Assembly (NCBI GenBank): GCA_039818205.1 | Contig: JBCBUK010000008.1 | Coordinates: 32,001 to 96,000, forward strand | DNA from: Verrucomicrobiota bacterium | Lineage (GTDB): Bacteria; Verrucomicrobiota; Verrucomicrobiia; Opitutales; Cerasicoccaceae | Direction of reading: 5' to 3' | DNA: 64,000 nt | In this document: one piece after another, positions 1-64,000 of the stretch | How the letters are laid out: each line of letters begins with the position of its first letter | Numbering within the stretch: the stretch's first letter is position 1 | Notes under the pieces: generated by a model | Database searches by the model: none | What the model saw: only the letters and a program-made list of their open reading frames with translations | Told to the model about the DNA's origin: nothing | Program-made: the position numbers and the translations under genes

Positions 1-276
1 GTGTTTGAGGAGGCCAAATTCGACCAAAGAATTAAGATCAATGAGGTAGGGGTTGCCGGCAAAGGCTGAGAAACACTGATAGGGAGAATCTCCAAATCCA
101 GTGGGTCCTAGTGGGCAAATTTGCCAATACTTGAAACCGGCACCACTGAGAAAATCGATGAATTTTTTGGCTTCAGGGCCGAAATTGCCGATTCCCAGAT
201 CGGAGGGGAAGGAGGTAGGGTGGAGTAATACTCCAGCCGCGCGCTGGTCTAGCCAGTTAAAAAGAGGAAGTGTCAT
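1..276 (-). CDS. malQ: 4-alpha-glucanotransferase (amylomaltase), N-terminal part; runs off window
   Basis: Reverse strand from ATG at 276 reads MTLPLFNWLDQRAAGVLLHPTSFPSDLGIGNFG...KYWQICPLGPTGFGDSPYQCFSAFAGNPYLID, the GH77 N-terminal signature. Not in the ORF track because it is truncated. Confidence 0.93.
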   Translation of the reverse strand, partial: MTLPLFNWLDQRAAGVLLHPTSFPSDLGIGNFGPEAKKFIDFLSGAGFKYWQICPLGPTGFGDSPYQCFSAFAGNPYLIDLNSLVEFGLLKH

Positions 277-440
277 TTATATGAATAACGGGGATGCCAC
301 GGTTTCCAGTTAAAAATCCAAACTGAAAGAGCATAATCCTCCTCTCGAAAAGGCGAGGCAAAAGATGAAAAACGCGCCATGTGACCTGCGCCAGCGTTTC
401 ATCGCGTTAAACCGTCGGTTTTTCAGCCGAGTGTCGAATA

Positions 441-1064
441 TCAGCTCGGGGATAGTTGTTCGTCATTGAGAAGGATGAAATCGCAGCGTTCTCGAGGGTT
501 GTCGCGTTCGAGATGGATCCGCTGGGCAGGAAAATATATCGTTTCGTAGTCGCGGCGAATGTCGTCCTCGGGCAATCCTTCCTGGTTGCGGGCAAGTGCT
601 CGATCCATCGCGGTTTCGAAACTGCAATCGATCCAGATGGAATAATCGAACCGAAAGCGATCCTGCAGGAGGAATATTCCTTCAAAGAGGATGATGTCCG
701 GCCGGTCAATTTGGTAGCGAAATTCGACCATTGGCTCCGCGTTAGTGGGGTCAGCATGTTGAGCGACCAAGTCGACCCGGCCCACCGTCCTCAAGGGGGC
801 AAGTAGCTGCGATTGCATTTCTTCGAAACGAAAGCCGTTTTCGTAGAAGTGCCGGGCGGGATCTTCCGTGGAAAAGCGTTTACTTGGTGGCTGTAGCCAA
901 CCATCAATTCCAATCAGTTCACAGCTAAGACCTGCGCTTCGAATGTGATCCGTTAGTTGCTGCCCGACATAGCCTTTACCGGAACCGTCGATACCGGATA
1001 GGGCTACGATGAAGGGAGCGTTTTTTTTGGACTTTTCGATCAGCGTGTGTGCGAGGCTTCTCAT
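441..1064 (-). CDS. uridine kinase-like P-loop kinase
   Basis: Walker A SGIDGSGKG, IDGWLQP and ILFEGIFL motifs, and a YFPAQRIH tail typical of Udk-like proteins. ATG at 1064 chosen; ORF track extends to 1079. Confidence 0.7.
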   Translation of the reverse strand: MRSLAHTLIEKSKKNAPFIVALSGIDGSGKGYVGQQLTDHIRSAGLSCELIGIDGWLQPPSKRFSTEDPARHFYENGFRFEEMQSQLLAPLRTVGRVDLVAQHADPTNAEPMVEFRYQIDRPDIILFEGIFLLQDRFRFDYSIWIDCSFETAMDRALARNQEGLPEDDIRRDYETIYFPAQRIHLERDNPRERCDFILLNDEQLSPS

Positions 1065-1111
1065 GGCGGTTGTAAGCAAGATTTAGCTGAGTAACGCCGA
1101 CACGCAAAATG

Positions 1112-1144
1112 AAAAAAGCGGCCCGCACCAACGCGAGCCACTTT
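1112..1144 (-). terminator. rho-independent terminator of the beta-helix gene
   Basis: Minus strand AAAGTGGCTCGC-GTTGGT-GCGGGCCGCTTT followed by a T run. Confidence 0.65.
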
Positions 1145-1200
1145 CGTGAGTAAAGTTTGGAATATCTTTGCTGAATTTGAACTTCCGAAAACCGGTCTTC

Positions 1201-2526
1201 CTAAGGTTGGGAAACAACGACCTGGGTCGTTTTATTTAGGGCAACGCCAAAGACCGTATTGCCGGTCATGTTGCTTTTTGTGTTTGCGGTCGCGTAGGAG
1301 GTCGGCGTGGTGCTTGTATCACCCCAGAACGCCACGATTTTACCGTTAGGATGGGTGTTGTTGTGGTTGAAGCGGTTGTCTTTCACATGCGCATTTTCTG
1401 CAGCCCCTCCGGAGATCGCTACAACCATGTTGTCGTTTACGCCCAACGCATCACCGTCGAAGAGGTTGTCGGTGATGTAGATCCATTTGCAGTCATCGTT
1501 GCCATCATTGGCAAAGAATCCGGCAAGGAGAATGCCCATGTAGCCACCCATCTCCGCAATCGTGTTTTGGTTGACGACCATCGAGACACAGCGATTTTCA
1601 AGATGGACCGCCGCCGGAAAGCGTGAATCATCGGCTTGAGCTTGTGCCCAATGTCCGCCACGTAGGTCATTGTTTTCGATCAAGATTTTCTTAGTCCGCG
1701 AAAAGTCGAAGCTATAAAAAACCATTTGATCAAAAGTGCTATTCCCTAACCATCCGTAGTTTTTCCAGTCATTCACTGGACGGCTATTGGTGATTGGGTT
1801 TGTGCCGGTGCCAAAATCTATTGAATAGTTCAAGCCGTCTTCACCGTAGTCGACTGCGATGCCTTTGCGCATGTAAGACTCCGAGGTCCTTTTGAAGCGG
1901 CAGTTGTTGATCACGAAATATCCACCGTATGATGAGCTAGTATAAAGGGGTGCAGAACCATGACCAGATCCCATATACAAACCGGCCCAGCCCATGTTCT
2001 TAAACGTGCAACCATCAACGTACAGGTTCGGGAGAGACTTGCCTTCGGTGCAGTAGATGGCGCTTAAGCTTCCGTCACGTCCAGGTAGCCCAGTGCTCGG
2101 GACGATCGGCCGTTCATAGCCTTTGTCGATCGCAACATTAACGAGAGCGAGCCCCGACACGCCATCAGCGTGCACACCTTGCTTCGCCAGCTTGTTGCAA
2201 ATCATGGTTAGACCTTCAAAACGAACACCGTTCGCGGTGACGAAAAACATGGACGCAGTCGATGAACCAGTGCGGCGAATTCGAGTAACGCCCAGGCCAT
2301 CACCAATAATTTCGACGTCTTTGTTGATGACGAAACGACCATTATCGGTGTCGTAGGTGTGGTTGCCGTGGATACGGATAGTATCGAAGTTATTCAACAC
2401 TGAGAGGATGTTGTTCATCCGGGTGTCGAAGTCGTGGCCGGGCCATATGTCGTGGGTTGCGGCTCGCATGGGAAGGGCCAGTAGGCACGCGATTAGGGTA
2501 AGGGGTAGTGCACGAGTAATCTTCAT
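1201..2526 (-). CDS. secreted right-handed parallel beta-helix (pectin lyase-like) protein
   Basis: Signal peptide MKITRALPLTLIACLLALPMRA, and Asn/Gly-rich beta-helix repeats (INKDVEIIGDG, GVRFEGLTM, INNCRF, IENNDL, ITDNLF, VKDNRF). Confidence 0.75.
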   Translation of the reverse strand: MKITRALPLTLIACLLALPMRAATHDIWPGHDFDTRMNNILSVLNNFDTIRIHGNHTYDTDNGRFVINKDVEIIGDGLGVTRIRRTGSSTASMFFVTANGVRFEGLTMICNKLAKQGVHADGVSGLALVNVAIDKGYERPIVPSTGLPGRDGSLSAIYCTEGKSLPNLYVDGCTFKNMGWAGLYMGSGHGSAPLYTSSSYGGYFVINNCRFKRTSESYMRKGIAVDYGEDGLNYSIDFGTGTNPITNSRPVNDWKNYGWLGNSTFDQMVFYSFDFSRTKKILIENNDLRGGHWAQAQADDSRFPAAVHLENRCVSMVVNQNTIAEMGGYMGILLAGFFANDGNDDCKWIYITDNLFDGDALGVNDNMVVAISGGAAENAHVKDNRFNHNNTHPNGKIVAFWGDTSTTPTSYATANTKSNMTGNTVFGVALNKTTQVVVSQP

Positions 2527-2741
2527 GGATATACAAGAAGTAAGGGTATTGGGGATTGTCTGCAGCCGGAGGCAACAGGGTTTAGGGAACTATACAGAGA
2601 AATGACACCTGAGATAGCTTAGGCGCCAGGCATCATCTATTGCGGGTGTTTCGCAAGGGGTTGGGTTCTTAGAGGCAATGGCATTCAACCTAAAGGGATG
2701 AGTCGAATCCATTACTTCCTAGTTTGCCGAGTTCCTGGCCG

Positions 2742-2805
2742 TTTTGTACACTTGGCGTACAAAAAACACTCGATGCTCCAAAACCCCTGACGAACGATTG
2801 TACAC
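2742..2805. promoter_or_regulatory. candidate transcription-factor operator(s)
   Basis: Inverted repeat TTTTGTAC-N7-GTACAAAA (2742-2764) and a second TTGTACAC (2798-2805) upstream of the beta-helix gene. Confidence 0.35.
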
Positions 2806-2844
2806 CGTCGGCCTAAGCCAAATATTATGGCATAACCTTTCTAA

Positions 2845-4203
2845 CTAGACCCTGATATCCAAGTTGTACGGTGCACGCATTGGGCGTTTCATCATGCCCT
2901 TGGCTTTTTCGCTGCCGATGATAGTTTCTTTGGCGGCATCCCACTTTAAACTTTCTCCGGTGCGAATGCTGATATCGGTCAGGTGGCAAATGATGTCTGA
3001 ACGAACAGCGGATTCGAGTGTGGAAACCGGCTGTTTGCGTTCTTTGATGCACTTTACGAAATCGACTGGATGCCACTTACTTTCGACGAGGCGGTGATCC
3101 CCTGGATCTTTGGCTTTGCGACGGAGCTCAGGAGTCGAAGTCACCAGACCAGCACGCGAAACTGCAACCCAGCCTTCATCGCCCATGAACAAGGTGCAAT
3201 TCTTGAACTTTTCTAAGCGTTTCCGATCGGCTGCCGGCAGTGGAATTTTGCCTGGCTTGTCGGCGGTTATTGAGTCGAGGAAATGCATCTTCAAGCCATT
3301 GGCATACTTTGCTTGCATTTCCCAATTGGCGACGGTGTTAAAAAGTCCAGTTGAGGGCAGGGTGCCCGTTGCGGAATATTCCTCGGGGATGCCCAGATCT
3401 TCATAGTCTGCCCACCATTGGAGCTGATCCATCGGATGTGATCCCCAGCCGCCAATCATACCAATTGTATAATCATAGACAAAGTAGGTTCCCTTGGGTG
3501 GGCCATGCGGGCTGCAGCGATCTTCACTGAACGGCGCCTCAGGAGCCGGCCCGAGCCATAAGTCATAATCGAAGCCTTCGGGCACTGGCAAAACGGGTGT
3601 CGCAGAACCGCCTTTCGCGCCACTAGGAGCCCAAACATAAACGTCTTTGACTTCGCCAATGTGGCCGTTGAGCACGAGCTCGATGCCCATGCGCAAATGC
3701 TGCATGGAACGCTGCTGCGTGCCGTATTGGAATATGCGGTCGTATTTTTCGACAATCGCACGGGCCGCAAAGTCTTGCTCGATGCTGATGGCCAACGGCT
3801 TTTCGCAGTAAATGTCCTTACCAGCGCGGGCCGCCGCCAATGCAATGGGAACATGCCAATGGTCAGGGGTCACAATATGGACGGCGTCGATATCGTCGCG
3901 GGCAATCAAGTCACGGAAATCGTTATATATGTGCTCGGCATTCCATTCCTTGGCTTTTTCTTCCCGGCGCCATTTTACGGGGTCGCAGACTGCGATCAGT
4001 TGCGACTCTTTGACCATGTTATATTCATTAGCGACTCCCGAACGTCGACCACAACCAATGGCGCCAACGTAAATACGGTTACTCGGGGCAACGGCGCCAT
4101 CTTTGCCCAGGGCGCTCGCTGGAATCACCGTAGGGAATCCGATGAGCGCGGAAGCACCAAGGCTTGTTTTCAGGAACTGGCGACGAGACTGCTTATTCTT
4201 CAT
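2845..4203 (-). CDS. Tat-exported Gfo/Idh/MocA family oxidoreductase
   Basis: Tat motif SRRQFLK, Rossmann [34 protein letters not shown]. Confidence 0.92.
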
Positions 4204-4455
4204 TGGTAGTTTTCTATCAAATTTATCCCGGGAAAAAACCTATCCCTTAGGATAGTCGTTTCGCACCGAGGTTCTCGCTCGAAGGCTTGAGGCCCGATCA
4301 TTGTAGCTCAAAACCTAGAAAACGGCGTTCAATATTCGCCACGGAGGATTGTGCACACCATGGGCAATTTCTAAGACGTTTGGCTTAGAATTGAATTCTG
4401 AACATCAGATAGCTGAAATGCTCATTTTGGCGCTATTAATCTAAAACCCATCCCT

Positions 4456-4483
4456 AAAGCGCACAATATACATTATGTCTAAT
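4456..4483. other. dif: dif-like XerC/XerD chromosome dimer resolution site
   Basis: AAAGCGCACAA-TATACA-TTATGTCTAAT versus E. coli GGTGCGCATAA-TGTATA-TTATGTTAAAT. Intergenic, and GGGNAGGG octamers change orientation across it. Confidence 0.8.
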
Positions 4484-4587
4484 TTAGAGCTGGGCGGAAA
4501 TATGGCGTAAATACGGGCTTTCAGGATGCTTGGCCTGATGATTCTGCGATTTGCCACCCCGCTCGCAGATTTCTCTTTGCACGTTCG

Positions 4588-5910
4588 TTGGTTGGTGAGC
4601 AAATTGCTCTTATGGCTGCTATGGGGAGATTTTCCATGTTATTGGGTGTGGTCGTGTCATTTGCGCTAGTTTGTCTTACCGGATGTTCTTCCGGCAAATT
4701 TCAGCAAAGTATGATGCGCGCTCCATTGGTATATCAGGATGGCGAATTGAGCGGATTGAGTAAGGTCGCTCCCGCGGAGTCGTTGCCCTATTCTGGGTTG
4801 CTCTATGCGACGAACCGAAATCCGGGACCAGCCATCGAAGATCCAGAGAACGAGACGCTCTTTTACGACAGTAACAGCGATGGTGTCGTTCGAGTCGGGA
4901 TTGCGGATATCGAACTTGTTGATTCTGATCTCGATTGGTTGGAGGTCCGGGAAACTAGCCTATCGGATGAGCGCGAAGACGACCTGGTGATTGAGGTCGC
5001 ATCCGTGGAGGAACTCGGTGTCCTGACGAATACCTTTCATCCGTTTATGTCTCAGACGGATAAGGACCAGCCGGTTGCGGATTCCGCCTTTGCAGAATTG
5101 ATCAATGCTCAGCTATCCGTTTCGGGTCAGCAGGAAATTCTCGTCTATATAGGTGGTTATCGGGCTCCGTTTGACTCGCCGGTGCTGGTTTGCACCGAAT
5201 TTTGGCACTTTCTCGGTTACGACGGTGTTGCTATTGCCTTCGCTTGGCCGTCTACACCCAGTCTCTGGGCGTATTTGCGCGATATTGAGGCCGCAGACAA
5301 TGCCTCTCGGGAGTTTCGTTTGTTTCTCGAATACCTGTCGGACCACACCGATGCTGAGCGGATCAATATTCTCTCCTACAGTGCCGGTACTCGGATGGTG
5401 GTTGAGAGCCTACAGGAGATCTCACTGAAGCCCGCCGATGCCGATTTGCGCATTGGCCGGGTGATCCTTGTTGGCAGCGATGTCAGCCGTGCCAAAATCG
5501 GAGCCCTCCTTGCCGACGGAGTTCTTGAGCACATCGATACGCTTGCGGTTTACCTTTCCGGGCGTGATCAGGCGCTTCAATTTACGGATTGGCTCTTTGA
5601 TCGGGATCGCATCGGTTCAATTCGAGAAGATGAAACGCCGCGACCACAATCTTTGGCGTTCCTAAAGGCACATCCTAATGTGGAGCTGATCGATGTTAGT
5701 GACGCCGAGTACGCATCTCTTGGTAGTGGGCACCACTACTTTCGCGACAGCCCGTGGACCAGCAGCGACATTTTTGCGAGTTTGGAGTTTGATCTGGCAC
5801 CACGCGACCGCGGCTTGCGATTGAATCCGAACAATGGGCGCTGGGAGTTTCCGGTCGATTACCCTGCCCGGCTTTTGTCGTTGTTAAAAATTCGCACCGA
5901 TTCCAATTGA
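4588..5910 (+). CDS. alpha/beta hydrolase (DUF900-like), probable lipoprotein
   Basis: Lipobox-like LTGC, YATNR, VYIGGY, FAWPS, nucleophile elbow LSYSAG, late GHHYF. True start may be downstream (4612/4621/4636). Confidence 0.8.
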   Translation: MVGEQIALMAAMGRFSMLLGVVVSFALVCLTGCSSGKFQQSMMRAPLVYQDGELSGLSKVAPAESLPYSGLLYATNRNPGPAIEDPENETLFYDSNSDGVVRVGIADIELVDSDLDWLEVRETSLSDEREDDLVIEVASVEELGVLTNTFHPFMSQTDKDQPVADSAFAELINAQLSVSGQQEILVYIGGYRAPFDSPVLVCTEFWHFLGYDGVAIAFAWPSTPSLWAYLRDIEAADNASREFRLFLEYLSDHTDAERINILSYSAGTRMVVESLQEISLKPADADLRIGRVILVGSDVSRAKIGALLADGVLEHIDTLAVYLSGRDQALQFTDWLFDRDRIGSIREDETPRPQSLAFLKAHPNVELIDVSDAEYASLGSGHHYFRDSPWTSSDIFASLEFDLAPRDRGLRLNPNNGRWEFPVDYPARLLSLLKIRTDSN

Positions 5911-6025
5911 ACCAGCAACGCCCGCTGTGAGCATTGGCTTGGTAGTCACATGATTGCTCCAAAAATACCTTAGTTCTCGCTGGTTATTGTGAGTATTTTG
6001 GTTATGTTTAATTCAATCTGATATT

Positions 6026-6041
6026 TGTTCGCTCGCGAACA
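6026..6041. promoter_or_regulatory. perfect palindrome, candidate operator
   Basis: TGTTCGC-TC-GCGAACA ending 8 nt before the ATG at 6050. Confidence 0.3.
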
Positions 6042-6049
6042 GAACGCTG

Positions 6050-7519
6050 ATGCTACTACGATCCACCAGTCTTTTATGGACCCTGCTCTTAAGTATTGTG
6101 TGCGCTGATGCAGCTCCGTTTTCGGTAAAAAGCACCGCGGAGATCCGGGCCGACGCCATGGCAGATTGGGCCGATATCTCGGTATTGCATAACGATCCCG
6201 TCAACTCGGGCACGACGGTCGCAACGGGCACGGATTTCCCATCCGTTCAAGTGACTGGCTTAAACCCAGGTTCGCTCAGTATTTCCAATGATGGTAGTCT
6301 AGCGATTCCGGGCCCACTGCTTGCAGCGGCGTCTGGAAGCTTTCTGCAACTGGATCTCCTTTCGGTGCCTGCGCAAGGATTGGCGACCACGGCAGTTGCT
6401 TTCGATTTCCCGGCGAGCTTCGTTTTCCGTTTTGAACTCGCTTCCGGGGCATTTATTGAACGCACGATTTCGGCCGAAACAGAAGTCGCTGTTTTTTGCG
6501 GTCTGATTGCGCCGGCTGACGGCGTTGTTGGGGTAAACATCAATTGCCAGGATGGCTCGGGTGACCCCTTGGGCTTCGCAATCGACAACCTGCTCCTACA
6601 GATGGAGCTGATCGATCCGCTGGTTCCCGATAGCGTCGCCCTCGTGGAGATTGCACCAGTCGATACCTATTTGCACCGCGGGTTGGATATACGGAGTCGG
6701 ACTCCCGGCACGGAAACCGCAGTTGAGGATCACGACAACGCTTACGATTTGCTGGAGCTTTTTCCCACGCTGAAGGCCGGTGACATCCTCATGATGGAGC
6801 GGCAAGGTGTCTCGCTGATTAATGGCCGGGTCAACCAATTGCTCGGGGTCATGATGGAAACCGAGGTGCTGCTCGGTAGTGAGGAGTTTCAACGCCTGCC
6901 AGGCGCCCTGCCCGCTGGAACGGGTTTTTACTCCTCGAGTGTCGAAAACCAGTCGTTGGGATTCGCGACTCCCACCAACATTCGGCAGGACTTTCTGATC
7001 ACCAGCCAATCGTCGCTTCTAGTGCCGGTTGGTGCCCGTTACGTTTTCTTTTCCAAAGCGACTCCTGATCCGGGTGGCGCGCCATTGTCGGTTCGGATCA
7101 GCCATATCCCCTTTGATTCGTTACAGGCCTGGCTGGACCAGTTTGGCCTTGTTGGTGCAAATGCGGAACTTGATAGCGATCTGGATGGCGATGGCCTTCG
7201 GTTACTGGAGGAATTTGCCTTCAACCACGATCCGACGCAGGCAGATCGCGCCGCGAAGAGTTTTGCATTTGCTCCAAATGGATTCTTGAGCGGCGACCGG
7301 CTACGCCTTGCTTTCGGAGCGCGTACCGATGTTCCGCTACGCTTCTTTGCCGAGTTTTCTGACGATTTGCAGGACTGGGACCGAGGCGCAGAGATCAATG
7401 TCCTCCTATTAGACGATTCCGGGTTGGGGCGAGCCGTATTTGCCGTCGATGACCCCAATCCTGGCCCTTCCCGCTTCGGTCGTATCATCGTTGAAGACGC
7501 TTCCAGTGAAAGCCTTTAA
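6050..7519 (+). CDS. secreted multidomain protein with a Verrucomicrobia-type C-terminal domain
   Basis: Signal peptide, two beta-rich domains, and a C-terminus DSDLDGDGLRLLEEFAFNHDP...AEFSDDLQDW...RFGRIIVE. Confidence 0.65.
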   Translation: MLLRSTSLLWTLLLSIVCADAAPFSVKSTAEIRADAMADWADISVLHNDPVNSGTTVATGTDFPSVQVTGLNPGSLSISNDGSLAIPGPLLAAASGSFLQLDLLSVPAQGLATTAVAFDFPASFVFRFELASGAFIERTISAETEVAVFCGLIAPADGVVGVNINCQDGSGDPLGFAIDNLLLQMELIDPLVPDSVALVEIAPVDTYLHRGLDIRSRTPGTETAVEDHDNAYDLLELFPTLKAGDILMMERQGVSLINGRVNQLLGVMMETEVLLGSEEFQRLPGALPAGTGFYSSSVENQSLGFATPTNIRQDFLITSQSSLLVPVGARYVFFSKATPDPGGAPLSVRISHIPFDSLQAWLDQFGLVGANAELDSDLDGDGLRLLEEFAFNHDPTQADRAAKSFAFAPNGFLSGDRLRLAFGARTDVPLRFFAEFSDDLQDWDRGAEINVLLLDDSGLGRAVFAVDDPNPGPSRFGRIIVEDASSESL

Positions 7520-7534
7520 AATCTACCAAACATC

Positions 7535-8101
7535 ATGAAACTAATCCAACGCTTCACGCTTTTCATCGCCCTGCTCTTGCCGCTGGCGGGCTACACACAA
7601 ACCCAATATTTTCTTTTTTCTAGCCAGACGGATCTTCTTAGCGGAGAGTCCACTTTTGCGCCGCTAGCTGGTGAAAAGCCCGTTGATGTTTTGTCGTTCT
7701 CCTTCGGTGGGTTTAATGCTGTTAGCGTAAATTCTTTCGGTATCGACGTTGACGGTCCACAGTTTCAACCGCTCGAATTTCTAATAGAGACGGATAGCAA
7801 AACCCTTCCCCAGGCATTAAGACTTTTGGCCGACAATACCGTGTTGAACAAAGTAACCCTTGAGGGCTACACGGAGAGTCTTGATGGTTTCGCCCCAATC
7901 CTGAGAATCGAACTGGAGAATGTGGTCGTTGCTTCATTAACCCTTGAGGGTACCGATGGCGACCGAGGTGTATTTACACTGAGCCTAGAATGGGGACAGA
8001 TAACCATGACTACTTGGTCAATTGACTCAACCACGGGCGATTTTACAGCGAATCCGTCGGTTACCTTCGATCGGGTCAAAGGCATTCTAGTAGAAGATTA
8101 G
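7535..8101 (+). CDS. Hcp1-like (T6SS tube/phage tail-tube fold) protein with N-terminal signal peptide
   Basis: Hcp motif order: LSGES, VDVLSFSFG, FQPLEFLIETDSKTLPQAL, LNKVTL, LRIELENVVVASL, LSLEWGQITM, TFD; preceded by MKLIQRFTLFIALLLPLAGYT. Confidence 0.72.
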   Translation: MKLIQRFTLFIALLLPLAGYTQTQYFLFSSQTDLLSGESTFAPLAGEKPVDVLSFSFGGFNAVSVNSFGIDVDGPQFQPLEFLIETDSKTLPQALRLLADNTVLNKVTLEGYTESLDGFAPILRIELENVVVASLTLEGTDGDRGVFTLSLEWGQITMTTWSIDSTTGDFTANPSVTFDRVKGILVED

Positions 8102-8105
8102 TGAG

Positions 8106-10229
8106 CTAGAGCGAACCTGCAGCAGTTTGCTCAGTCGCCTTTCGAATCAAATCTCGCTCTTTTCCCAGTCTAAACTCAACGCCCTCTAAGAGCTCCGGTG
8201 TCTCACTGGACAACGCATAGGAGAGTAGAAAATAGGGTGCGATATTGTTTTTTACCTCAGGGTCGAATGCCATCGTAGCGAGTAAGCGCTGGCCCAGCTC
8301 TTCGCGCCCAGACTGCCGGTAAACAAAGGCTAGAACCGAATACATGTTCGAGTTTTTCGGATACTCAGCAATTAGGTTTTCAGCGTAGTAACGGCAAGAA
8401 GCTAGGTCGTCTTCATAGAGCGCCTTTAGATATACTACAAAGACTTGGTGGTAGGCAGCGTTGAGAAATGTATCGAGCGATATCTGTGGCAGAGAGGCCT
8501 GCAACTCTTTCTCGAGCCCATTGGAGTAGAGATACTCAAGGTATCGGCTAACGACAAGGGGGTTGTTCGACATGCGACGGAAGGATTCCTTATAGAACTC
8601 AAGTAGGCTGGCCTCATCGAGGCTCCGCACCATGAGTGCTTCAATCTCAACCCAGTCGTTTGTCTCGGCAAATTCCAGGGTTTGTTGCAGATACTCGCGA
8701 AATGCCGCGGTATCCCTCTGTTTCTTGGCCAGGAGCACTCGATAAGTTGAGCGATTGATCGGGGAAATCTGGAAGTCTCGTGATTCGGGAGGCAGGTCCA
8801 GTAAGCGGGCAGCTTCGACGAGGTCTGGCTCATCACCAAGGATCAAACGCTGTAGGTGCAGAGTTGAAACGCTGTTGTCGGATGCCAGCAGTTTATCGGT
8901 AACGATCTGGTCGGCGACTTCATAGATCTCGAAGATAAGGAACGACCGAATGCCTGCCTCTCGCTCTTCGGCGTCCTCCCAATCGTAGATAGCCATTACG
9001 CCATCAATGAGCTCTTGGCGATTAATTGCGTCGAATTCAAATGCTCGAAAGTAGGCATAGGCTTTATCATCGGGCTTAGCCTCGGGATGTTCAGCAATGT
9101 GGCGCAGGAACTTGTTGAAATCGAACCGCTCATCGTCAACCAGACGTCCTGGGTAGGCGATCACAAAGCGGCTGATTTCGATGCCGACCTCGTCATCCCG
9201 ATATAGGTGTTCGTCGATGTAATCGATTAGCCGATCCTGGGCTCCGTTAGTTCGATCGAACCAGAGTTGCTCGGCCAAAATGCCATGGATCGTCACGGTA
9301 TCTTTGCCCTCCTTGGCGTGTCGCTTTGCGAGCTGAAAGGCATTGACCAATCGCCCTTGAGCCAACATCAACCGGATTTCCGCATCGACCACGAATTCGT
9401 GTTCCGGATAGCGGTCCTTAAGCATTGAAAGGTAATCATAACCTACTTTGATCTGTCCGTAATCGGCGGCATTTTCAATGATGTTGGTTAGCGACTGCGC
9501 ATCGAAACCATGGATTTTCGCCAATCGCTCGTTCCACCAGATTAACTCCGGATTGCGGTTTTCTTCAGCGAGCTCGACCACGAGCTCAAGCGCTTCACGG
9601 TCATCCGGGCGAAGCAATGCAGCCGTGCGGGCTTTTCCGTAAGCTTTAACCAACTGATCCTGCTCCTTGAGTTCCTTAGCTTCGGCCAAAATCGCTTCGC
9701 TGCGCTCGGCCTTCACGGCCCTCACCCACCACGGAGCGGTTCCGATAACACCAACCCCGCCAACTACGGCGATTACCGATAGAATTCGGACGAAAAGTGG
9801 CAGTTTCAGCCAGACGAAGAATGACCATTCCACCGTGTTGAGCGCCTTGGCAATCATGCCGCGGTAGCTAAACCAGAGGTCGGCAATGGCGTCGCGAATC
9901 GACATGCGGCGCAGCTCATTCAGTTTGCGAAACGTTGCTTTGGTCAGCGTGATTGGAGACAACAAAAGCGAAACGAACCAGGAGCCGACCTGCTCCTTCT
10001 TTCGCGCATTTTGCATCTGAGACATTGCGCGCTTCTCTTCTCGCTCCCGTTGGGCGACCTTCTTGCGAGCCTCCGACGATCCCTGCCATTCGCCAACCTG
10101 CTTGCCGAAATAGCGAAAATAGCCACCCACGTGTCGGAAACGGCGTTTCAGTCCGTGGCGGAAGAAATGGCTGATGTCAGCGAAGAAGTCGCCAACGACT
10201 TTCTTTAGTTTTCGGAAGAAGAAACTCAA
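8106..10229 (-). CDS. large membrane-anchored helical (TPR-like) hypothetical protein
   Basis: Long ORF with a basic N-terminal region, a TM helix (ILSVIAVVGGVGVIGTAPWW) and a helical-repeat C-terminal region. Start placed at TTG 10229 because the 10388 start overlaps purD. Confidence 0.6.
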   Translation of the reverse strand: MSFFFRKLKKVVGDFFADISHFFRHGLKRRFRHVGGYFRYFGKQVGEWQGSSEARKKVAQREREEKRAMSQMQNARKKEQVGSWFVSLLLSPITLTKATFRKLNELRRMSIRDAIADLWFSYRGMIAKALNTVEWSFFVWLKLPLFVRILSVIAVVGGVGVIGTAPWWVRAVKAERSEAILAEAKELKEQDQLVKAYGKARTAALLRPDDREALELVVELAEENRNPELIWWNERLAKIHGFDAQSLTNIIENAADYGQIKVGYDYLSMLKDRYPEHEFVVDAEIRLMLAQGRLVNAFQLAKRHAKEGKDTVTIHGILAEQLWFDRTNGAQDRLIDYIDEHLYRDDEVGIEISRFVIAYPGRLVDDERFDFNKFLRHIAEHPEAKPDDKAYAYFRAFEFDAINRQELIDGVMAIYDWEDAEEREAGIRSFLIFEIYEVADQIVTDKLLASDNSVSTLHLQRLILGDEPDLVEAARLLDLPPESRDFQISPINRSTYRVLLAKKQRDTAAFREYLQQTLEFAETNDWVEIEALMVRSLDEASLLEFYKESFRRMSNNPLVVSRYLEYLYSNGLEKELQASLPQISLDTFLNAAYHQVFVVYLKALYEDDLASCRYYAENLIAEYPKNSNMYSVLAFVYRQSGREELGQRLLATMAFDPEVKNNIAPYFLLSYALSSETPELLEGVEFRLGKERDLIRKATEQTAAGSL

Positions 10230-10349
10230 AACACCACTATTGAAAGGGGGCGATATCGTGCCGGGCAACTGGAAAGTGCCCGGAAAATGCACGGAAATAC
10301 CGCATTCCGGTGTTGCGCGATTGGTTCCGCTCGGTTTTTGTCCGGGTCC

Positions 10350-11627
10350 ATGAAGGTATTGGTTATCGGTTCTGGAGGGCGTGAACATGCGTTGGTCCAG
10401 GCCTGTCTAAAGAGTTCGATCGTAAATTCGGTGGTTGCAGCGCCAGGAAACGGCGGCATGGCCCAGGAAGCTGAATGCCTCCCGGTGGACGTCAATCGCG
10501 TTGAGGAAATCGTTGCCTTGGCCAAAGAGGTCGCCGCCGATCTCGTCATCGTTGGCCCCGAGGCACCGCTCGCGATTGGCGCTAGTGATGCTTTGCGTGG
10601 CGCTGGCTTTGAGGTTTACGGGCCGAATCTGGATGGAGCGCGCCTCGAGGCCAGCAAAACCTTCACCAAAGACTTTCTCCTAAGAAACAATATCCCCACG
10701 GCCAAGGGCGAGCGATTCAAGGACTTTACCCAAGCACTCACGTTTCTGCAATCAGTCGAATACCCAATCGTCATTAAGGCCGACGGATTGGCCGCGGGCA
10801 AAGGCGTATTAATTTGCCCGGATTTCGAAGATGCCGAACGCGTTGCGAAAAACATGCTCGTGAAGAGCCAGTTCGGTGATGCTGGTCATGAGATTCTTGT
10901 CGAAGAATTTATGGACGGCGAGGAAGCCTCGATCATGCTGATGGTCAGCGGCGAAGACTACGTGATGCTCCCGGCTAGCCAGGACCACAAACGAGCTGGC
11001 GAAGGCGATACAGGACTCAATACGGGTGGTATGGGAGCCTACGCTCCAGCCGCCGTTGTTGACGAAGCCGTCGAGGCCAAGGTGCGCCAGGAAATCATCG
11101 AGCCAACCTTGAAAGCGCTCAAAGATGACGGTGTCGACTATCGTGGCACGCTTTATATCGGAATCATGGTTATGCCGGATGGTCAGCCAAAGGTCGTTGA
11201 ATTTAACGTTCGTTTTGGCGACCCCGAGTGTCAGATCCTATTGCCGCTTTTGGAGGACGACCCCGTCAAACTGATGCTGGATTGTGCTCGCGGAGAATTG
11301 AAGCCCGAATTGGTCCGGGTCAAAGATGAATATGCGGCGATCGTTGTGATGGCCGCAGGCGGTTACCCAGGTGCCTATCGCAAGGGCGATGTCATTTCGT
11401 TTCCGGGGGAGATCCCATCCAATGGTGCGATTGTCCACGCAGGGACGAAACAAAACGACGAGGGAGAAATTTTAACGGCCGGTGGTCGTGTCCTCGGTGT
11501 CGTTTCGACGGGCCCTACACTGCAGGCGGCTTGCGACGACGCCTACGCCCTGGTGGATCAGGTTTCCTGGAAAGACGCGTATTTTCGACGAGATATTGCC
11601 TGGCGCCAGTTGAAGCGCGACAGCTAG
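10350..11627 (+). CDS. purD: phosphoribosylamine--glycine ligase
   Basis: MKVLVIGSGGREHAL, KADGLAAGKGV, QDHKR, NTGGMGAY, EFNVRFGDPE. Confidence 0.97.
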   Translation: MKVLVIGSGGREHALVQACLKSSIVNSVVAAPGNGGMAQEAECLPVDVNRVEEIVALAKEVAADLVIVGPEAPLAIGASDALRGAGFEVYGPNLDGARLEASKTFTKDFLLRNNIPTAKGERFKDFTQALTFLQSVEYPIVIKADGLAAGKGVLICPDFEDAERVAKNMLVKSQFGDAGHEILVEEFMDGEEASIMLMVSGEDYVMLPASQDHKRAGEGDTGLNTGGMGAYAPAAVVDEAVEAKVRQEIIEPTLKALKDDGVDYRGTLYIGIMVMPDGQPKVVEFNVRFGDPECQILLPLLEDDPVKLMLDCARGELKPELVRVKDEYAAIVVMAAGGYPGAYRKGDVISFPGEIPSNGAIVHAGTKQNDEGEILTAGGRVLGVVSTGPTLQAACDDAYALVDQVSWKDAYFRRDIAWRQLKRDS

Positions 11628-11697
11628 ACCGGCTCTTTTCTTATTCGCGAACTAATTTTAGTGCAACGACCGCATACCCGAGTATAGAACCTTTGCA

Positions 11698-12192
11698 ATG
11701 GCTGATCGCGACCACATCATCATCGTTTGCACGGCGAATATTTGCCGTAGTCCAATGGGTGAACGCCTATTGGCCCATGGTCTGGCCGCTGAAGACTCAC
11801 CCGTAAATGGCTTGCGAGTCGTATCGGCAGGCGTTTCTGCCTACAATGGGGATCCCGCGTCGCAAAACTCAGTCTTGGCACTGAAACCTGTTGGATTGGA
11901 TTTGACCGATCACCAGAGCCAGCAGATCAGTCAGGAACTCCTCGACAAGGCATTTGCGGTTTTCTGCATGACCCAGACTCATCGCACGCTCATCGAGGTT
12001 CATTTCCGCAGTTTGCCCGCCCACCTGTTCCTTTTTCGGGAGCTGATTGGTGGTGGTGCCTCGGTTGAGATTCCCGATCCTTTTGGGCGCGCATTGGGTG
12101 AATACGAGATATGCCGAGATTCGATGGTCGAGGCCATTCCTAGCCTCCTCAAATTTTTACGTACGGAATATCCTAAATACGTTAACAGCTAG
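11698..12192 (+). CDS. low-molecular-weight protein phosphatase (LMW-PTP/YwlE-like)
   Basis: P-loop VCTANICRSPM, SAGV, IPDPFG. Confidence 0.9.
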   Translation: MADRDHIIIVCTANICRSPMGERLLAHGLAAEDSPVNGLRVVSAGVSAYNGDPASQNSVLALKPVGLDLTDHQSQQISQELLDKAFAVFCMTQTHRTLIEVHFRSLPAHLFLFRELIGGGASVEIPDPFGRALGEYEICRDSMVEAIPSLLKFLRTEYPKYVNS

Positions 12193-12197
12193 CTCTC

Positions 12198-12656
12198 ATG
12201 AAAATCTCCATTGGATCCGACCACGGTGGCGTGGACTTAAAAATGGCTGTCGTCGCCGCCCTACAGGCCGAGGGACACGAGATTATCGATCACGGCACGA
12301 ACAACCACGATAGCGTGGATTATCCAGACTATGGCGAGGCCGTGGCCAAGGATGTCGTGGCCGGAACCGCTGACTATGGAGTCGCTATTTGCACAACGGG
12401 GATCGGGATTAGTATCTCGGTTAACAAAGTAAACGGTGCCCGCGGAGCCGTCTGCCACAACGAAGATGCGGCAGAATTCTCGCGCCGCCACAACAACGCC
12501 AACGTCATTTGCTTCGGGCAGAAGTATGACACCCCCTATATGGCGATGAAAATGGTGAAGATCTTCATTGCTACGGATTGGGAAGGCGATGGCCCGGCAG
12601 GCGACCGCCATGCTCGCCGCGTCAACAAAATGGCAAAAATAGAAGCTGAGGATTAG
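12198..12656 (+). CDS. rpiB: ribose-5-phosphate isomerase B
   Basis: GSDHGG, SVDYPDYG, ICTTGIGISI, RRHNNANV, RHARRV. Confidence 0.95.
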   Translation: MKISIGSDHGGVDLKMAVVAALQAEGHEIIDHGTNNHDSVDYPDYGEAVAKDVVAGTADYGVAICTTGIGISISVNKVNGARGAVCHNEDAAEFSRRHNNANVICFGQKYDTPYMAMKMVKIFIATDWEGDGPAGDRHARRVNKMAKIEAED

Positions 12657-12694
12657 GAACCTACCCTGTTTGCCTTCAAACCATCTGTCTGGCC

Positions 12695-13807
12695 GTGTTC
12701 TTCAGGAAAAAGAGTAAAAGCCAACACCCGGAGATTCTTGGGTTTGATCAGCGGGTCGAACAATTTTGGTTGTGGTACGCCGAGAACGCAGGTCGGTTCT
12801 ACGATGTAATCGAGGATGGGCGTTGCGAAGATCTCACCGACGAAGTTGCGAACCAAGTCCAAGAGTTGCTGCCGGGAATGGCGTGGGTATTTGGTCCCGG
12901 CTCCGAGGAGAAAGGTGGCCATTCGTTTACCTTGAGCCCCGAAGGGAACGCTCATAAACGTTTATTGACGGAGTATTGGGTTCAACAGGCCCCGGATCTT
13001 GAGCATTGGACTTTTTATTCGAGTCGACAACCTTCGGTGAGTTTCTCTGGTTCCTGGGCCATTCAGATTCATGAGAAAGAGATCGTCGCTAGCGAAATTT
13101 GGGTTTCGTTGTCGCCTCGTCAAAGTGATCAGCATGTTGATCTCGTGGCTTGGCACCCAGCATTTGCTGAGCTGCCCGAAGGCGCCGCCTACCAGATCTT
13201 GTTTATCATGTTGGACGAAGTCCTTGGAGAAGATGGCGTTGAGAAGCAGTTGGGATCGATAGATATCGGGAATGACAAACTCGCGGAGGCGATCCCGCTG
13301 AACGAACTCCGGTCCGAACTGGAAGAACTTTCAAAAAACTGGGAGAAGCCTGCTGACGGCCGGTTATGGTCATCCTATCAATTGCCTGAACCCGATGACT
13401 CGTTCCCTCGATCCGATACGATCGCCGGCAGCTCATGCCACATGCGCCTAATTAACGAGTTCCTCAATTCAGAGGGCCAAACCTCTGAAGATCCAATCGG
13501 GAAACTCGGGGCAACATTCGCATTTATATCGTTCCCCAGTAGTCACTTGCCAAATGGTGAACAGGTCATTATTCGCGGACAAATGGAAGACAAAATCATT
13601 GAGAGTTTCGAGGCAAGCGGCCAGGCCCTTCATCTGGGCGGTGCGATTGGACGGTCTCGGACCTATATTGATTTGCTGCTATTCGATCGTGGTCGTGAAA
13701 GCCTTTCGCAGATTCGCGAGATCATGAAACCTTATCAGTTGCCCAAAGACAGCGCGGTTTATCCATTTTTCGGCAATACCGGGAAGGCGATTTTTGATTT
13801 AGCCTAG
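12695..13807 (+). CDS. hypothetical protein (possibly DUF695-related)
   Basis: 370-aa ORF filling the rpiB-glyA gap; FWLWY, TLSPEG, LDEVLGE and YIDLLLFD segments; family call tentative. Confidence 0.6.
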   Translation: MFFRKKSKSQHPEILGFDQRVEQFWLWYAENAGRFYDVIEDGRCEDLTDEVANQVQELLPGMAWVFGPGSEEKGGHSFTLSPEGNAHKRLLTEYWVQQAPDLEHWTFYSSRQPSVSFSGSWAIQIHEKEIVASEIWVSLSPRQSDQHVDLVAWHPAFAELPEGAAYQILFIMLDEVLGEDGVEKQLGSIDIGNDKLAEAIPLNELRSELEELSKNWEKPADGRLWSSYQLPEPDDSFPRSDTIAGSSCHMRLINEFLNSEGQTSEDPIGKLGATFAFISFPSSHLPNGEQVIIRGQMEDKIIESFEASGQALHLGGAIGRSRTYIDLLLFDRGRESLSQIREIMKPYQLPKDSAVYPFFGNTGKAIFDLA

Positions 13808-13886
13808 GAGGCGATTTTCTCAGGCACAAATCCGCTTTTTGTTTTGCGAAAGCGGGGGAACTGATTCTAAATTGGTCCTTTAAAAT

Positions 13887-15158
13887 ATGATTACCGCAGA
13901 TTCGAACGTACTGGACGCAACCCCTCTCGCACAACTCGATCCCGAGATCTTTGCCGCCATGGAGCAAGAACGGGCCCGGCAACAAAGCCACATTGAGTTG
14001 ATTGCCTCGGAAAATTTCACGCTGCCCGCAATCGTTGAAGCGGCTGGTAGCGTGCTGACCAACAAGTACGCTGAAGGTTATCCAGGCAAGCGCTACTACG
14101 GCGGCTGCGAGTATGTTGATATCGTAGAGCAGGTAGCGATTGACCGCGCGAAAGCTCTTTTTGGTGCGGACCATGCCAATGTCCAACCGCACTCAGGTAG
14201 TCAGGCAAATTTTGCGGTCTATGCTGCCACTCTCAAGCCAGGCGATAAGATTTTGACAATGAATCTTTCCGATGGTGGACACCTGACCCACGGAAATCCC
14301 GCTAACTTCAGCGGAAAGCTCTATGAGGTAGTCCACTACCACGTGAGCTCTGAAGACGGCCGCATCGACTATGACAACCTGGCGGCACAGGCCGAGAAGG
14401 AAAAGCCGAAGATGATCACCGTTGGCGCCTCTGCGTATCCGCGGATTATCGATTTCGAGCGCATGGGTGAGATCGCCCGCAGCGTAGGTGCCCTGCTCCT
14501 GGCTGACATCGCCCATATCGCTGGTCTGGTCGCAGCAGGTGAGCACCCATCACCGGTTGCTCACGCTGATTTTGTAACCACCACCACCCACAAGACACTG
14601 CGTGGTCCTCGTGGCGGTTTGATCCTTTGCAAAGAAGAATTCACCAAGGCAATCAACAGCGCGGTCTTCCCCGGTGGCCAAGGTGGCCCATTGATGCATA
14701 TCATCGCCGCCAAAGCAGTCTGCTTCCAAGAAGCGGCAAAGCCCAGCTTCAAGGGCTACGCTGCCCAGGTTCGCGCAAACGCAGCGGCGATGGCCGACGC
14801 CCTGATCTCCAAGGGCTATCACTTGTCGAGTGGTGGAACAGATAACCACTTGGTATTGGTGGACTTGCGTCCAAGCCACCCGGACTTGACCGGTAAGGTT
14901 GCCCAGATCTCGCTCGATAAGGCAAACATCACGACTAACCGGAATACGGTTCCCGGTGAAACCCGTAGCCCTTTCCAAACCAGTGGCGTACGCCTTGGAA
15001 CCCCGGCAGTCACCAGCCGTGGCATGAAGGAAGCGGAGATGTCGCGCATTGTCGACGCGATTGACATCGTTTTGGGTGCTCCTGACAGCGAGGAAAAGAT
15101 TGCCGAAGCCAAAGCGATTGCATTGGAGCTAAGCGAACAATTCCCCCTTCCCTACTAA
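13887..15158 (+). CDS. glyA: serine hydroxymethyltransferase
   Basis: [49 protein letters not shown]. Confidence 0.98.
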
Positions 15159-15320
15159 ATTAGGCGAACTTTTTTCGTGTTAACCCGCGGAAAAAGCAAA
15201 AAATTTTGCTTCCCTACCGGATCAAAGTGATATTCATAGATAACTTGTTTAATATATATTGAATAATATTAGCGCCTGAAATACGTGCTTAACATCAATC
15301 CCTTAACCCGAATCCCGGAA

Positions 15321-16028
15321 ATGACACTATCCCGCAAATCATTACGCCGCAAGGCGTTCACGCTCGTCGAGTTGCTGACGGTTATTGCTATCATTGGCAT
15401 CCTGGCGGCAATTCTTATTCCTGCCGTTGGTAAGGTGCAGGAAGAGGCGAAAAAGACCTCGGCTTCATCGAATGGTCGCCAAATTGGTCTTGCCTACAAT
15501 ACCTTCTCGAATTCGGGCGGGCGCACCCGTAACATCAAATCTGACGGTGCCAAGGAAAGCTTGGGCGCAGCAAGTGTTAGCGACTATGCTTGGATTCTCG
15601 CGAAATACGGCGGTCTGAATGATGCGTCTATCTGGTACATCGAGAGCGACGATGCGCTTTCAAATGCTGACATTCCTCAAACCGTTTTGGATGAAGCTGG
15701 AACCGGCACTCGCTTGGCAGATGCATCTCCGATCAGCTGGGGCGTAGTAACTGGACTTTCGAAGAATGCTCCAACCAGCACCACTCCAATGGCTGCAACC
15801 CGTGGTCTTGGCGCTGGCGGCGCATCAACAGAGTGGCAAGATGACTCTCCTTGGAGGGGAACTGGTGGCCACGTTGTATTCCTTGATGGCCACGTCACCT
15901 GGTATCAGGATTTCACCCTGGACCCACTCCTGAAGTATGGTGAGAGCACCGAGGCAAATACATTTTCAGATGCCGTCAATGAAACTGCGACTTACCTCGA
16001 AGACTCCGGTGGTAACTCCGGCGAGTAA
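15321..16028 (+). CDS. prepilin-type N-terminal cleavage/methylation protein (pseudopilin, H-X9-DG-like C-terminal motif)
   Basis: RRKA|FTLVELLTVIAIIGILAAILIP and C-terminal WRGTGGHVVFLDGHV. Confidence 0.88.
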   Translation: MTLSRKSLRRKAFTLVELLTVIAIIGILAAILIPAVGKVQEEAKKTSASSNGRQIGLAYNTFSNSGGRTRNIKSDGAKESLGAASVSDYAWILAKYGGLNDASIWYIESDDALSNADIPQTVLDEAGTGTRLADASPISWGVVTGLSKNAPTSTTPMAATRGLGAGGASTEWQDDSPWRGTGGHVVFLDGHVTWYQDFTLDPLLKYGESTEANTFSDAVNETATYLEDSGGNSGE

Positions 16029-16059
16029 TTGACTGGCCTAGTATTCGTAAATTCTTTCG

Positions 16060-16089
16060 CCGGAGCACCCTAGTGTGCTCCGGTTTTTT
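16060..16089 (+). terminator. rho-independent terminator
   Basis: CCGGAGCAC-CCTAGT-GTGCTCCGG-TTTTTT directly after the pilin gene. Confidence 0.85.
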
Positions 16090-16208
16090 ATGTACTGTCA
16101 TAGAGATTTCGCGTTTCGCGAGTAAAGTTTCCTTTATTGCGGTCAAAAACACTCGATTATTGAAAACGGGCGAGCGGACTGCTACGGATTCGTCTTTTGA
16201 ACACCTTG

Positions 16209-17885
16209 ATGAAGACACCGACTTATATTATTGGACACAAGAATCCGGATGCCGACGCGATCTGTTCCGCAATCGCGTATGCGGCTTACAAGGAGGCAAT
16301 TGGCGAGCAAGGGTATATCCCAGCTCGGTGTGGCAACTCCAACGCACGAATAGATGCCATTTTGAAGCGATTTGATGTCCCCCTGCCCCAGTTTGTGGGT
16401 GACGTAACGCCGCGGGTGCGAGACATCATGAAGCGCAACATTCATCATATTGATCGCAATGCGACCTGTGCGGATGCGCTCGAGATCATTGATGAGCATG
16501 ATATCCGTTCTCTTCCCGTACTCGAGGAAGATGGAACACTGGCCGGCCAGGTGTCGATTTTTGCCCTTGGTGAGTTTTTCATTCCGAAGCCTAAGGAGCC
16601 CCGTAAAATGAGGCACGTCCGCACGACCGTTCGCCAAATCATTCGGTCCCTCGAAGCGACCGTATTGTATGTCTGTGACGAAGACCGGGTTGGCGATTTT
16701 TTCGTTCGTGTGGGCGCCATGGATATCCGTTCATTTGGTCACTTCACGGAAACTGAGGGCATCAGCTTGAAGGAGAGCATTGTAGTCGTCGGTGACCGCT
16801 GGGATATTCAACAAAAAGCAATTCAAGGTGGGGCCCGTTTAGTGGTAATTACGGGCGGCCTTGAGGTTGAAGATGAGGTTGTGCAGCTTGCCCGAGACCT
16901 CAACGTTTCGTTGATTGTAAGCCAGTCGGACTCGGCGACCAGCTCATGGATCATCCGAACCTCGACCCTCTTGGAGCCGATGATTGATACGGAGGTTCGG
17001 ACCTTTGGACCGGATGAAAAGATTGCTCATGTGAAGCGCAAGGTCTCGAGCCTGAGTGCGCCGATTTTTTGTGTGGTTGATGACAGCCAGAAACTCCTTG
17101 GTCTGTTCTCGAAGACGGACCTGCTTAAGCCGATTCCGAAAAGTCTAATCCTCGTGGACCACAATGAGCTTGGCCAAGCCGTCGACGGCGCAGCTGATAT
17201 TCAGATTTCTGAAATTATTGATCACCATCGCCTTGGAAACGCGCCGACCGCACAGCCGATTTACTTCCGGAACGAAATTATTGGTTCTACTTGCAGCATT
17301 ATTGCGAGCATGTTCCGCGACTCTAAGATTGATCCAAGTCCGACAGTCGCCGGTATCATGATGGCCGGTTTGATTTCGGATACGTTGAATCTTCAAAGCC
17401 CAACCTCGACGGAAAAAGATGCTGAGCTACTACCGTGGCTGCGCGATCTTGCCGGGGTGTCGGTTGAGGAGATTTCGGACCTGGTCTTCAATTCCGGTTC
17501 GATTATTTTGAATTCCACACCAGATCGCGTTATCGAGACTGATTGCAAGAAGTATGAGCAAGGCGCAATCAAGTATTCGGTCTCGCAGATCGAAGAGTTA
17601 GGATACGACAATTTCTGGAAGAATAGTGACCAGATCACGGCAGCACTTGATGCCTACCGTGAATCGAATCAACTCGATTTCTCCTGCCTGCTGGTGACCG
17701 ATATCAACCAGCAGAATTCCCTGTTATTGACCTCGGGTGATGCGGAAATTGTTGGTAATATTTCGTTCTCTCATGTCGATAATCACCGAAATATCTTCGA
17801 TATGCCTAATATTGTTTCCCGCAAAAAGCAGCTGATTCCTTACCTGACTAGCTTGCTTCAAGGCATGGGAGTTGAGACCGTTTGA
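16209..17885 (+). CDS. ppaC: Mn-dependent family II inorganic pyrophosphatase with CBS and DRTGG domains
   Basis: GHKNPDAD, CBS segment, VGDR...ITGG (DRTGG), LVDHNE, IIDHH, ISDTL, VSRKKQLIP. Confidence 0.92.
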   Translation: MKTPTYIIGHKNPDADAICSAIAYAAYKEAIGEQGYIPARCGNSNARIDAILKRFDVPLPQFVGDVTPRVRDIMKRNIHHIDRNATCADALEIIDEHDIRSLPVLEEDGTLAGQVSIFALGEFFIPKPKEPRKMRHVRTTVRQIIRSLEATVLYVCDEDRVGDFFVRVGAMDIRSFGHFTETEGISLKESIVVVGDRWDIQQKAIQGGARLVVITGGLEVEDEVVQLARDLNVSLIVSQSDSATSSWIIRTSTLLEPMIDTEVRTFGPDEKIAHVKRKVSSLSAPIFCVVDDSQKLLGLFSKTDLLKPIPKSLILVDHNELGQAVDGAADIQISEIIDHHRLGNAPTAQPIYFRNEIIGSTCSIIASMFRDSKIDPSPTVAGIMMAGLISDTLNLQSPTSTEKDAELLPWLRDLAGVSVEEISDLVFNSGSIILNSTPDRVIETDCKKYEQGAIKYSVSQIEELGYDNFWKNSDQITAALDAYRESNQLDFSCLLVTDINQQNSLLLTSGDAEIVGNISFSHVDNHRNIFDMPNIVSRKKQLIPYLTSLLQGMGVETV

Positions 17886-17898
17886 GCTAGACACGCAC

Positions 17899-18144
17899 AT
17901 GCAAGAAAATCACTGTCCATCAATGGAATCCTGCCCCAACGATACGAAAGCAATACAAGCGCTTATCCACGATCTCAACGGGCAAATATTCTTGATTCGC
18001 GGTCATGCTGAGATCGCAAAACGCTCCGAAAAGATGGAGCAGCGTGACGACAGCTTGAACAAAATTCAGGAAGGAACGGATGAGCTGGAACGCCTGGTGA
18101 AGGCGATTCGGGCGAATGTCGAGCAGTTCCGCCGCGGTGATTGA
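17899..18144 (+). CDS. stand-alone histidine-kinase DHp (HisKA)-like small protein
   Basis: H-box-like LIHDLNGQIFLIRGHAEI followed by a second helix LNKIQEGTDELERLVKAI; no ATPase domain. Confidence 0.6.
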   Translation: MQENHCPSMESCPNDTKAIQALIHDLNGQIFLIRGHAEIAKRSEKMEQRDDSLNKIQEGTDELERLVKAIRANVEQFRRGD

Positions 18145-18362
18145 TTGCGCCTGCAATATCGCTTAACTGGTGCATTTATCGTCCGATTAATCACTTACGG
18201 ACAATGAAACTACCGAGAAATAGAATTATCAGCACCGTAACGAGTCTGACCGAGATTCCTGAGCCAAGACAGAGTCCACAGTCCTTACCGGATGAGAATG
18301 ACGAGAAAGTCCTTCGATTAACTGCAGAGCGTGTCCTTGAGACTGCCCTGTTCGATCTATGG

Positions 18363-19058
18363 CTAGAACAGTGCTCGCTCTCCGTAAAAGGCGCTTCCGA
18401 GTCGAACCACGGTGCTCCCCTCAACAATAGCCGATTCAAGATCCCCGGACATCCCCATCGATAGTTCGGGTAGCGCAGTCTGAAAGCGCTCCTGCAATCG
18501 ATCACGGGTTGTGCGGAGTCGTTCGAAGCAGCGCCGAGCAATGGTTGGATCATCGCTGAGTGGCGCAATCGTCATCAGGCCTTCGAGACGAATGTTGGTG
18601 AGATTGAGCGCTAGCTCAACAAGCGGATCGGCCGCCTCGCAGGTGGCACCGAATTTGGCTGGGTCTTCCCCCGCGTTGATCTGCAAGAGAATCCGCATGG
18701 TTTTGCTCTGCTGTTCGGCTGCTGCGTTGAGCCGGCGGATCAGCTTTTCGCTATCAACGGATTGAATCCGGCAAAAGTGTTTAACGGCATCCTTAGCCTT
18801 ATTTGATTGCAGATGGCCGATGAGCTCCCAATCGCACGGAACGGATTGGGGCATCTTGTCGATTGCTTCCTGCACACGGTTTTCTCCAACGGATCGGTAG
18901 CCAGCTTTTACGGCATATTCAATCGCGTCCGCCGGGTGAGTTTTCGTGACGGGCATCACCGTTACCATAGACCGATCGCGCCCTGCTTTCTCGCAAGCCA
19001 AGGCGACTCGGGCCTGAATCGATTCATGATTCTTAATAAAATCTTCGAATGAATTCAC
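18363..19058 (-). CDS. yggS: PLP homeostasis protein (YggS family)
   Basis: PVTKTHP, GENRVQEA, IGHLQSNK, GLMTI, LSMGMSGD, VRLGSAFYG. Confidence 0.95.
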   Translation of the reverse strand: MNSFEDFIKNHESIQARVALACEKAGRDRSMVTVMPVTKTHPADAIEYAVKAGYRSVGENRVQEAIDKMPQSVPCDWELIGHLQSNKAKDAVKHFCRIQSVDSEKLIRRLNAAAEQQSKTMRILLQINAGEDPAKFGATCEAADPLVELALNLTNIRLEGLMTIAPLSDDPTIARRCFERLRTTRDRLQERFQTALPELSMGMSGDLESAIVEGSTVVRLGSAFYGERALF

Positions 19059-19127
19059 GGTATAAAGATAAGTTTGTCTAACTTTTGCATTGAAAAAGCA
19101 TAAGATTCAATGATATAAGCTTAGATT

Positions 19128-20024
19128 ATGCACATTGAAAACCTTAAAATTTTTTCCGATCTCGTTGAAAGTCAAAGCTTTTCAAAAGCAGCAAAACTGA
19201 ACGGAATCACCCAGTCTGCGGTGAGCCAACAGCTGCGCGCGATGGAGAAGCATTTCAATGCGCTGATTGTTGACCGTAGCCAAAAGCAGTTTCACCTGAC
19301 ACGCGAGGGGCAAAAGCTGTACGAATCGTCGAAAGAGTTGCTCCACCTTTATGAGAAGCTCATGAGCGAGCTTCAAGAGATGAAGAAGGTTATTAGTGGT
19401 ACGATTCATATCTCGACAATTTACTCGATTGGTCTGCATGAGCTTCCGCCCTACGTGAAAGAATTTTTGCAGGAGTTTCCAGATGTCAACGTAAGGGTGG
19501 AGTATCGCCGCGCAAATCTGGTTTATGAAGATATTTTGCACAACGCCGTCGACTTTGGATTGGTAGCCTATCCGAGCAAGATGCGCCAATTGGAGGTTAT
19601 CCCGTTCCAAGAGGACCAGTTGGTCGTGATCGTATCGCCGGGCCATCCATTGGCGGGTAAAAAAACGATTGATCTCAAAGAGCTGGAAGAGCACAAGTTC
19701 ATTGGCTTTGATCAAGATATTCCGACCCGTAAGGCCACTGATCAGATCTTCCGGGAGCTAAAACTGGACATCGATCCGGTTATGGAGTTCGACAATATTG
19801 AGACTGTAAAACGTGCGGTTGAGATCAACGCGGGAACCGCCATCGTTCCATCGACGACCGTGATTGAGGAAGTCAAAAAAGGCCTCCTCGCCTCCCTGCA
19901 GATTCGTGGTAAGAAGATTTCGCGTCCGTTGGCGATCGTCCACCGCAAAGGTCGTGTATTGACGCCCGCGATGAAGAAGTTCGTCAAGCTCCTGACAACT
20001 CGGGACCTGATCCACAAGGACTAA
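19128..20024 (+). CDS. LysR family transcriptional regulator
   Basis: HTH SFSKAAKLNGITQSAVSQQLRAME plus a LysR substrate-binding domain. Confidence 0.93.
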   Translation: MHIENLKIFSDLVESQSFSKAAKLNGITQSAVSQQLRAMEKHFNALIVDRSQKQFHLTREGQKLYESSKELLHLYEKLMSELQEMKKVISGTIHISTIYSIGLHELPPYVKEFLQEFPDVNVRVEYRRANLVYEDILHNAVDFGLVAYPSKMRQLEVIPFQEDQLVVIVSPGHPLAGKKTIDLKELEEHKFIGFDQDIPTRKATDQIFRELKLDIDPVMEFDNIETVKRAVEINAGTAIVPSTTVIEEVKKGLLASLQIRGKKISRPLAIVHRKGRVLTPAMKKFVKLLTTRDLIHKD

Positions 20025-20062
20025 TCGGGTGAGCTTGTCCGGGCGCTTTCCAGGCTCTCGTT

Positions 20063-20872
20063 CTAATCGATGACTCGCTCTTCAACAACGGTGTTGGAGA
20101 GCTTCCCAATTTTTTCGATTTCCACGGTGACCTCGTCTCCGGGCTTGAGCCACACGTATGGGTCGCGGGCCATGCCGACGCCGGGAGGAGTCCCAGTAAG
20201 GATCACGGTTCCCGCTGGTAAGGTCGTACTTGCGCTGAGGAACTCAATCAACTCGGCGACATTAAAAATCATGTTGTTGGTATTCGATTCCTGAAGTTGT
20301 TTACCATTGACCGTGGTTGTTAGCTCGAGGGCCCCCGGGTTGGCGATTTCATCAGCGGTTACAAGGACGGGACCTAACGGACAAAAGGTGTCGAAGGTTT
20401 TACCGCGGCTCCATTGTCCGCCCCCTCCGTGCTTCTGCCAATCACGAGCGCTTACATCGTTGGAACAGGTGTATCCGAGGACATAATCGAGTGCAAAGTC
20501 GCGTTTGACATTTTTGGCATCGCGACCGATGACGACGGCCAGCTCGCCTTCATAGTCAACTTTGTCGCTGTTCAGACGTCGCGGTAGTTCGATCGGTTGA
20601 CCGTGGGCGGTAACCGAGTTTATACCCTTCATGAAGAGGACAGGATGCTCAGGAGGTTGCTCACCTGTCTCTTTGATATGCTCTTGGTAGTTAAGGCCGA
20701 TGCAAAGAATGCCGGTGGGCTCAACGGGAGCCATCAGCTCGCCAGTGATAATTTCGTCGGTTGGTTGGGGTGAGCCGTAAATATCTCCAGTGATGGCGTG
20801 GTATTCACCAGGCTCAACTTCGACGCCCCAAACGGGATCATTGGACTCATTGCGCAAGCGAACGATTCTCAT
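20063..20872 (-). CDS. fumarylacetoacetate hydrolase family protein
   Basis: CIGLNYQEH, DYEGELAVVIG, NDVSARDWQ, GKTFDTFCPLGP, ILTGTPPGVG. Confidence 0.93.
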   Translation of the reverse strand: MRIVRLRNESNDPVWGVEVEPGEYHAITGDIYGSPQPTDEIITGELMAPVEPTGILCIGLNYQEHIKETGEQPPEHPVLFMKGINSVTAHGQPIELPRRLNSDKVDYEGELAVVIGRDAKNVKRDFALDYVLGYTCSNDVSARDWQKHGGGGQWSRGKTFDTFCPLGPVLVTADEIANPGALELTTTVNGKQLQESNTNNMIFNVAELIEFLSASTTLPAGTVILTGTPPGVGMARDPYVWLKPGDEVTVEIEKIGKLSNTVVEERVID

Positions 20873-20940
20873 ATCGTTCGAAGGTATATGGAGTATGCGT
20901 ATTAACGCAACTCCACATGACCTGATAATGCCTTATTCGC

Positions 20941-21351
20941 CTAGCTGGCCAGTGCTTGCTTAACGGCTGCCTTCATGTCGGCTACCGAGTCCTTAAGCGT
21001 AAGCACCTTGGTAACCTTGCCGGTTGAGGCGTCAACGATCAGCACCTTTCCGGTTCCATTGTATTGCCCGACAGCTTCGCGGATCTCCAGCGCGTCCGCC
21101 AAAAGAGACGACTGTTGAATTGTGCCGTCATTGGTGAAGTCTAGCTCAACAAAGAGCACTGGCTCCGACTGCAGCTGCGACACGAGGTCCGAAAGTGGCT
21201 GTTTGAGTGCTTGGCAGGATCCACACCAGTCCGCGTGGACTTTTACGATGTAAACCTCTGGGCTTTGGGACTTAGCCAGATCGACCTTGCCAGCGAACAG
21301 TTGGCCCGTGAGGGCAGCGACGAAAACAACAAAGATAGAAAAGGTTTTCAT
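20941..21351 (-). CDS. exported thioredoxin-fold protein
   Basis: Signal peptide and HADWCGSC motif. Confidence 0.8.
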   Translation of the reverse strand: MKTFSIFVVFVAALTGQLFAGKVDLAKSQSPEVYIVKVHADWCGSCQALKQPLSDLVSQLQSEPVLFVELDFTNDGTIQQSSLLADALEIREAVGQYNGTGKVLIVDASTGKVTKVLTLKDSVADMKAAVKQALAS

Positions 21352-21392
21352 GTGGATTGGGTCGTCGAATCTTCCCAGCCCTTACAAAAAAA

Positions 21393-21986
21393 CTATTTCC
21401 CAATGAAGTGAGCCCACTCTGGTTCTGGCTCCTGCTCCTCAACAAGGCTAACAAATGGGCGCCACTTGGGACGCGCTGGTTTCTTCATCAAGCGCATTCC
21501 CGCTTGGTGCGGCATGCGATTCGCCTTCTGCGTATTGCAGCGAATACAGGAGGTCACGATATTCTCCCAGGTGGTGCGCCCGCCCTGATCGCGCGGGATT
21601 ACGTGATCTAGGTTCAATTCGCGTTCGTGATAACCGTGTCCGCAATACTGGCAGGTATGATCGTCGCGTTCGAAGACGTTTCTTCGATTAAATTTAACTT
21701 CCTTGCTGGGCACGCGGTCGTAGGCGCGGAGAAGCAGGACCGACGGAATGCGGATGCGCATCTTGACGGTATGTATGGTGTCATAATCCGACTCTGGAGG
21801 ATTGGTGAGAGAATAGTCTAACCACTGGGTGGCATCCAGCATCTGGAAATTGCCACTGGCAAAATCGAGCGCTTGCGCGTGATCTTGCATGAGGAGGGAA
21901 AAGGCACGGCGGACCCCGACTATGTTGACGGGCTGCCACAACCGGTTTAATACCAACACACGTTTCGACGGGAAGCTCTCAGACAT
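21393..21986 (-). CDS. HNH endonuclease (McrA-like)
   Basis: VLVLN, RD..TCQYCG, LNLDHVIPR..GG, WENIVTSC..CN..K; ATG at 21986. Confidence 0.9.
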   Translation of the reverse strand: MSESFPSKRVLVLNRLWQPVNIVGVRRAFSLLMQDHAQALDFASGNFQMLDATQWLDYSLTNPPESDYDTIHTVKMRIRIPSVLLLRAYDRVPSKEVKFNRRNVFERDDHTCQYCGHGYHERELNLDHVIPRDQGGRTTWENIVTSCIRCNTQKANRMPHQAGMRLMKKPARPKWRPFVSLVEEQEPEPEWAHFIGK

Positions 21987-21999
21987 TGCTACGCATGAG

Positions 22000-22019
22000 T
22001 TATTCACAACGGTGAATAA
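22000..22019. promoter_or_regulatory. inverted pair of DnaA-box-like 9-mers upstream of the HNH gene
   Basis: TTATTCACA (22000-22008) and reverse TTATTCACC (22011-22019). Confidence 0.5.
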
Positions 22020-22094
22020 GTCAAAGAGAAAGTCGCTCAGAGTGCATAAAATCGGCGTTTTTGCCCGTCTGGAACAGAAACTCTGAGTCCTCAA

Positions 22095-24446
22095 TTAGTG
22101 GTTGGTGAACCACCAAAGGAGAGCACAGATAATTATAGTCATCATGATCAACCACTTCCAGAATCGTCGCCTTTTGGTCCGCTTGTCTTCGGTCAGATAA
22201 CTGTAGTGGATTTTCCGGGCGTGCTTGTCGAAGTGCCCCACGTGAGTCAGGTCATGCGCCAGTTTGATATTCAAGCGCATTTGGCCGTTGATGGCCCACC
22301 CGGAGGCCTCGAGAATCATCCCAACGTCCCGGCGTCGGAGTTTGATAAACCCGATGAGCATCGAGGGGCCGATTACAAATAGCAGAACCAGCAAGGCCGT
22401 GTAGACAAAATAGATGTCGGGCAGGCTCCTTACCTGCTGGGCGATGTAAGCAAATGAGGAGGACAAAGCAGCGATTGCCACCCCACCCCCGGCAAGCATA
22501 CCGCCAAGCCCGATGCCCGCGTTGGATTTGCTGGCGGACTGGGACGAGAGGGATTCGGCCGGATTTCCGCTGACGTTCTTATCCAGTTTCGTGAGGCTAC
22601 CGGTAATCTGCTGTTCGAGGGCCTTCTGACGGGAAGAGGTAATCTTTTCGATTTGCCCGGTGATCAGCTCTCCGATGGCTTTGAATGGCGCCCAGGCAGC
22701 CTCGCTTAGGCTAATTGGGTTTACTACGACCTTGGCGACGCGTGCATCCCAGTCGAGTCCCTTGCGGTCGTAGAACACACCGTTTTTCCCGACGGACAAG
22801 CGCCCGGCGCTTCGGCTGGTAACGGCAGCACAGACCGTTATGGGTTTCGGTTTGTCGGAGCGCTTCGCTTCCAGATAAATTAGATAGATCCCGGACTTCT
22901 GTGCGATCGCGGAGTGGGCGTTGAGGTCTAGGACCTCGACACACATCCGGAGGGCGCAGCCGTCGATGATCAGAACTCCAGTTTGGAAAATGCCATCTTT
23001 GCGGGTGTCGTAAAACTCGGATAGGCTGATGGTATTGTTGACCAATCGGAACAAGTCGCGATGGAGGCGTAGGAGTTTCTCGACTTCCTCGATCGCTTTG
23101 ATTTCACCGGCCAATGCGGAGTCGAGCTGGATCAATGCGTGGATGGCTTCCTTTTCGGGTCCTCGTAGAATCGCCGCGATGCGCTCGGCGCCTAGGCTTT
23201 CGACTTCGGCGCCCTTCTTCGAACCAATCCAGGCCTCGTAGGCTTTGAAGAATTCTTTTACCCGGCTCCAGTCGCTTTCAGTAAGGAACTCTTTTTCCTC
23301 TCCGAGAACCGGGCGAAGCACCTGGGTTTCGAAAATCTTCACCGCGCTCAGATACACTGGATTAACGCCTTCTTCGAGCGGGAGATCGACTCCAACTGCC
23401 ACCCGTGCCAAGGGGAGCCCACTCATGACTTCCTGAATGGTTTTCTCATCGCGTTTACCCGCTTCGAGCAAATCACTCTCCCGGAAATTAAAGAAGCTGA
23501 CCGCAGCTGAATCGAAGACCGCTATTTTGCGTTGGACGAAAAACTCATCTATTTTTGACCGGAGCGCATTGAGTGCTCCGAAGGCAGCGGCGGTTTCGAC
23601 GCCCAGGGGAAATATGTCCTTGTTAAGATGAGACACCTTTGGCTCATTAACGACAACTGGACCCGCGCTTTCCACATCCGCTTCAGCTTTGACGTGTTCC
23701 TCAACGGCGTCTTCCAGCGAAATACTGGTATCCTCTTCAACAACTAGCGGTTCATCGACGGCCTGGATCTCTTGATTCTCGGGATAGCCTTCTGACCACC
23801 AGTTCAAGTAATCGTTTGCTGCGGTGTAAAACGCGTTCACTTTGTCGGCCGTTACCCCGGGTTTTCCGCTGAGGTCCGTCTCAGCCCCCATCGCGTTGAT
23901 GATGTCGCGAATCACTGCCTTGGTTTCGTCAGACTCGGCGGCTTCCTCCGGGATAATACCATCGCCATTGCTTTTGACTTTGGCGAAGATCCCCGTCCGA
24001 TCCATGGCATCCGCCAGGGTTATCCGCGAGTCGTTGGGACGCCCGAGGTTTTCGAGAATCCGGAGTGCGGATTGCTTGATGCGTTGTCCGGTCGCGCCGT
24101 TGTCATCGATTTGGTTTAGCTCAAGCCAGTCGCGTCCATCGACTATGCTCTCGTAATCAGCCAGCGCCTCAAAGAGCCAGCTGATGGCTCTCTTTAGCTC
24201 GGGTGGTCGAATCCGTCCATCTTGATCGGAGTCAATGAGACCCAAGGTTTTCTCATCGATGTCTAGCCCGCGAACTGGACAACTAGATGCAACCCAGAGG
24301 GTCTCGTCGAGATGATCGATTAGTCTCAAATCGTCCGCGGAATCAATACACATTTGGTTAAAGCCACCCGCTTTAAAAAAACGAGTCCGAGGAAGTGGTT
24401 TTGAATCCGCATTCGCACCTTTTGCCTGGGTCTTTTTATGCTTCAC
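22095..24446 (-). CDS. conserved hypothetical membrane protein with an N-terminal EF-hand-like motif
   Basis: DSDQDGRIRPPE loop, long helical region, and three C-terminal hydrophobic segments. Confidence 0.7.
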   Translation of the reverse strand: MKHKKTQAKGANADSKPLPRTRFFKAGGFNQMCIDSADDLRLIDHLDETLWVASSCPVRGLDIDEKTLGLIDSDQDGRIRPPELKRAISWLFEALADYESIVDGRDWLELNQIDDNGATGQRIKQSALRILENLGRPNDSRITLADAMDRTGIFAKVKSNGDGIIPEEAAESDETKAVIRDIINAMGAETDLSGKPGVTADKVNAFYTAANDYLNWWSEGYPENQEIQAVDEPLVVEEDTSISLEDAVEEHVKAEADVESAGPVVVNEPKVSHLNKDIFPLGVETAAAFGALNALRSKIDEFFVQRKIAVFDSAAVSFFNFRESDLLEAGKRDEKTIQEVMSGLPLARVAVGVDLPLEEGVNPVYLSAVKIFETQVLRPVLGEEKEFLTESDWSRVKEFFKAYEAWIGSKKGAEVESLGAERIAAILRGPEKEAIHALIQLDSALAGEIKAIEEVEKLLRLHRDLFRLVNNTISLSEFYDTRKDGIFQTGVLIIDGCALRMCVEVLDLNAHSAIAQKSGIYLIYLEAKRSDKPKPITVCAAVTSRSAGRLSVGKNGVFYDRKGLDWDARVAKVVVNPISLSEAAWAPFKAIGELITGQIEKITSSRQKALEQQITGSLTKLDKNVSGNPAESLSSQSASKSNAGIGLGGMLAGGGVAIAALSSSFAYIAQQVRSLPDIYFVYTALLVLLFVIGPSMLIGFIKLRRRDVGMILEASGWAINGQMRLNIKLAHDLTHVGHFDKHARKIHYSYLTEDKRTKRRRFWKWLIMMTIIICALLWWFTNH

Positions 24447-24547
24447 GATGCCTAGGGTGTCATAAGGGCAAATTTTAACAAGTTTTTATACAACAATCGC
24501 TTAGCGATGATTGACAGAGAATTGCTTGTCTGAGAATACTTTCTACT

Positions 24548-25108
24548 GTGAAGAGAAACCGCCAGCAGACGGAAAAGCGAATTCTTACCGCCGCCATCTC
24601 CCTGATTTCTGAGGTTGGATTTCATACTTTCGGAGTCAATGCCGTCGCCGCCCGAGCGGGTGTTGATAAGGTTCTTATCTACCGTTATTTTTCGGGACTT
24701 GATGGATTGCTGGATTTTATCGGAAAAACGGAGGTTTTGTTCCCATCGGCGGCAACGGTTGCGAACTCCGACATCTGCCAATTTTTCAAAGATTACTGTG
24801 CGGCGGTTAGTAATAATCCGTTGACGCTACAGTTACATCACTGGGAGCGGGTCATTGAAAATCCGCTTACGCTTGCCTATCGAAAGCAACACGAAGTTTT
24901 CTGGGTTGATGTTACCGGGCTACTGCGTCCTCAAAATGAGGAGGCTCGAGCGATCTTAGATGCTTTGGCGGTCACCCGCGTGAATGGGATTTCATCTGAA
25001 AAGTATGCTCCGTTGGTCAAGCATACGCAGTTTGTGTCAGTCAGCCCGATGTCCGCTGCACCCGAGGTATTTGAATCAGAAGAGCGGCTTGCGGATAATC
25101 TACTCTAG
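24548..25108 (+). CDS. TetR/AcrR family transcriptional regulator
   Basis: RILTAA...GVNAVAARAGVDKVLIYRYF HTH. Confidence 0.88.
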   Translation: MKRNRQQTEKRILTAAISLISEVGFHTFGVNAVAARAGVDKVLIYRYFSGLDGLLDFIGKTEVLFPSAATVANSDICQFFKDYCAAVSNNPLTLQLHHWERVIENPLTLAYRKQHEVFWVDVTGLLRPQNEEARAILDALAVTRVNGISSEKYAPLVKHTQFVSVSPMSAAPEVFESEERLADNLL

Positions 25109-25182
25109 ACGGCCCTAGACTAGATAATTTTTGATTCGGTGGCTTGCGCTAATGACTGCTTTAGCGGATTCTATTCGCTTCC

Positions 25183-28100
25183 ATGTCGCATAGTGATCCA
25201 CAGACCATTCGCCTGCGTGGAGCCAGGCAAAACAATCTCAAAGATATCGATCTCGATCTTCCGCTCGGCAAGCTCATCGTTGTGACGGGGCTAAGCGGTG
25301 CGGGGAAAAGCTCCTTGGTATTTGATACCATTCATGCCGAGGGGCAGAGACGTTACGTCGAAACGTTTTCACCCTACACGCGACAATTTTTGGAGATGTT
25401 GGACCGGCCCAAGGTGGATTCGATCGAGAACATCCGACCGTCAATTGCGATTCGGCAGAGCAATTCGGTAAAGACCTCTCGCTCGACGGTTGGGACGATG
25501 ACCGAGCTGTGCGATTATTTCAAAATTTGGTTCAATCACGTTTGTCAGCTGGTAGACCCGGCAACTGGCGAGATTATCGAAGATGACAATCCTCAAACGA
25601 TTTGGCGTAAGGCTCTTAAGTCACGAAAGGATGAAGATGTCCTAGTGGCGTTCGAGGTCACACGTCCCGGAAAGCTGTCCTGGAAACAGATTTTGGACTC
25701 CTTGTCGGGCCAGGGGTTTACTCGGATCATCGTGGAAGGTGGATTGCAGCGCGTCTCGGAAATTGACACCGAAACTTTGCCCGACAAAGCATCGGTCTTT
25801 GTCGTGGTTGATAAGGTCAAAATGTCCTCTCGTTCGAGAACCCGTTTCATTGATGCTGCGACGACTGCCCTCCACTATGGGCAAGGAAAGCTTCGTGTCT
25901 TTAGCGTCGACGGAAAACAACTGCTAAGCTCCGAACCTTTTTCTGAAGGCCTGCATTCACCAGCTTCAGGTCGAGTATTTGCTCCATCGACGCCGAATCT
26001 GTTTTCATTCAACTCGCCGCTTGGCGCCTGCCCAAAGTGTCGCGGCTTTGGACGGGTAATTGAAATTGATGACCGCCTGGTGATTCCCGATGCATCGCTT
26101 TCCATCAAGGATGGTGCGATAAAGGCCTTCACCGGGAGCGTATATAGTCAGAGCCTGGAGGATTTGAAACGAGCGGCTAAGCGGTTTAGCATTCCAGTTG
26201 ATGTGCCTTGGCGCGAGCTTGGAGAATCGGACCGCGAGTTTGTATTTGAAGGCGAGCCGGACTACGTAGAAAGCGAAGATGAATACCCGTCTGGCTGGTA
26301 CGGCATTCGGCGCTTTTTCCGCTGGCTTGAGAACAATACCTACAAGATGCACGTCCGGGTATTTCTATCGCGCTTTCGTGCCTACACTGAGTGCCCCGAA
26401 TGTCACGGTTCGCGGCTGAAGCCGGATGCTCTCAACTGGCGTTGGCAGGGCCATACCTTACCCGATCTATACCGTTTGCCTATTGGTGAGCTCCATCAAT
26501 TAATTGCTGGCTCAGGCAAGTCGAAGGAATTGGAAGACAAACCCGCTCAGCTTGCGCTTGAAAACATCAAGACACGGCTAAGTTATCTGAACCAAGTTGG
26601 CCTAGAGTATCTGACCTTGAATCGGACTAGCCGGACCTTGTCTGGCGGTGAAGCACAGCGCGTAAATCTCACCTCATGCCTGGGGGCTTCGTTGGTCGAC
26701 ACGCTGTTCATTTTGGACGAGCCGAGTATCGGTTTGCATGCTCGAGACATTGATCGATTGGTTAACATTTTGCGGGGTCTTACGGATCAGGGGAACACCG
26801 TGGTTGTCGTGGAGCATGACGAGTCGGTCATGCGCGCGGCTGACTGGCTGATAGAAGTGGGCCCGGAGCCAGGGAACCGAGGCGGAAATATTGTTTTCTC
26901 GGGTCCAGCACACGACATCGCTGCGGAGCGCGAAAGCATTACCGGGCGCTACCTAACCGGCGATGAGACGATTGCGATTCCTCGAAAGCGGCGGTTGACA
27001 ACGGAGGACTCGGTCGGGTGGCTTACAATCGAAGGTGCTTCCAAGCACAATTTGGATGGCCTCGATGTTCGGATGCCATTGAGCCGCTTAGTCTGTTTGA
27101 CCGGTGTCTCGGGTTCCGGGAAGTCGACGCTCCTGAACAACGTTGTTTATCAGGGAATCTTGTCGACCCGGGGAAAGGCCGTTGAAGAGCCCGCGACAAT
27201 TCTTGCGCTTGAGGGGTACGAAGATATTGGGGAAATTGTGCTCGTTGACCAATCTGCGGTTAGCAAGACGCCTCGCTCGAATCCCGCGCTATTTGCTGAT
27301 GTTTGGGACCCCATACGCAACTTATTCGCAAGCACCGATGAGGCAAAACAGGCGGGCATGACGGCTTCTCATTTTTCGTTCAATGCGGGACAAGGCCGTT
27401 GTGAGCATTGTCAGGGGCTCGGCTACGAAAAGGTTGAGATGCAGTTTTTGTCCGATGTCTATGTGCCCTGCCCGGTTTGTGATGCAAAGCGTTTCAAGCC
27501 GGAGATCTTGGCGATTCAATGGAGTGGAAAGTCCGTTGACGAGGTCTTAGGTATGACCGTGGCTGAGGCTTGCGGTTTTTTCTCGAAACAACGGAAAATC
27601 GTCGGGCCGCTCGAAGCGCTAGATTCGGTTGGTCTTGGGTATTTGCCGCTTGGTCAACCATTGAACACCCTTTCCGGTGGTGAGTCGCAGCGCTTGAAGT
27701 TGGTGAAGTTCCTGAGCGGTTTCGATTCCGCGGAGACGGAACCGGCTTTGCTTCTGCTCGACGAACCCACCACTGGCTTACACCGGGATGATGTGAAACG
27801 CTTGATCGGCGTACTGCAACGCTTGGTCGACATCGGCCACAGCCTGGTGGTGATTGAGCACCAGCTTGATGTGATTCTCTGTGCTGATTGGCTAATTGAA
27901 ATGGGGCCCGGGGCCGGTGTTAAAGGCGGTAAAGTGGTCTTTAGTGGTGCTCCCGAGGCGGCAGCAAAGCGAAAAACAGAAACGGCTCCCTATCTAAAGG
28001 AGGCTTTTCACTTTGCGAAACAAAGCACTCGAAAGAAACGCCAAGCGCCCGCTCTCTTGCCCAAGCTTGAAGCAGCTGAAAAAGTGGTTCCGTTCCGCTC

Positions 28101-30810
28101 TGGAAATAACAACGGTAATTCGGTCATTATATCGGGAGCACGGGAGCACAACTTACGCAATATCGACGTGGAGATTCCTCATGGACAATTCAATGTCGTC
28201 ACGGGGGTATCGGGTTCTGGCAAATCAAGTTTGGCGTTCGACATCGTGTTTGCCGAGGGGCAACGGCGCTTCCTCGAGTCAATGTCTTCCTACGCTCGCC
28301 AATTCGTTGAGCAGTTACCGCGTCCGGATATCGATGATCTGCGCGGCATCCCACCGACGGTTGCCATTGAGCAGCGAGTCACACGTGGGACGCGTAAGTC
28401 AACGGTGGCTACCATCACGGAGGTTGCTCAATACTTGCGGCTACTTTATGCCAAGGTCGGTATCCAACACAGTCCGTCGACCGGAGAACCAGTTTCAGCG
28501 CAGCCGGCTGCCGCGTTGCGCAGGCGCCTGGAGACTGCGATAGACGAGCCCGTAGCCAAGAAGGCGAAGACGCTCTACCTTTGTGCGCCACTCATTCGAG
28601 CCCGCAAGGGCCACCATCAGCCGTTGGCCAACTGGGCCGCGGACCATGGTTATGAGTGGTTGCGGTGTGATGGCAAAATTGTGCCAGTGGCCAGTTTCCA
28701 GAAGCTGGATCGATACCGCGAGCATGATATCGAATTGCCCATTGACCTTGGTAAAGGCAAAGCACGCTTACAGAACGCAACGAGCCGCCTGGACGAAGCA
28801 CTTAAGCTCGGCAAAGGTAGCTGCTTCCTGATGGATCAGACGGGACAGGTTTTGGCATGGTTTTCCACTCGCCGGACAGATCCGATCACGGGCGAGGCCT
28901 TCCCGGATCTTGACCCGAAACACTTTTCATGGAATTCCCCCAAGGGCTGGTGTCCAACTTGTCGTGGGCATGGCATCATTCACGAATGGATGCTGGAGCA
29001 CGAAGACTATGAGGAGATACCGGACGATGCGGAAGGCGGTCAGGAGTGCAGCGACTGCGGCGGCGAGCGTCTCAACCCGATTAGCCGCTCGGTGCATCTG
29101 CCAATCAAGAAAGCGGTTGCACGAACGTGGTTGGGTGATCCGGATCGCAGCTCGATTACGCTCCCAGAACTGCTCGCGTTGCCCCCAGCCGGTGTGCTCG
29201 CCATCATAAATAACATGAAGCTTGATGCGCGCGGAAAGAAGATCGCTGATGAAATCATACCTGAGGTGGTTGAGCGCCTCCGCTTCATGGATCAAGTTGG
29301 TTTGAGTTATTTAACCCTCAATCGAGCAACGGTTACTCTTTCGGGTGGAGAGGCCCAGCGTATCCGTTTGGCAGCGCAGTTGGGCTCGAATTTGGCTGGT
29401 GTGCTTTACGTTCTCGACGAACCAAGTATTGGTCTGCATGCGCGCGACAACGACGAGCTGATTGGCTCACTGCATCAACTGCGGAACCAAGGCAACACCT
29501 TGCTTGTCGTTGAGCACGATGACGAAACCATGCGAGCCGCTGATCACATTATCGACCTTGGGCCTGGGGCTGGCGTCAATGGCGGACAGATCTTGGCCGA
29601 AGGCGATTACCCGACAATTACGCGGGCTGAGAAAAGCCTGACAGGCCAGCTCCTGAAAAACGGCATTCCGCATCCGCTGCGCGGCGAATATCGTCCCCTA
29701 CCCGCTGATTGGAGTCCACGGTCGCGGGCGAAAGATCCAACTTGGTTAGTCCTGCGAGAGCCTCAGTTACGAAACCTGAAAGGCGGGGAACTGCGGTTGC
29801 CACTCAAGCGTTTGATCATGGTTTCAGGCGTATCGGGTGCTGGCAAGAGCACCTTACTTAGGGACCTGTTGCACCCTGCGGTTGACCAGGCGATCAAGCT
29901 CGAACAGCGCAAGCTGACTCCGAAGGACCTCCCGAGTAGTTCACCGCTCGTCGGAAGGACCAAGGTGTTCAAGGAGCTCTATTCTGGAGATGCCTTTCGC
30001 AAGGTTATTGAAGTCGACCAAGCTCCCATCGGCAAAACTCCTCGCTCAACACCGGCAACCTACATTGGCGCTTTTGATATTATCCGGGATGTGTTCGCGT
30101 CGCTTCCCGAAGCGCGCATGCGTGGGCTGACGGCCGGTGCGTTTTCGTTCAATACTAAAGGTGGCCGCTGTGAGACTTGTAAGGGTGCGGGTCGGATAAA
30201 ACTCGAGATGGCGTTCCTTCCGAATAGTTATCAACCATGCGATGAGTGTCACGGTTCACGGTACGGACGCGAGCTTCTAGAACTTCGCTGGAATGAGAAA
30301 AACATCGCGGATGTCTTGCAAATGACCTTCGAAGAGGCTGCCGGATTTTTTGAGTTTCACTCGCGTCTAAGTGATTTGATGAAGCTCATGGTGGAAACTG
30401 GTCTGGGCTATCTCACCTTGGGGCAAAGTAGCCCGACGCTTTCAGGTGGCGAAGCACAGCGCTTAAAACTAGTCAGCGAACTGGCATTGGGGCTGCCGAG
30501 CTTCCGGGAAAAATCACGCAACATCCTTCGGCGAAATCTCTACATCCTGGAAGAGCCCACCATTGGGCTACACCTCAGTGATTGCCAGCGCCTCATTGAG
30601 CTGCTTCACCGCTTAGTCGATCAGGAACACACGGTGATTGTGATTGAGCACAATTTGGATCTGATCGCCGAGGCCGACTACGCCGTGGAGATCGGGCCAG
30701 TCGGCGGTGAGGACGGCGGCCAAATTCTTTACCAAGGGCCAGTGGATGGGCTAGCTAAAGCAAAGAAGTGCCCCACAGCACCGTATCTTAAAAAACTCCT
30801 CAAGATTTAG
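25183..30810 (+). CDS. uvrA: excinuclease ABC subunit A, tandem-duplicated (about 1875 aa)
   Basis: Two UvrA units: four Walker A motifs (GLSGAGKS, GVSGSGKS x2, GVSGAGKS), four LSGGE signatures and CxxC zinc fingers. Confidence 0.97.
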   Translation: MSHSDPQTIRLRGARQNNLKDIDLDLPLGKLIVVTGLSGAGKSSLVFDTIHAEGQRRYVETFSPYTRQFLEMLDRPKVDSIENIRPSIAIRQSNSVKTSRSTVGTMTELCDYFKIWFNHVCQLVDPATGEIIEDDNPQTIWRKALKSRKDEDVLVAFEVTRPGKLSWKQILDSLSGQGFTRIIVEGGLQRVSEIDTETLPDKASVFVVVDKVKMSSRSRTRFIDAATTALHYGQGKLRVFSVDGKQLLSSEPFSEGLHSPASGRVFAPSTPNLFSFNSPLGACPKCRGFGRVIEIDDRLVIPDASLSIKDGAIKAFTGSVYSQSLEDLKRAAKRFSIPVDVPWRELGESDREFVFEGEPDYVESEDEYPSGWYGIRRFFRWLENNTYKMHVRVFLSRFRAYTECPECHGSRLKPDALNWRWQGHTLPDLYRLPIGELHQLIAGSGKSKELEDKPAQLALENIKTRLSYLNQVGLEYLTLNRTSRTLSGGEAQRVNLTSCLGASLVDTLFILDEPSIGLHARDIDRLVNILRGLTDQGNTVVVVEHDESVMRAADWLIEVGPEPGNRGGNIVFSGPAHDIAAERESITGRYLTGDETIAIPRKRRLTTEDSVGWLTIEGASKHNLDGLDVRMPLSRLVCLTGVSGSGKSTLLNNVVYQGILSTRGKAVEEPATILALEGYEDIGEIVLVDQSAVSKTPRSNPALFADVWDPIRNLFASTDEAKQAGMTASHFSFNAGQGRCEHCQGLGYEKVEMQFLSDVYVPCPVCDAKRFKPEILAIQWSGKSVDEVLGMTVAEACGFFSKQRKIVGPLEALDSVGLGYLPLGQPLNTLSGGESQRLKLVKFLSGFDSAETEPALLLLDEPTTGLHRDDVKRLIGVLQRLVDIGHSLVVIEHQLDVILCADWLIEMGPGAGVKGGKVVFSGAPEAAAKRKTETAPYLKEAFHFAKQSTRKKRQAPALLPKLEAAEKVVPFRSGNNNGNSVIISGAREHNLRNIDVEIPHGQFNVVTGVSGSGKSSLAFDIVFAEGQRRFLESMSSYARQFVEQLPRPDIDDLRGIPPTVAIEQRVTRGTRKSTVATITEVAQYLRLLYAKVGIQHSPSTGEPVSAQPAAALRRRLETAIDEPVAKKAKTLYLCAPLIRARKGHHQPLANWAADHGYEWLRCDGKIVPVASFQKLDRYREHDIELPIDLGKGKARLQNATSRLDEALKLGKGSCFLMDQTGQVLAWFSTRRTDPITGEAFPDLDPKHFSWNSPKGWCPTCRGHGIIHEWMLEHEDYEEIPDDAEGGQECSDCGGERLNPISRSVHLPIKKAVARTWLGDPDRSSITLPELLALPPAGVLAIINNMKLDARGKKIADEIIPEVVERLRFMDQVGLSYLTLNRATVTLSGGEAQRIRLAAQLGSNLAGVLYVLDEPSIGLHARDNDELIGSLHQLRNQGNTLLVVEHDDETMRAADHIIDLGPGAGVNGGQILAEGDYPTITRAEKSLTGQLLKNGIPHPLRGEYRPLPADWSPRSRAKDPTWLVLREPQLRNLKGGELRLPLKRLIMVSGVSGAGKSTLLRDLLHPAVDQAIKLEQRKLTPKDLPSSSPLVGRTKVFKELYSGDAFRKVIEVDQAPIGKTPRSTPATYIGAFDIIRDVFASLPEARMRGLTAGAFSFNTKGGRCETCKGAGRIKLEMAFLPNSYQPCDECHGSRYGRELLELRWNEKNIADVLQMTFEEAAGFFEFHSRLSDLMKLMVETGLGYLTLGQSSPTLSGGEAQRLKLVSELALGLPSFREKSRNILRRNLYILEEPTIGLHLSDCQRLIELLHRLVDQEHTVIVIEHNLDLIAEADYAVEIGPVGGEDGGQILYQGPVDGLAKAKKCPTAPYLKKLLKI

Positions 30811-31448
30811 CGCATGACCAGGAAACCGCGCTGCTGAGCAAGCACTGTAGGCCCCTGCTTAAATTTGATCATAAAGTTTGAGCGGGCGGCCTCTTCGGTG
30901 GTCGGGGTAAACTGCAAGCGATACTCGTTTTCTTTTCCTTCAACGGGTAAAATATTGAACTCAAAGCCCTTCGGATATGGATGAGCAACTTCGAGAACAC
31001 CAGTGTCGAAGAGCGTTATTAGCATTTCCTTCGGGCTAAGCTCTTCTCCCTTCTTCCAGTTGAGAATCCGCGGGTTCATCTGCATTATGACCGGGATTTC
31101 AACGCTTAATCGCAGTTTGAAGACCTCCGGTTTTTCTTCATCGGTAATCACGGTTACGATTTTGCTCTGGTGTCCCGTTCGGCTACCAAATTCGAACGTG
31201 GCCGTGATCTCACCCGATTCCCCAGGCTGATAGGTCTTTTTATCCAGCTTTGGCGTGGTGCAACCGCAACTGGTTTTAATGCTTCGGATCGTCACGGGCT
31301 CCGAACCCTCGTTTGCAAACGGAAAAACGGCGACGTACTCTTTGTCAGTCGTTTCCGCTTGGTGGTCGACTCGTGTCGTTTCAAAAACGAGATTGGCGGA
31401 GGCGATCAGGGGAAAGAATAGTAAAGAAATGGCGAAGAGTTTAATCAT
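30807..31448 (-). CDS. DUF1573 domain (Ig-like) exported protein
   Basis: Signal peptide and FPFANEGSEPVTIRSIKTSCGCT...PGESGEI. Confidence 0.85.
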   Translation of the reverse strand: MIKLFAISLLFFPLIASANLVFETTRVDHQAETTDKEYVAVFPFANEGSEPVTIRSIKTSCGCTTPKLDKKTYQPGESGEITATFEFGSRTGHQSKIVTVITDEEKPEVFKLRLSVEIPVIMQMNPRILNWKKGEELSPKEMLITLFDTGVLEVAHPYPKGFEFNILPVEGKENEYRLQFTPTTEEAARSNFMIKFKQGPTVLAQQRGFLVMR

Positions 31449-31863
31449 GGGGATGGATCTTTTTTGTTAATGAAATGAAGTATATCACGACCAAGCCTGC
31501 AAGCAGGAATAGATTCCGAGTCAACGCATAAGGAATACTGGAACTTTCCTCTCCAAGACAGCCACAATCGATATTCAGTTCCCGGAACCAGGCCGATAAC
31601 AGTCCTGCTTGAAAAATGAGCAGGAGCAGGGTCAACAAGGAGAATCCACCGAACCGAAGTCGCGGAACAATCAGTGCGAGCCCCGCCACGATCTCCAGAT
31701 TCGGAATCACGAGTGCGACCGCCCACGCTGCCCAACCGTCGATCAACTGATAATGCAATACCGATTGGTAGAATTCCGGCACCTCCAAGACCTTTAGCGT
31801 TCCGGCCCACACGAAGAAGACGCCAATAATGGCACTGAAGATATGTCCAATCCAGGTTTTCAC
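31441..31863 (-). CDS. MauE/DoxX family redox-associated membrane protein
   Basis: Four TM helices, LEIVAGLAL, IDCGCLG, LTRN. Confidence 0.85.
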   Translation of the reverse strand: MKTWIGHIFSAIIGVFFVWAGTLKVLEVPEFYQSVLHYQLIDGWAAWAVALVIPNLEIVAGLALIVPRLRFGGFSLLTLLLLIFQAGLLSAWFRELNIDCGCLGEESSSIPYALTRNLFLLAGLVVIYFISLTKKIHPHD

Positions 31864-31865
31864 GA

Positions 31866-32285
31866 TTACTTTGAGTCCGATCCGCGCCAGGTGGAGATCC
31901 CTCCTTCTAACCAGAAGACTTGATCGTCGCCAAGCTCTTCTCGCAAGCGTTCGGCTACTTCCTTGCTAAGTGAGCAAGTCTCTCCGTCACAATAGGTTAC
32001 AATAGTCATTCCAGGCTCCCAGACTTCAATCAGTTCGAAAAATCCGGCATCCCAGTTATCGAGTGAGATGTTGATTGCAGACTCCAGATGCTCCTCCGCA
32101 AATGTATCCGCTCCACGCGCATCGACCCAAATAAAAGTGGGTAGCAGGCGAACCGCTTCACTGGTGATCGCATACGGATCGGATTCTGCGGTTTGCGGTT
32201 GCGGGCGTTCGTTCAGCGCGGCACCAACGGCGGCACCAAGCAGTGCGACCCCAAGGATCAGGGAGAATTGTTTCCACCAGGGCAT
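31866..32285 (-). CDS. membrane-anchored rhodanese-like domain protein
   Basis: N-terminal TM, WVDAR...HLESAINI, YCDGETC, LEGGISTW. Confidence 0.85.
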   Translation of the reverse strand: MPWWKQFSLILGVALLGAAVGAALNERPQPQTAESDPYAITSEAVRLLPTFIWVDARGADTFAEEHLESAINISLDNWDAGFFELIEVWEPGMTIVTYCDGETCSLSKEVAERLREELGDDQVFWLEGGISTWRGSDSK

Positions 32286-32391
32286 TATATTCAAATTTTC
32301 AAATTTCCAGCTTTGCGCAAGCGCGGATTCGTTTTAAAGATTAATCGCTTGCGCTTTAGCCCGTAACAAAACCAAGCTAAGCGGGATCAAC

Positions 32392-33126
32392 ATGTCAGCA
32401 CCGGAACCCATACGAGTCCAAAAGTTCTTATCCGAACAAGGCGTTTGTTCACGCCGTAAAGCCGAGACCCTCATTGAGGAAGGCGTAATCACCATCAACG
32501 GTTCGACCGCCAAACTCGGAGACAAAGTCGTGCCCGGTAAGGACGTGGTCAAGGTGGAGGGACAACGCGTCAACGCCAAGGCCCTGAAAAACTGGGTGCT
32601 CCTGATGAATAAGCCCAAGGGAGTCATTTGCAGCCACAGCGACCCTCACCACTCTAAGACGATATACGATCTGCTCCCGCCAGAATTAGCACGGGAAAAA
32701 CTCATTTGTTGTGGCCGGCTGGATAAAGATAGCGAGGGAATGCTTATTTTGACCAACGATGGCAACCTTGCACAGCGGATCACCCATCCATCTGGCGGCA
32801 TCGTAAAGCGCTATCGGATAAAGCTCAGCCGTCCATTTGAACAAAGCCTGATTCCCAAGATGCTTCGAGGCGTTCACCGGGACGGGGAATTCCTGCAAGC
32901 ATCACGGATTATTCCCGCAACGATGGGGCCCGAACAGGAAAAACGCCTGGAGGTCCACCTTGAACAAGGCCGGAAACGTGAAATTCGCCGCCTGTTCGAG
33001 GCATTTGGTTATTTCGTCGATAAGTTGGAACGCTTTCAGATGGGCGGCCTCATAATGAAGCGAATCCCAAGAAGTGGTGTTCGCGAGCTAACCAATCGCG
33101 AATTGGACTTTCTCTTTCAGAAATAG
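32392..33126 (+). CDS. rRNA pseudouridine synthase (RsuA/RluB family)
   Basis: S4 domain CSRRKAE, NKPKG, GRLDKDSEG, GRKREIRR. Confidence 0.92.
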   Translation: MSAPEPIRVQKFLSEQGVCSRRKAETLIEEGVITINGSTAKLGDKVVPGKDVVKVEGQRVNAKALKNWVLLMNKPKGVICSHSDPHHSKTIYDLLPPELAREKLICCGRLDKDSEGMLILTNDGNLAQRITHPSGGIVKRYRIKLSRPFEQSLIPKMLRGVHRDGEFLQASRIIPATMGPEQEKRLEVHLEQGRKREIRRLFEAFGYFVDKLERFQMGGLIMKRIPRSGVRELTNRELDFLFQK

Positions 33127-33143
33127 TTGTATAATACCGTATC

Positions 33144-33989
33144 ATGAAGTTCACCCGTTTCCTTACCTGGTTATTAGTGACCCTCTCCGTTGGCGCCCTG
33201 TCAGCCCAAGAAAAGGTAGTTTCGATTTACCTGGAGCCCGACGCCAATGGCACCGTTTACTTCCAGGAAACGATGACGAATATCAACGAGTTTGATCCGA
33301 AACCGGTCTTGGATGGATCAGGCGCGGGACAGGGATGGATGTTTGTTCACTACCCGGGGCGCTACGTGGGTTATGTGCAAGACTCTGACCTTGGGCCAAC
33401 CGGTTCGACGGTGCGCGACGGTGCCAAAGCCTATCTTCGCCCCTCGACGACTAGTCCGGTTTTGACCGTTATCCTGGATGGTGACGAGGCTGAGGTAGCC
33501 CGGCGCGAAGGTGCATGGGCAACTGTATATTTCCAAGGGAAAGCACCGGCCTACTTCCGCATTGATGATGACACTCCCGTTATTTTGGCCAGCACGGCTC
33601 CCGCCGCAACATTGGGAACTGCCGCCGAACCAGCCCCGGCTCCGGACAATGCGCCGATTCTGGAAGAGGTTGTTATGGAGGAGGCTGTCTTGCCAGTCAG
33701 TCCACCCTCGACGGGCACTCGCCCCCCCAGCCAAACCGTTGCTCGCTATGTCCAGGGAATCGTCAAGCCAGTGACCGCATGGGACCGTCTTTGGGGCTCT
33801 GATTACGAGTATCGCCTGGTCGACTCCGAGGGCGACACACTCGCCTATCTGGTTATGGATAACACGATCCTATTTGGCCCGGTCGAAACCTATTGGGGAA
33901 AGCGGGTCGAAGTCACCGGAACGGTCCGACGGATCTCGGGATCGGTTCCCTTTGAAATCCAGGCCGGCAACATCCGGATCTTACGCTAA
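33144..33989 (+). CDS. exported SH3-like domain protein
   Basis: Signal peptide, SH3b-like [11 protein letters not shown]...GAWATV, a Pro/Ala linker and a beta-rich C-terminus. Confidence 0.55.
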
Positions 33990-34032
33990 CTTTTGCTTTG
34001 CCTTTCGGCAAAGTCGCAATGCAATCGGCGTC

Positions 34033-34917
34033 ATGGAGTTGATTGACGGTAACGCAATATCCCGAGAAATCCTTGATGAGCTAAAGGCTGAATTGGCTGA
34101 GCTTAATGGTCCGAAGCCAGGCGTCGCGTTTGTGCGCGTTGGCGAAGATCCTGCCTCGGTCTTTTATGTGAACAAGAAGCAGAAAGTGGCCGCTGAGATC
34201 GGCGTCGAGAGCACCCTGCACGTTCAACCGGAGAGCATTTCCGAGACGGAACTTTTAAAAGTCATCGACGAGCTCAACGCGGATCCGGCAGTTCACGGCA
34301 TCCTGGTCCAGGCCCCCTTGCCAAATCACATCAACGAACGAGTCATTTTCAACCGGGTCTCCGCCGATAAGGATGTTGACGGCTTCAATGTCGTGAATAT
34401 CGGCAAGCTTTGCCAGGAAGACCCCAGCGCGTTTGTAGCCTGCACGCCAGCGGGAGTCGTTGAACTCCTCAAGCGTTCTGGTGTGCAAACGAGCGGCAAG
34501 CGCGTGGCCGTGGTTGGCCGGAGTTTGATCGTTGGAAAGCCGGCCGCTTTGCTGCTGATGATGAAGGCAGAGTTTGGCAATGCAACGGTCACCGTCTGTC
34601 ACTCGCGCACCGACATTTTGCCCGAGGTAGTCGGTCAGGCCGATATCGTGATTGCCGCGATGGGACGAGCAGAATTTATCACCGCTGACATGATTAAGGA
34701 CGGTGCCGTCGTGATCGATGTCGGTATCAATCGGGTGGACGATGCGAGCAAGAAGCGCGGCTATCGGATCGTTGGCGATGTCGAATTTGATGCGGTTGCC
34801 GCAAAATGCTCCAAAATTACACCGGTCCCCGGCGGCGTTGGGCCGATGACGGTTGCGATGCTGATGAAGAATACGGTTGCTGCCTACCGCCGAAGCCAAG
34901 GGGTGGGCACTGAATAA
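34033..34917 (+). CDS. folD: methylenetetrahydrofolate dehydrogenase/cyclohydrolase
   Basis: [49 protein letters not shown]. Confidence 0.97.
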
Positions 34918-35555
34918 TGTCGGATCCGACAAAGCCACCCCCCTTGCCCACACAATTGCCGGTTATTGCGGTTGCCACGCGTGGTCACCGGATCGTCGCC
35001 GCTTTATTGGACGTTACCGTGGTCCTGCTATTTTCGGGTATGCTGCTTACTCGGGTCCTTTGGCCGCAATATTACCCCGAGGTTTATGGGGCATTTCAGG
35101 AGGCTTATCCCTCAGTTGAGGGGTGGTTCGAAGAGCTCGAAACGACCGCGAGGGCGGCTCAAGAATCTGGTGAACCCGTGACCTTCCCACTCCCAACCGG
35201 CGTTTCCCAACGAGAGGCACAAGAATTTTTTAGCTATGCCGTCGTCATAACGAGTTTTCTGGTTTGGCTCTATTTTTTCGTGAGCGAGCTGATTTTAAAA
35301 GGCAGCTCATTGGGCAAATCCGTGTTTGGAATGCGGGTAATGAGCTTGAGAACCGGAATGCCCCCGTCTGCATTCGAAATAAGCCTCCGCGGAACGGTAA
35401 AAGCCTTCTGTTTCCTTCAGCCCATACTGATATTGGTCAACACCGCGATCCTCCTATTCAACAAGGATCGGCGGAGTGGGCATGACTTAGTTTCGCGGAC
35501 GATTGTTGTCTCGGGTCAGATGATTGTTGCGGACCCTAAACCGGTCGACGATTGA
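34917..35555 (+). CDS. RDD family membrane protein
   Basis: HRIVAALLD, SLGKSVFGMRV, RSGHDLVSRT. Confidence 0.85.
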   Translation: MSDPTKPPPLPTQLPVIAVATRGHRIVAALLDVTVVLLFSGMLLTRVLWPQYYPEVYGAFQEAYPSVEGWFEELETTARAAQESGEPVTFPLPTGVSQREAQEFFSYAVVITSFLVWLYFFVSELILKGSSLGKSVFGMRVMSLRTGMPPSAFEISLRGTVKAFCFLQPILILVNTAILLFNKDRRSGHDLVSRTIVVSGQMIVADPKPVDD

Positions 35556-35682
35556 TCCGTTAGAATAAGAATTGATAATCTCATTTTTCTTGCGACTACA
35601 GCCACTTGAGAGTAGCTGTATTAGCTTGAGGAAGCCTGTATTTACATGGCTGTCATTAAATTACGATTGAATTCCACCCCCA

Positions 35683-36894
35683 GTGCATCCAAGCGATAAA
35701 AAACAACTAATCCTGGTTGTCGACGACCAGCCAATAAACATCAAACTGCTGCAAAGAAAGCTAGAGCGTGAAGGGTTTGATGTTCTCACTGCGTACAATG
35801 GCCAGGAATGTCTGGATATCGTCGAGAAAACCCCTCCAGATTTGATTCTATTGGATGTTATGATGCCCGAGATGGACGGCATCGAAACCTGTGAACGGCT
35901 CAAGGAAAATGAGGAAACCGAGACGATACCGGTTATTTTCATCACGGCAAAATCCTCCAAAGAAGGTAAACTTGAAGGCCTGGGCGTCGGTGCGGTTGAC
36001 TACATCACCAAGCCGATCGATTTGGAAGAAACGTTGGCTCGGGTAAAGACTCAGCTGCGTATCCAGGAAATTTACCGCGAAAACATCGAACTTCAGGCGC
36101 AAATGGGCGAAATTCGCCGCAGCGCTGCCGTTGGCGCGATCACCCAGGGTATCGCTCACAACCTCAACAATTTGTTGGGTGTTGTCGTTGGCTACTTGGA
36201 TCTATTGCGCAACGGATATGACAGTCCGGATATGGTTCAACGGAGCGTCACGTTGATGGACCAAGCGATCCAGCGAATGGTTGGAATCATTCGACACCTC
36301 AGTTCGATCGCAACCAGCGAAAAGCTTCAACTGTCGTCCCTCAAACCAGGCCAACTGATCCTGGACTCAATTTCGCAGTTCAACGAAGAATATGGCGTCG
36401 GGAAGAATATCGAGGTCAATAATCGTATACCGGACTCCCTTAGAGTTGAGTCAAATGCTGAGGTATTTGGTAGCACGTTAGTGAAAGTTCTCCTCAACGC
36501 GTGGGAATGCTATCCGAAGTCCTTGGGACAAGATCAGCGCACAATTTTCTTGGATGCGGGTTTGAGCGATGACGGTACAAATCTGATCGTCAAAGTGGTC
36601 GACCACGGCCCAGGTATTTCTGACGAAGTTCGTGATCACGTTTTCGATCCCTTCATCACGACAAAGACCTCCGTGGGGCGTGGACTCGGTTTAACCATGG
36701 CTCGCCATGCAATGAGGAATTTGAAGGGTGACTTGACGCTAGAAGACGGACCGGAGAACGGTTGTATCGCAACCATGATTCATCCGATAAAGCAGCCAAC
36801 GGAGCCTTTGGACAGCACGGATCCGTTGACTAAGCAAATCATCGCAGGTAATAACGTCACCGACTTCAAGGAATTTGCCGACGGAGTCCGTTAG
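35683..36894 (+). CDS. hybrid response regulator/histidine kinase (REC-HisKA-HATPase)
   Basis: ILVVDD, LLDVMMP, ITKP, H-box IAHNLNN, DHGPG, PFITTK, GRGLGL. Confidence 0.9.
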   Translation: MHPSDKKQLILVVDDQPINIKLLQRKLEREGFDVLTAYNGQECLDIVEKTPPDLILLDVMMPEMDGIETCERLKENEETETIPVIFITAKSSKEGKLEGLGVGAVDYITKPIDLEETLARVKTQLRIQEIYRENIELQAQMGEIRRSAAVGAITQGIAHNLNNLLGVVVGYLDLLRNGYDSPDMVQRSVTLMDQAIQRMVGIIRHLSSIATSEKLQLSSLKPGQLILDSISQFNEEYGVGKNIEVNNRIPDSLRVESNAEVFGSTLVKVLLNAWECYPKSLGQDQRTIFLDAGLSDDGTNLIVKVVDHGPGISDEVRDHVFDPFITTKTSVGRGLGLTMARHAMRNLKGDLTLEDGPENGCIATMIHPIKQPTEPLDSTDPLTKQIIAGNNVTDFKEFADGVR

Positions 36895-36896
36895 TA

Positions 36897-37700
36897 ATGA
36901 TCAAGGTCGCATTTATTGGCGCAGGGCGTATGGCCTCTGCGATGGTTAAAGGTTTGTTGAAGACCGGACGCTTCAACGCTAAAGAAATCGGTTGCATTTG
37001 CGGCAGTGATCCCACGGGTCCCGAGCTCTCGAAAATAACAGGAATCGTCTACGAGCCCGATCTTGATAAATTGTTAGCTCACGCGGATATCACCGTTTTG
37101 GCCTGCAAACCTCAGCAGTTTTCATCGCTTGATTCTGAGGTCGCTGAACTCACGCAAGGCCAGCTAATCGTTTCCATTTTGGCGGGCACCCCGCTATCTC
37201 GCATTGAGACAAAGTTTTCGAATGCCCGGAATCACGTGCGATCGATGCCGAATACCCCGGGTCAGATTGGGGCAGGCATTAGCGCATACGCCAGTGGGAA
37301 ACCCTTGTCGGCTTCCGATGAGGACGCCGTAAAGCTTATCTTGGGCGCTCTCGGCGAGGTCGTAGCGACGCCGGAAGATCAGCTTGACGCCGTAACGGCA
37401 GTAAGTGGAAGCGGGCCTGCCTATGTGTTCGAATTTACCGCGGCACTGGCCGAGGCAGGTGTTGCGGCAGGACTTTCAAAAGAGATAGCGTTAAAGTTGG
37501 CCCGGCAAACGGTAACCGGCGCTGGTTTGCTCCTGCGTGCATCAGAGGAAACACCGGAAGAATTGCGCCGGCAAGTGACTTCCCCGGGCGGCACAACTCA
37601 AGCCGCCTTGGAGCAGTTTACCGAAGACAAGTTACGTGACATCGTGCGTCATGCAGTAATTGCGGCTAAACAACGATCGATTGATCTAGCTCAGGAGTAA
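36897..37700 (+). CDS. proC: pyrroline-5-carboxylate reductase
   Basis: FIGAGRMA, CKPQ, RSMPNTP, SGSGPAY, VTSPGGTT. Confidence 0.96.
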   Translation: MIKVAFIGAGRMASAMVKGLLKTGRFNAKEIGCICGSDPTGPELSKITGIVYEPDLDKLLAHADITVLACKPQQFSSLDSEVAELTQGQLIVSILAGTPLSRIETKFSNARNHVRSMPNTPGQIGAGISAYASGKPLSASDEDAVKLILGALGEVVATPEDQLDAVTAVSGSGPAYVFEFTAALAEAGVAAGLSKEIALKLARQTVTGAGLLLRASEETPEELRRQVTSPGGTTQAALEQFTEDKLRDIVRHAVIAAKQRSIDLAQE

Positions 37701-37713
37701 TCAAACTAGTCCT

Positions 37714-38193
37714 ATGGCGACTGCTTACATTGGTCTCGGAAGCAATATAGGTGACCGGCGTTTGCATTTAGAAACTGCTATCGAAAAGATAAGGCGCCTC
37801 GAGGCGGTTGAGGCGGTTCGATGTTCGTCTTTCTATGAGACCGCGCCAGTCGGCCCCGTCCCCCAAGGGGACTTCCTAAACGCGGTCGCAGAAGTGCAAA
37901 CAACTTTCGAGCCGGTGGATTTCCTCAGCGCGCTTCAAATAATTGAAAATGAAGCATCGCGAAAACGAGAAGTGCACTGGGGACCCCGTTCGCTCGATCT
38001 AGATCTTCTCGCCGTGGATGGTCAGGAATTACAGACCCAAAGTCTCACTCTCCCCCATCCCGAAGCAAAGAAACGGGCGTTTGTGCTAGTCCCATGGGCC
38101 GAGTTAGCTCCAGATTTCTGCTTTGATAAACGGCCGGTTGTTGAGTGGCTTCAACAAGTTGGCACCGACGGGGTCAGGAAGTTTGACTGTTAG
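37714..38193 (+). CDS. folK: 2-amino-4-hydroxy-6-hydroxymethyldihydropteridine diphosphokinase
   Basis: YIGLGSNIG, FLNAV, WGPRSLDLDLL, LPHP, RAFVLVP. Confidence 0.95.
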   Translation: MATAYIGLGSNIGDRRLHLETAIEKIRRLEAVEAVRCSSFYETAPVGPVPQGDFLNAVAEVQTTFEPVDFLSALQIIENEASRKREVHWGPRSLDLDLLAVDGQELQTQSLTLPHPEAKKRAFVLVPWAELAPDFCFDKRPVVEWLQQVGTDGVRKFDC

Positions 38194-39581
38194 TGGGTTC
38201 GACGCACGCTGTTGACATGCCATTCATCCTCGAGTCGTGTTCCTTGCCACCGAAGGAGGTCTTCGCCCGATTGCGAAGCGCTCCCGGTTGTTGCTGGCTC
38301 GATAGTGGCAACGGTTCCGGGAAGCAACAGCGCTACTCGGTTCTGGCGGCCTTTCCCTTCCAAACTCTGACCGCCTACGGAAATCGCATCGAAAAACGGA
38401 TTGGCGATGAGGTAACTCATCATGCCGTGCCATGTAGTCTAGGTTATCTGGAAAGTGAACTGACGAAATATCAATCTGAAGATGCCGAACTACCAATGGC
38501 TGGTGGCGCCATCGGCCATTTTAGTTATGAGTTCGGCTTTCGGCTTGCCGGCCTTTCTTCGTCCGTTGGGCGAGCCCTCCGTTGGCCAGACTTCTGTTTC
38601 CACTTTTTTGCGGCGACCTACGTATTCGATCATCTTGAATCACGGGGAAGCTTCCGGGCCATAGACACCGATCTCGGTCGTGCTGGCTTGAAGCAATTGC
38701 GAACAGCCCTAGAACAGGTGGAAGAGAAACAAGCGTTGGCTGGACCGGCTGCGCCGTTCTCAGCGAATCGCTCACGGGAGAACTACTGCGCTGCGGTCGA
38801 AGGAATTCGCGAAGCAATTGCTTCCGGTGAAATTTACCAGGCGAATTTAGCCCAGTTTTTCTCCACACCATTCACCGACGATAGCGCGGTGCTTTTCTCT
38901 CGTTTGCGTGACCTGAATCCAGCTCCCTACGGAGCGTATATCAATGCCGGGGATCGCGCAATTCTGAGTAGCTCACCCGAGCAGTTCCTGCGGATCGATT
39001 CGGACCGTCGAATCGTTACGCGGCCAATCAAAGGTACGCGTCCACGCGGACGGTCATCCGCTACCGACCGGCGTCTTAGGGACGACCTTTTTTCCAGCAC
39101 GAAGGAACGGGCAGAGCTGTTGATGATCGTTGACATGGAGCGCAACGACCTTGGGCGGATTGCGGAGTTTGGATCGGTTCAAGTGAACGAGTTGTACTGC
39201 GTTGAGTCGTACGCGACCGTTCACCATCTCGTTGGTGAAGTCGAAGCAAAGCTGCGGTCCGAAATCGGGCTTCGCGAGATCATGCGCGCAACGTTTCCCG
39301 GCGGATCCATTACCGGAGCTCCAAAGATTCAAGCAATGAAGGTGATTCAAACGCTTGAACCGACGCCCCGGGATGTTTTCTGCGGGTCGATTGGATGGCT
39401 GGGATTCGATGGCACCATGGAACTAAATATCGCGATCCGGACGATCGTTTGTCAGGAAGGCCGCGCGGATTTCGGTGTTGGCGCTGGCATTGTCTGGGAT
39501 TCGGTTCCGGATGCGGAATTTCAAGAGACCTTGCACAAGGCACAGGCGTTATTTGCCGCCTTGCAAAGCGTCCGTGGATAA
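38193..39581 (+). CDS. pabB: aminodeoxychorismate synthase component I
   Basis: WLDSG, GEIYQANL, SSSPEQFL, TRPIKGT, ELLMIVD, FPGGSITGAPK, NIAIRT; lies between folK and pabC. Alternative start at 38217. Confidence 0.85.
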   Translation: MGSTHAVDMPFILESCSLPPKEVFARLRSAPGCCWLDSGNGSGKQQRYSVLAAFPFQTLTAYGNRIEKRIGDEVTHHAVPCSLGYLESELTKYQSEDAELPMAGGAIGHFSYEFGFRLAGLSSSVGRALRWPDFCFHFFAATYVFDHLESRGSFRAIDTDLGRAGLKQLRTALEQVEEKQALAGPAAPFSANRSRENYCAAVEGIREAIASGEIYQANLAQFFSTPFTDDSAVLFSRLRDLNPAPYGAYINAGDRAILSSSPEQFLRIDSDRRIVTRPIKGTRPRGRSSATDRRLRDDLFSSTKERAELLMIVDMERNDLGRIAEFGSVQVNELYCVESYATVHHLVGEVEAKLRSEIGLREIMRATFPGGSITGAPKIQAMKVIQTLEPTPRDVFCGSIGWLGFDGTMELNIAIRTIVCQEGRADFGVGAGIVWDSVPDAEFQETLHKAQALFAALQSVRG

Positions 39582-39603
39582 TTTGCTTTCTGCGCTGCGA
39601 AGT

Positions 39604-40428
39604 ATGACCCATACTAGAACAATGTTTGTTTGCCTGAACGGCAAAATGTTGCCCGAACAAGAAGCTCGGATAGGAATCACGGAGCCAGGCGTAGTCTATG
39701 GTGAAGGCTGCTTTGAAACACTTAAAGTTACGAAAGGTCGCCCACGTTTCTTTGAAGATCATTGGCAACGTTTCACCAATTCGACATCGGCTGTTGGGAT
39801 ACGGATAGAAGCATCAAAAGAAAGCGTTTTTCAACAGGCGATCGAACTTGCCCTGCGCAACGGAATCCAGTCCGGAGTCTTGCGCATTTCCTGTCATCAG
39901 TTGTTCGAAGGAGCGAGTCTACTTGTTCAAGCGACACCACCTCGGCGCCATCCGTTGCCAAAAAGTTTTCAAGTTCAGTTTAGTAATTGGCAGCATCCTG
40001 GCCTGAGTCCTCATTCCTCGATCAAGCACAACAATTATGCCCGCTTTCGTGCCGCCTTCCGAGAGGCCATCGAAGCCGGCTATGATGAAGCGCTTCTACT
40101 GGATGCGAGAGGACACGTCATCGAAGGTGCCGTTAGCAATTTGTTTTGGGTGGATGCCAGTGGGCAGCTTAATTCCCCGTCTCTGAATGCAGGAGCTCTA
40201 CCGGGGATAATCCGCAACAAGTTGATTGGACTATTTCCTGCGATAATAGAATGTGAACCGTCGAAAGATTTGCTTCTGCAAGCGCGTGAAATCTTCCTGG
40301 CAAATTCTCTGTTGGAGATCATGCCGGTTGCGCAGCTCGAAGATTACCCCCTGCCCGCCTGTCCTGGCGAGATCACCCAAAAGGTGATTGAATCATTTTA
40401 CGACGCCTATCCCGAAACGGATAATTAG
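39604..40428 (+). CDS. pabC: class IV aminotransferase / probable 4-amino-4-deoxychorismate lyase
   Basis: YGEGCFETL, IKHNNY, EGAVSNLF, LPGIIR; follows pabB. Confidence 0.8.
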   Translation: MTHTRTMFVCLNGKMLPEQEARIGITEPGVVYGEGCFETLKVTKGRPRFFEDHWQRFTNSTSAVGIRIEASKESVFQQAIELALRNGIQSGVLRISCHQLFEGASLLVQATPPRRHPLPKSFQVQFSNWQHPGLSPHSSIKHNNYARFRAAFREAIEAGYDEALLLDARGHVIEGAVSNLFWVDASGQLNSPSLNAGALPGIIRNKLIGLFPAIIECEPSKDLLLQAREIFLANSLLEIMPVAQLEDYPLPACPGEITQKVIESFYDAYPETDN

Positions 40429-40444
40429 CGGAGTCGGGAAATGG

Positions 40445-41806
40445 TCACTGTTGTTCCGCAACACGAATCAGTGATTTTAGGTAACGCTCAACGCGTTCGT
40501 CGGGCCGCAAAGCTTGGGATCGCTGTAATGCGGTGATGGCTTGTGTCCAACGGTTTTGATCGACGTAGACACGGGCAATCTCGAGCCAGGCATCGGCCGA
40601 GGTTTCATCGACATCAATGGTTCGCTCAAGCAGAACTTCGGCCTTCTCCAGGTTGCCCTGTCGGCGTTCGGCATCAGCCAAAAGAAGCAAGGCATCGACA
40701 TTCAGCGCGTCCAACCGAATGACCTCCTCAAGGATCTCGGCTGCCGCCTTGGGATCGGCTTGGTTCATCTTCAAACGGGCACGCAACAATAGTAGCTGCA
40801 CCAGTGGCTTGCCCTGAATGGATTCGCTGTAGTGCTGAAGGATGACCTCTAAGAGAGCCTCGGCTTCGGAAGAATAATTACGCCCGGCGAGGAGGTTGGC
40901 GGCATCAAGTAGCTCTTCCACTTGAGGTTTGCGGGGGGATCGTATCGAGTCCGTAAAGGCTGCCGTGGCCAAGCGTGGTAGTTCCAAAACTAGGTAGGCG
41001 CGCCCCAGTTGGAGAAGCACGCGATCATCCGCACGGCTTGAACGTCGAAGCGTTTCCAAGTGGGCAACAACACGTTCCCAGTCGTTTAAGGCAACGCAAG
41101 CGTTGGCAGCAACTCGCCGCGCCTCCACATGCCCGGGATGTGACTTGAGGTATTGTTCAACGCTGGATAGTGCCTCCTCTGCGCGATCCAGCTCGATCAA
41201 ACACTGAGCCCGACCAAGTTGCCAGTCCGCAGAATTTGCATCCAGGAAGACGGCTTCTTCGTAGCCTTCAAGCGCTGCGGCATAGTCGTCGTTCTGATAG
41301 TGACAGAAGGCCAACGTGCCCCGAGTAGCCGCCGTTTGATCGCCGCGCTCAATCGCTTGCTGGAGTGCAAGCATAGCCTCATCATTGCGGCCACTCTGCG
41401 CAAGCATTAGCCCGAGGTTTCGCCAAGCGCGAACGAACCCGGGTTGCTTTGCCAAAGCAGCGCGGTAGGCATTTTCGGCTGAGTTGGTGTCGCCATTTTG
41501 GAGATACAAGTTAGCTAGCGTGTAGTCTAGAGCGGCGCTACTATTTGGCTTGGTGGCATTTTGAAGTCTCCGTGCTGCCTCGACGACCTGGCCATTTTGC
41601 ATAAGCGGATAGATTGATTGAAGAACGCCCTGCTCTTCCGGAGTCACGCTTGGTTCCCGGGGACCATCAAACCCGTAGCTCCCCAAAAACCGCTCTTTGA
41701 ATGCCGGATCATTGAACGAGATGGAGTTCAAGCTTGGCTGCCCCAAGGCATTGAAGGCCCCAAGCACCAGACTGAGAAACAAGCTGAATAAACGGAAGTG
41801 CATCAT
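40445..41806 (-). CDS. tetratricopeptide-repeat exported protein (TtpD-like)
   Basis: Multiple TPR motifs; start overlaps the tonB stop (TGATG). Confidence 0.85.
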   Translation of the reverse strand: MMHFRLFSLFLSLVLGAFNALGQPSLNSISFNDPAFKERFLGSYGFDGPREPSVTPEEQGVLQSIYPLMQNGQVVEAARRLQNATKPNSSAALDYTLANLYLQNGDTNSAENAYRAALAKQPGFVRAWRNLGLMLAQSGRNDEAMLALQQAIERGDQTAATRGTLAFCHYQNDDYAAALEGYEEAVFLDANSADWQLGRAQCLIELDRAEEALSSVEQYLKSHPGHVEARRVAANACVALNDWERVVAHLETLRRSSRADDRVLLQLGRAYLVLELPRLATAAFTDSIRSPRKPQVEELLDAANLLAGRNYSSEAEALLEVILQHYSESIQGKPLVQLLLLRARLKMNQADPKAAAEILEEVIRLDALNVDALLLLADAERRQGNLEKAEVLLERTIDVDETSADAWLEIARVYVDQNRWTQAITALQRSQALRPDERVERYLKSLIRVAEQQ

Positions 41807-42468
41807 CAAAAAGAAATCGGAAAAACGTAGGCGGTTGCGACAGGGATGTTGTTGCGCAAGGGCGGCTCGAAGCGGCATTTTTCCGCAAAACGTCGGGCTG
41901 GCTTAATGAGCCGTTTGTGCTCAGCGTCAATCACGTCGAGCACCTCGACACGTCCATCGGGTTGGATCAGAATTTTCAATCGGACTTTACCCCGTATGTT
42001 TTCACGAAGCAATTCGTACGGCATGATCCGCGCTGGGTTGCTCAAGAGTTTGGGGATGCGATCCAAGTCACGCACGTCAACCACCTCGAACGCAGGTGCC
42101 TCGCCAAGGTCGGGCATTTTTACCGGAAAGGACCCCATCGTGAAAACGTCATTACTAAGCCCACTGATGTAAATCTGTTTGGTTGGTAGCGGTTCCAGAA
42201 CGATTGCTTGTTCGACTGGAGCTGGCGGACTACCAATCGTCTCGATTGGTTTAATCGCGGTCGGCCCCTCTGTTATTTCCATTTCTGGATCCGGCGGAGG
42301 AATTAGCTTCACCACTCGGAGCGACTCAGGCGCTTCTTCCAGTTCCTGGGAAATCAGGCCAAAGGGCAACACAACGACAAACAGAACGCTTGCCACTCCC
42401 AGCGATAGAAGAAGCGAACCGAACCGTTGGCTCGAGTTGGATTCGAGGGATGCCAGGGCTTCGCTCAT
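41806..42468 (-). CDS. tonB: energy transducer TonB
   Basis: N-terminal TM, Pro-rich linker, C-terminal GKVRLKILIQPDGRV...RFEPP. Confidence 0.82.
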   Translation of the reverse strand: MSEALASLESNSSQRFGSLLLSLGVASVLFVVVLPFGLISQELEEAPESLRVVKLIPPPDPEMEITEGPTAIKPIETIGSPPAPVEQAIVLEPLPTKQIYISGLSNDVFTMGSFPVKMPDLGEAPAFEVVDVRDLDRIPKLLSNPARIMPYELLRENIRGKVRLKILIQPDGRVEVLDVIDAEHKRLIKPARRFAEKCRFEPPLRNNIPVATAYVFPISF

Positions 42469-42890
42469 GGCTGTCCTCCGTTCTGATTCGTCGCAATACT
42501 AATCGACAATGCTCCAGCTAGCGTTGCCTCATCGATGACCTTGACCAGCTCGTCCGTGGTTACGGTTCGATCGGCAACGATGACCACCGGACGCGGCTCC
42601 CGGCTTGATAAACGACGAACAATCAACCCGACTTCGCTTAGCTCGATTTGCTCGGACTCAAAGTAGATTCTACCTTGCTCATCGATCGCGAACAGAATGT
42701 TTTCACCTTCAATTGCCGCATTGCTTTGTGAGGTTGGACGCTCGAGTTCAATCCCCGTTTCCTTAACGAATACCGTCGTAACGACAAAGAAAATTAGCAG
42801 GATGAAAACCATGTCGATCAGCGGCGACAGATTGATGTCGGCTATGACTGGCGGCTTAGTCCGAGCTTGTCTGCGGGCACGTAAGCTCAC
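42465..42890 (-). CDS. exbD: biopolymer transport protein ExbD
   Basis: INLSPLIDMVFILLIFFVVTT, VVIVAD. Confidence 0.93.
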   Translation of the reverse strand: MSLRARRQARTKPPVIADINLSPLIDMVFILLIFFVVTTVFVKETGIELERPTSQSNAAIEGENILFAIDEQGRIYFESEQIELSEVGLIVRRLSSREPRPVVIVADRTVTTDELVKVIDEATLAGALSISIATNQNGGQP

Positions 42891-43480
42891 ACGACATCCT
42901 TTCGCTTATGCCGCAGCGCGACACTCTCGACATGGGTGATTGCTGCGGCCCACTGATCGCGACGCCGACGCAGCGCATAGATCATGATATACGCCGGGAT
43001 GGCAACAATCAGTCCCGTTTCTGTCGTGATTAATGCCTGATACATGCCGCTCGAGACCTGTTCGCCAACCCGAACACCATCGACCGACAAGCCACGAAAA
43101 GTCGTCAACAATCCGGAAACAGTTCCCAGCAATCCGACCAAGGGCGCCGTGCTCACGAGGATGGCCAGAAAGGTCATGCGTCGATCCTGGCGATTCAGGA
43201 TTTGCTCACGCAGTTGGCCAAACATCCGGGCGCATGCTTCGGCGCCAGCCGAACCAAAGATGGCTTTGCATAACTCGGGAGGCAGGTGCTTCGTCGTGGT
43301 TAACGATTCATCGTTAAGGCGCAAAAGTTTTGCGAGCGGCCAGCGGCAGCTTTCCCGCCATTGTTCGATTAGCGAATAATAGATGATCAGCGCCAGGCAA
43401 CCGAGCGCGAGCATAAGCCAACCGCCGTGCCTCCAGATCGACCAAATATCACTATAAAACCACTGCAAAATCTCACTCAT
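42887..43480 (-). CDS. exbB: MotA/TolQ/ExbB proton channel protein
   Basis: APLVGLLGTVSGL..TF, ALITTETGLIVAIP. Confidence 0.9.
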   Translation of the reverse strand: MSEILQWFYSDIWSIWRHGGWLMLALGCLALIIYYSLIEQWRESCRWPLAKLLRLNDESLTTTKHLPPELCKAIFGSAGAEACARMFGQLREQILNRQDRRMTFLAILVSTAPLVGLLGTVSGLLTTFRGLSVDGVRVGEQVSSGMYQALITTETGLIVAIPAYIMIYALRRRRDQWAAAITHVESVALRHKRKDVV

Positions 43481-44870
43481 TGGGGCTTTTCGTGTCTTTA
43501 GAATCGGTCAGTAGCGATGGCGGATTATCCAAATCACGAATTGAGAGCGACTCAACGAAGCGAGATGCCAGCGACTCCATTTCAGCCGTCAGACTTTGTG
43601 CCTTGCGCGAGAGTATCGCGTGCGCGATGAGTGCCGGAATCGCAACAAGCAGACCGAGTTCGGTGGTGATCAAAGCCTCGGCTATTCCGCCGGATAATGG
43701 ACGCGCGTCCCCGCTCCCATAGACTCCGATCATGCGGAATGTCGAAATCATTCCAGTGACGGTGCCCAGTAGACCTAACAGCGGTGAAACCGCAGCCGTG
43801 ACTGCTAATACAGGCAGCCCACGCTCCCAGCGCATCTGCCAGCGGATAATATGTTCGAGTAGCGAATCTTCCAGAGCTTCGCGGGGATACTCTGTGCGGG
43901 CTAGCCCATCCTTCAGCAATTCCATCGCTGGCTTGGACAGCGAATCGATCTGAGTCTTGGCTTCCTCGATATTTCTGGACTCAAGCGCTTGGAAAATTGG
44001 TTCGAGCGTCCGAAAGCCGGGTAAACGAACACTGCTAATCTGGACGGTTTTTAAGATAAAGACCACAAGCGCTAGGAGGGCCAACGTCAGAATCGGCCAG
44101 ACCCAGATGCCCCCGTCTTGAATACGTGTCCACGGATCCTGACCTTGTTGAGCGAGGATCAATGCGCGGCCACCGCTCGCGTCCAGCGGGAGAATTCCGT
44201 CTCCGCCCTCCACGATTGCGGCGAGCTCCGTCGCGGTCTGTTCATCTTGAAAGGGAACGATCTTGGGAGCCAGACCGTCGCCTGGAACCGCATGGCCCGC
44301 GATTCCTTTGTCATCGGAAACGAAATACGCAGCTGGTCCCCATAGAAAAAACGTACCCGATTGTTGCTCTCCCGAATCCATCAGCGCGACTCCCGGGCTG
44401 ATCTCACCACCGATGGACTCCGTTACCCGCTGGCGGCTGAAATCGACTAACCTGGTCCAGCGCCCAGCGATGCTTGAAGACCCGTCAGAAGTGACCGCTT
44501 GCAATTGCCCCAGATGAGACGGATGGATGGAGGTTTCGAGGGAAGCCTGGTAATCGTTAATTAACTGCTCAAGATCCCGAAGCCGCTCCTCTTGTTTCAC
44601 GACTTTCTCCCGGCGTTCACGTAGGTCGTCAACCGATCTTAAAATGGTGCGTTCAGCACCTTCGACCTCTCGGCGTTTTTCGCGGAGTTGGGCTTCCAGC
44701 GCATTGAACTTTTTGAGCAGCTCCGTTTTTTCGGATGAAATCACCTCCCGCTCTTGATTGAGGCGAGCCAGGGCATCTTCGAGGTCGGAGCGCGGAGAGA
44801 TTTCAGCCACTTGGCCCGAGGCCAATTGCGTCAATATCGTGCACAAGCAAATCCAGATAATGTATTTCAT
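43473..44870 (-). CDS. large MotA/TolQ/ExbB protein with periplasmic coiled coil (TtpC-like)
   Basis: Signal peptide, coiled coil, PLLGLLGTVTGMISTF, ALITTELGLLVAIP. Confidence 0.88.
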   Translation of the reverse strand: MKYIIWICLCTILTQLASGQVAEISPRSDLEDALARLNQEREVISSEKTELLKKFNALEAQLREKRREVEGAERTILRSVDDLRERREKVVKQEERLRDLEQLINDYQASLETSIHPSHLGQLQAVTSDGSSSIAGRWTRLVDFSRQRVTESIGGEISPGVALMDSGEQQSGTFFLWGPAAYFVSDDKGIAGHAVPGDGLAPKIVPFQDEQTATELAAIVEGGDGILPLDASGGRALILAQQGQDPWTRIQDGGIWVWPILTLALLALVVFILKTVQISSVRLPGFRTLEPIFQALESRNIEEAKTQIDSLSKPAMELLKDGLARTEYPREALEDSLLEHIIRWQMRWERGLPVLAVTAAVSPLLGLLGTVTGMISTFRMIGVYGSGDARPLSGGIAEALITTELGLLVAIPALIAHAILSRKAQSLTAEMESLASRFVESLSIRDLDNPPSLLTDSKDTKSPNE

Positions 44871-44876
44871 CAGACG

Positions 44877-45632
44877 CTACTGAGTGGAAAGTGGCATTTC
44901 AATTGCGGCTGCAGCCTCACGTCGTTTCGAAATGTCGATCAAGCGGGTCGCGAATGGCGCTAGTTCAGGCTCACTTGAGGTACGCCACCCGGCATCTTCC
45001 GGGATAATCCGACCGCCACGCTCGCCGTCGGGCGTCGTCCAAAAGCCGCCAGCAAAACCAAAGTAAATCTCGTTGACTGCCCAAGGCTGGTCATCGTCCA
45101 AGGTTATCATTTCCTCATGGACGACGACTTGGTTCTGGTAGGTGTGTGTCTCGCGAAACAAGGACAGCCAAGTTTTGGCGTGAGCCAGGGATTCATTGGC
45201 GTCGCTTGGCGCTTTGTTTAGCGATTCCAGATCCTCCTCGACATCCTTGAGAATTGGGCGCGGCCACATTTGGGTTTGAGCGACAAGCGCCTCAGTGTTT
45301 GCCGTTAGGTATTCGTTGAACGCCGTGAGTTCCTGTTCGATGGCCACGCTTCGCTGCTCGAGCGAATCTTTGCGATCACCAACTTCTGAGGCCTCCTCTT
45401 GAATGGAGGTTAGATGATCGTCTAGTAGTTTAGACTCCTCCTCGAGTACGCGGATTAAGTCGAGCAAGATGGCTTTGTCTGCATTCCAGTCAGCTCGTTC
45501 CTCCGAAATTTGTTTTTCGACGCGTACCCACTCCAACAAGGTTGCATAGTCCTCGCTATCATTAGCTTGGGTGAGCGGCATTGCGGCAATCAGGCCGGAT
45601 ATAACGACGCCAGAACGCAGAAATCGTGTCAT
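44877..45632 (-). CDS. DUF3450-like (TtpB-like) exported coiled-coil protein
   Basis: Signal peptide plus coiled coil; first gene of the TonB2-type operon. Confidence 0.7.
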   Translation of the reverse strand: MTRFLRSGVVISGLIAAMPLTQANDSEDYATLLEWVRVEKQISEERADWNADKAILLDLIRVLEEESKLLDDHLTSIQEEASEVGDRKDSLEQRSVAIEQELTAFNEYLTANTEALVAQTQMWPRPILKDVEEDLESLNKAPSDANESLAHAKTWLSLFRETHTYQNQVVVHEEMITLDDDQPWAVNEIYFGFAGGFWTTPDGERGGRIIPEDAGWRTSSEPELAPFATRLIDISKRREAAAAIEMPLSTQ

Positions 45633-45723
45633 CTAAAACAACAAATGATGATGTGCTTAGGGGCGCAATCGCGAATTCTGGCATGCATAGGATTTGGACC
45701 GTCCATTCCCCTCGAAATGTTCT

Positions 45724-45858
45724 GTGTCATACTGACCTAGTAGGCATTTTTGACGCTAAAAGAGTGCCACTATGGCACATTAAAGCAATAGCGATAGATT
45801 CGTAAACAACTATCGGTCAAAGGGTTAAAAGATTTTCAATATCCGGAACAAGAACTGC
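45724..45858 (+). promoter_or_regulatory. sigma54-type promoter with upstream inverted repeats and IHF-like site
   Basis: GG-N10-GC with GG at 45845-46 and GC at 45857-58 (CGGAACAAGAACTGC), GTGTCA-N3-TGACCT (45724-38), GTGCCA-N3-TGGCAC (45764-78), and TCAA-N4-TTA (45817-27). Confidence 0.6.
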
Positions 45859-45902
45859 ATCTATAGAGGCGAATTAAAACTAACTTGGAGGAACAACCAA
45901 TT

Positions 45903-46322
45903 ATGAAGTTAAGAAAATATAACACCTTTATCACAGATCCATTCGTGGATTTTGATCGTCTTTTCCAGCACGCTTTCAACGCAAATCGTTTGCAGGGATT
46001 CTTTGACCAACATTCGACCGGCAGGAGTTTCCGAGTCGACGTCTATCAAGACGGCGATGGAGCTCATCATGTTGTAGCGGAACTTCCTGGCGTCGTGAAA
46101 GAAGACGTCGATGTTCAACTCGAAAAGTCGGTTTTGACGATCACGGCAAAGCGCAGGCAAAAAGATGGCGAGCAAGAGAACTCACACACACTCCAGCGAT
46201 CGCTAAATGTCTCGGACGATACCGATTCAGCACAAGTCACCGCATCGCTTAAAGATGGGATTCTACAAGTCACCCTTCCGAAGGCAGAAGCGCGGAAGCC
46301 GAAATCCATCGCTGTAAGCTAA
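45903..46322 (+). CDS. Hsp20/alpha-crystallin small heat-shock protein
   Basis: VDVYQD, AELPGV, ASLKDGILQVTLPK, IxV tail. Confidence 0.92.
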   Translation: MKLRKYNTFITDPFVDFDRLFQHAFNANRLQGFFDQHSTGRSFRVDVYQDGDGAHHVVAELPGVVKEDVDVQLEKSVLTITAKRRQKDGEQENSHTLQRSLNVSDDTDSAQVTASLKDGILQVTLPKAEARKPKSIAVS

Positions 46323-46348
46323 TCAATTAACCAGAAAGGAATTTTATT

Positions 46349-46732
46349 ATGAGTGATACTCAAGTAGCAAAGTGCAACGACCAGCAATCGTGTGCAACCA
46401 AGTCAGTCCAATACGTGCGTCCTAATTATGAGGTCGATCAGGGAGACGAGGCCATTGACGTCCGAGTCTATTTGCCTGGTGTGTCGAAGGACGCACTCGA
46501 GATCGGTGTGGAAAATGATACGCTCACAATTGAGGCTCAAAAGCAAACGTTAGCCCAGGACGGGTGGACGCCGCGCCACCGAGAAATACCGACAGTTGCA
46601 TACCGACTTCAATTAAAAATTAATTTGGCGGTTAACGCTAATGAAATTGCCGCGAAGTCCGATAATGGAATCCTGACGGTTACTTTGCCGGTAAGCGAAG
46701 CAGCCAAACCAAGAAAAATTTCAGTTAGTTAG
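46349..46732 (+). CDS. Hsp20/alpha-crystallin small heat-shock protein
   Basis: YLPGVSKD, NGILTVTLP, PRKISV. Confidence 0.9.
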   Translation: MSDTQVAKCNDQQSCATKSVQYVRPNYEVDQGDEAIDVRVYLPGVSKDALEIGVENDTLTIEAQKQTLAQDGWTPRHREIPTVAYRLQLKINLAVNANEIAAKSDNGILTVTLPVSEAAKPRKISVS

Positions 46733-46771
46733 TTAGTTATTGGGGATTAGCGTGTTGAAACAGCTAGTCGC

Positions 46772-46806
46772 AACGCTGCGCCGATAAAGCGCAGCGTTTT
46801 TCTTTG
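46772..46806 (+). terminator. rho-independent terminator (possibly bidirectional)
   Basis: AACGCTGCGC-N7-GCGCAGCGTT followed by a T-rich tail, between convergent hsp20 and crtI. Confidence 0.8.
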
Positions 46807-46819
46807 CCCGATTCGGTGG

Positions 46820-48358
46820 CTATTTGATGAAACGATCGAGCACCTTGGCCGAGCTGATAACTCCTGGTAGGCCAGCTCCTGGATGCGTGCCTGCACCCAC
46901 GAAATAGAGACCGTCCACATCCTCGCTTTTATTGTGTGGTCGGAACCAAGCACTCTGGGTGAGGACAGGCTCGAACTGGAACGCGCTGCCTTGGAAAGCG
47001 TCCAAGCGGTCGTGGAAATCTTGAGGGGTGAAAATCAGCTTCGAGACCAAATGCTTCCGGAGGTCGGGGACCAAATGGTCCTTCTCCAGTGATTCCAGAA
47101 TGCGGTCAGCATATTCTTCTTTGATGTCGGCCCAGTTTTGGCCGCCCTTCAAATTCGGCACTGGGCTGAGCACATAGAAGCACTCGTGACCCGGGGACGC
47201 GAGACTTGGATCCGTTCTGGTTGGTGCGTGCAGATAGAGCGAGAAGTCTTCCGCCACGACTTTCCGGTCAAAAATGTCGCCGAGCAGCTCTTGATATCGA
47301 GGCCCAAGAACAATGCTATGGTGCGGCAGGTGTTCATAGGTCCGGTTGGTGCCAAAATAGATCACGAACAAACTCATAGCGTAGCGCATGTGCTCAAGCC
47401 GCGGGTTTGTCCATTTCTGTCGATGGACATTCTTAATGAGCTTCCGATAGGTATTCGCGACATCGCCATTGCTAATCACGATATCGGCCGGGAAATACTC
47501 TTCGGCGTTTTGCTCAAAACGATAGCCGGGTTCACGTTCAGCGTCGGCGAGATCTTCGGCCTGTGAGCCCATGGCCACCTTGACGCCCTTGACTTTCCCA
47601 TTTTCCACAACGATCTCGTTGGCGCGGGCCCCAAGAATGATCTTTCCTCCGATGTCCTCAAACATCTTAACCAGACCCTGCACAAGAGCGCCGGTGCCAC
47701 CCATTGCGAAATAGACGCCCCAGGTCTTTTCCAAATAGTGGATCATTGCATAGATTGCGGATGACCGTAATGGATTGCCGCCAATCAGCAATGGCTCAAA
47801 GCTGAACACCTGTCGAAGCTGTGGATCTTTAATGAATTGGCTGACGCGACTATAAACGGATTTGTCGGCCCGCAACCGAATTAGATCTGGCGCGACTTTT
47901 ACCATTTCCTTGATCGAGTGAAACGAGTGATCCGCAAGGTCCGTGAATGCCCGATCAAATATGCGTTCGCTGTAGGCAAGAAAGCGGCGGTAGCCCTCGA
48001 CATCGCGGGGATTGAATTTTGCGATCTCACTCTCGAGGGATTGTTGATCGCCCCGATAGTCGAATACCTTGCCGTCGTCGAAATAGATTCGATAGAACGG
48101 GTCGCAAGGCACGATCGTCACGTAGTCTTCTAATCGTTTGCCAGCGACGTCCGCGAGCTCATGCAGAATAAAGGGAACGGTAACGATGGTTGGGCCAGCG
48201 TCGTATTTGAAGCCCTGGTCCTCGTAGACGTAGGCTCGGCCGCCGGGCTTGTCCCGCATTTCCAATAGCGTGACCTCATAGCCTTTCGCCTGGGTGCGTA
48301 TTGCAGCCGCGAGACCGCCAAATCCACTTCCGATGACAACAACCTTGCCTTTACTCAT
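46820..48358 (-). CDS. crtI: phytoene desaturase
   Basis: VIGSGFGGL, PGGRA, DAGPT, YLHAP, QSAWFRPHN, GAGTHPGAGLPGV. Confidence 0.92.
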   Translation of the reverse strand: MSKGKVVVIGSGFGGLAAAIRTQAKGYEVTLLEMRDKPGGRAYVYEDQGFKYDAGPTIVTVPFILHELADVAGKRLEDYVTIVPCDPFYRIYFDDGKVFDYRGDQQSLESEIAKFNPRDVEGYRRFLAYSERIFDRAFTDLADHSFHSIKEMVKVAPDLIRLRADKSVYSRVSQFIKDPQLRQVFSFEPLLIGGNPLRSSAIYAMIHYLEKTWGVYFAMGGTGALVQGLVKMFEDIGGKIILGARANEIVVENGKVKGVKVAMGSQAEDLADAEREPGYRFEQNAEEYFPADIVISNGDVANTYRKLIKNVHRQKWTNPRLEHMRYAMSLFVIYFGTNRTYEHLPHHSIVLGPRYQELLGDIFDRKVVAEDFSLYLHAPTRTDPSLASPGHECFYVLSPVPNLKGGQNWADIKEEYADRILESLEKDHLVPDLRKHLVSKLIFTPQDFHDRLDAFQGSAFQFEPVLTQSAWFRPHNKSEDVDGLYFVGAGTHPGAGLPGVISSAKVLDRFIK

Positions 48359-48416
48359 GACAATCAGAAAGCCGGAATTATCTCATTTGACAAGTCCGGT
48401 AGTGAAAAAAAAGTCA

Positions 48417-49151
48417 TCAGGCTTTGATGGCATCAATCATGAATGCAACGGGATGCTCCAACATGAAATCCCAGTAGCCCTCGGGTTCAGTCGCCTCAGG
48501 CGAAAGTTCTAAATGATGAAATTGGACATCCCGAAAACCCGCTTCCACCAGAGCTTCGCGGTAGTATTTATGCGGCAAATAGTGGTTGTCGACGACGATC
48601 GGGCCGGTGGAAGTTTCGCCAATCCATTGCATCAGCGAACCATCCTCAACCGGCTCATGCACCTTGACGCGAAATCCGTATTTAGTATAGTCTGGACGAA
48701 CCTTTTCGAAGGTTTCGAAGTTGGAGTTAAGCGTCACAAAGCGGCCACCCGATCGAACGCGGGTTGCGATCCCCTGACACATGTCATTGAGTTCTGCGCG
48801 GTTTTTTGAGTAAACAAACAACCATGCCGACATGGCCAAATCGTAGTCGGGCGAGTCGGCGAGCGCCTTAATATCGCGGGTCTCATAGGAAATTCCCAAG
48901 GGATCACTGCGTTCCTCGGCTTCTGCTAGAGCAATCATTTCCTTTGAAATATCAATCCCATGAGCTTCCGCTGCCCCAGCCTTTTTCAAAAGCCGGGTAT
49001 AGTAGCCCTGACCACAGGCTAAATCGACCGTTCGCAAGCCCCTACAGTCGCCCACGAGCTTCATTAACGAATATTCTTCAATCAGTTTCCGCCACGGTCG
49101 TTGCTTTACCTCGACATATTTTGCTGCCATATCGTCATAGTCTGAAGCCAT
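48417..49151 (-). CDS. class I SAM-dependent methyltransferase
   Basis: VDLACGQGYY, GIDISKEMI, GGRFV. Confidence 0.88.
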   Translation of the reverse strand: MASDYDDMAAKYVEVKQRPWRKLIEEYSLMKLVGDCRGLRTVDLACGQGYYTRLLKKAGAAEAHGIDISKEMIALAEAEERSDPLGISYETRDIKALADSPDYDLAMSAWLFVYSKNRAELNDMCQGIATRVRSGGRFVTLNSNFETFEKVRPDYTKYGFRVKVHEPVEDGSLMQWIGETSTGPIVVDNHYLPHKYYREALVEAGFRDVQFHHLELSPEATEPEGYWDFMLEHPVAFMIDAIKA

Positions 49152-49267
49152 GCAAAACTAATGCCCGAATTCAATTCTAGATCAATTCCAATCGCATGCC
49201 TCAATTGCCTCAAACTGAATTCATCATTAATATAATCAGAACAGTTGTGCTCAAACTCCCATCGTTG

Positions 49268-50359
49268 ATGAGATCTTCAAACCCATTCCATCAAGCATCA
49301 ATCCCGGTAAGGTCGCTCGTCCTCTGCCTCACTCTGGTCCTGGCGCAGGCTCAATCCGTGGCGGACTCCAATGACGAATACGAAATTGGCTACCAGCTAC
49401 CAGAAGACGCAGTCATCACCTACCCCAACTCGAATCCATTGCGGGATTCGCTAAAGCCGGTTCCCGCAAGTGCCGTTTTTCGGATGGAAGGCTGGAGCTT
49501 GTGGGACCCGTCGTTGATTAAGGTTGGGGACACCTATCACCTGTTTTGCTCACGCTGGCCCAAAGCAGACGATCATTCGTTTGATTCAGGCTGGAAGCGT
49601 AGCCACGTCATTCGGGCAACTTCCAAGGATCTATTTGGACCCTACGAGTTCCAAGAAGTTGTTTTGCACCCAAAAGATCATCCCTGGGCTAATAAAGGGA
49701 TTCACAATCCAAAAGTTACCAAGGTTGGTGACCGCTTTTTGATTTACCATCTTGGCATTCCGCAGTGGAGCACAGGATTTGCCTACGCAGATTCGATTGA
49801 GGGCCCTTGGCAACCATTGCCTGAGCCCGTGCTTAAGGCCAACAACCCTGCACTACTCGTTCACGAAGATGGATCGGCCTACATGGTCTCGAAACACAAG
49901 CCCAAGCCGACTCAAGATGGTAAATGGGATGCATGCATGAAGGCTCACCGAGCGGATCATGTCGATGGCCCCTACGAAGTTGTTGGTGAGGGGCGCAACC
50001 GCCTACCCTATGATTGTGAGCTCGAGGATCCCACGATCTGGTGGGCAAACGATCAATACAACGTGATTTGCACCGACTGGGAAGGAAAAGTGACCGGGGT
50101 TCAGAAGCCCGTAATTTATTATACATCGAAGGACGGGGTCAATTATGAGCTCTATTCCAAGATACCCGTTTGGACTCAAACCGAACCAATCATCTGTGAG
50201 AATGGAGATCAACTACGGGCCAGTCGCATTGAACGTCCACAAGTCTATATCGACGAAGACGGTCAGTTTGCGGCATTGCTGGTAGCGGTCGGAGAAGAAG
50301 AACGGAGCCACGATTACATCGTTATTCGGCCGGTGGACAACTTTGTGCCGGACAACTAA
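49268..50359 (+). CDS. exported five-bladed beta-propeller glycoside hydrolase (GH43-like)
   Basis: Signal peptide; WDPS, YHLFCSRW, GPY, HNP, NNPA, EDP and ERP blade motifs; start uncertain. Confidence 0.78.
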   Translation: MRSSNPFHQASIPVRSLVLCLTLVLAQAQSVADSNDEYEIGYQLPEDAVITYPNSNPLRDSLKPVPASAVFRMEGWSLWDPSLIKVGDTYHLFCSRWPKADDHSFDSGWKRSHVIRATSKDLFGPYEFQEVVLHPKDHPWANKGIHNPKVTKVGDRFLIYHLGIPQWSTGFAYADSIEGPWQPLPEPVLKANNPALLVHEDGSAYMVSKHKPKPTQDGKWDACMKAHRADHVDGPYEVVGEGRNRLPYDCELEDPTIWWANDQYNVICTDWEGKVTGVQKPVIYYTSKDGVNYELYSKIPVWTQTEPIICENGDQLRASRIERPQVYIDEDGQFAALLVAVGEEERSHDYIVIRPVDNFVPDN

Positions 50360-50429
50360 TTTCATCAGTAACCCTACCACCGACCGTTCAGTGACTTGCA
50401 CTTTTATTTGTTTCTGTTAGCGTTCATCT

Positions 50430-50897
50430 ATGGCTAAAAAGAAGTCTAAGAAACCTACCAATACAAACGCAGTAGCCGAAGCCCTCCGCCAAGTGGTTGC
50501 GGATACCTACGCATTGCTGGGGCAAACTCATTTTTGCCATTGGAATGTCGAAGGCCCCGGCTTTTTTGCCCTGCATACCGCCTTTGAAGAGCAATACACA
50601 GAGTTATTTACAGCGGTTGACGAGATTGCAGAGCGTATTCGTGCTTTGAATTGCTACGCCCCGGGAAGTTTGGGTAATTTAGCTAAAATGGCGGGGTTCG
50701 ATGAGCTCGAGGAAGGCGTTAATGACAAAGCGATGGTCGCACACCTTGCGGATCTTCACCGAAAGACAGTCGCTAATTTGGGAAAAGCCCGAGACATTGC
50801 TGCTGATAGCGATGATTCGGAAACCGAGGACCTCATGATCGCCCGGACTCAGGTGCATGAAAAGACTATCTGGATGCTGGAAAGCTACCTGAAATAG
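50430..50897 (+). CDS. dps: DNA starvation/stationary phase protection protein Dps
   Basis: HWNVEGPGFFALH..FEEQY, DEIAERIRAL, HEKTIWML. Confidence 0.95.
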   Translation: MAKKKSKKPTNTNAVAEALRQVVADTYALLGQTHFCHWNVEGPGFFALHTAFEEQYTELFTAVDEIAERIRALNCYAPGSLGNLAKMAGFDELEEGVNDKAMVAHLADLHRKTVANLGKARDIAADSDDSETEDLMIARTQVHEKTIWMLESYLK

Positions 50898-50926
50898 TCG
50901 CTAATTTGATGTAAACAACTCGGTCT

Positions 50927-51050
50927 TTATTCACAGTCCCGATGTCCTAGTGATGTCGGGATTTTCAGATCAATTCACAAGATATTCACTTGTTTCCGGG
51001 TTATTCACAAGTCATTGTGAATAACTTTTTATTTTTGTAAAGTATTGGTC
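50927..51050. other. DnaA-box cluster with adjacent IHF-like site and AT-rich tract
   Basis: TTATTCACA at 50927-35 and 51001-09, reverse copy at 51016-24, degenerate copies at 50971 and 50982, and TAA-N4-TTGGT at 51038-49. Confidence 0.6.
50937..50965 (+). terminator. probable terminator of dps
   Basis: TCCCGATGTC-CTAGT-GATGTCGGGA-TTTT. Confidence 0.6.
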
Positions 51051-51166
51051 AACATCTGATTGTATATGTAAATAATAGATCAATCTCAAATCCCCTTTAC
51101 AGAAATTGGGTGATTCGCCTTACTAGCGCCATCGATTGTTATTAACTTCACCTTAGCCAAACAATC

Positions 51167-51682
51167 ATGCCAAAGATCTTCAAATTTATCGTCGCCTCCA
51201 TGCTTCTGTTCACAACCGCGCAGTTGCAGGCTCGGCATGGATCTTTGACTCACTACGACCGATTACTTCTTGCGTCTTGCGCAGTGCTTGAAGCGGCGTC
51301 AGAAGGTGAAAAAGGCATGCAGGCTGTTCTTAATGTCGTTTATAACCGTGCCGACGGCGACATTCACCGCGTAATCGGTGTTATTGCCCGCCCAAAACAA
51401 TTTACTGCGCTCAATAGCGCTACTCAGGCTCGCAATCCAGACTACGGGCCGATCATCGAGCGCGCTACAAGTGATCCGGCGTTCAGCGACGCGTATGCCC
51501 TCGTTGTTCTCATGGAACGAGGCGAATTGGCCGACATTACCGGAGGTGCAGACCACTATCATGCCGATTATGGTGAGACGCCCTACTGGACCGTCGATAT
51601 GGAGCCAACCCGCAAAATCGGAAATCATCAATTTTATCGTAGCGATAACGATCCGGCGCTCGTTGCGCTCGTAACTCAGTAA
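51167..51682 (+). CDS. cell wall hydrolase (SleB/CwlJ-like Hydrolase_2 lytic transglycosylase)
   Basis: Signal peptide, LEAASEGEKGMQAVLNVVYNR, QFTALN, GADHYH, IGNHQFY. Confidence 0.88.
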   Translation: MPKIFKFIVASMLLFTTAQLQARHGSLTHYDRLLLASCAVLEAASEGEKGMQAVLNVVYNRADGDIHRVIGVIARPKQFTALNSATQARNPDYGPIIERATSDPAFSDAYALVVLMERGELADITGGADHYHADYGETPYWTVDMEPTRKIGNHQFYRSDNDPALVALVTQ

Positions 51683-51693
51683 TCAATTTTTCA

Positions 51694-51806
51694 GTGTCGT
51701 CGTGGGAAATCTTGCGTTAGTTCGGTAAACCTATCCTCCCATACCACCTTCCTACGGCGGCGCGATTTTGTGAAAGCCGGTGACTCAAGTCATCGGCTTT
51801 TCTTTT
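51694..51806 (+). ncRNA. candidate structured RNA (long stem-loop plus terminator), possibly 3'UTR-derived
   Basis: 15-bp stem 51694-708/51749-763 with 4 G-U pairs and a C-rich loop containing CCTCCC, then a terminator hairpin at 51773-51806. Confidence 0.35.
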
Positions 51807-51898
51807 ATTCGTTTGCAACAATTCGATTGAAACAACCGATCAAAAGATAGCGTATCGGTGTTTGTATGGTTACTATGCAAATGTAGAGTTTGGTAGTC

Positions 51899-53344
51899 AT
51901 GAAGAATCCCCTCCCGCATTTCCTAACCCCATTGCTCACCCTTCTTTCGTTCTTCGCGGCAGTATTGCCAAGTATTGCCGTCGAAGAGCCACCGAACATC
52001 GTTCTCTTAGTAACGGATGATCAGGGCTGGGCGGATATCGGCTACAACAATCCCGGAAAGGTCTACACACCAAACCTGGACCGCTTAGCTGCTGAAGGGG
52101 CACGCTTCGAAAACCATTACGTTATGCCGCAATGCACGCCAACCCGGGTGGCAGCATTCACGGGACGCTATCCAGGTCGATTTGGACGGGAGGCATTGAG
52201 CGCCGCGAACAAGCGCGTGTTTCCCGTGGGCACGCCCACACTGGCAACCATGCTCAAATCGCTCGGTTACCAAACCTACCTATGCGGAAAATGGCATATG
52301 GGCACTAGTCCAGAAAACGGGCCCAACCACCATGGGTTCGACTACAGTTACGGGTCATTGGCTGGCGCTGTGGGTATGTATGATCACCGGTATCGCAAAG
52401 GACCTTATTTTGAAACCTGGCACCGCAACCATGAGCTAATTCCCGGTTCGGAGAATGGTCGCCACGCCACGGACCTGATTGCCGAAGACGCGGTCCGTAT
52501 CATCGAAGACCAGGGTTCCACGCCGTTCTTCCTAATGGTGACTTTCCATGCACCGCACACCCCGCTCGATGAACGCGGCCGTTTCGTCGGCCAACCGACT
52601 CAGCTCGATCCCAACAATCCCGAACGATGGCTCAATGAGGATGATATTGAATGGTTTAACGATCCCGCAGGTATCATCCAGAAAGAAGCCGATCCCGAGA
52701 AACGCCTGTTCCTGGCAACGGTAAACCATGTCGACCATGCGATCGGGCAGATCATCGATGCCCTCGATGAGTCTGGCAAACGTGCGAACACCTTGATTCT
52801 TTTCTCTTCAGACAACGGCCCCCAAGGGAGTTGGCCTGGCAACGCCTATCCTGACGATTTGAAGCTGACCGATTTCAATCAACCAATTCCGATGCGAGGG
52901 AAGAAAGTTGATGTCTGGGAAGGCGGAATTCACGTGCCCGGGATTGCAAATTGGCCAGGTAAAATTCCGGTTCAAATTTTTCGCGAACCGACCCACATTA
53001 TCGATTGGTTGCCGACTATTGCAGCCATTTCGGGCGGAGAAATACTGCCTGATCAAGAACTCGATGGGGTCGATATAAGCTCTGCGTTAATGGCTGGCGA
53101 ATCCCTGCCGGCTCGGGATTTCTATTGGATTTGGAATTGGGATACGAATCGTTGGGCACTCCGGTATGATGATTGGAAGATTGTCGCCTATACCAAGGAT
53201 GAGCCTGGTGAGCCGTCCGACTGGCAGCTTTACAATTTGGCACAGGATTCCCGCGAGTCGAAGGATTTGTCGAGCAAGCATCCTGAGATTCTCGGCCAAA
53301 TGCACCACCGCTTCCTGAATCAGCGGGCCAAGGATGCAAAATAG
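51899..53344 (+). CDS. arylsulfatase (formylglycine-dependent, S1)
   Basis: PNIVLLVTDDQG, TPNLD, CTPTR, GKWHMG, SSDNG, WEGGIHVP. Confidence 0.93.
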   Translation: MKNPLPHFLTPLLTLLSFFAAVLPSIAVEEPPNIVLLVTDDQGWADIGYNNPGKVYTPNLDRLAAEGARFENHYVMPQCTPTRVAAFTGRYPGRFGREALSAANKRVFPVGTPTLATMLKSLGYQTYLCGKWHMGTSPENGPNHHGFDYSYGSLAGAVGMYDHRYRKGPYFETWHRNHELIPGSENGRHATDLIAEDAVRIIEDQGSTPFFLMVTFHAPHTPLDERGRFVGQPTQLDPNNPERWLNEDDIEWFNDPAGIIQKEADPEKRLFLATVNHVDHAIGQIIDALDESGKRANTLILFSSDNGPQGSWPGNAYPDDLKLTDFNQPIPMRGKKVDVWEGGIHVPGIANWPGKIPVQIFREPTHIIDWLPTIAAISGGEILPDQELDGVDISSALMAGESLPARDFYWIWNWDTNRWALRYDDWKIVAYTKDEPGEPSDWQLYNLAQDSRESKDLSSKHPEILGQMHHRFLNQRAKDAK

Positions 53345-53349
53345 CCGAG

Positions 53350-54348
53350 TTACTCGGCTTTCAACTCGCGCCCCATGAGTTTTCGCACCGTTTCGGTCGG
53401 CGTAGTCGACTCATAGCAGACACTAAAGATTTCACCTAAAATCGGAGCATCAACTCGTGCTCGGGCGGCCATTTCATGGACACACTTCGCAGCCCAATAG
53501 CCTTCGACAACGGTTTTGCGTTCGGCCAGCAGCGCCGCGGCGGAGCTGCCTTCGGCAAGGCGCTGCCCAAAGGTCCGGTTGCGGCTCCATTCACCGTTGC
53601 AGGTTGCGATCAAATCGCCAAAACCACTCAATCCATAGAACGATTCGGGTTTACCGCCCAGCGCAGTGCCAAGGCGGACCATTTCCGCTAGTGCGCGCGT
53701 AAGATAGCCAGCCTTGGCATTGTCACCCAATTGAAGGCCATCACATAAACCAGCGCCAATCGCGTAAACATTCTTGAGGCACCCGCCGAGCTCGACTCCT
53801 GTCAAATCGTTGCTTCGGTAGACGCGTAGCGATTCGCTGCTAAGGGCGTGTTGGCAAGCCTCCAGCTTATCTGGTCCATTCTCGGCCGCAAGGACGATCG
53901 CAGTTGGTTTTCCTGCAGCGACCTCGCCGGCAAACGTTGGACCCGAGAGAACGGACGAAGTTAGGCTCGGAAGCACTTCCTGCATAATGACTGCTGGCGG
54001 CTTCAATGACTCCCGCTCAAATCCCTTACAGAGGGCAATCGCCATTTTGAGCTGGGTGGCGTGTGGCAGGGCTTCTTTAACCTTTTCACAAAGCTCCCGC
54101 AAACCGGTCGACGGGCATGCCAGCAATACAAAGTCGGCTTCCATCAAGATTGGTTTAATCTCACAGCCAATTTGGATGTTCGGCGAAAGTGCATAGCCCG
54201 GCAGGTAATCCTTGTTTTCCCGATCCGAGGCCAAGGCCAATGCGTGGTCCATTCGCCGAGGTGCTAGGGTGACTGAACATCCAGCGCGATTGAGGCTGAT
54301 AGCCATGGCTGTCCCCCATGCGCCTGCTCCAAGGATAGCAAAATTCAT
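53350..54348 (-). CDS. gpsA: NAD(P)H-dependent glycerol-3-phosphate dehydrogenase
   Basis: GAGAWGTA, LSGPTFA, GGCLKNVYAI, GFGDLIATC, SRN. Confidence 0.96.
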   Translation of the reverse strand: MNFAILGAGAWGTAMAISLNRAGCSVTLAPRRMDHALALASDRENKDYLPGYALSPNIQIGCEIKPILMEADFVLLACPSTGLRELCEKVKEALPHATQLKMAIALCKGFERESLKPPAVIMQEVLPSLTSSVLSGPTFAGEVAAGKPTAIVLAAENGPDKLEACQHALSSESLRVYRSNDLTGVELGGCLKNVYAIGAGLCDGLQLGDNAKAGYLTRALAEMVRLGTALGGKPESFYGLSGFGDLIATCNGEWSRNRTFGQRLAEGSSAAALLAERKTVVEGYWAAKCVHEMAARARVDAPILGEIFSVCYESTTPTETVRKLMGRELKAE

Positions 54349-54411
54349 TCGCGTAGGCTTAGTGGTCGAACCAGAATATGTCGCGCCAAATCGTTCCGGG
54401 AGCGTTGATTT

Positions 54412-55197
54412 CTACTGGGGAGATTCCGGGAATTGCTTCTGCTGAACTTCGCCAACATAGCTACCAAGTGCGCTTAAAGCGACCGACCGCAGGTCCGCGT
54501 ATTTTTTTGCGAAGCCAGGATAACGTCCCGCATTTAAGCCCAGGAGATCTGAGATGACTAGGATTTGGCCGTCAACACGAGGGCCTGCGCCAATTCCGAT
54601 TGTCGGAATCCTTACCGCATCGGTGATTGCGGCAGCAGTTTCCTCGGTAACCATTTCCAGCAACAGGGCAAAAGCGCCGGCCGCTTCCCAGGCGCGGGCC
54701 TCATTTAATAGTCGTTGGCGGTCATCGTCGGTCTTGCCGAATTTGCGATAACCGCCCAACTGGAGGACATCCTGCGGTTGCAACCCAATGTGGCCCATCA
54801 CGGGAATCCCAGCGAGTGCCACGGACGCGGCTTTCTCGGCGATGGTGGCCCCGCCTTCAATTTTGACGCATTTGGCCCCGCCTTCTTGCAGAAATCGCGT
54901 GCAAACGTCCAAGAGATAGTCGACGGAGTGGCCCGCAACTGCAAAGGGTACGTCGCACATCAGCAAGGCGCCCGGCTTTGCGCGAGCGACCGCAGCGGTA
55001 TGGTGGAGCATCGCATCGACCGTAACCGGGATCGTCGATTCGTAGCCGAGGGCGGTATTGCCGAGAGAGTCTCCGACCAAAATCAGGTCTACGCCAGCTT
55101 CTGCCGCCAGTTGTGCCGTGATGAAATCGTAGGCAGTAACGGCAGCAATTGGACGTTTGCCCTTGAGTTGTCGAATGGTTTGCGTCGTTGTCTTCAC
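54412..55197 (-). CDS. panB: 3-methyl-2-oxobutanoate hydroxymethyltransferase
   Basis: TAYD, LVGDSLG, VKIEGG, GHIGLQPQ, TIGIGAG..DGQILV. Confidence 0.96.
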   Translation of the reverse strand: MKTTTQTIRQLKGKRPIAAVTAYDFITAQLAAEAGVDLILVGDSLGNTALGYESTIPVTVDAMLHHTAAVARAKPGALLMCDVPFAVAGHSVDYLLDVCTRFLQEGGAKCVKIEGGATIAEKAASVALAGIPVMGHIGLQPQDVLQLGGYRKFGKTDDDRQRLLNEARAWEAAGAFALLLEMVTEETAAAITDAVRIPTIGIGAGPRVDGQILVISDLLGLNAGRYPGFAKKYADLRSVALSALGSYVGEVQQKQFPESPQ

Positions 55198-55335
55198 GTT
55201 AGAGAGCTATTATGAAAGAAGCCGCACCGAATATGAAAGTCTTTAAATCTCGATTCCGCGACATTGCTTTTGCCGGTGTTTGGGCGAAGAGGCAGGTTTG
55301 CTAGGAGGCTGCACGGTACCGAAACGCAAACACTC

Positions 55336-55593
55336 ATGTTGAAACACTTCTTTCGCTGGCTCTACCATCACCGTCAAAGACAGGCGGCACGAGACCGCCT
55401 GATGGGCAGGCGGAAATTTCTTCCGCGCTTCCGCCGTTTCACCTCGCACGCCTTTGAAAAAGCGACTTTCGGCAAATACGATCCTATTGGGATCAGCCGA
55501 TGGAAGAGCGCTCTTATTTACTTACCACTGCTGCTCGTGGGCCTTTGGTTCGCCTACGAGAGCATAACCGCCCTCAATATTTTCCAGCCTTAG
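55336..55593 (+). CDS. small basic hypothetical membrane protein
   Basis: Arg-rich N-terminus and one C-terminal TM (LIYLPLLLVGLWFAY); fills the panB-iscA gap. Confidence 0.5.
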   Translation: MLKHFFRWLYHHRQRQAARDRLMGRRKFLPRFRRFTSHAFEKATFGKYDPIGISRWKSALIYLPLLLVGLWFAYESITALNIFQP

Positions 55594-55606
55594 CGGCCAG
55601 AAGACT

Positions 55607-55924
55607 CTAGTTGAACGAGCGTCCGCAGCCACAGGTTGACGAGGCATTAGGATTGGTGACCTCGAAGCCTTTTCCATGGAGGCCGTCGTCAAAGTGGATC
55701 TGGCACCCTTCGAGGTAGCTCATGCTGCTTGGATCGACCAAAAAATCAATACCCTGGTCTGACAGGCGTTGATCATCATCCTTGGGATTATCAAAGCTCA
55801 TGCCATACTCAAAACCAGAGCAGCCGCCTGCTTCGATGAAGACGCGCAGGAGCAAACTGGCATCGTCCTGCTGGGAATGAAGTTTCTTAATTTGTTCTGC
55901 GGCAGATTCCGTCAACTTAATCAT
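55607..55924 (-). CDS. A-type Fe-S cluster carrier (HesB/IscA/ErpA family)
   Basis: [22 protein letters not shown]. Confidence 0.94.
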
Positions 55925-56040
55925 ATTTCAAGTTTGGTGGAGGGTTTAGAAAATGTCAAATTTTCAGCCTCCGAGTTGATTCAGCAAGAAACATGCACAA
56001 TTGTTCGATTCCGCTTGATTGCAAACCGCGGAATTCTATC

Positions 56041-57018
56041 GTGACAGCAGTGGAACGCCTAAAACACCTCTTTAACGAAATACACTACGAGTTGGTCCGC
56101 AAGATCGCCGAAGGCGGTATGGGAGTTGTCTACGAGGCTCGACAGCACGGTAGTGACGAGTTTTGCAAGGTCGTAGCGATCAAGTTGATTCGCGAAGAAT
56201 TTTCGGTTTTCGACGAGTTTCGTAGCAATTTTATTGGCGAGGCGCGGTTGGTTGCTGACTTGATCCACACCAACATTGTTCAGACCTACCATCTGGGCGC
56301 CCTAGGCGACCAGTATTTCATGGTGATGGAATACGTGAATGGCCTGAATACGGAAGAGTTCATCAACCACCACATCGAGACGAGTCAGTTGATCCCCGTC
56401 GATTTGGCGGTTTTCATCGTTTCTCGAGTTGCGCGCGGCCTTGCCTACGCGCACCAAAAGCGCGACGTTCACGGCCGACCATTGGGCATTGTCCACCGCG
56501 ATGTCGGCCCCAAAAACGTAATGTTAGCCTACGAGGGTGACGTGAAGCTCACTGACTTCGGAATCGCGAAAGCCCTCGATCTGATGTATAATGAAGAAGG
56601 TGAAGTCATCGCCGGTAAGGACGAATATCTCTCCCCAGAACAGGCCCGGAAAGAGGTAACTGATGCTCGGGCAGATATCTTCCCATGTGGCATTGTGCTC
56701 TCCGAATTGTTGCTCGGATACAATATTTTTGAAGGCGAAGATGCGGACACCACCCGCGAGCGCATCCTGACCTTGGATCTCCCCGATTTCCGCCGGATGC
56801 GAGATGGCGTTGATGACAAATTAAACGATATTTTATACCGCACTTTGGCCCGAGATAAAAGCGACCGATACCAATCGGCAGGAGATTTGCTTACTGCGCT
56901 GGAGATATACCTATATAGCGATGGCTACGGCCCCACGAACGAGAAACTCGCCGCCTACCTTGCGGATCTTTTCGGTCCAGATGGGCACACCGCCGCGAGC
57001 CGACACAGTCAACGATAA
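56041..57018 (+). CDS. Hanks-type Ser/Thr protein kinase, cytoplasmic, no sensor domain
   Basis: [36 protein letters not shown] start at 56041. Confidence 0.92.
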
Positions 57019-57078
57019 CCTCCTTACGAATTAACCGCCCACCACGACCCCGATTGTGAGCGTCCTTTCAACAGATAC

Positions 57079-58536
57079 ATGGCACACCAGGGACTTCAAC
57101 AAGTTCAGAAGCAAGCGCAGACTTTGGTTCTGGCGCCGCAATTACGTCAGTCCCTAAAAATTCTCCAGGCACCGACCCTTGAATTGCGAAATTCAATACT
57201 CGAGGAATTACAGCAGAATCCGACCCTCGAGGAACTCCCCATTGACGGGATTAGCCTTGAGCAGCAAACCTCCGAGAATAGTCCAGAGTCCTCCACGACG
57301 GAGTCGAGTGACAGCGATGAGCTCCAGCTAAGCGAAGAAGACTACTCGAAGCTCAGCCAGCTGGATGAGGATTACCGCGAGTATTACAGCCAGGAGGCGT
57401 CCAACCAGAGCTACACCAGTGAGGATGCCCAGCGTCGCCAGCATTTTTTTGATTCCTTGGTTAGCGAGACCTCGCTTCAGGAACACCTGCTGCGCCAAGC
57501 AGATTTGGCCGACGTAACGCCGGAGCAAAAAGAAGCAGTCGACTACCTAATCGGGAGCCTGGATGACCGCGGCTTTTTAACCGTCGCTTTGTCGGATGTC
57601 TCACTAGCGACCCGCCTACCCTTGCAGGATGTGCAAATGGCGGCGGATCTTCTTAAGTCACTCGATCCTCCGGGTATTGGTGCCAAGGACATTCAAGACT
57701 GCCTGCTGACCCAGCTCGCCTTGACGGATCGTGATGACACGCTAGCAGCCGAGATAATTCGAGACTACTACGAGCTTCTCCTGCGCCACCGCATCCCGGA
57801 CATCGCCCGTAAGACCAGCGCTTCTATTGATGAGGTCCAGTTTGCGATTGAGGAGATTTCATCATTGGATCCGGCTCCAGGTAGCAAATTTTCAGAGGAC
57901 AGCAATCGGATTGTCGTGCCCGACGTGACGGTTGAGAAAGTGGACGACCAATGGGCGATTACACTTAATAACGACTATATTCCACGCCTACGCATCAGCC
58001 CAGCCTACAAGGAGATGATTGCGACCGGCAAAATTATTGGCAAAGACAAAGAGTACATTCGCGAGAAGATTCGCGCTGGGCGCTTTTTGATGAATTCCAT
58101 CGAACAGCGTCAGCAAACAATCGAACGAATTACCCAGGAAATCCTAGCATTTCAGGAAGAGTTCTTTGAGGTCGGCGTATCCAAGCTCCGTCCATTGACC
58201 ATGAATCAGATTGCGCAAAATGTTGGGGTCCACGAAACAACCGTGAGTCGAGCAATCGCCAATAAGTTCATCGAGACGCCGCATGGCGTATTTGAGTTCA
58301 AGTATTTCTTCACGCCAGGATATCAAGGTAAGAACGGACAGTCGGTCTCCAATAAGAGTATTAAGGACCGAATCGCGCAGATTATTTCCAATGAAAATAC
58401 TGCGAAACCTCACAGTGATCAGGAGGTCGTCAAGATTCTGGCCGAGGAGGATGTCAAAATCGCACGGCGAACGGTAGCCAAGTACCGTGAAGAACTCGGC
58501 ATTCTACCGACAAATCTGCGCCGACGCTTCAACTAA
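57079..58536 (+). CDS. rpoN: RNA polymerase sigma-54 factor
   Basis: Gln/Leu-rich region I, HETTVSRA, RpoN box ARRTVAKYR. Confidence 0.97.
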   Translation: MAHQGLQQVQKQAQTLVLAPQLRQSLKILQAPTLELRNSILEELQQNPTLEELPIDGISLEQQTSENSPESSTTESSDSDELQLSEEDYSKLSQLDEDYREYYSQEASNQSYTSEDAQRRQHFFDSLVSETSLQEHLLRQADLADVTPEQKEAVDYLIGSLDDRGFLTVALSDVSLATRLPLQDVQMAADLLKSLDPPGIGAKDIQDCLLTQLALTDRDDTLAAEIIRDYYELLLRHRIPDIARKTSASIDEVQFAIEEISSLDPAPGSKFSEDSNRIVVPDVTVEKVDDQWAITLNNDYIPRLRISPAYKEMIATGKIIGKDKEYIREKIRAGRFLMNSIEQRQQTIERITQEILAFQEEFFEVGVSKLRPLTMNQIAQNVGVHETTVSRAIANKFIETPHGVFEFKYFFTPGYQGKNGQSVSNKSIKDRIAQIISNENTAKPHSDQEVVKILAEEDVKIARRTVAKYREELGILPTNLRRRFN

Positions 58537-58553
58537 GCATTGATTGCTTCGGT

Positions 58554-59078
58554 TCAGGAAAGAGTTTCTTTCCCGAGGAGCCAAAGGATGTCCGCTAGGC
58601 GGTTCAGGTATTGAATGATGTTCGAGCGCACCTGAGATCCGCTGTGCCGAAGTGAGATCACCTCTCGTTCAGCGCGACGACAAACCGTTCGGGCCAAATC
58701 AAAAAACGCCTGACTCGGATTATCTCCGGGCAGTATCCAATCATTGAGTCCACCAACCGAAGACTCCAGCTCTGCGATCATCGCATCTAGGCGCTGAAGT
58801 GGTTCACCGTTCATTATGTTGCCCGCACTATTGCGCAGTCGTCCGTGATCGGATTGATCGGTCGCCAATTCCGCCATCACTTGAATGAGCTCTTTCTGTG
58901 TCTCTAAAATAAAGTCGCGCGTGTTGGCTCCCCGACAGTGAGCCCGACAAAGCCCGAGCGCAGCGTTTAACTCATCTACGGCCCCATAGGCTTTTACACG
59001 TGGATGATCCTTCGGGACCCGACGCCCGTACATCAATGCGGTTTCACCTTGATCTCCCGTGCGCGTGGCAATCGACAT
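58554..59078 (-). CDS. PduO-type cob(I)alamin adenosyltransferase
   Basis: TRTGDQGET, AYGAVDELN, ARTVCRRAER, YLNRLAD. Confidence 0.92.
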   Translation of the reverse strand: MSIATRTGDQGETALMYGRRVPKDHPRVKAYGAVDELNAALGLCRAHCRGANTRDFILETQKELIQVMAELATDQSDHGRLRNSAGNIMNGEPLQRLDAMIAELESSVGGLNDWILPGDNPSQAFFDLARTVCRRAEREVISLRHSGSQVRSNIIQYLNRLADILWLLGKETLS

Positions 59079-59125
59079 GATGTTAACTTAACTCAGAAAT
59101 TGATGACTTTAAAGGCAGAAATAGA

Positions 59126-59162
59126 GGGATGCTTGCCGACGTCTGGCGCGAACAAGCATCCC
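59126..59162 (-). terminator. hairpin downstream of the carboxyltransferase gene
   Basis: GGGATGCTTG-N17-CAAGCATCCC with a weak U-tail. Confidence 0.4.
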
Positions 59163-59206
59163 AATCTACCAGGATTCAACTGCTACGATACCTTTATGCT
59201 GAAAAT

Positions 59207-60709
59207 CTACAACTCTTCGACCTGAACTTCCATGCGCCGTCCATCAATGGTTAACGCATAGCGCTTCGCTTCATCTGTCTCGTTCACCGGTGGTGCACTC
59301 GTGGGCGTTGCTGCTTTCGCGGATGATTGGGCCGGCTGATCCGACTTGGGCTTGTTCTTATTCGCGTAGTGCGTGGCCAATTGCGCTGGGAACATCGCGT
59401 GAATGACGCAATGCTCATCGTCATCGGGAATCCCGGCGTCCTGAAGTTGCTTGCGGAGATCGTCCATGTGCGTATGGTTCGAACCGGGTGCTTCGACCGG
59501 GCGGCACGTGATCGGATCCTTATCCATTTGCTTGGCGGCCAACTTCTGAATCTCGGGATCGACTCTCGCGGGCGTGATTCCGTAGTAACCGAGCGCAATA
59601 TCCGCCGCTTGAGGCGAGATCTGTTTCCAACGGCCAAACTTCACATTGAGGAAGGCTTGCATGCCGACAATTTGTGAGGTTGGCGTGACCAGTGGAATCC
59701 ACCCAAGAGCTTCGCGGACGACCGGAATTTCGGCGAAGACCTCCTCAAATTTGTCCTCCATTTTCTGGTCTTTGAGCTGTTTTCGGAAATTCGAAAGCAT
59801 ACCGCCCGGCACTTGGTAGAGCAGCGCATCGTTGTCGACGACCTCATTTTGGTGCGAAGTAAAATCAGACAGCTCTCCGTAAACACCGTCCAGGTGTGTG
59901 CGAATCCGGGCCAATCGCTCCATGTCCTCTTTCGAGAAATCGGGGCAGCGCGGATGATCTTTGAGCATTGCGAGCATGCGTGTCGTATCCGGTTGACCGG
60001 TGCCGTTCGCAAACGGAATCACGCCACAGTCTATCGCGTCGACCCCGGCGTCGATGGCGGCCATGTAGCAGCCGGTTCCAAGTCCCGTGGTATCATGAGT
60101 ATGAATCCAAACGGGAATCTTTGTCTGCTTTTTTAGGCCAGAGACGATATCGCTTGCGTGCTGAGGGGGAATCAGCCCCGCCATGTCTTTAACCACGATG
60201 GCGTCGCATCCCATCTCTTCAAGCTGACATCCAAGCTCAATGAACTTCTCGGTCGTGTGAACTGGGCTTGTCGTGTAGCAAATCGTGCCATGCGCCTGAC
60301 CGCCCGCCTTCTTCGTGGCTTCAATCGCGGTCTGCATGTTCCGCGGATCATTCAGCGCATCAAATATTCGGAAAATATCCATGCCATGCTTCACCGAGGT
60401 TTGGATGAACGCGGATACAACATCGTCGGGAAAGTGCGCGTATTGAACGATGTTCTGTCCCCGCAGCAACATCATATGCGGGGTTTTCGGGCAGGCCTTT
60501 TTCAAGGCGTCCAAACGATCAAAGGGAAACTCATCCAGGAATCGTAATCCTGAATCGATGGTTGCCCCACCCCAGGTCTCAAGTGCCCCAAATCCAATCG
60601 CATCCAGGTCTTCACAAACGGGAAGCATCTGGTCGGTTTTCATCCGCGTTGCCGCGAGACTCTGGTGGCCGTCGCGAAGGACATTGTTGTTAAAGATTAC
60701 TTTATTCAT
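59207..60709 (-). CDS. pyruvate/oxaloacetate carboxyltransferase subunit (PycB/OadA/5S-like) lacking a biotinyl domain
   Basis: LRDGHQSL.ATR, ETWGGAT, MLLRGQN, KDMAG, HTH, QVPGGM, LVTPTSQIVG; no AMKM motif. Confidence 0.9.
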   Translation of the reverse strand: MNKVIFNNNVLRDGHQSLAATRMKTDQMLPVCEDLDAIGFGALETWGGATIDSGLRFLDEFPFDRLDALKKACPKTPHMMLLRGQNIVQYAHFPDDVVSAFIQTSVKHGMDIFRIFDALNDPRNMQTAIEATKKAGGQAHGTICYTTSPVHTTEKFIELGCQLEEMGCDAIVVKDMAGLIPPQHASDIVSGLKKQTKIPVWIHTHDTTGLGTGCYMAAIDAGVDAIDCGVIPFANGTGQPDTTRMLAMLKDHPRCPDFSKEDMERLARIRTHLDGVYGELSDFTSHQNEVVDNDALLYQVPGGMLSNFRKQLKDQKMEDKFEEVFAEIPVVREALGWIPLVTPTSQIVGMQAFLNVKFGRWKQISPQAADIALGYYGITPARVDPEIQKLAAKQMDKDPITCRPVEAPGSNHTHMDDLRKQLQDAGIPDDDEHCVIHAMFPAQLATHYANKNKPKSDQPAQSSAKAATPTSAPPVNETDEAKRYALTIDGRRMEVQVEEL

Positions 60710-60864
60710 GGCAAATATTTATTAGAGTTTTAAATAATAAGCTTACACAGGACAAGAAAAAATGATCAAATAATTACCTCGGACCAAAGAATGCCGATCA
60801 ATTCTAGGGACAGCCCGAGAAAAACTGGCCAAGTCGAGATCACTCTAGATAGATTTACGGAAAC

Positions 60865-61896
60865 ATGCAGACCATTTCTCGCCGGAAAAAACACTACGAC
60901 GTCAATGCCGACCTGCGTTCCTACCTGAAGCAGTATGGTCGAGAAACGGATCTCCCGATCCTGTATCGCGGGCTAACGAAGCCCTATGAGTCGTTCCCCC
61001 TTATTGATAAAGAGGGAGAAGATACTCTGTGGCGGACCTATATTTACGAGCCAACGCTGTTTACGGAAATCAATACCGCACTCACCCGCATCTACGCCTT
61101 GCTTAAGGCAGCGGGCAATTTGCAGGTCATGGATCACCTGCGCGTCGACCGGGTTGATTTCTGTTCTTTTGGCAATTCGCAGCCGTTTCGTGTGCGCATC
61201 GTTAATCAATACAACGACAATCACGATTATTTCTACATCAAGAAGGCCGATGCCTCGCGGATATACGGCCTTGAGCTCGAGGAGCTGCTTTCGCCATCGT
61301 CGATCAATTTCCTCGTTCACGAAGACACCTTAATTGAAGAACACATCGTCGGGATCCCTGGCGATCAGTTCATCAACGACCACCTCCACCAGCCCTCACT
61401 CAACCGTGTTCGGGTCGCGAAGGAGTTTATTAAATTCAATGAGCGATGCTTTGTTCGCCTGCTCGGAGATATGCGTTCCTACAACTACGTCGTCGGGATC
61501 ACCCCAGACTTCGAAGATGAGCAATACCGGGTCCGGCCAATTGACTTTGATCAACAGTGCTATGAAGGGCGCTACAAGATCTACCTCCCTCAGTTTTTTA
61601 AGGACAACCTGCCGGTGGTGAAACTCGTTACTGGACTTCTCAACACGGAAACGACCGAGCAATACCAGAACGAAGAGCGGGCGCTCATGGCTCGTCGCGC
61701 CAACACCATCCCCTACCGACTTTCCAACCTGCGTATTTGCATGGGTGAGGATCAGATTTCAACCGAGGAAAAGACTAAGCAACTCGCAGAAGAACTCGCC
61801 GAATACCACGAGCACAAAGAGTTTCTCGATTGCAAATCAATGGGCGAAATCGTGTTCCGCCACGTCGATTACCTGCTCTTCGAGCAAGAAGACTGA
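60865..61896 (+). CDS. conserved hypothetical protein with atypical-kinase-like motifs
   Basis: FYIKK, YGLELE, IEEHIVG, LGDMRSYN, IDFD. Confidence 0.65.
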   Translation: MQTISRRKKHYDVNADLRSYLKQYGRETDLPILYRGLTKPYESFPLIDKEGEDTLWRTYIYEPTLFTEINTALTRIYALLKAAGNLQVMDHLRVDRVDFCSFGNSQPFRVRIVNQYNDNHDYFYIKKADASRIYGLELEELLSPSSINFLVHEDTLIEEHIVGIPGDQFINDHLHQPSLNRVRVAKEFIKFNERCFVRLLGDMRSYNYVVGITPDFEDEQYRVRPIDFDQQCYEGRYKIYLPQFFKDNLPVVKLVTGLLNTETTEQYQNEERALMARRANTIPYRLSNLRICMGEDQISTEEKTKQLAEELAEYHEHKEFLDCKSMGEIVFRHVDYLLFEQED

Positions 61897-61902
61897 ACTT
61901 AA

Positions 61903-61977
61903 TGGAGGTGCGGGGCGGAATCGAACCGCCGAATACAGGTTTTGCAGACCCGGGCCTTACCACTTGGCTACCGCACC
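61903..61977 (-). tRNA. tRNA-Cys (GCA)
   Basis: GGTGCGGTAGCCAAGTGGTAAGGCCCGGGTCTGCAAAACCTGTATTCGGCGGTTCGATTCCGCCCCGCACCTCCA; cloverleaf with encoded CCA. Confidence 0.96.
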
Positions 61978-62096
61978 ATTTGCGAAAAGGAGTAATCAAT
62001 CGGATTCAGAGCAGGATTCAAGCGCTTTTTGCTAAAAAGCGTGGAATTTGCATTTTCCACTTTCTCCGGGGGCATTTCTAATCTAAACCACTCCGA

Positions 62097-62882
62097 ATGC
62101 CGACGAAGGTGTTCTCTATTGCGAACCAAAAAGGTGGCGTGGGTAAAACGACGACCGCCATCAATCTATCGGTGGGTCTTGCCCGCCGCAAAATCCCAAC
62201 CCTGTTGATCGATCTCGATCCGCAGGCAAATGCCACGAGCGGCCTTGGCTTCGAAAAGGAGCCCGGCGGCAGTCTTTATGATGCCCTTCATGGTGAAGGC
62301 CAAGGTCTCGATAAGGTCGTGCCCACTCGTGAGAAACACCTTTCGTTGATCCCCTCGGAAGTCGATTTGGCCGCGATCGAAATGGAGCTTGGCCAGCGAG
62401 AAGACTACTTGGTGCAGTTGAAGAACGTGCTGCAGCCCGTCCTTGATAGCGGCCAGTTCTCGGCAATTGTCTTGGACTGCCCCCCTGCCCTCGGAATGAT
62501 TTCCATGAATAGCTTGGCCGTCGCAGATTACCTGCTCGTGGCACTTCAGTGTGAGTATTTGGCGCTCGAGGGTCTCGGTCAAATTCTCGCCGTGGTCGAG
62601 CAACTTAAAGAAGCCGAAGTAAACCCAACCCTTGAAGTTGGCGGAATCTTGATGACCATGTATGATTCGCGAACGAAACTATCCAAGGAGGTTGTTGATG
62701 AGGTCCGTAACTATCGGCCTGATTTAATATTTAACACGGTAATCCCCCGGACAGTTCGTCTCAGTGAAGCACCCAGTTTCGGGAGGTCGATCTTTGAGCA
62801 CGCTCGCCTAAACCCTGGTGCTTTTGCCTACGGCAAGTTGGCGAAAGAAGTTATCGAGCGCTTTAACCTAGAAAAAGCCTAG
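62097..62882 (+). CDS. parA: ParA/Soj family ATPase
   Basis: NQKGGVGKTTT, DLDPQANAT, DCPPALG, QCEYLALEG, IPRTVRLSEAPSFG. Confidence 0.93.
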   Translation: MPTKVFSIANQKGGVGKTTTAINLSVGLARRKIPTLLIDLDPQANATSGLGFEKEPGGSLYDALHGEGQGLDKVVPTREKHLSLIPSEVDLAAIEMELGQREDYLVQLKNVLQPVLDSGQFSAIVLDCPPALGMISMNSLAVADYLLVALQCEYLALEGLGQILAVVEQLKEAEVNPTLEVGGILMTMYDSRTKLSKEVVDEVRNYRPDLIFNTVIPRTVRLSEAPSFGRSIFEHARLNPGAFAYGKLAKEVIERFNLEKA

Positions 62883-63014
62883 CGGGCTCCGCTCGCAGAA
62901 ATCACGGAACATGTCGGACGATACATGTTCTTCTTGGGTTCCCATTGATAGATTATAATTTTCTTTCGATTTAATAAATGATCAGCCCGCATATGGCTGA
63001 TATCCTGCGTAACT

Positions 63015-63533
63015 ATGGCCGAAGCCAACAGCATTATCGCACTCATTGTCGTTTACCTAATCGTCTTGATTGGGTTACTTGGGTCACTGCTCCCGGTTTT
63101 ACCGGGCTGCTTCATTATCTGGTGCGGTATCTTGATCTATAAGTTCTGGATACCCGAAGACTACACCTGGACATTCGTCGCCATAAATGCGCTCTTGGTG
63201 ATCCTCGCGCAGGTTCTAGATTTCCTCGCAGGGCTTTGGGGCGCACGGAAGTTTGGTGCCAGTTGGCGAGGCGGAATCGGTGCCCTGATCGGTGCGATTC
63301 TGGGGCCTTTCGTATTGTCCGTTATTCCGGGTCTGGGAACCGTTGCGGGTCTGATTCTTGGCCCCGTGATCGGTGCTTTCTTGGGAGAACTTTCGGCCGG
63401 CCGCACAATCAAAGAAGGTGGCAAGGCAGGGGTTGGAACGGTGGTTGGCGGTATGGTTGCTTTTGCCATGAAGTTTGCAATTGCCCTTGGTATGGTTGGT
63501 TGGTTCACCTTCCAAGTCTTTTTTGCTGGATGA
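63015..63533 (+). CDS. DUF456 family membrane protein
   Basis: LPVLPG, GARKFGAS, GPVIGAFLGE. Confidence 0.85.
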   Translation: MAEANSIIALIVVYLIVLIGLLGSLLPVLPGCFIIWCGILIYKFWIPEDYTWTFVAINALLVILAQVLDFLAGLWGARKFGASWRGGIGALIGAILGPFVLSVIPGLGTVAGLILGPVIGAFLGELSAGRTIKEGGKAGVGTVVGGMVAFAMKFAIALGMVGWFTFQVFFAG

Positions 63534-64000
63534 GTATCGTTGTCGAAGATTGGGGGCGCACCCGCTATCGCGAGGCCCTTGAGCGCCAGTTGACTGCAGT
63601 CGAGGAGCGCATCGATGGTGGAACCGATCGGCTGATCTTCACCGAACACCAACCCGTGTACACGGTCGGTCGCCGCAAGGACGCGATACAGCACCTCCTG
63701 CTTGATTCCGATGCCTTAGCCGAGCGCGGTATTGATTTGGTTGAAACCACCCGGGGTGGCGACATTACCTACCACGGTCCCGGCCAGATTGTTGGCTACG
63801 CCGTATTGTCTCTGGATCATCGACGGGATCTACACGGCTATCTCCGAGACCTGGAACAAGTGCTCATCAACGCGCTCATGACGGTCGGACTCGCCGCGAG
63901 CCGCCGTGAGGGCCTGACTGGAATTTGGCTCGAGAATCGCAAAATCGCCGCCATTGGCGTCGCGGTGAAACGCTGGATCAGCTATCATGGCTTTGCGCTG
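63530..64000 (+). CDS. lipB: lipoyl(octanoyl) transferase, N-terminal part; runs off window
   Basis: From ATG 63530: MSIVVEDWGRTRY...FTEHQPVYTVGRR...RGGDITYHGPGQIVGY...TGIWL..RKIAAIGVAVKRWISYHGFAL. Confidence 0.95.
   Translation, partial: MSIVVEDWGRTRYREALERQLTAVEERIDGGTDRLIFTEHQPVYTVGRRKDAIQHLLLDSDALAERGIDLVETTRGGDITYHGPGQIVGYAVLSLDHRRDLHGYLRDLEQVLINALMTVGLAASRREGLTGIWLENRKIAAIGVAVKRWISYHGFAL

Follow-up and report, generated by a model that had tools for sequence, protein, structure and literature searches.

A predicted Sec-exported Hcp and its secreted partner, encoded outside any type VI secretion system in a Verrucomicrobiota genome

Introduction

Hcp is regarded as a hallmark of type VI secretion systems (T6SS), and an hcp gene, or Hcp in the supernatant, is commonly taken as a sign of such a system. 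A 64,000-nucleotide stretch of a Verrucomicrobiota genome (hereafter the window) contains a gene that calls this rule into question. From the sequence, its product was predicted to be an Hcp that begins with a typical signal peptide. Is this protein a genuine Hcp, is it exported, does the genome encode a T6SS that could use it, and what might it do together with the secreted protein encoded just upstream? Here, we describe the fold, leader, gene neighborhood and relatives of this protein, and weigh the roles that it might have.

Results

An Hcp fold preceded by a leader

The 188-aa protein is Hcp proper. All of the Hcp1 motifs on which the original prediction was based are present in the order given, and a Pfam search matched PF05638 to residues 36-159 with 33.8 bits (cut-off 23.5, E 4.8e-8). 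No family match was obtained in NCBIfam or PHROGs. The AF2 model, built on a 39-row alignment (pLDDT 93.4, pTM 0.84), displays the Hcp beta-barrel with one helix, and it aligns with T6SS Hcps such as EvpC (3eaa; Table 1). Tube proteins of phages, eCIS and tailocins reach Z 8-11.7 against the same model. Identity to the ten best-scoring solved Hcps is only 15-20%, and the best E value in a PDB sequence search was just 0.76. The fold ends at residue 186 of 188, and no C-terminal extension of over 60 aa, as in Hcp-ET, follows it. Pfam found no PEP-CTERM tail (PF07589) on the Hcp or on its 489-aa partner, and both genes have ordinary GC content. A four-copy complex prediction of the mature Hcp scored 0.37 against a mark of 0.42, which is evidence neither way.

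The signal peptide was called with a sequence heuristic together with conservation in the 23-member clade described below. In the leader, two basic residues accompany a hydrophobic core, whose best 10-residue mean is 2.83, and GYT stands just ahead of Gln22, where the fold begins. A small residue followed by Gln stands after the hydrophobic core in 22 of the 23 clade members, and the leader with its Gln is kept across the 23 proteins at about 30% identity. Within the first 60 codons the only start codons are ATG1, TTG15, which lies within the core, and TTG53, which lies past the first strand, so there is no start between leader and fold. The original prediction named three outcomes that would count against it: no Hcp fold, no predicted signal peptide, or translation beginning after the hydrophobic segment with a complete T6SS elsewhere in the genome. 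None of these was seen: the fold is that of an Hcp, a signal peptide is predicted by the heuristic and by conservation, no start codon occurs between codons 15 and 53, and the genome has no match to the T6SS genes searched for (see below). By this heuristic the protein departs from a leaderless cytoplasmic tube subunit, having a 21-residue leader and no internal start before the fold. Both the Hcp and its partner very probably cross the inner membrane via Sec, and the Hcp very probably matures at Gln22. Cyclisation of Gln22 to pyroglutamate is a possibility.

Table 1. Features of the two-gene locus (positions in the window).
Feature	Position	Strand	Details
Partner gene (489 aa), encoding leader, CBM-like jelly roll, conserved beta domain and C-terminal module	6050..7519	+	
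Predicted Sec signal peptide of partner, residues 1-21, end A-D-A	6050..6112	+	Sequence reading; homologue leaders
Partner domain 1 (approximately residues 33-187), jelly roll of galactose-binding-like type	6146..6610	+	CBM22/CBM35-like
Partner domain 2, residues about 195-355, beta-rich, variant marker	6632..7114	+	46-61% identity, 5 homologues
C-terminal module: Asp-rich D-x-D-G-D-G repeat and beta domain	7094..7507	+	Own HMM; Hcp-fused in relatives
Exported Hcp gene	7535-8101	+	188 aa; Pfam PF05638 and AF2 model
Predicted Sec (SPI-type) signal peptide of Hcp, residues 1-21, mature start Gln22	7535..7597	+	Clade conservation; fold alignment starts at 22
Hcp fold, residues 22-186	7598..8092	+	Z 20.4, rmsd 1.7 A, 157 residues vs 3eaa
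Strand 2-strand 3 span, residues 54-80, full-length hairpin	7694..7774	+	Position of ring-stacking loop L2,3

The partner and its C-terminal module

The partner belongs to no Pfam, NCBIfam or PHROG family. Its homologues have hydrophobic leaders ahead of an invariant P23-F24, and its model, which is of low confidence (mean pLDDT 46), displays three beta-rich domains. In this model, domain 1 (Z up to 10.0, with rmsd 3.2 across 137 residues) resembles a CBM-like jelly roll and is a candidate glycan-binding domain. A degenerate Hcp within the partner was ruled out (hhalign probability 0.5%; domain 2 without Hcp likeness). Foldseek searches with the pLDDT-46 model yielded low-TM matches only; pesticidal toxins with jelly-roll domains were among them and are not considered homologues.

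The partner ends in a module of about 130 residues (its last 135) that contains an Asp-rich repeat. An HMM seeded on 13 tails from exported-Hcp loci found this module in 53 ORFs of the host genome. It lies within 21 residues of the C-terminus in 44 of these, and is internal or near the start in the other nine. The sole Pfam name on the module is TSP3_bac, in some members. Because its placement is mostly C-terminal, we infer that the module is a candidate sorting or anchoring signal of a Verrucomicrobiota type.

Conservation of the gene pair

The partner and Hcp ORFs were predicted to be a pair separated by 15 nt, and both sets of coordinates and the gap were confirmed; the two genes are on the same strand. 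Partner homologues are also conserved as neighbors: of 401 genomes of the order, 5 encode domain 2, in each case directly before an exported Hcp (gap 5-29 nt). The domain 2 profile derives from these five sequences and may overlook more distant forms. The five pairs represent two families (the other family being that of genome G133) and three different gene settings. The genes downstream of the pair vary between genomes, and the Hcps of partner-type loci share just about 26-34% identity. No conserved assembly gene was seen beside the pair at the loci compared. A search for regulatory sites found no sigma-70-like promoter; nor did a terminator-like site follow the Hcp gene on the same strand. 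A search for related loci from one alignment returned two genome loci and none in metagenomes.

Some further observations concern individual loci. At positions 7517-7537 of the window, a single TAA and five codons separate the partner from the Hcp, and the two genes share a frame. This arrangement does not speak for read-through fusion as a general mechanism, since the four other loci have gaps of 5 or 11, 19, 20 and 29 nt. The Hcp of G133 has a near-identical second fragment on a tiny contig of 307 bp (C69, L088), and an Hcp match with three stops (G424:C53:20464-20889) is probably a broken gene.

Absence of a T6SS

The host genome (4.85 Mb in 66 contigs, 99.97% complete) encodes one Hcp. Searches of the whole genome returned 0 matches for TssB (PF05591) and TssC (PF05943), for which the E. 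coli control was positive, and for VgrG/GPD (PF05954), PAAR (PF05488), TssF (PF05947) and the contractile sheath of phages, eCIS and tailocins (PF04984), all with positive controls. The T4 gp19-type tube PF06841 also had 0 matches in the genome, though no control matched it either. Thus the absence of T6SS genes, first noted in the window, extends to the genome as a whole.

Exported Hcps and T6SS genes are also separated among relatives. Our comparison included 28 Hcp-positive Verrucomicrobiota genomes and two Hcp-negative members of the genus, with N-termini read at the returned loci. TssC was absent from all 14 genomes with only leader-bearing Hcp, while both TssC and GPD were present in all 14 with leaderless Hcp; as the compared genomes are related, we read this contrast as a pattern, not as a statistical test. 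One exported-only genome (G268) had a GPD-family match, a weak one of 352 aa. Genome G118 encodes both kinds of Hcp, about 97 kb apart, and a complete-looking T6SS is seen elsewhere in that genome. Within the genus of the host, whose relatives were assigned to Cerasicoccus by database names, G004 (72% complete) has TssC and VgrG and no Hcp match.

A wider class of exported Hcps

We placed the query among 120 Hcp domains with a quick maximum-likelihood tree, which left out 1 fragment, 49 of the 61 repeats of multi-repeat chains and 6 near-duplicates, and in which 7 class labels were corrected by eye. The query belongs to a clade of 23 rows (SH-aLRT 97) nested in one of 28 rows (96). Every row of both clades has a leader. 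A profile of the clade matched 38 of the 401 genomes. Loci were obtained for 30 of them, comprising 3 canonical T6SS Hcps and 27 exported Hcps. Twenty-four of the 27 exported-Hcp loci adjoin a module-bearing gene; this gene is a second, module-fused Hcp at 19 loci (one recognised by eye only, and several used as HMM seeds) and a 489-aa-type partner at 5. Two of the remaining loci stand alone and one is at a contig end. At the 19 loci with a module-fused Hcp, the free Hcp comes first, and the Hcp after it has its own leader and is joined to the module, often via Ig-like domains. Exported Hcps without a module-bearing neighbor occur in G019, G175, G368 and G381. Beyond the 30 loci, L048 (G043) and L049 (G118) have a leader-bearing Hcp of another subtype behind another kind of module-bearing gene, perhaps recruited independently.

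Searching 1.84 billion representatives returned 58 matches, including PEP-CTERM fusions, and 17 of the matched proteins are 300 aa or longer. Thirteen of these 17 contain tandem Hcp repeats: six have exactly six (P0007, P0011, P0024, P0028, P0030 and P0049) and the other seven contain between two and four, the end repeat being truncated. None of the 17 exceeds six repeats. The six-repeat chains have a period of 169-189 residues, and four of the six also contain Ig-like, cadherin or planctomycete-extracellular domains. These chains are candidate single-chain rings. They provide the best indirect evidence that exported Hcps retain the ring, because six repeats equal the ring number. Four long phmmer matches without an Hcp domain (P0013, P0038, P0057 and P0059) were dropped as chance. 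Relatives that end in PEP-CTERM include P0005 and P0017, and an Atlas cluster of 57 members is 98% PEP-CTERM. Similar Atlas clusters in Bacteroidota, Pseudomonadota and Nitrososphaerota are leads only.

Two large proteins were seen among the loci. One, of 880 aa (L092:2365-5007, G451), has a leader, a 477-aa N-terminal part, Hcp at 478-632 and the C-terminal module. The other is a 1307-aa fusion (L044:1309-5232, G334) of a leader, Hcp, many Ig-like repeats, a region that looks by eye like a beta-helix, and the module. T6SS loci L016, L027 and L029/L035 (G100, G187 and G196) have two to four tandem Hcp paralogues, some with the stacking loop much shortened, to 13-23 residues.

The stacking loop

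In the AF2 model of the query, the span between strands 2 and 3 forms a hairpin (strands 59-66 and 69-77), which we infer from its position to be equivalent to loop L2,3. This loop mediates ring stacking in one T6SS Hcp, according to the accessible part of PMC4650826. Since the span covers the position of L2,3, stacking of the exported Hcp is possible. The span is 27 residues long in the query, equal to the median for T6SS-locus Hcps (27, n=21); the medians are 28 for free exported Hcps (n=67), 23.5 for module-fused subunits (n=20) and 28 for the six-repeat chain set (n=61). Because the six-repeat chains have the same loop length, loop length does not separate a ring from a tube.

Other features of the window

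Downstream of the pair on the opposite strand, an ORF at 8106-10388 (-) encodes a protein of 760 aa that seems, by eye, to have helical repeats and a likely membrane helix, and that has no convincing Pfam or NCBIfam family. A leader-bearing protein of 441 aa at 1201-2526 (-) has the look of a beta-helix by eye and no Pfam or NCBIfam match. ORFs of 783 aa and 370 aa at 22095-24446 (-) and 12695-13807 (+) have no Pfam family. A double-length UvrA of 1875 aa with two UvrA interaction domains is encoded at 25183-30810 (+).

Discussion

This locus encodes a member of the Hcp family outside any T6SS. The idea that a tail-tube fold has been redirected to Sec export independently of a T6SS is supported by the Hcp fold, the clade-wide leader and the lack of T6SS matches in the genome. 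Its proposed link to the upstream secreted gene is supported by gene order, as all five partner homologues directly precede an exported Hcp. The Hcp was described at first as an orphan, which is correct with respect to the T6SS but overlooks its conserved partner and its wide family. It was also put forward as a candidate for an undescribed system. We found no published description of the class. The locus is not a one-off, however, but represents a variant within a class that is widespread. What sets it apart is a non-Hcp partner, lectin-like in its low-confidence model, in the position usually taken by an anchored Hcp subunit.

Comparison with known systems places the protein near Hcp/TssD (PF05638; E. 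tarda EvpC, 3EAA, and P. aeruginosa Hcp1, 1Y12), with which it shares the fold and a stacking-loop span of equal length. Unlike these, it has a Sec-type leader, a conserved secreted partner, an identity of only 15-20%, and a genome without sheath, baseplate or spike matches. The tubes of eCIS/PVC, R-type tailocins and phages share the superfamily fold and also act outside the cell. Their assembly takes place in the cytoplasm, together with that of a sheath and baseplate, and they exit by lysis. The query is much nearer to T6SS Hcp than to these tubes, and the gene for a contractile sheath is absent from its genome. Specialised Hcp effectors (Hcp-ET) likewise join or pair Hcp with an extra module, but in the accessible portion of PMC8262886 they are cytoplasmic T6SS substrates with toxin domains, whereas the query Hcp is unextended and its relatives have Ig-like stalks or sorting modules in genomes that lack a T6SS. 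The PEP-CTERM-tailed Hcps are similar to the query in that an exported Hcp is linked to a predicted C-terminal sorting signal. At this locus, in contrast, a separate partner that is not an Hcp carries the putative sorting module, and the module is another domain, of Verrucomicrobiota type. In the same portion of PMC8262886, Hcp genes with PEP-CTERM are dropped from the tree without comment, and the term "signal peptide" does not appear.

The explanation that we prefer, and to which we give an even chance, is that the Sec-exported Hcp forms a non-contractile ring or short stack, that the module of the partner routes or tethers it, and that the jelly roll binds glycan. The locus would then be a two-gene, T6SS-independent envelope or surface module. 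The Hcp would assemble outside the cytoplasm as a hexameric ring, alone or in a short stack. The partner, more tentatively, would contribute the C-terminal module, a mark of dozens of the host genome's secreted proteins, and would route or tether the ring non-covalently, as the fusion of Hcp to the module may do covalently in most relatives. The ring could serve as a multivalent scaffold that presents the glycan-binding-like domain of the partner for adhesion or polysaccharide capture. No Hcp domain is present in the partner, and its connection to the ring is argued from gene order and from analogy.

An alternative that we consider unlikely is a long non-contractile tube or pilus, in which free exported Hcps stack into a hollow filament and the module-bearing protein is the base or tip. 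The loop span is full length in free Hcps and shorter in module-fused subunits, as expected of shaft and end subunits, and the pairing of a free with an anchored gene is reminiscent of major and minor pilin genes. The importance of this loop for ring stacking in a T6SS Hcp (PMC4650826, accessible part) is also in line with a tube. Yet the six-repeat single chains have the same loop length, the genome has no VgrG, PAAR or sheath matches, and no conserved assembly gene accompanies the pair. In its broadest form, this proposal would have exported Hcps build hollow, non-contractile tubes of an undescribed class at the surface, assembled outside the cytoplasm, with free subunits as the shaft, with short-looped module- or PEP-CTERM-fused subunits, six-repeat chains or the lectin-like partner as the base or tip, and with the module as the signal of an uncharacterised sorting pathway; we regard this, too, as doubtful. 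Somewhat less probable still is a periplasmic carrier or chaperone ring, which would hold a client in its lumen, as T6SS Hcp holds effectors, and escort the partner or other secreted proteins without being retained at the surface. Loading of cargo into the lumen is an established second role of Hcp in the accessible text of PMC8262886, no outer-membrane sorting signal was seen on the free subunit, and the pairing is one-to-one. Against this, Hcp is joined in relatives to features typical of surface proteins (Ig stalks, PEP-CTERM and RTX repeats), and a three-domain partner of 50 kDa would seem large for a 40-A lumen (diameter from the part of PMC4650826 available).

The remaining explanations assign the protein a defensive role or no new role. 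An envelope Hcp ring could act as a decoy that binds incoming T6SS effectors or the tail parts of phages or tailocins. Although the class occurs almost only in genomes without their own T6SS and its sequences diverge fast, the loci examined have no defence context, and the lectin-like partner and Ig stalks would be left unexplained, making a decoy very unlikely. It is harder still to credit a remnant or mis-started cytoplasmic T6SS Hcp. The genus does include a T6SS, as G004 encodes TssC and VgrG, but the lack of a start codon between leader and fold, the conservation of the leader and Gln across 23 divergent proteins, the intact frame and the conserved gene pair all argue against decay.

In our literature search, which covered the main text of mostly open-access papers, we found no description of exported Hcps, six-repeat Hcp chains or the C-terminal module, and no link between the locus and the species name "fimbriatus". 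The accessible parts of PMC1569441, PMC3482391 and 10.1101/2024.11.06.622250 do not describe the class.

These results bear on how Hcp is read in genomes. Half of the Hcp-positive Verrucomicrobiota genomes examined (14 of 28) have only exported Hcp and no sheath gene, and therefore Hcp fails as a sign of a T6SS there. Natural six-repeat chains and naturally exported rings could be useful for work on protein nanotubes. As the genus includes cultured marine strains and the locus consists of two genes, direct testing is possible. The class suggests that a tail-tube ring has been recruited as an envelope or surface scaffold.
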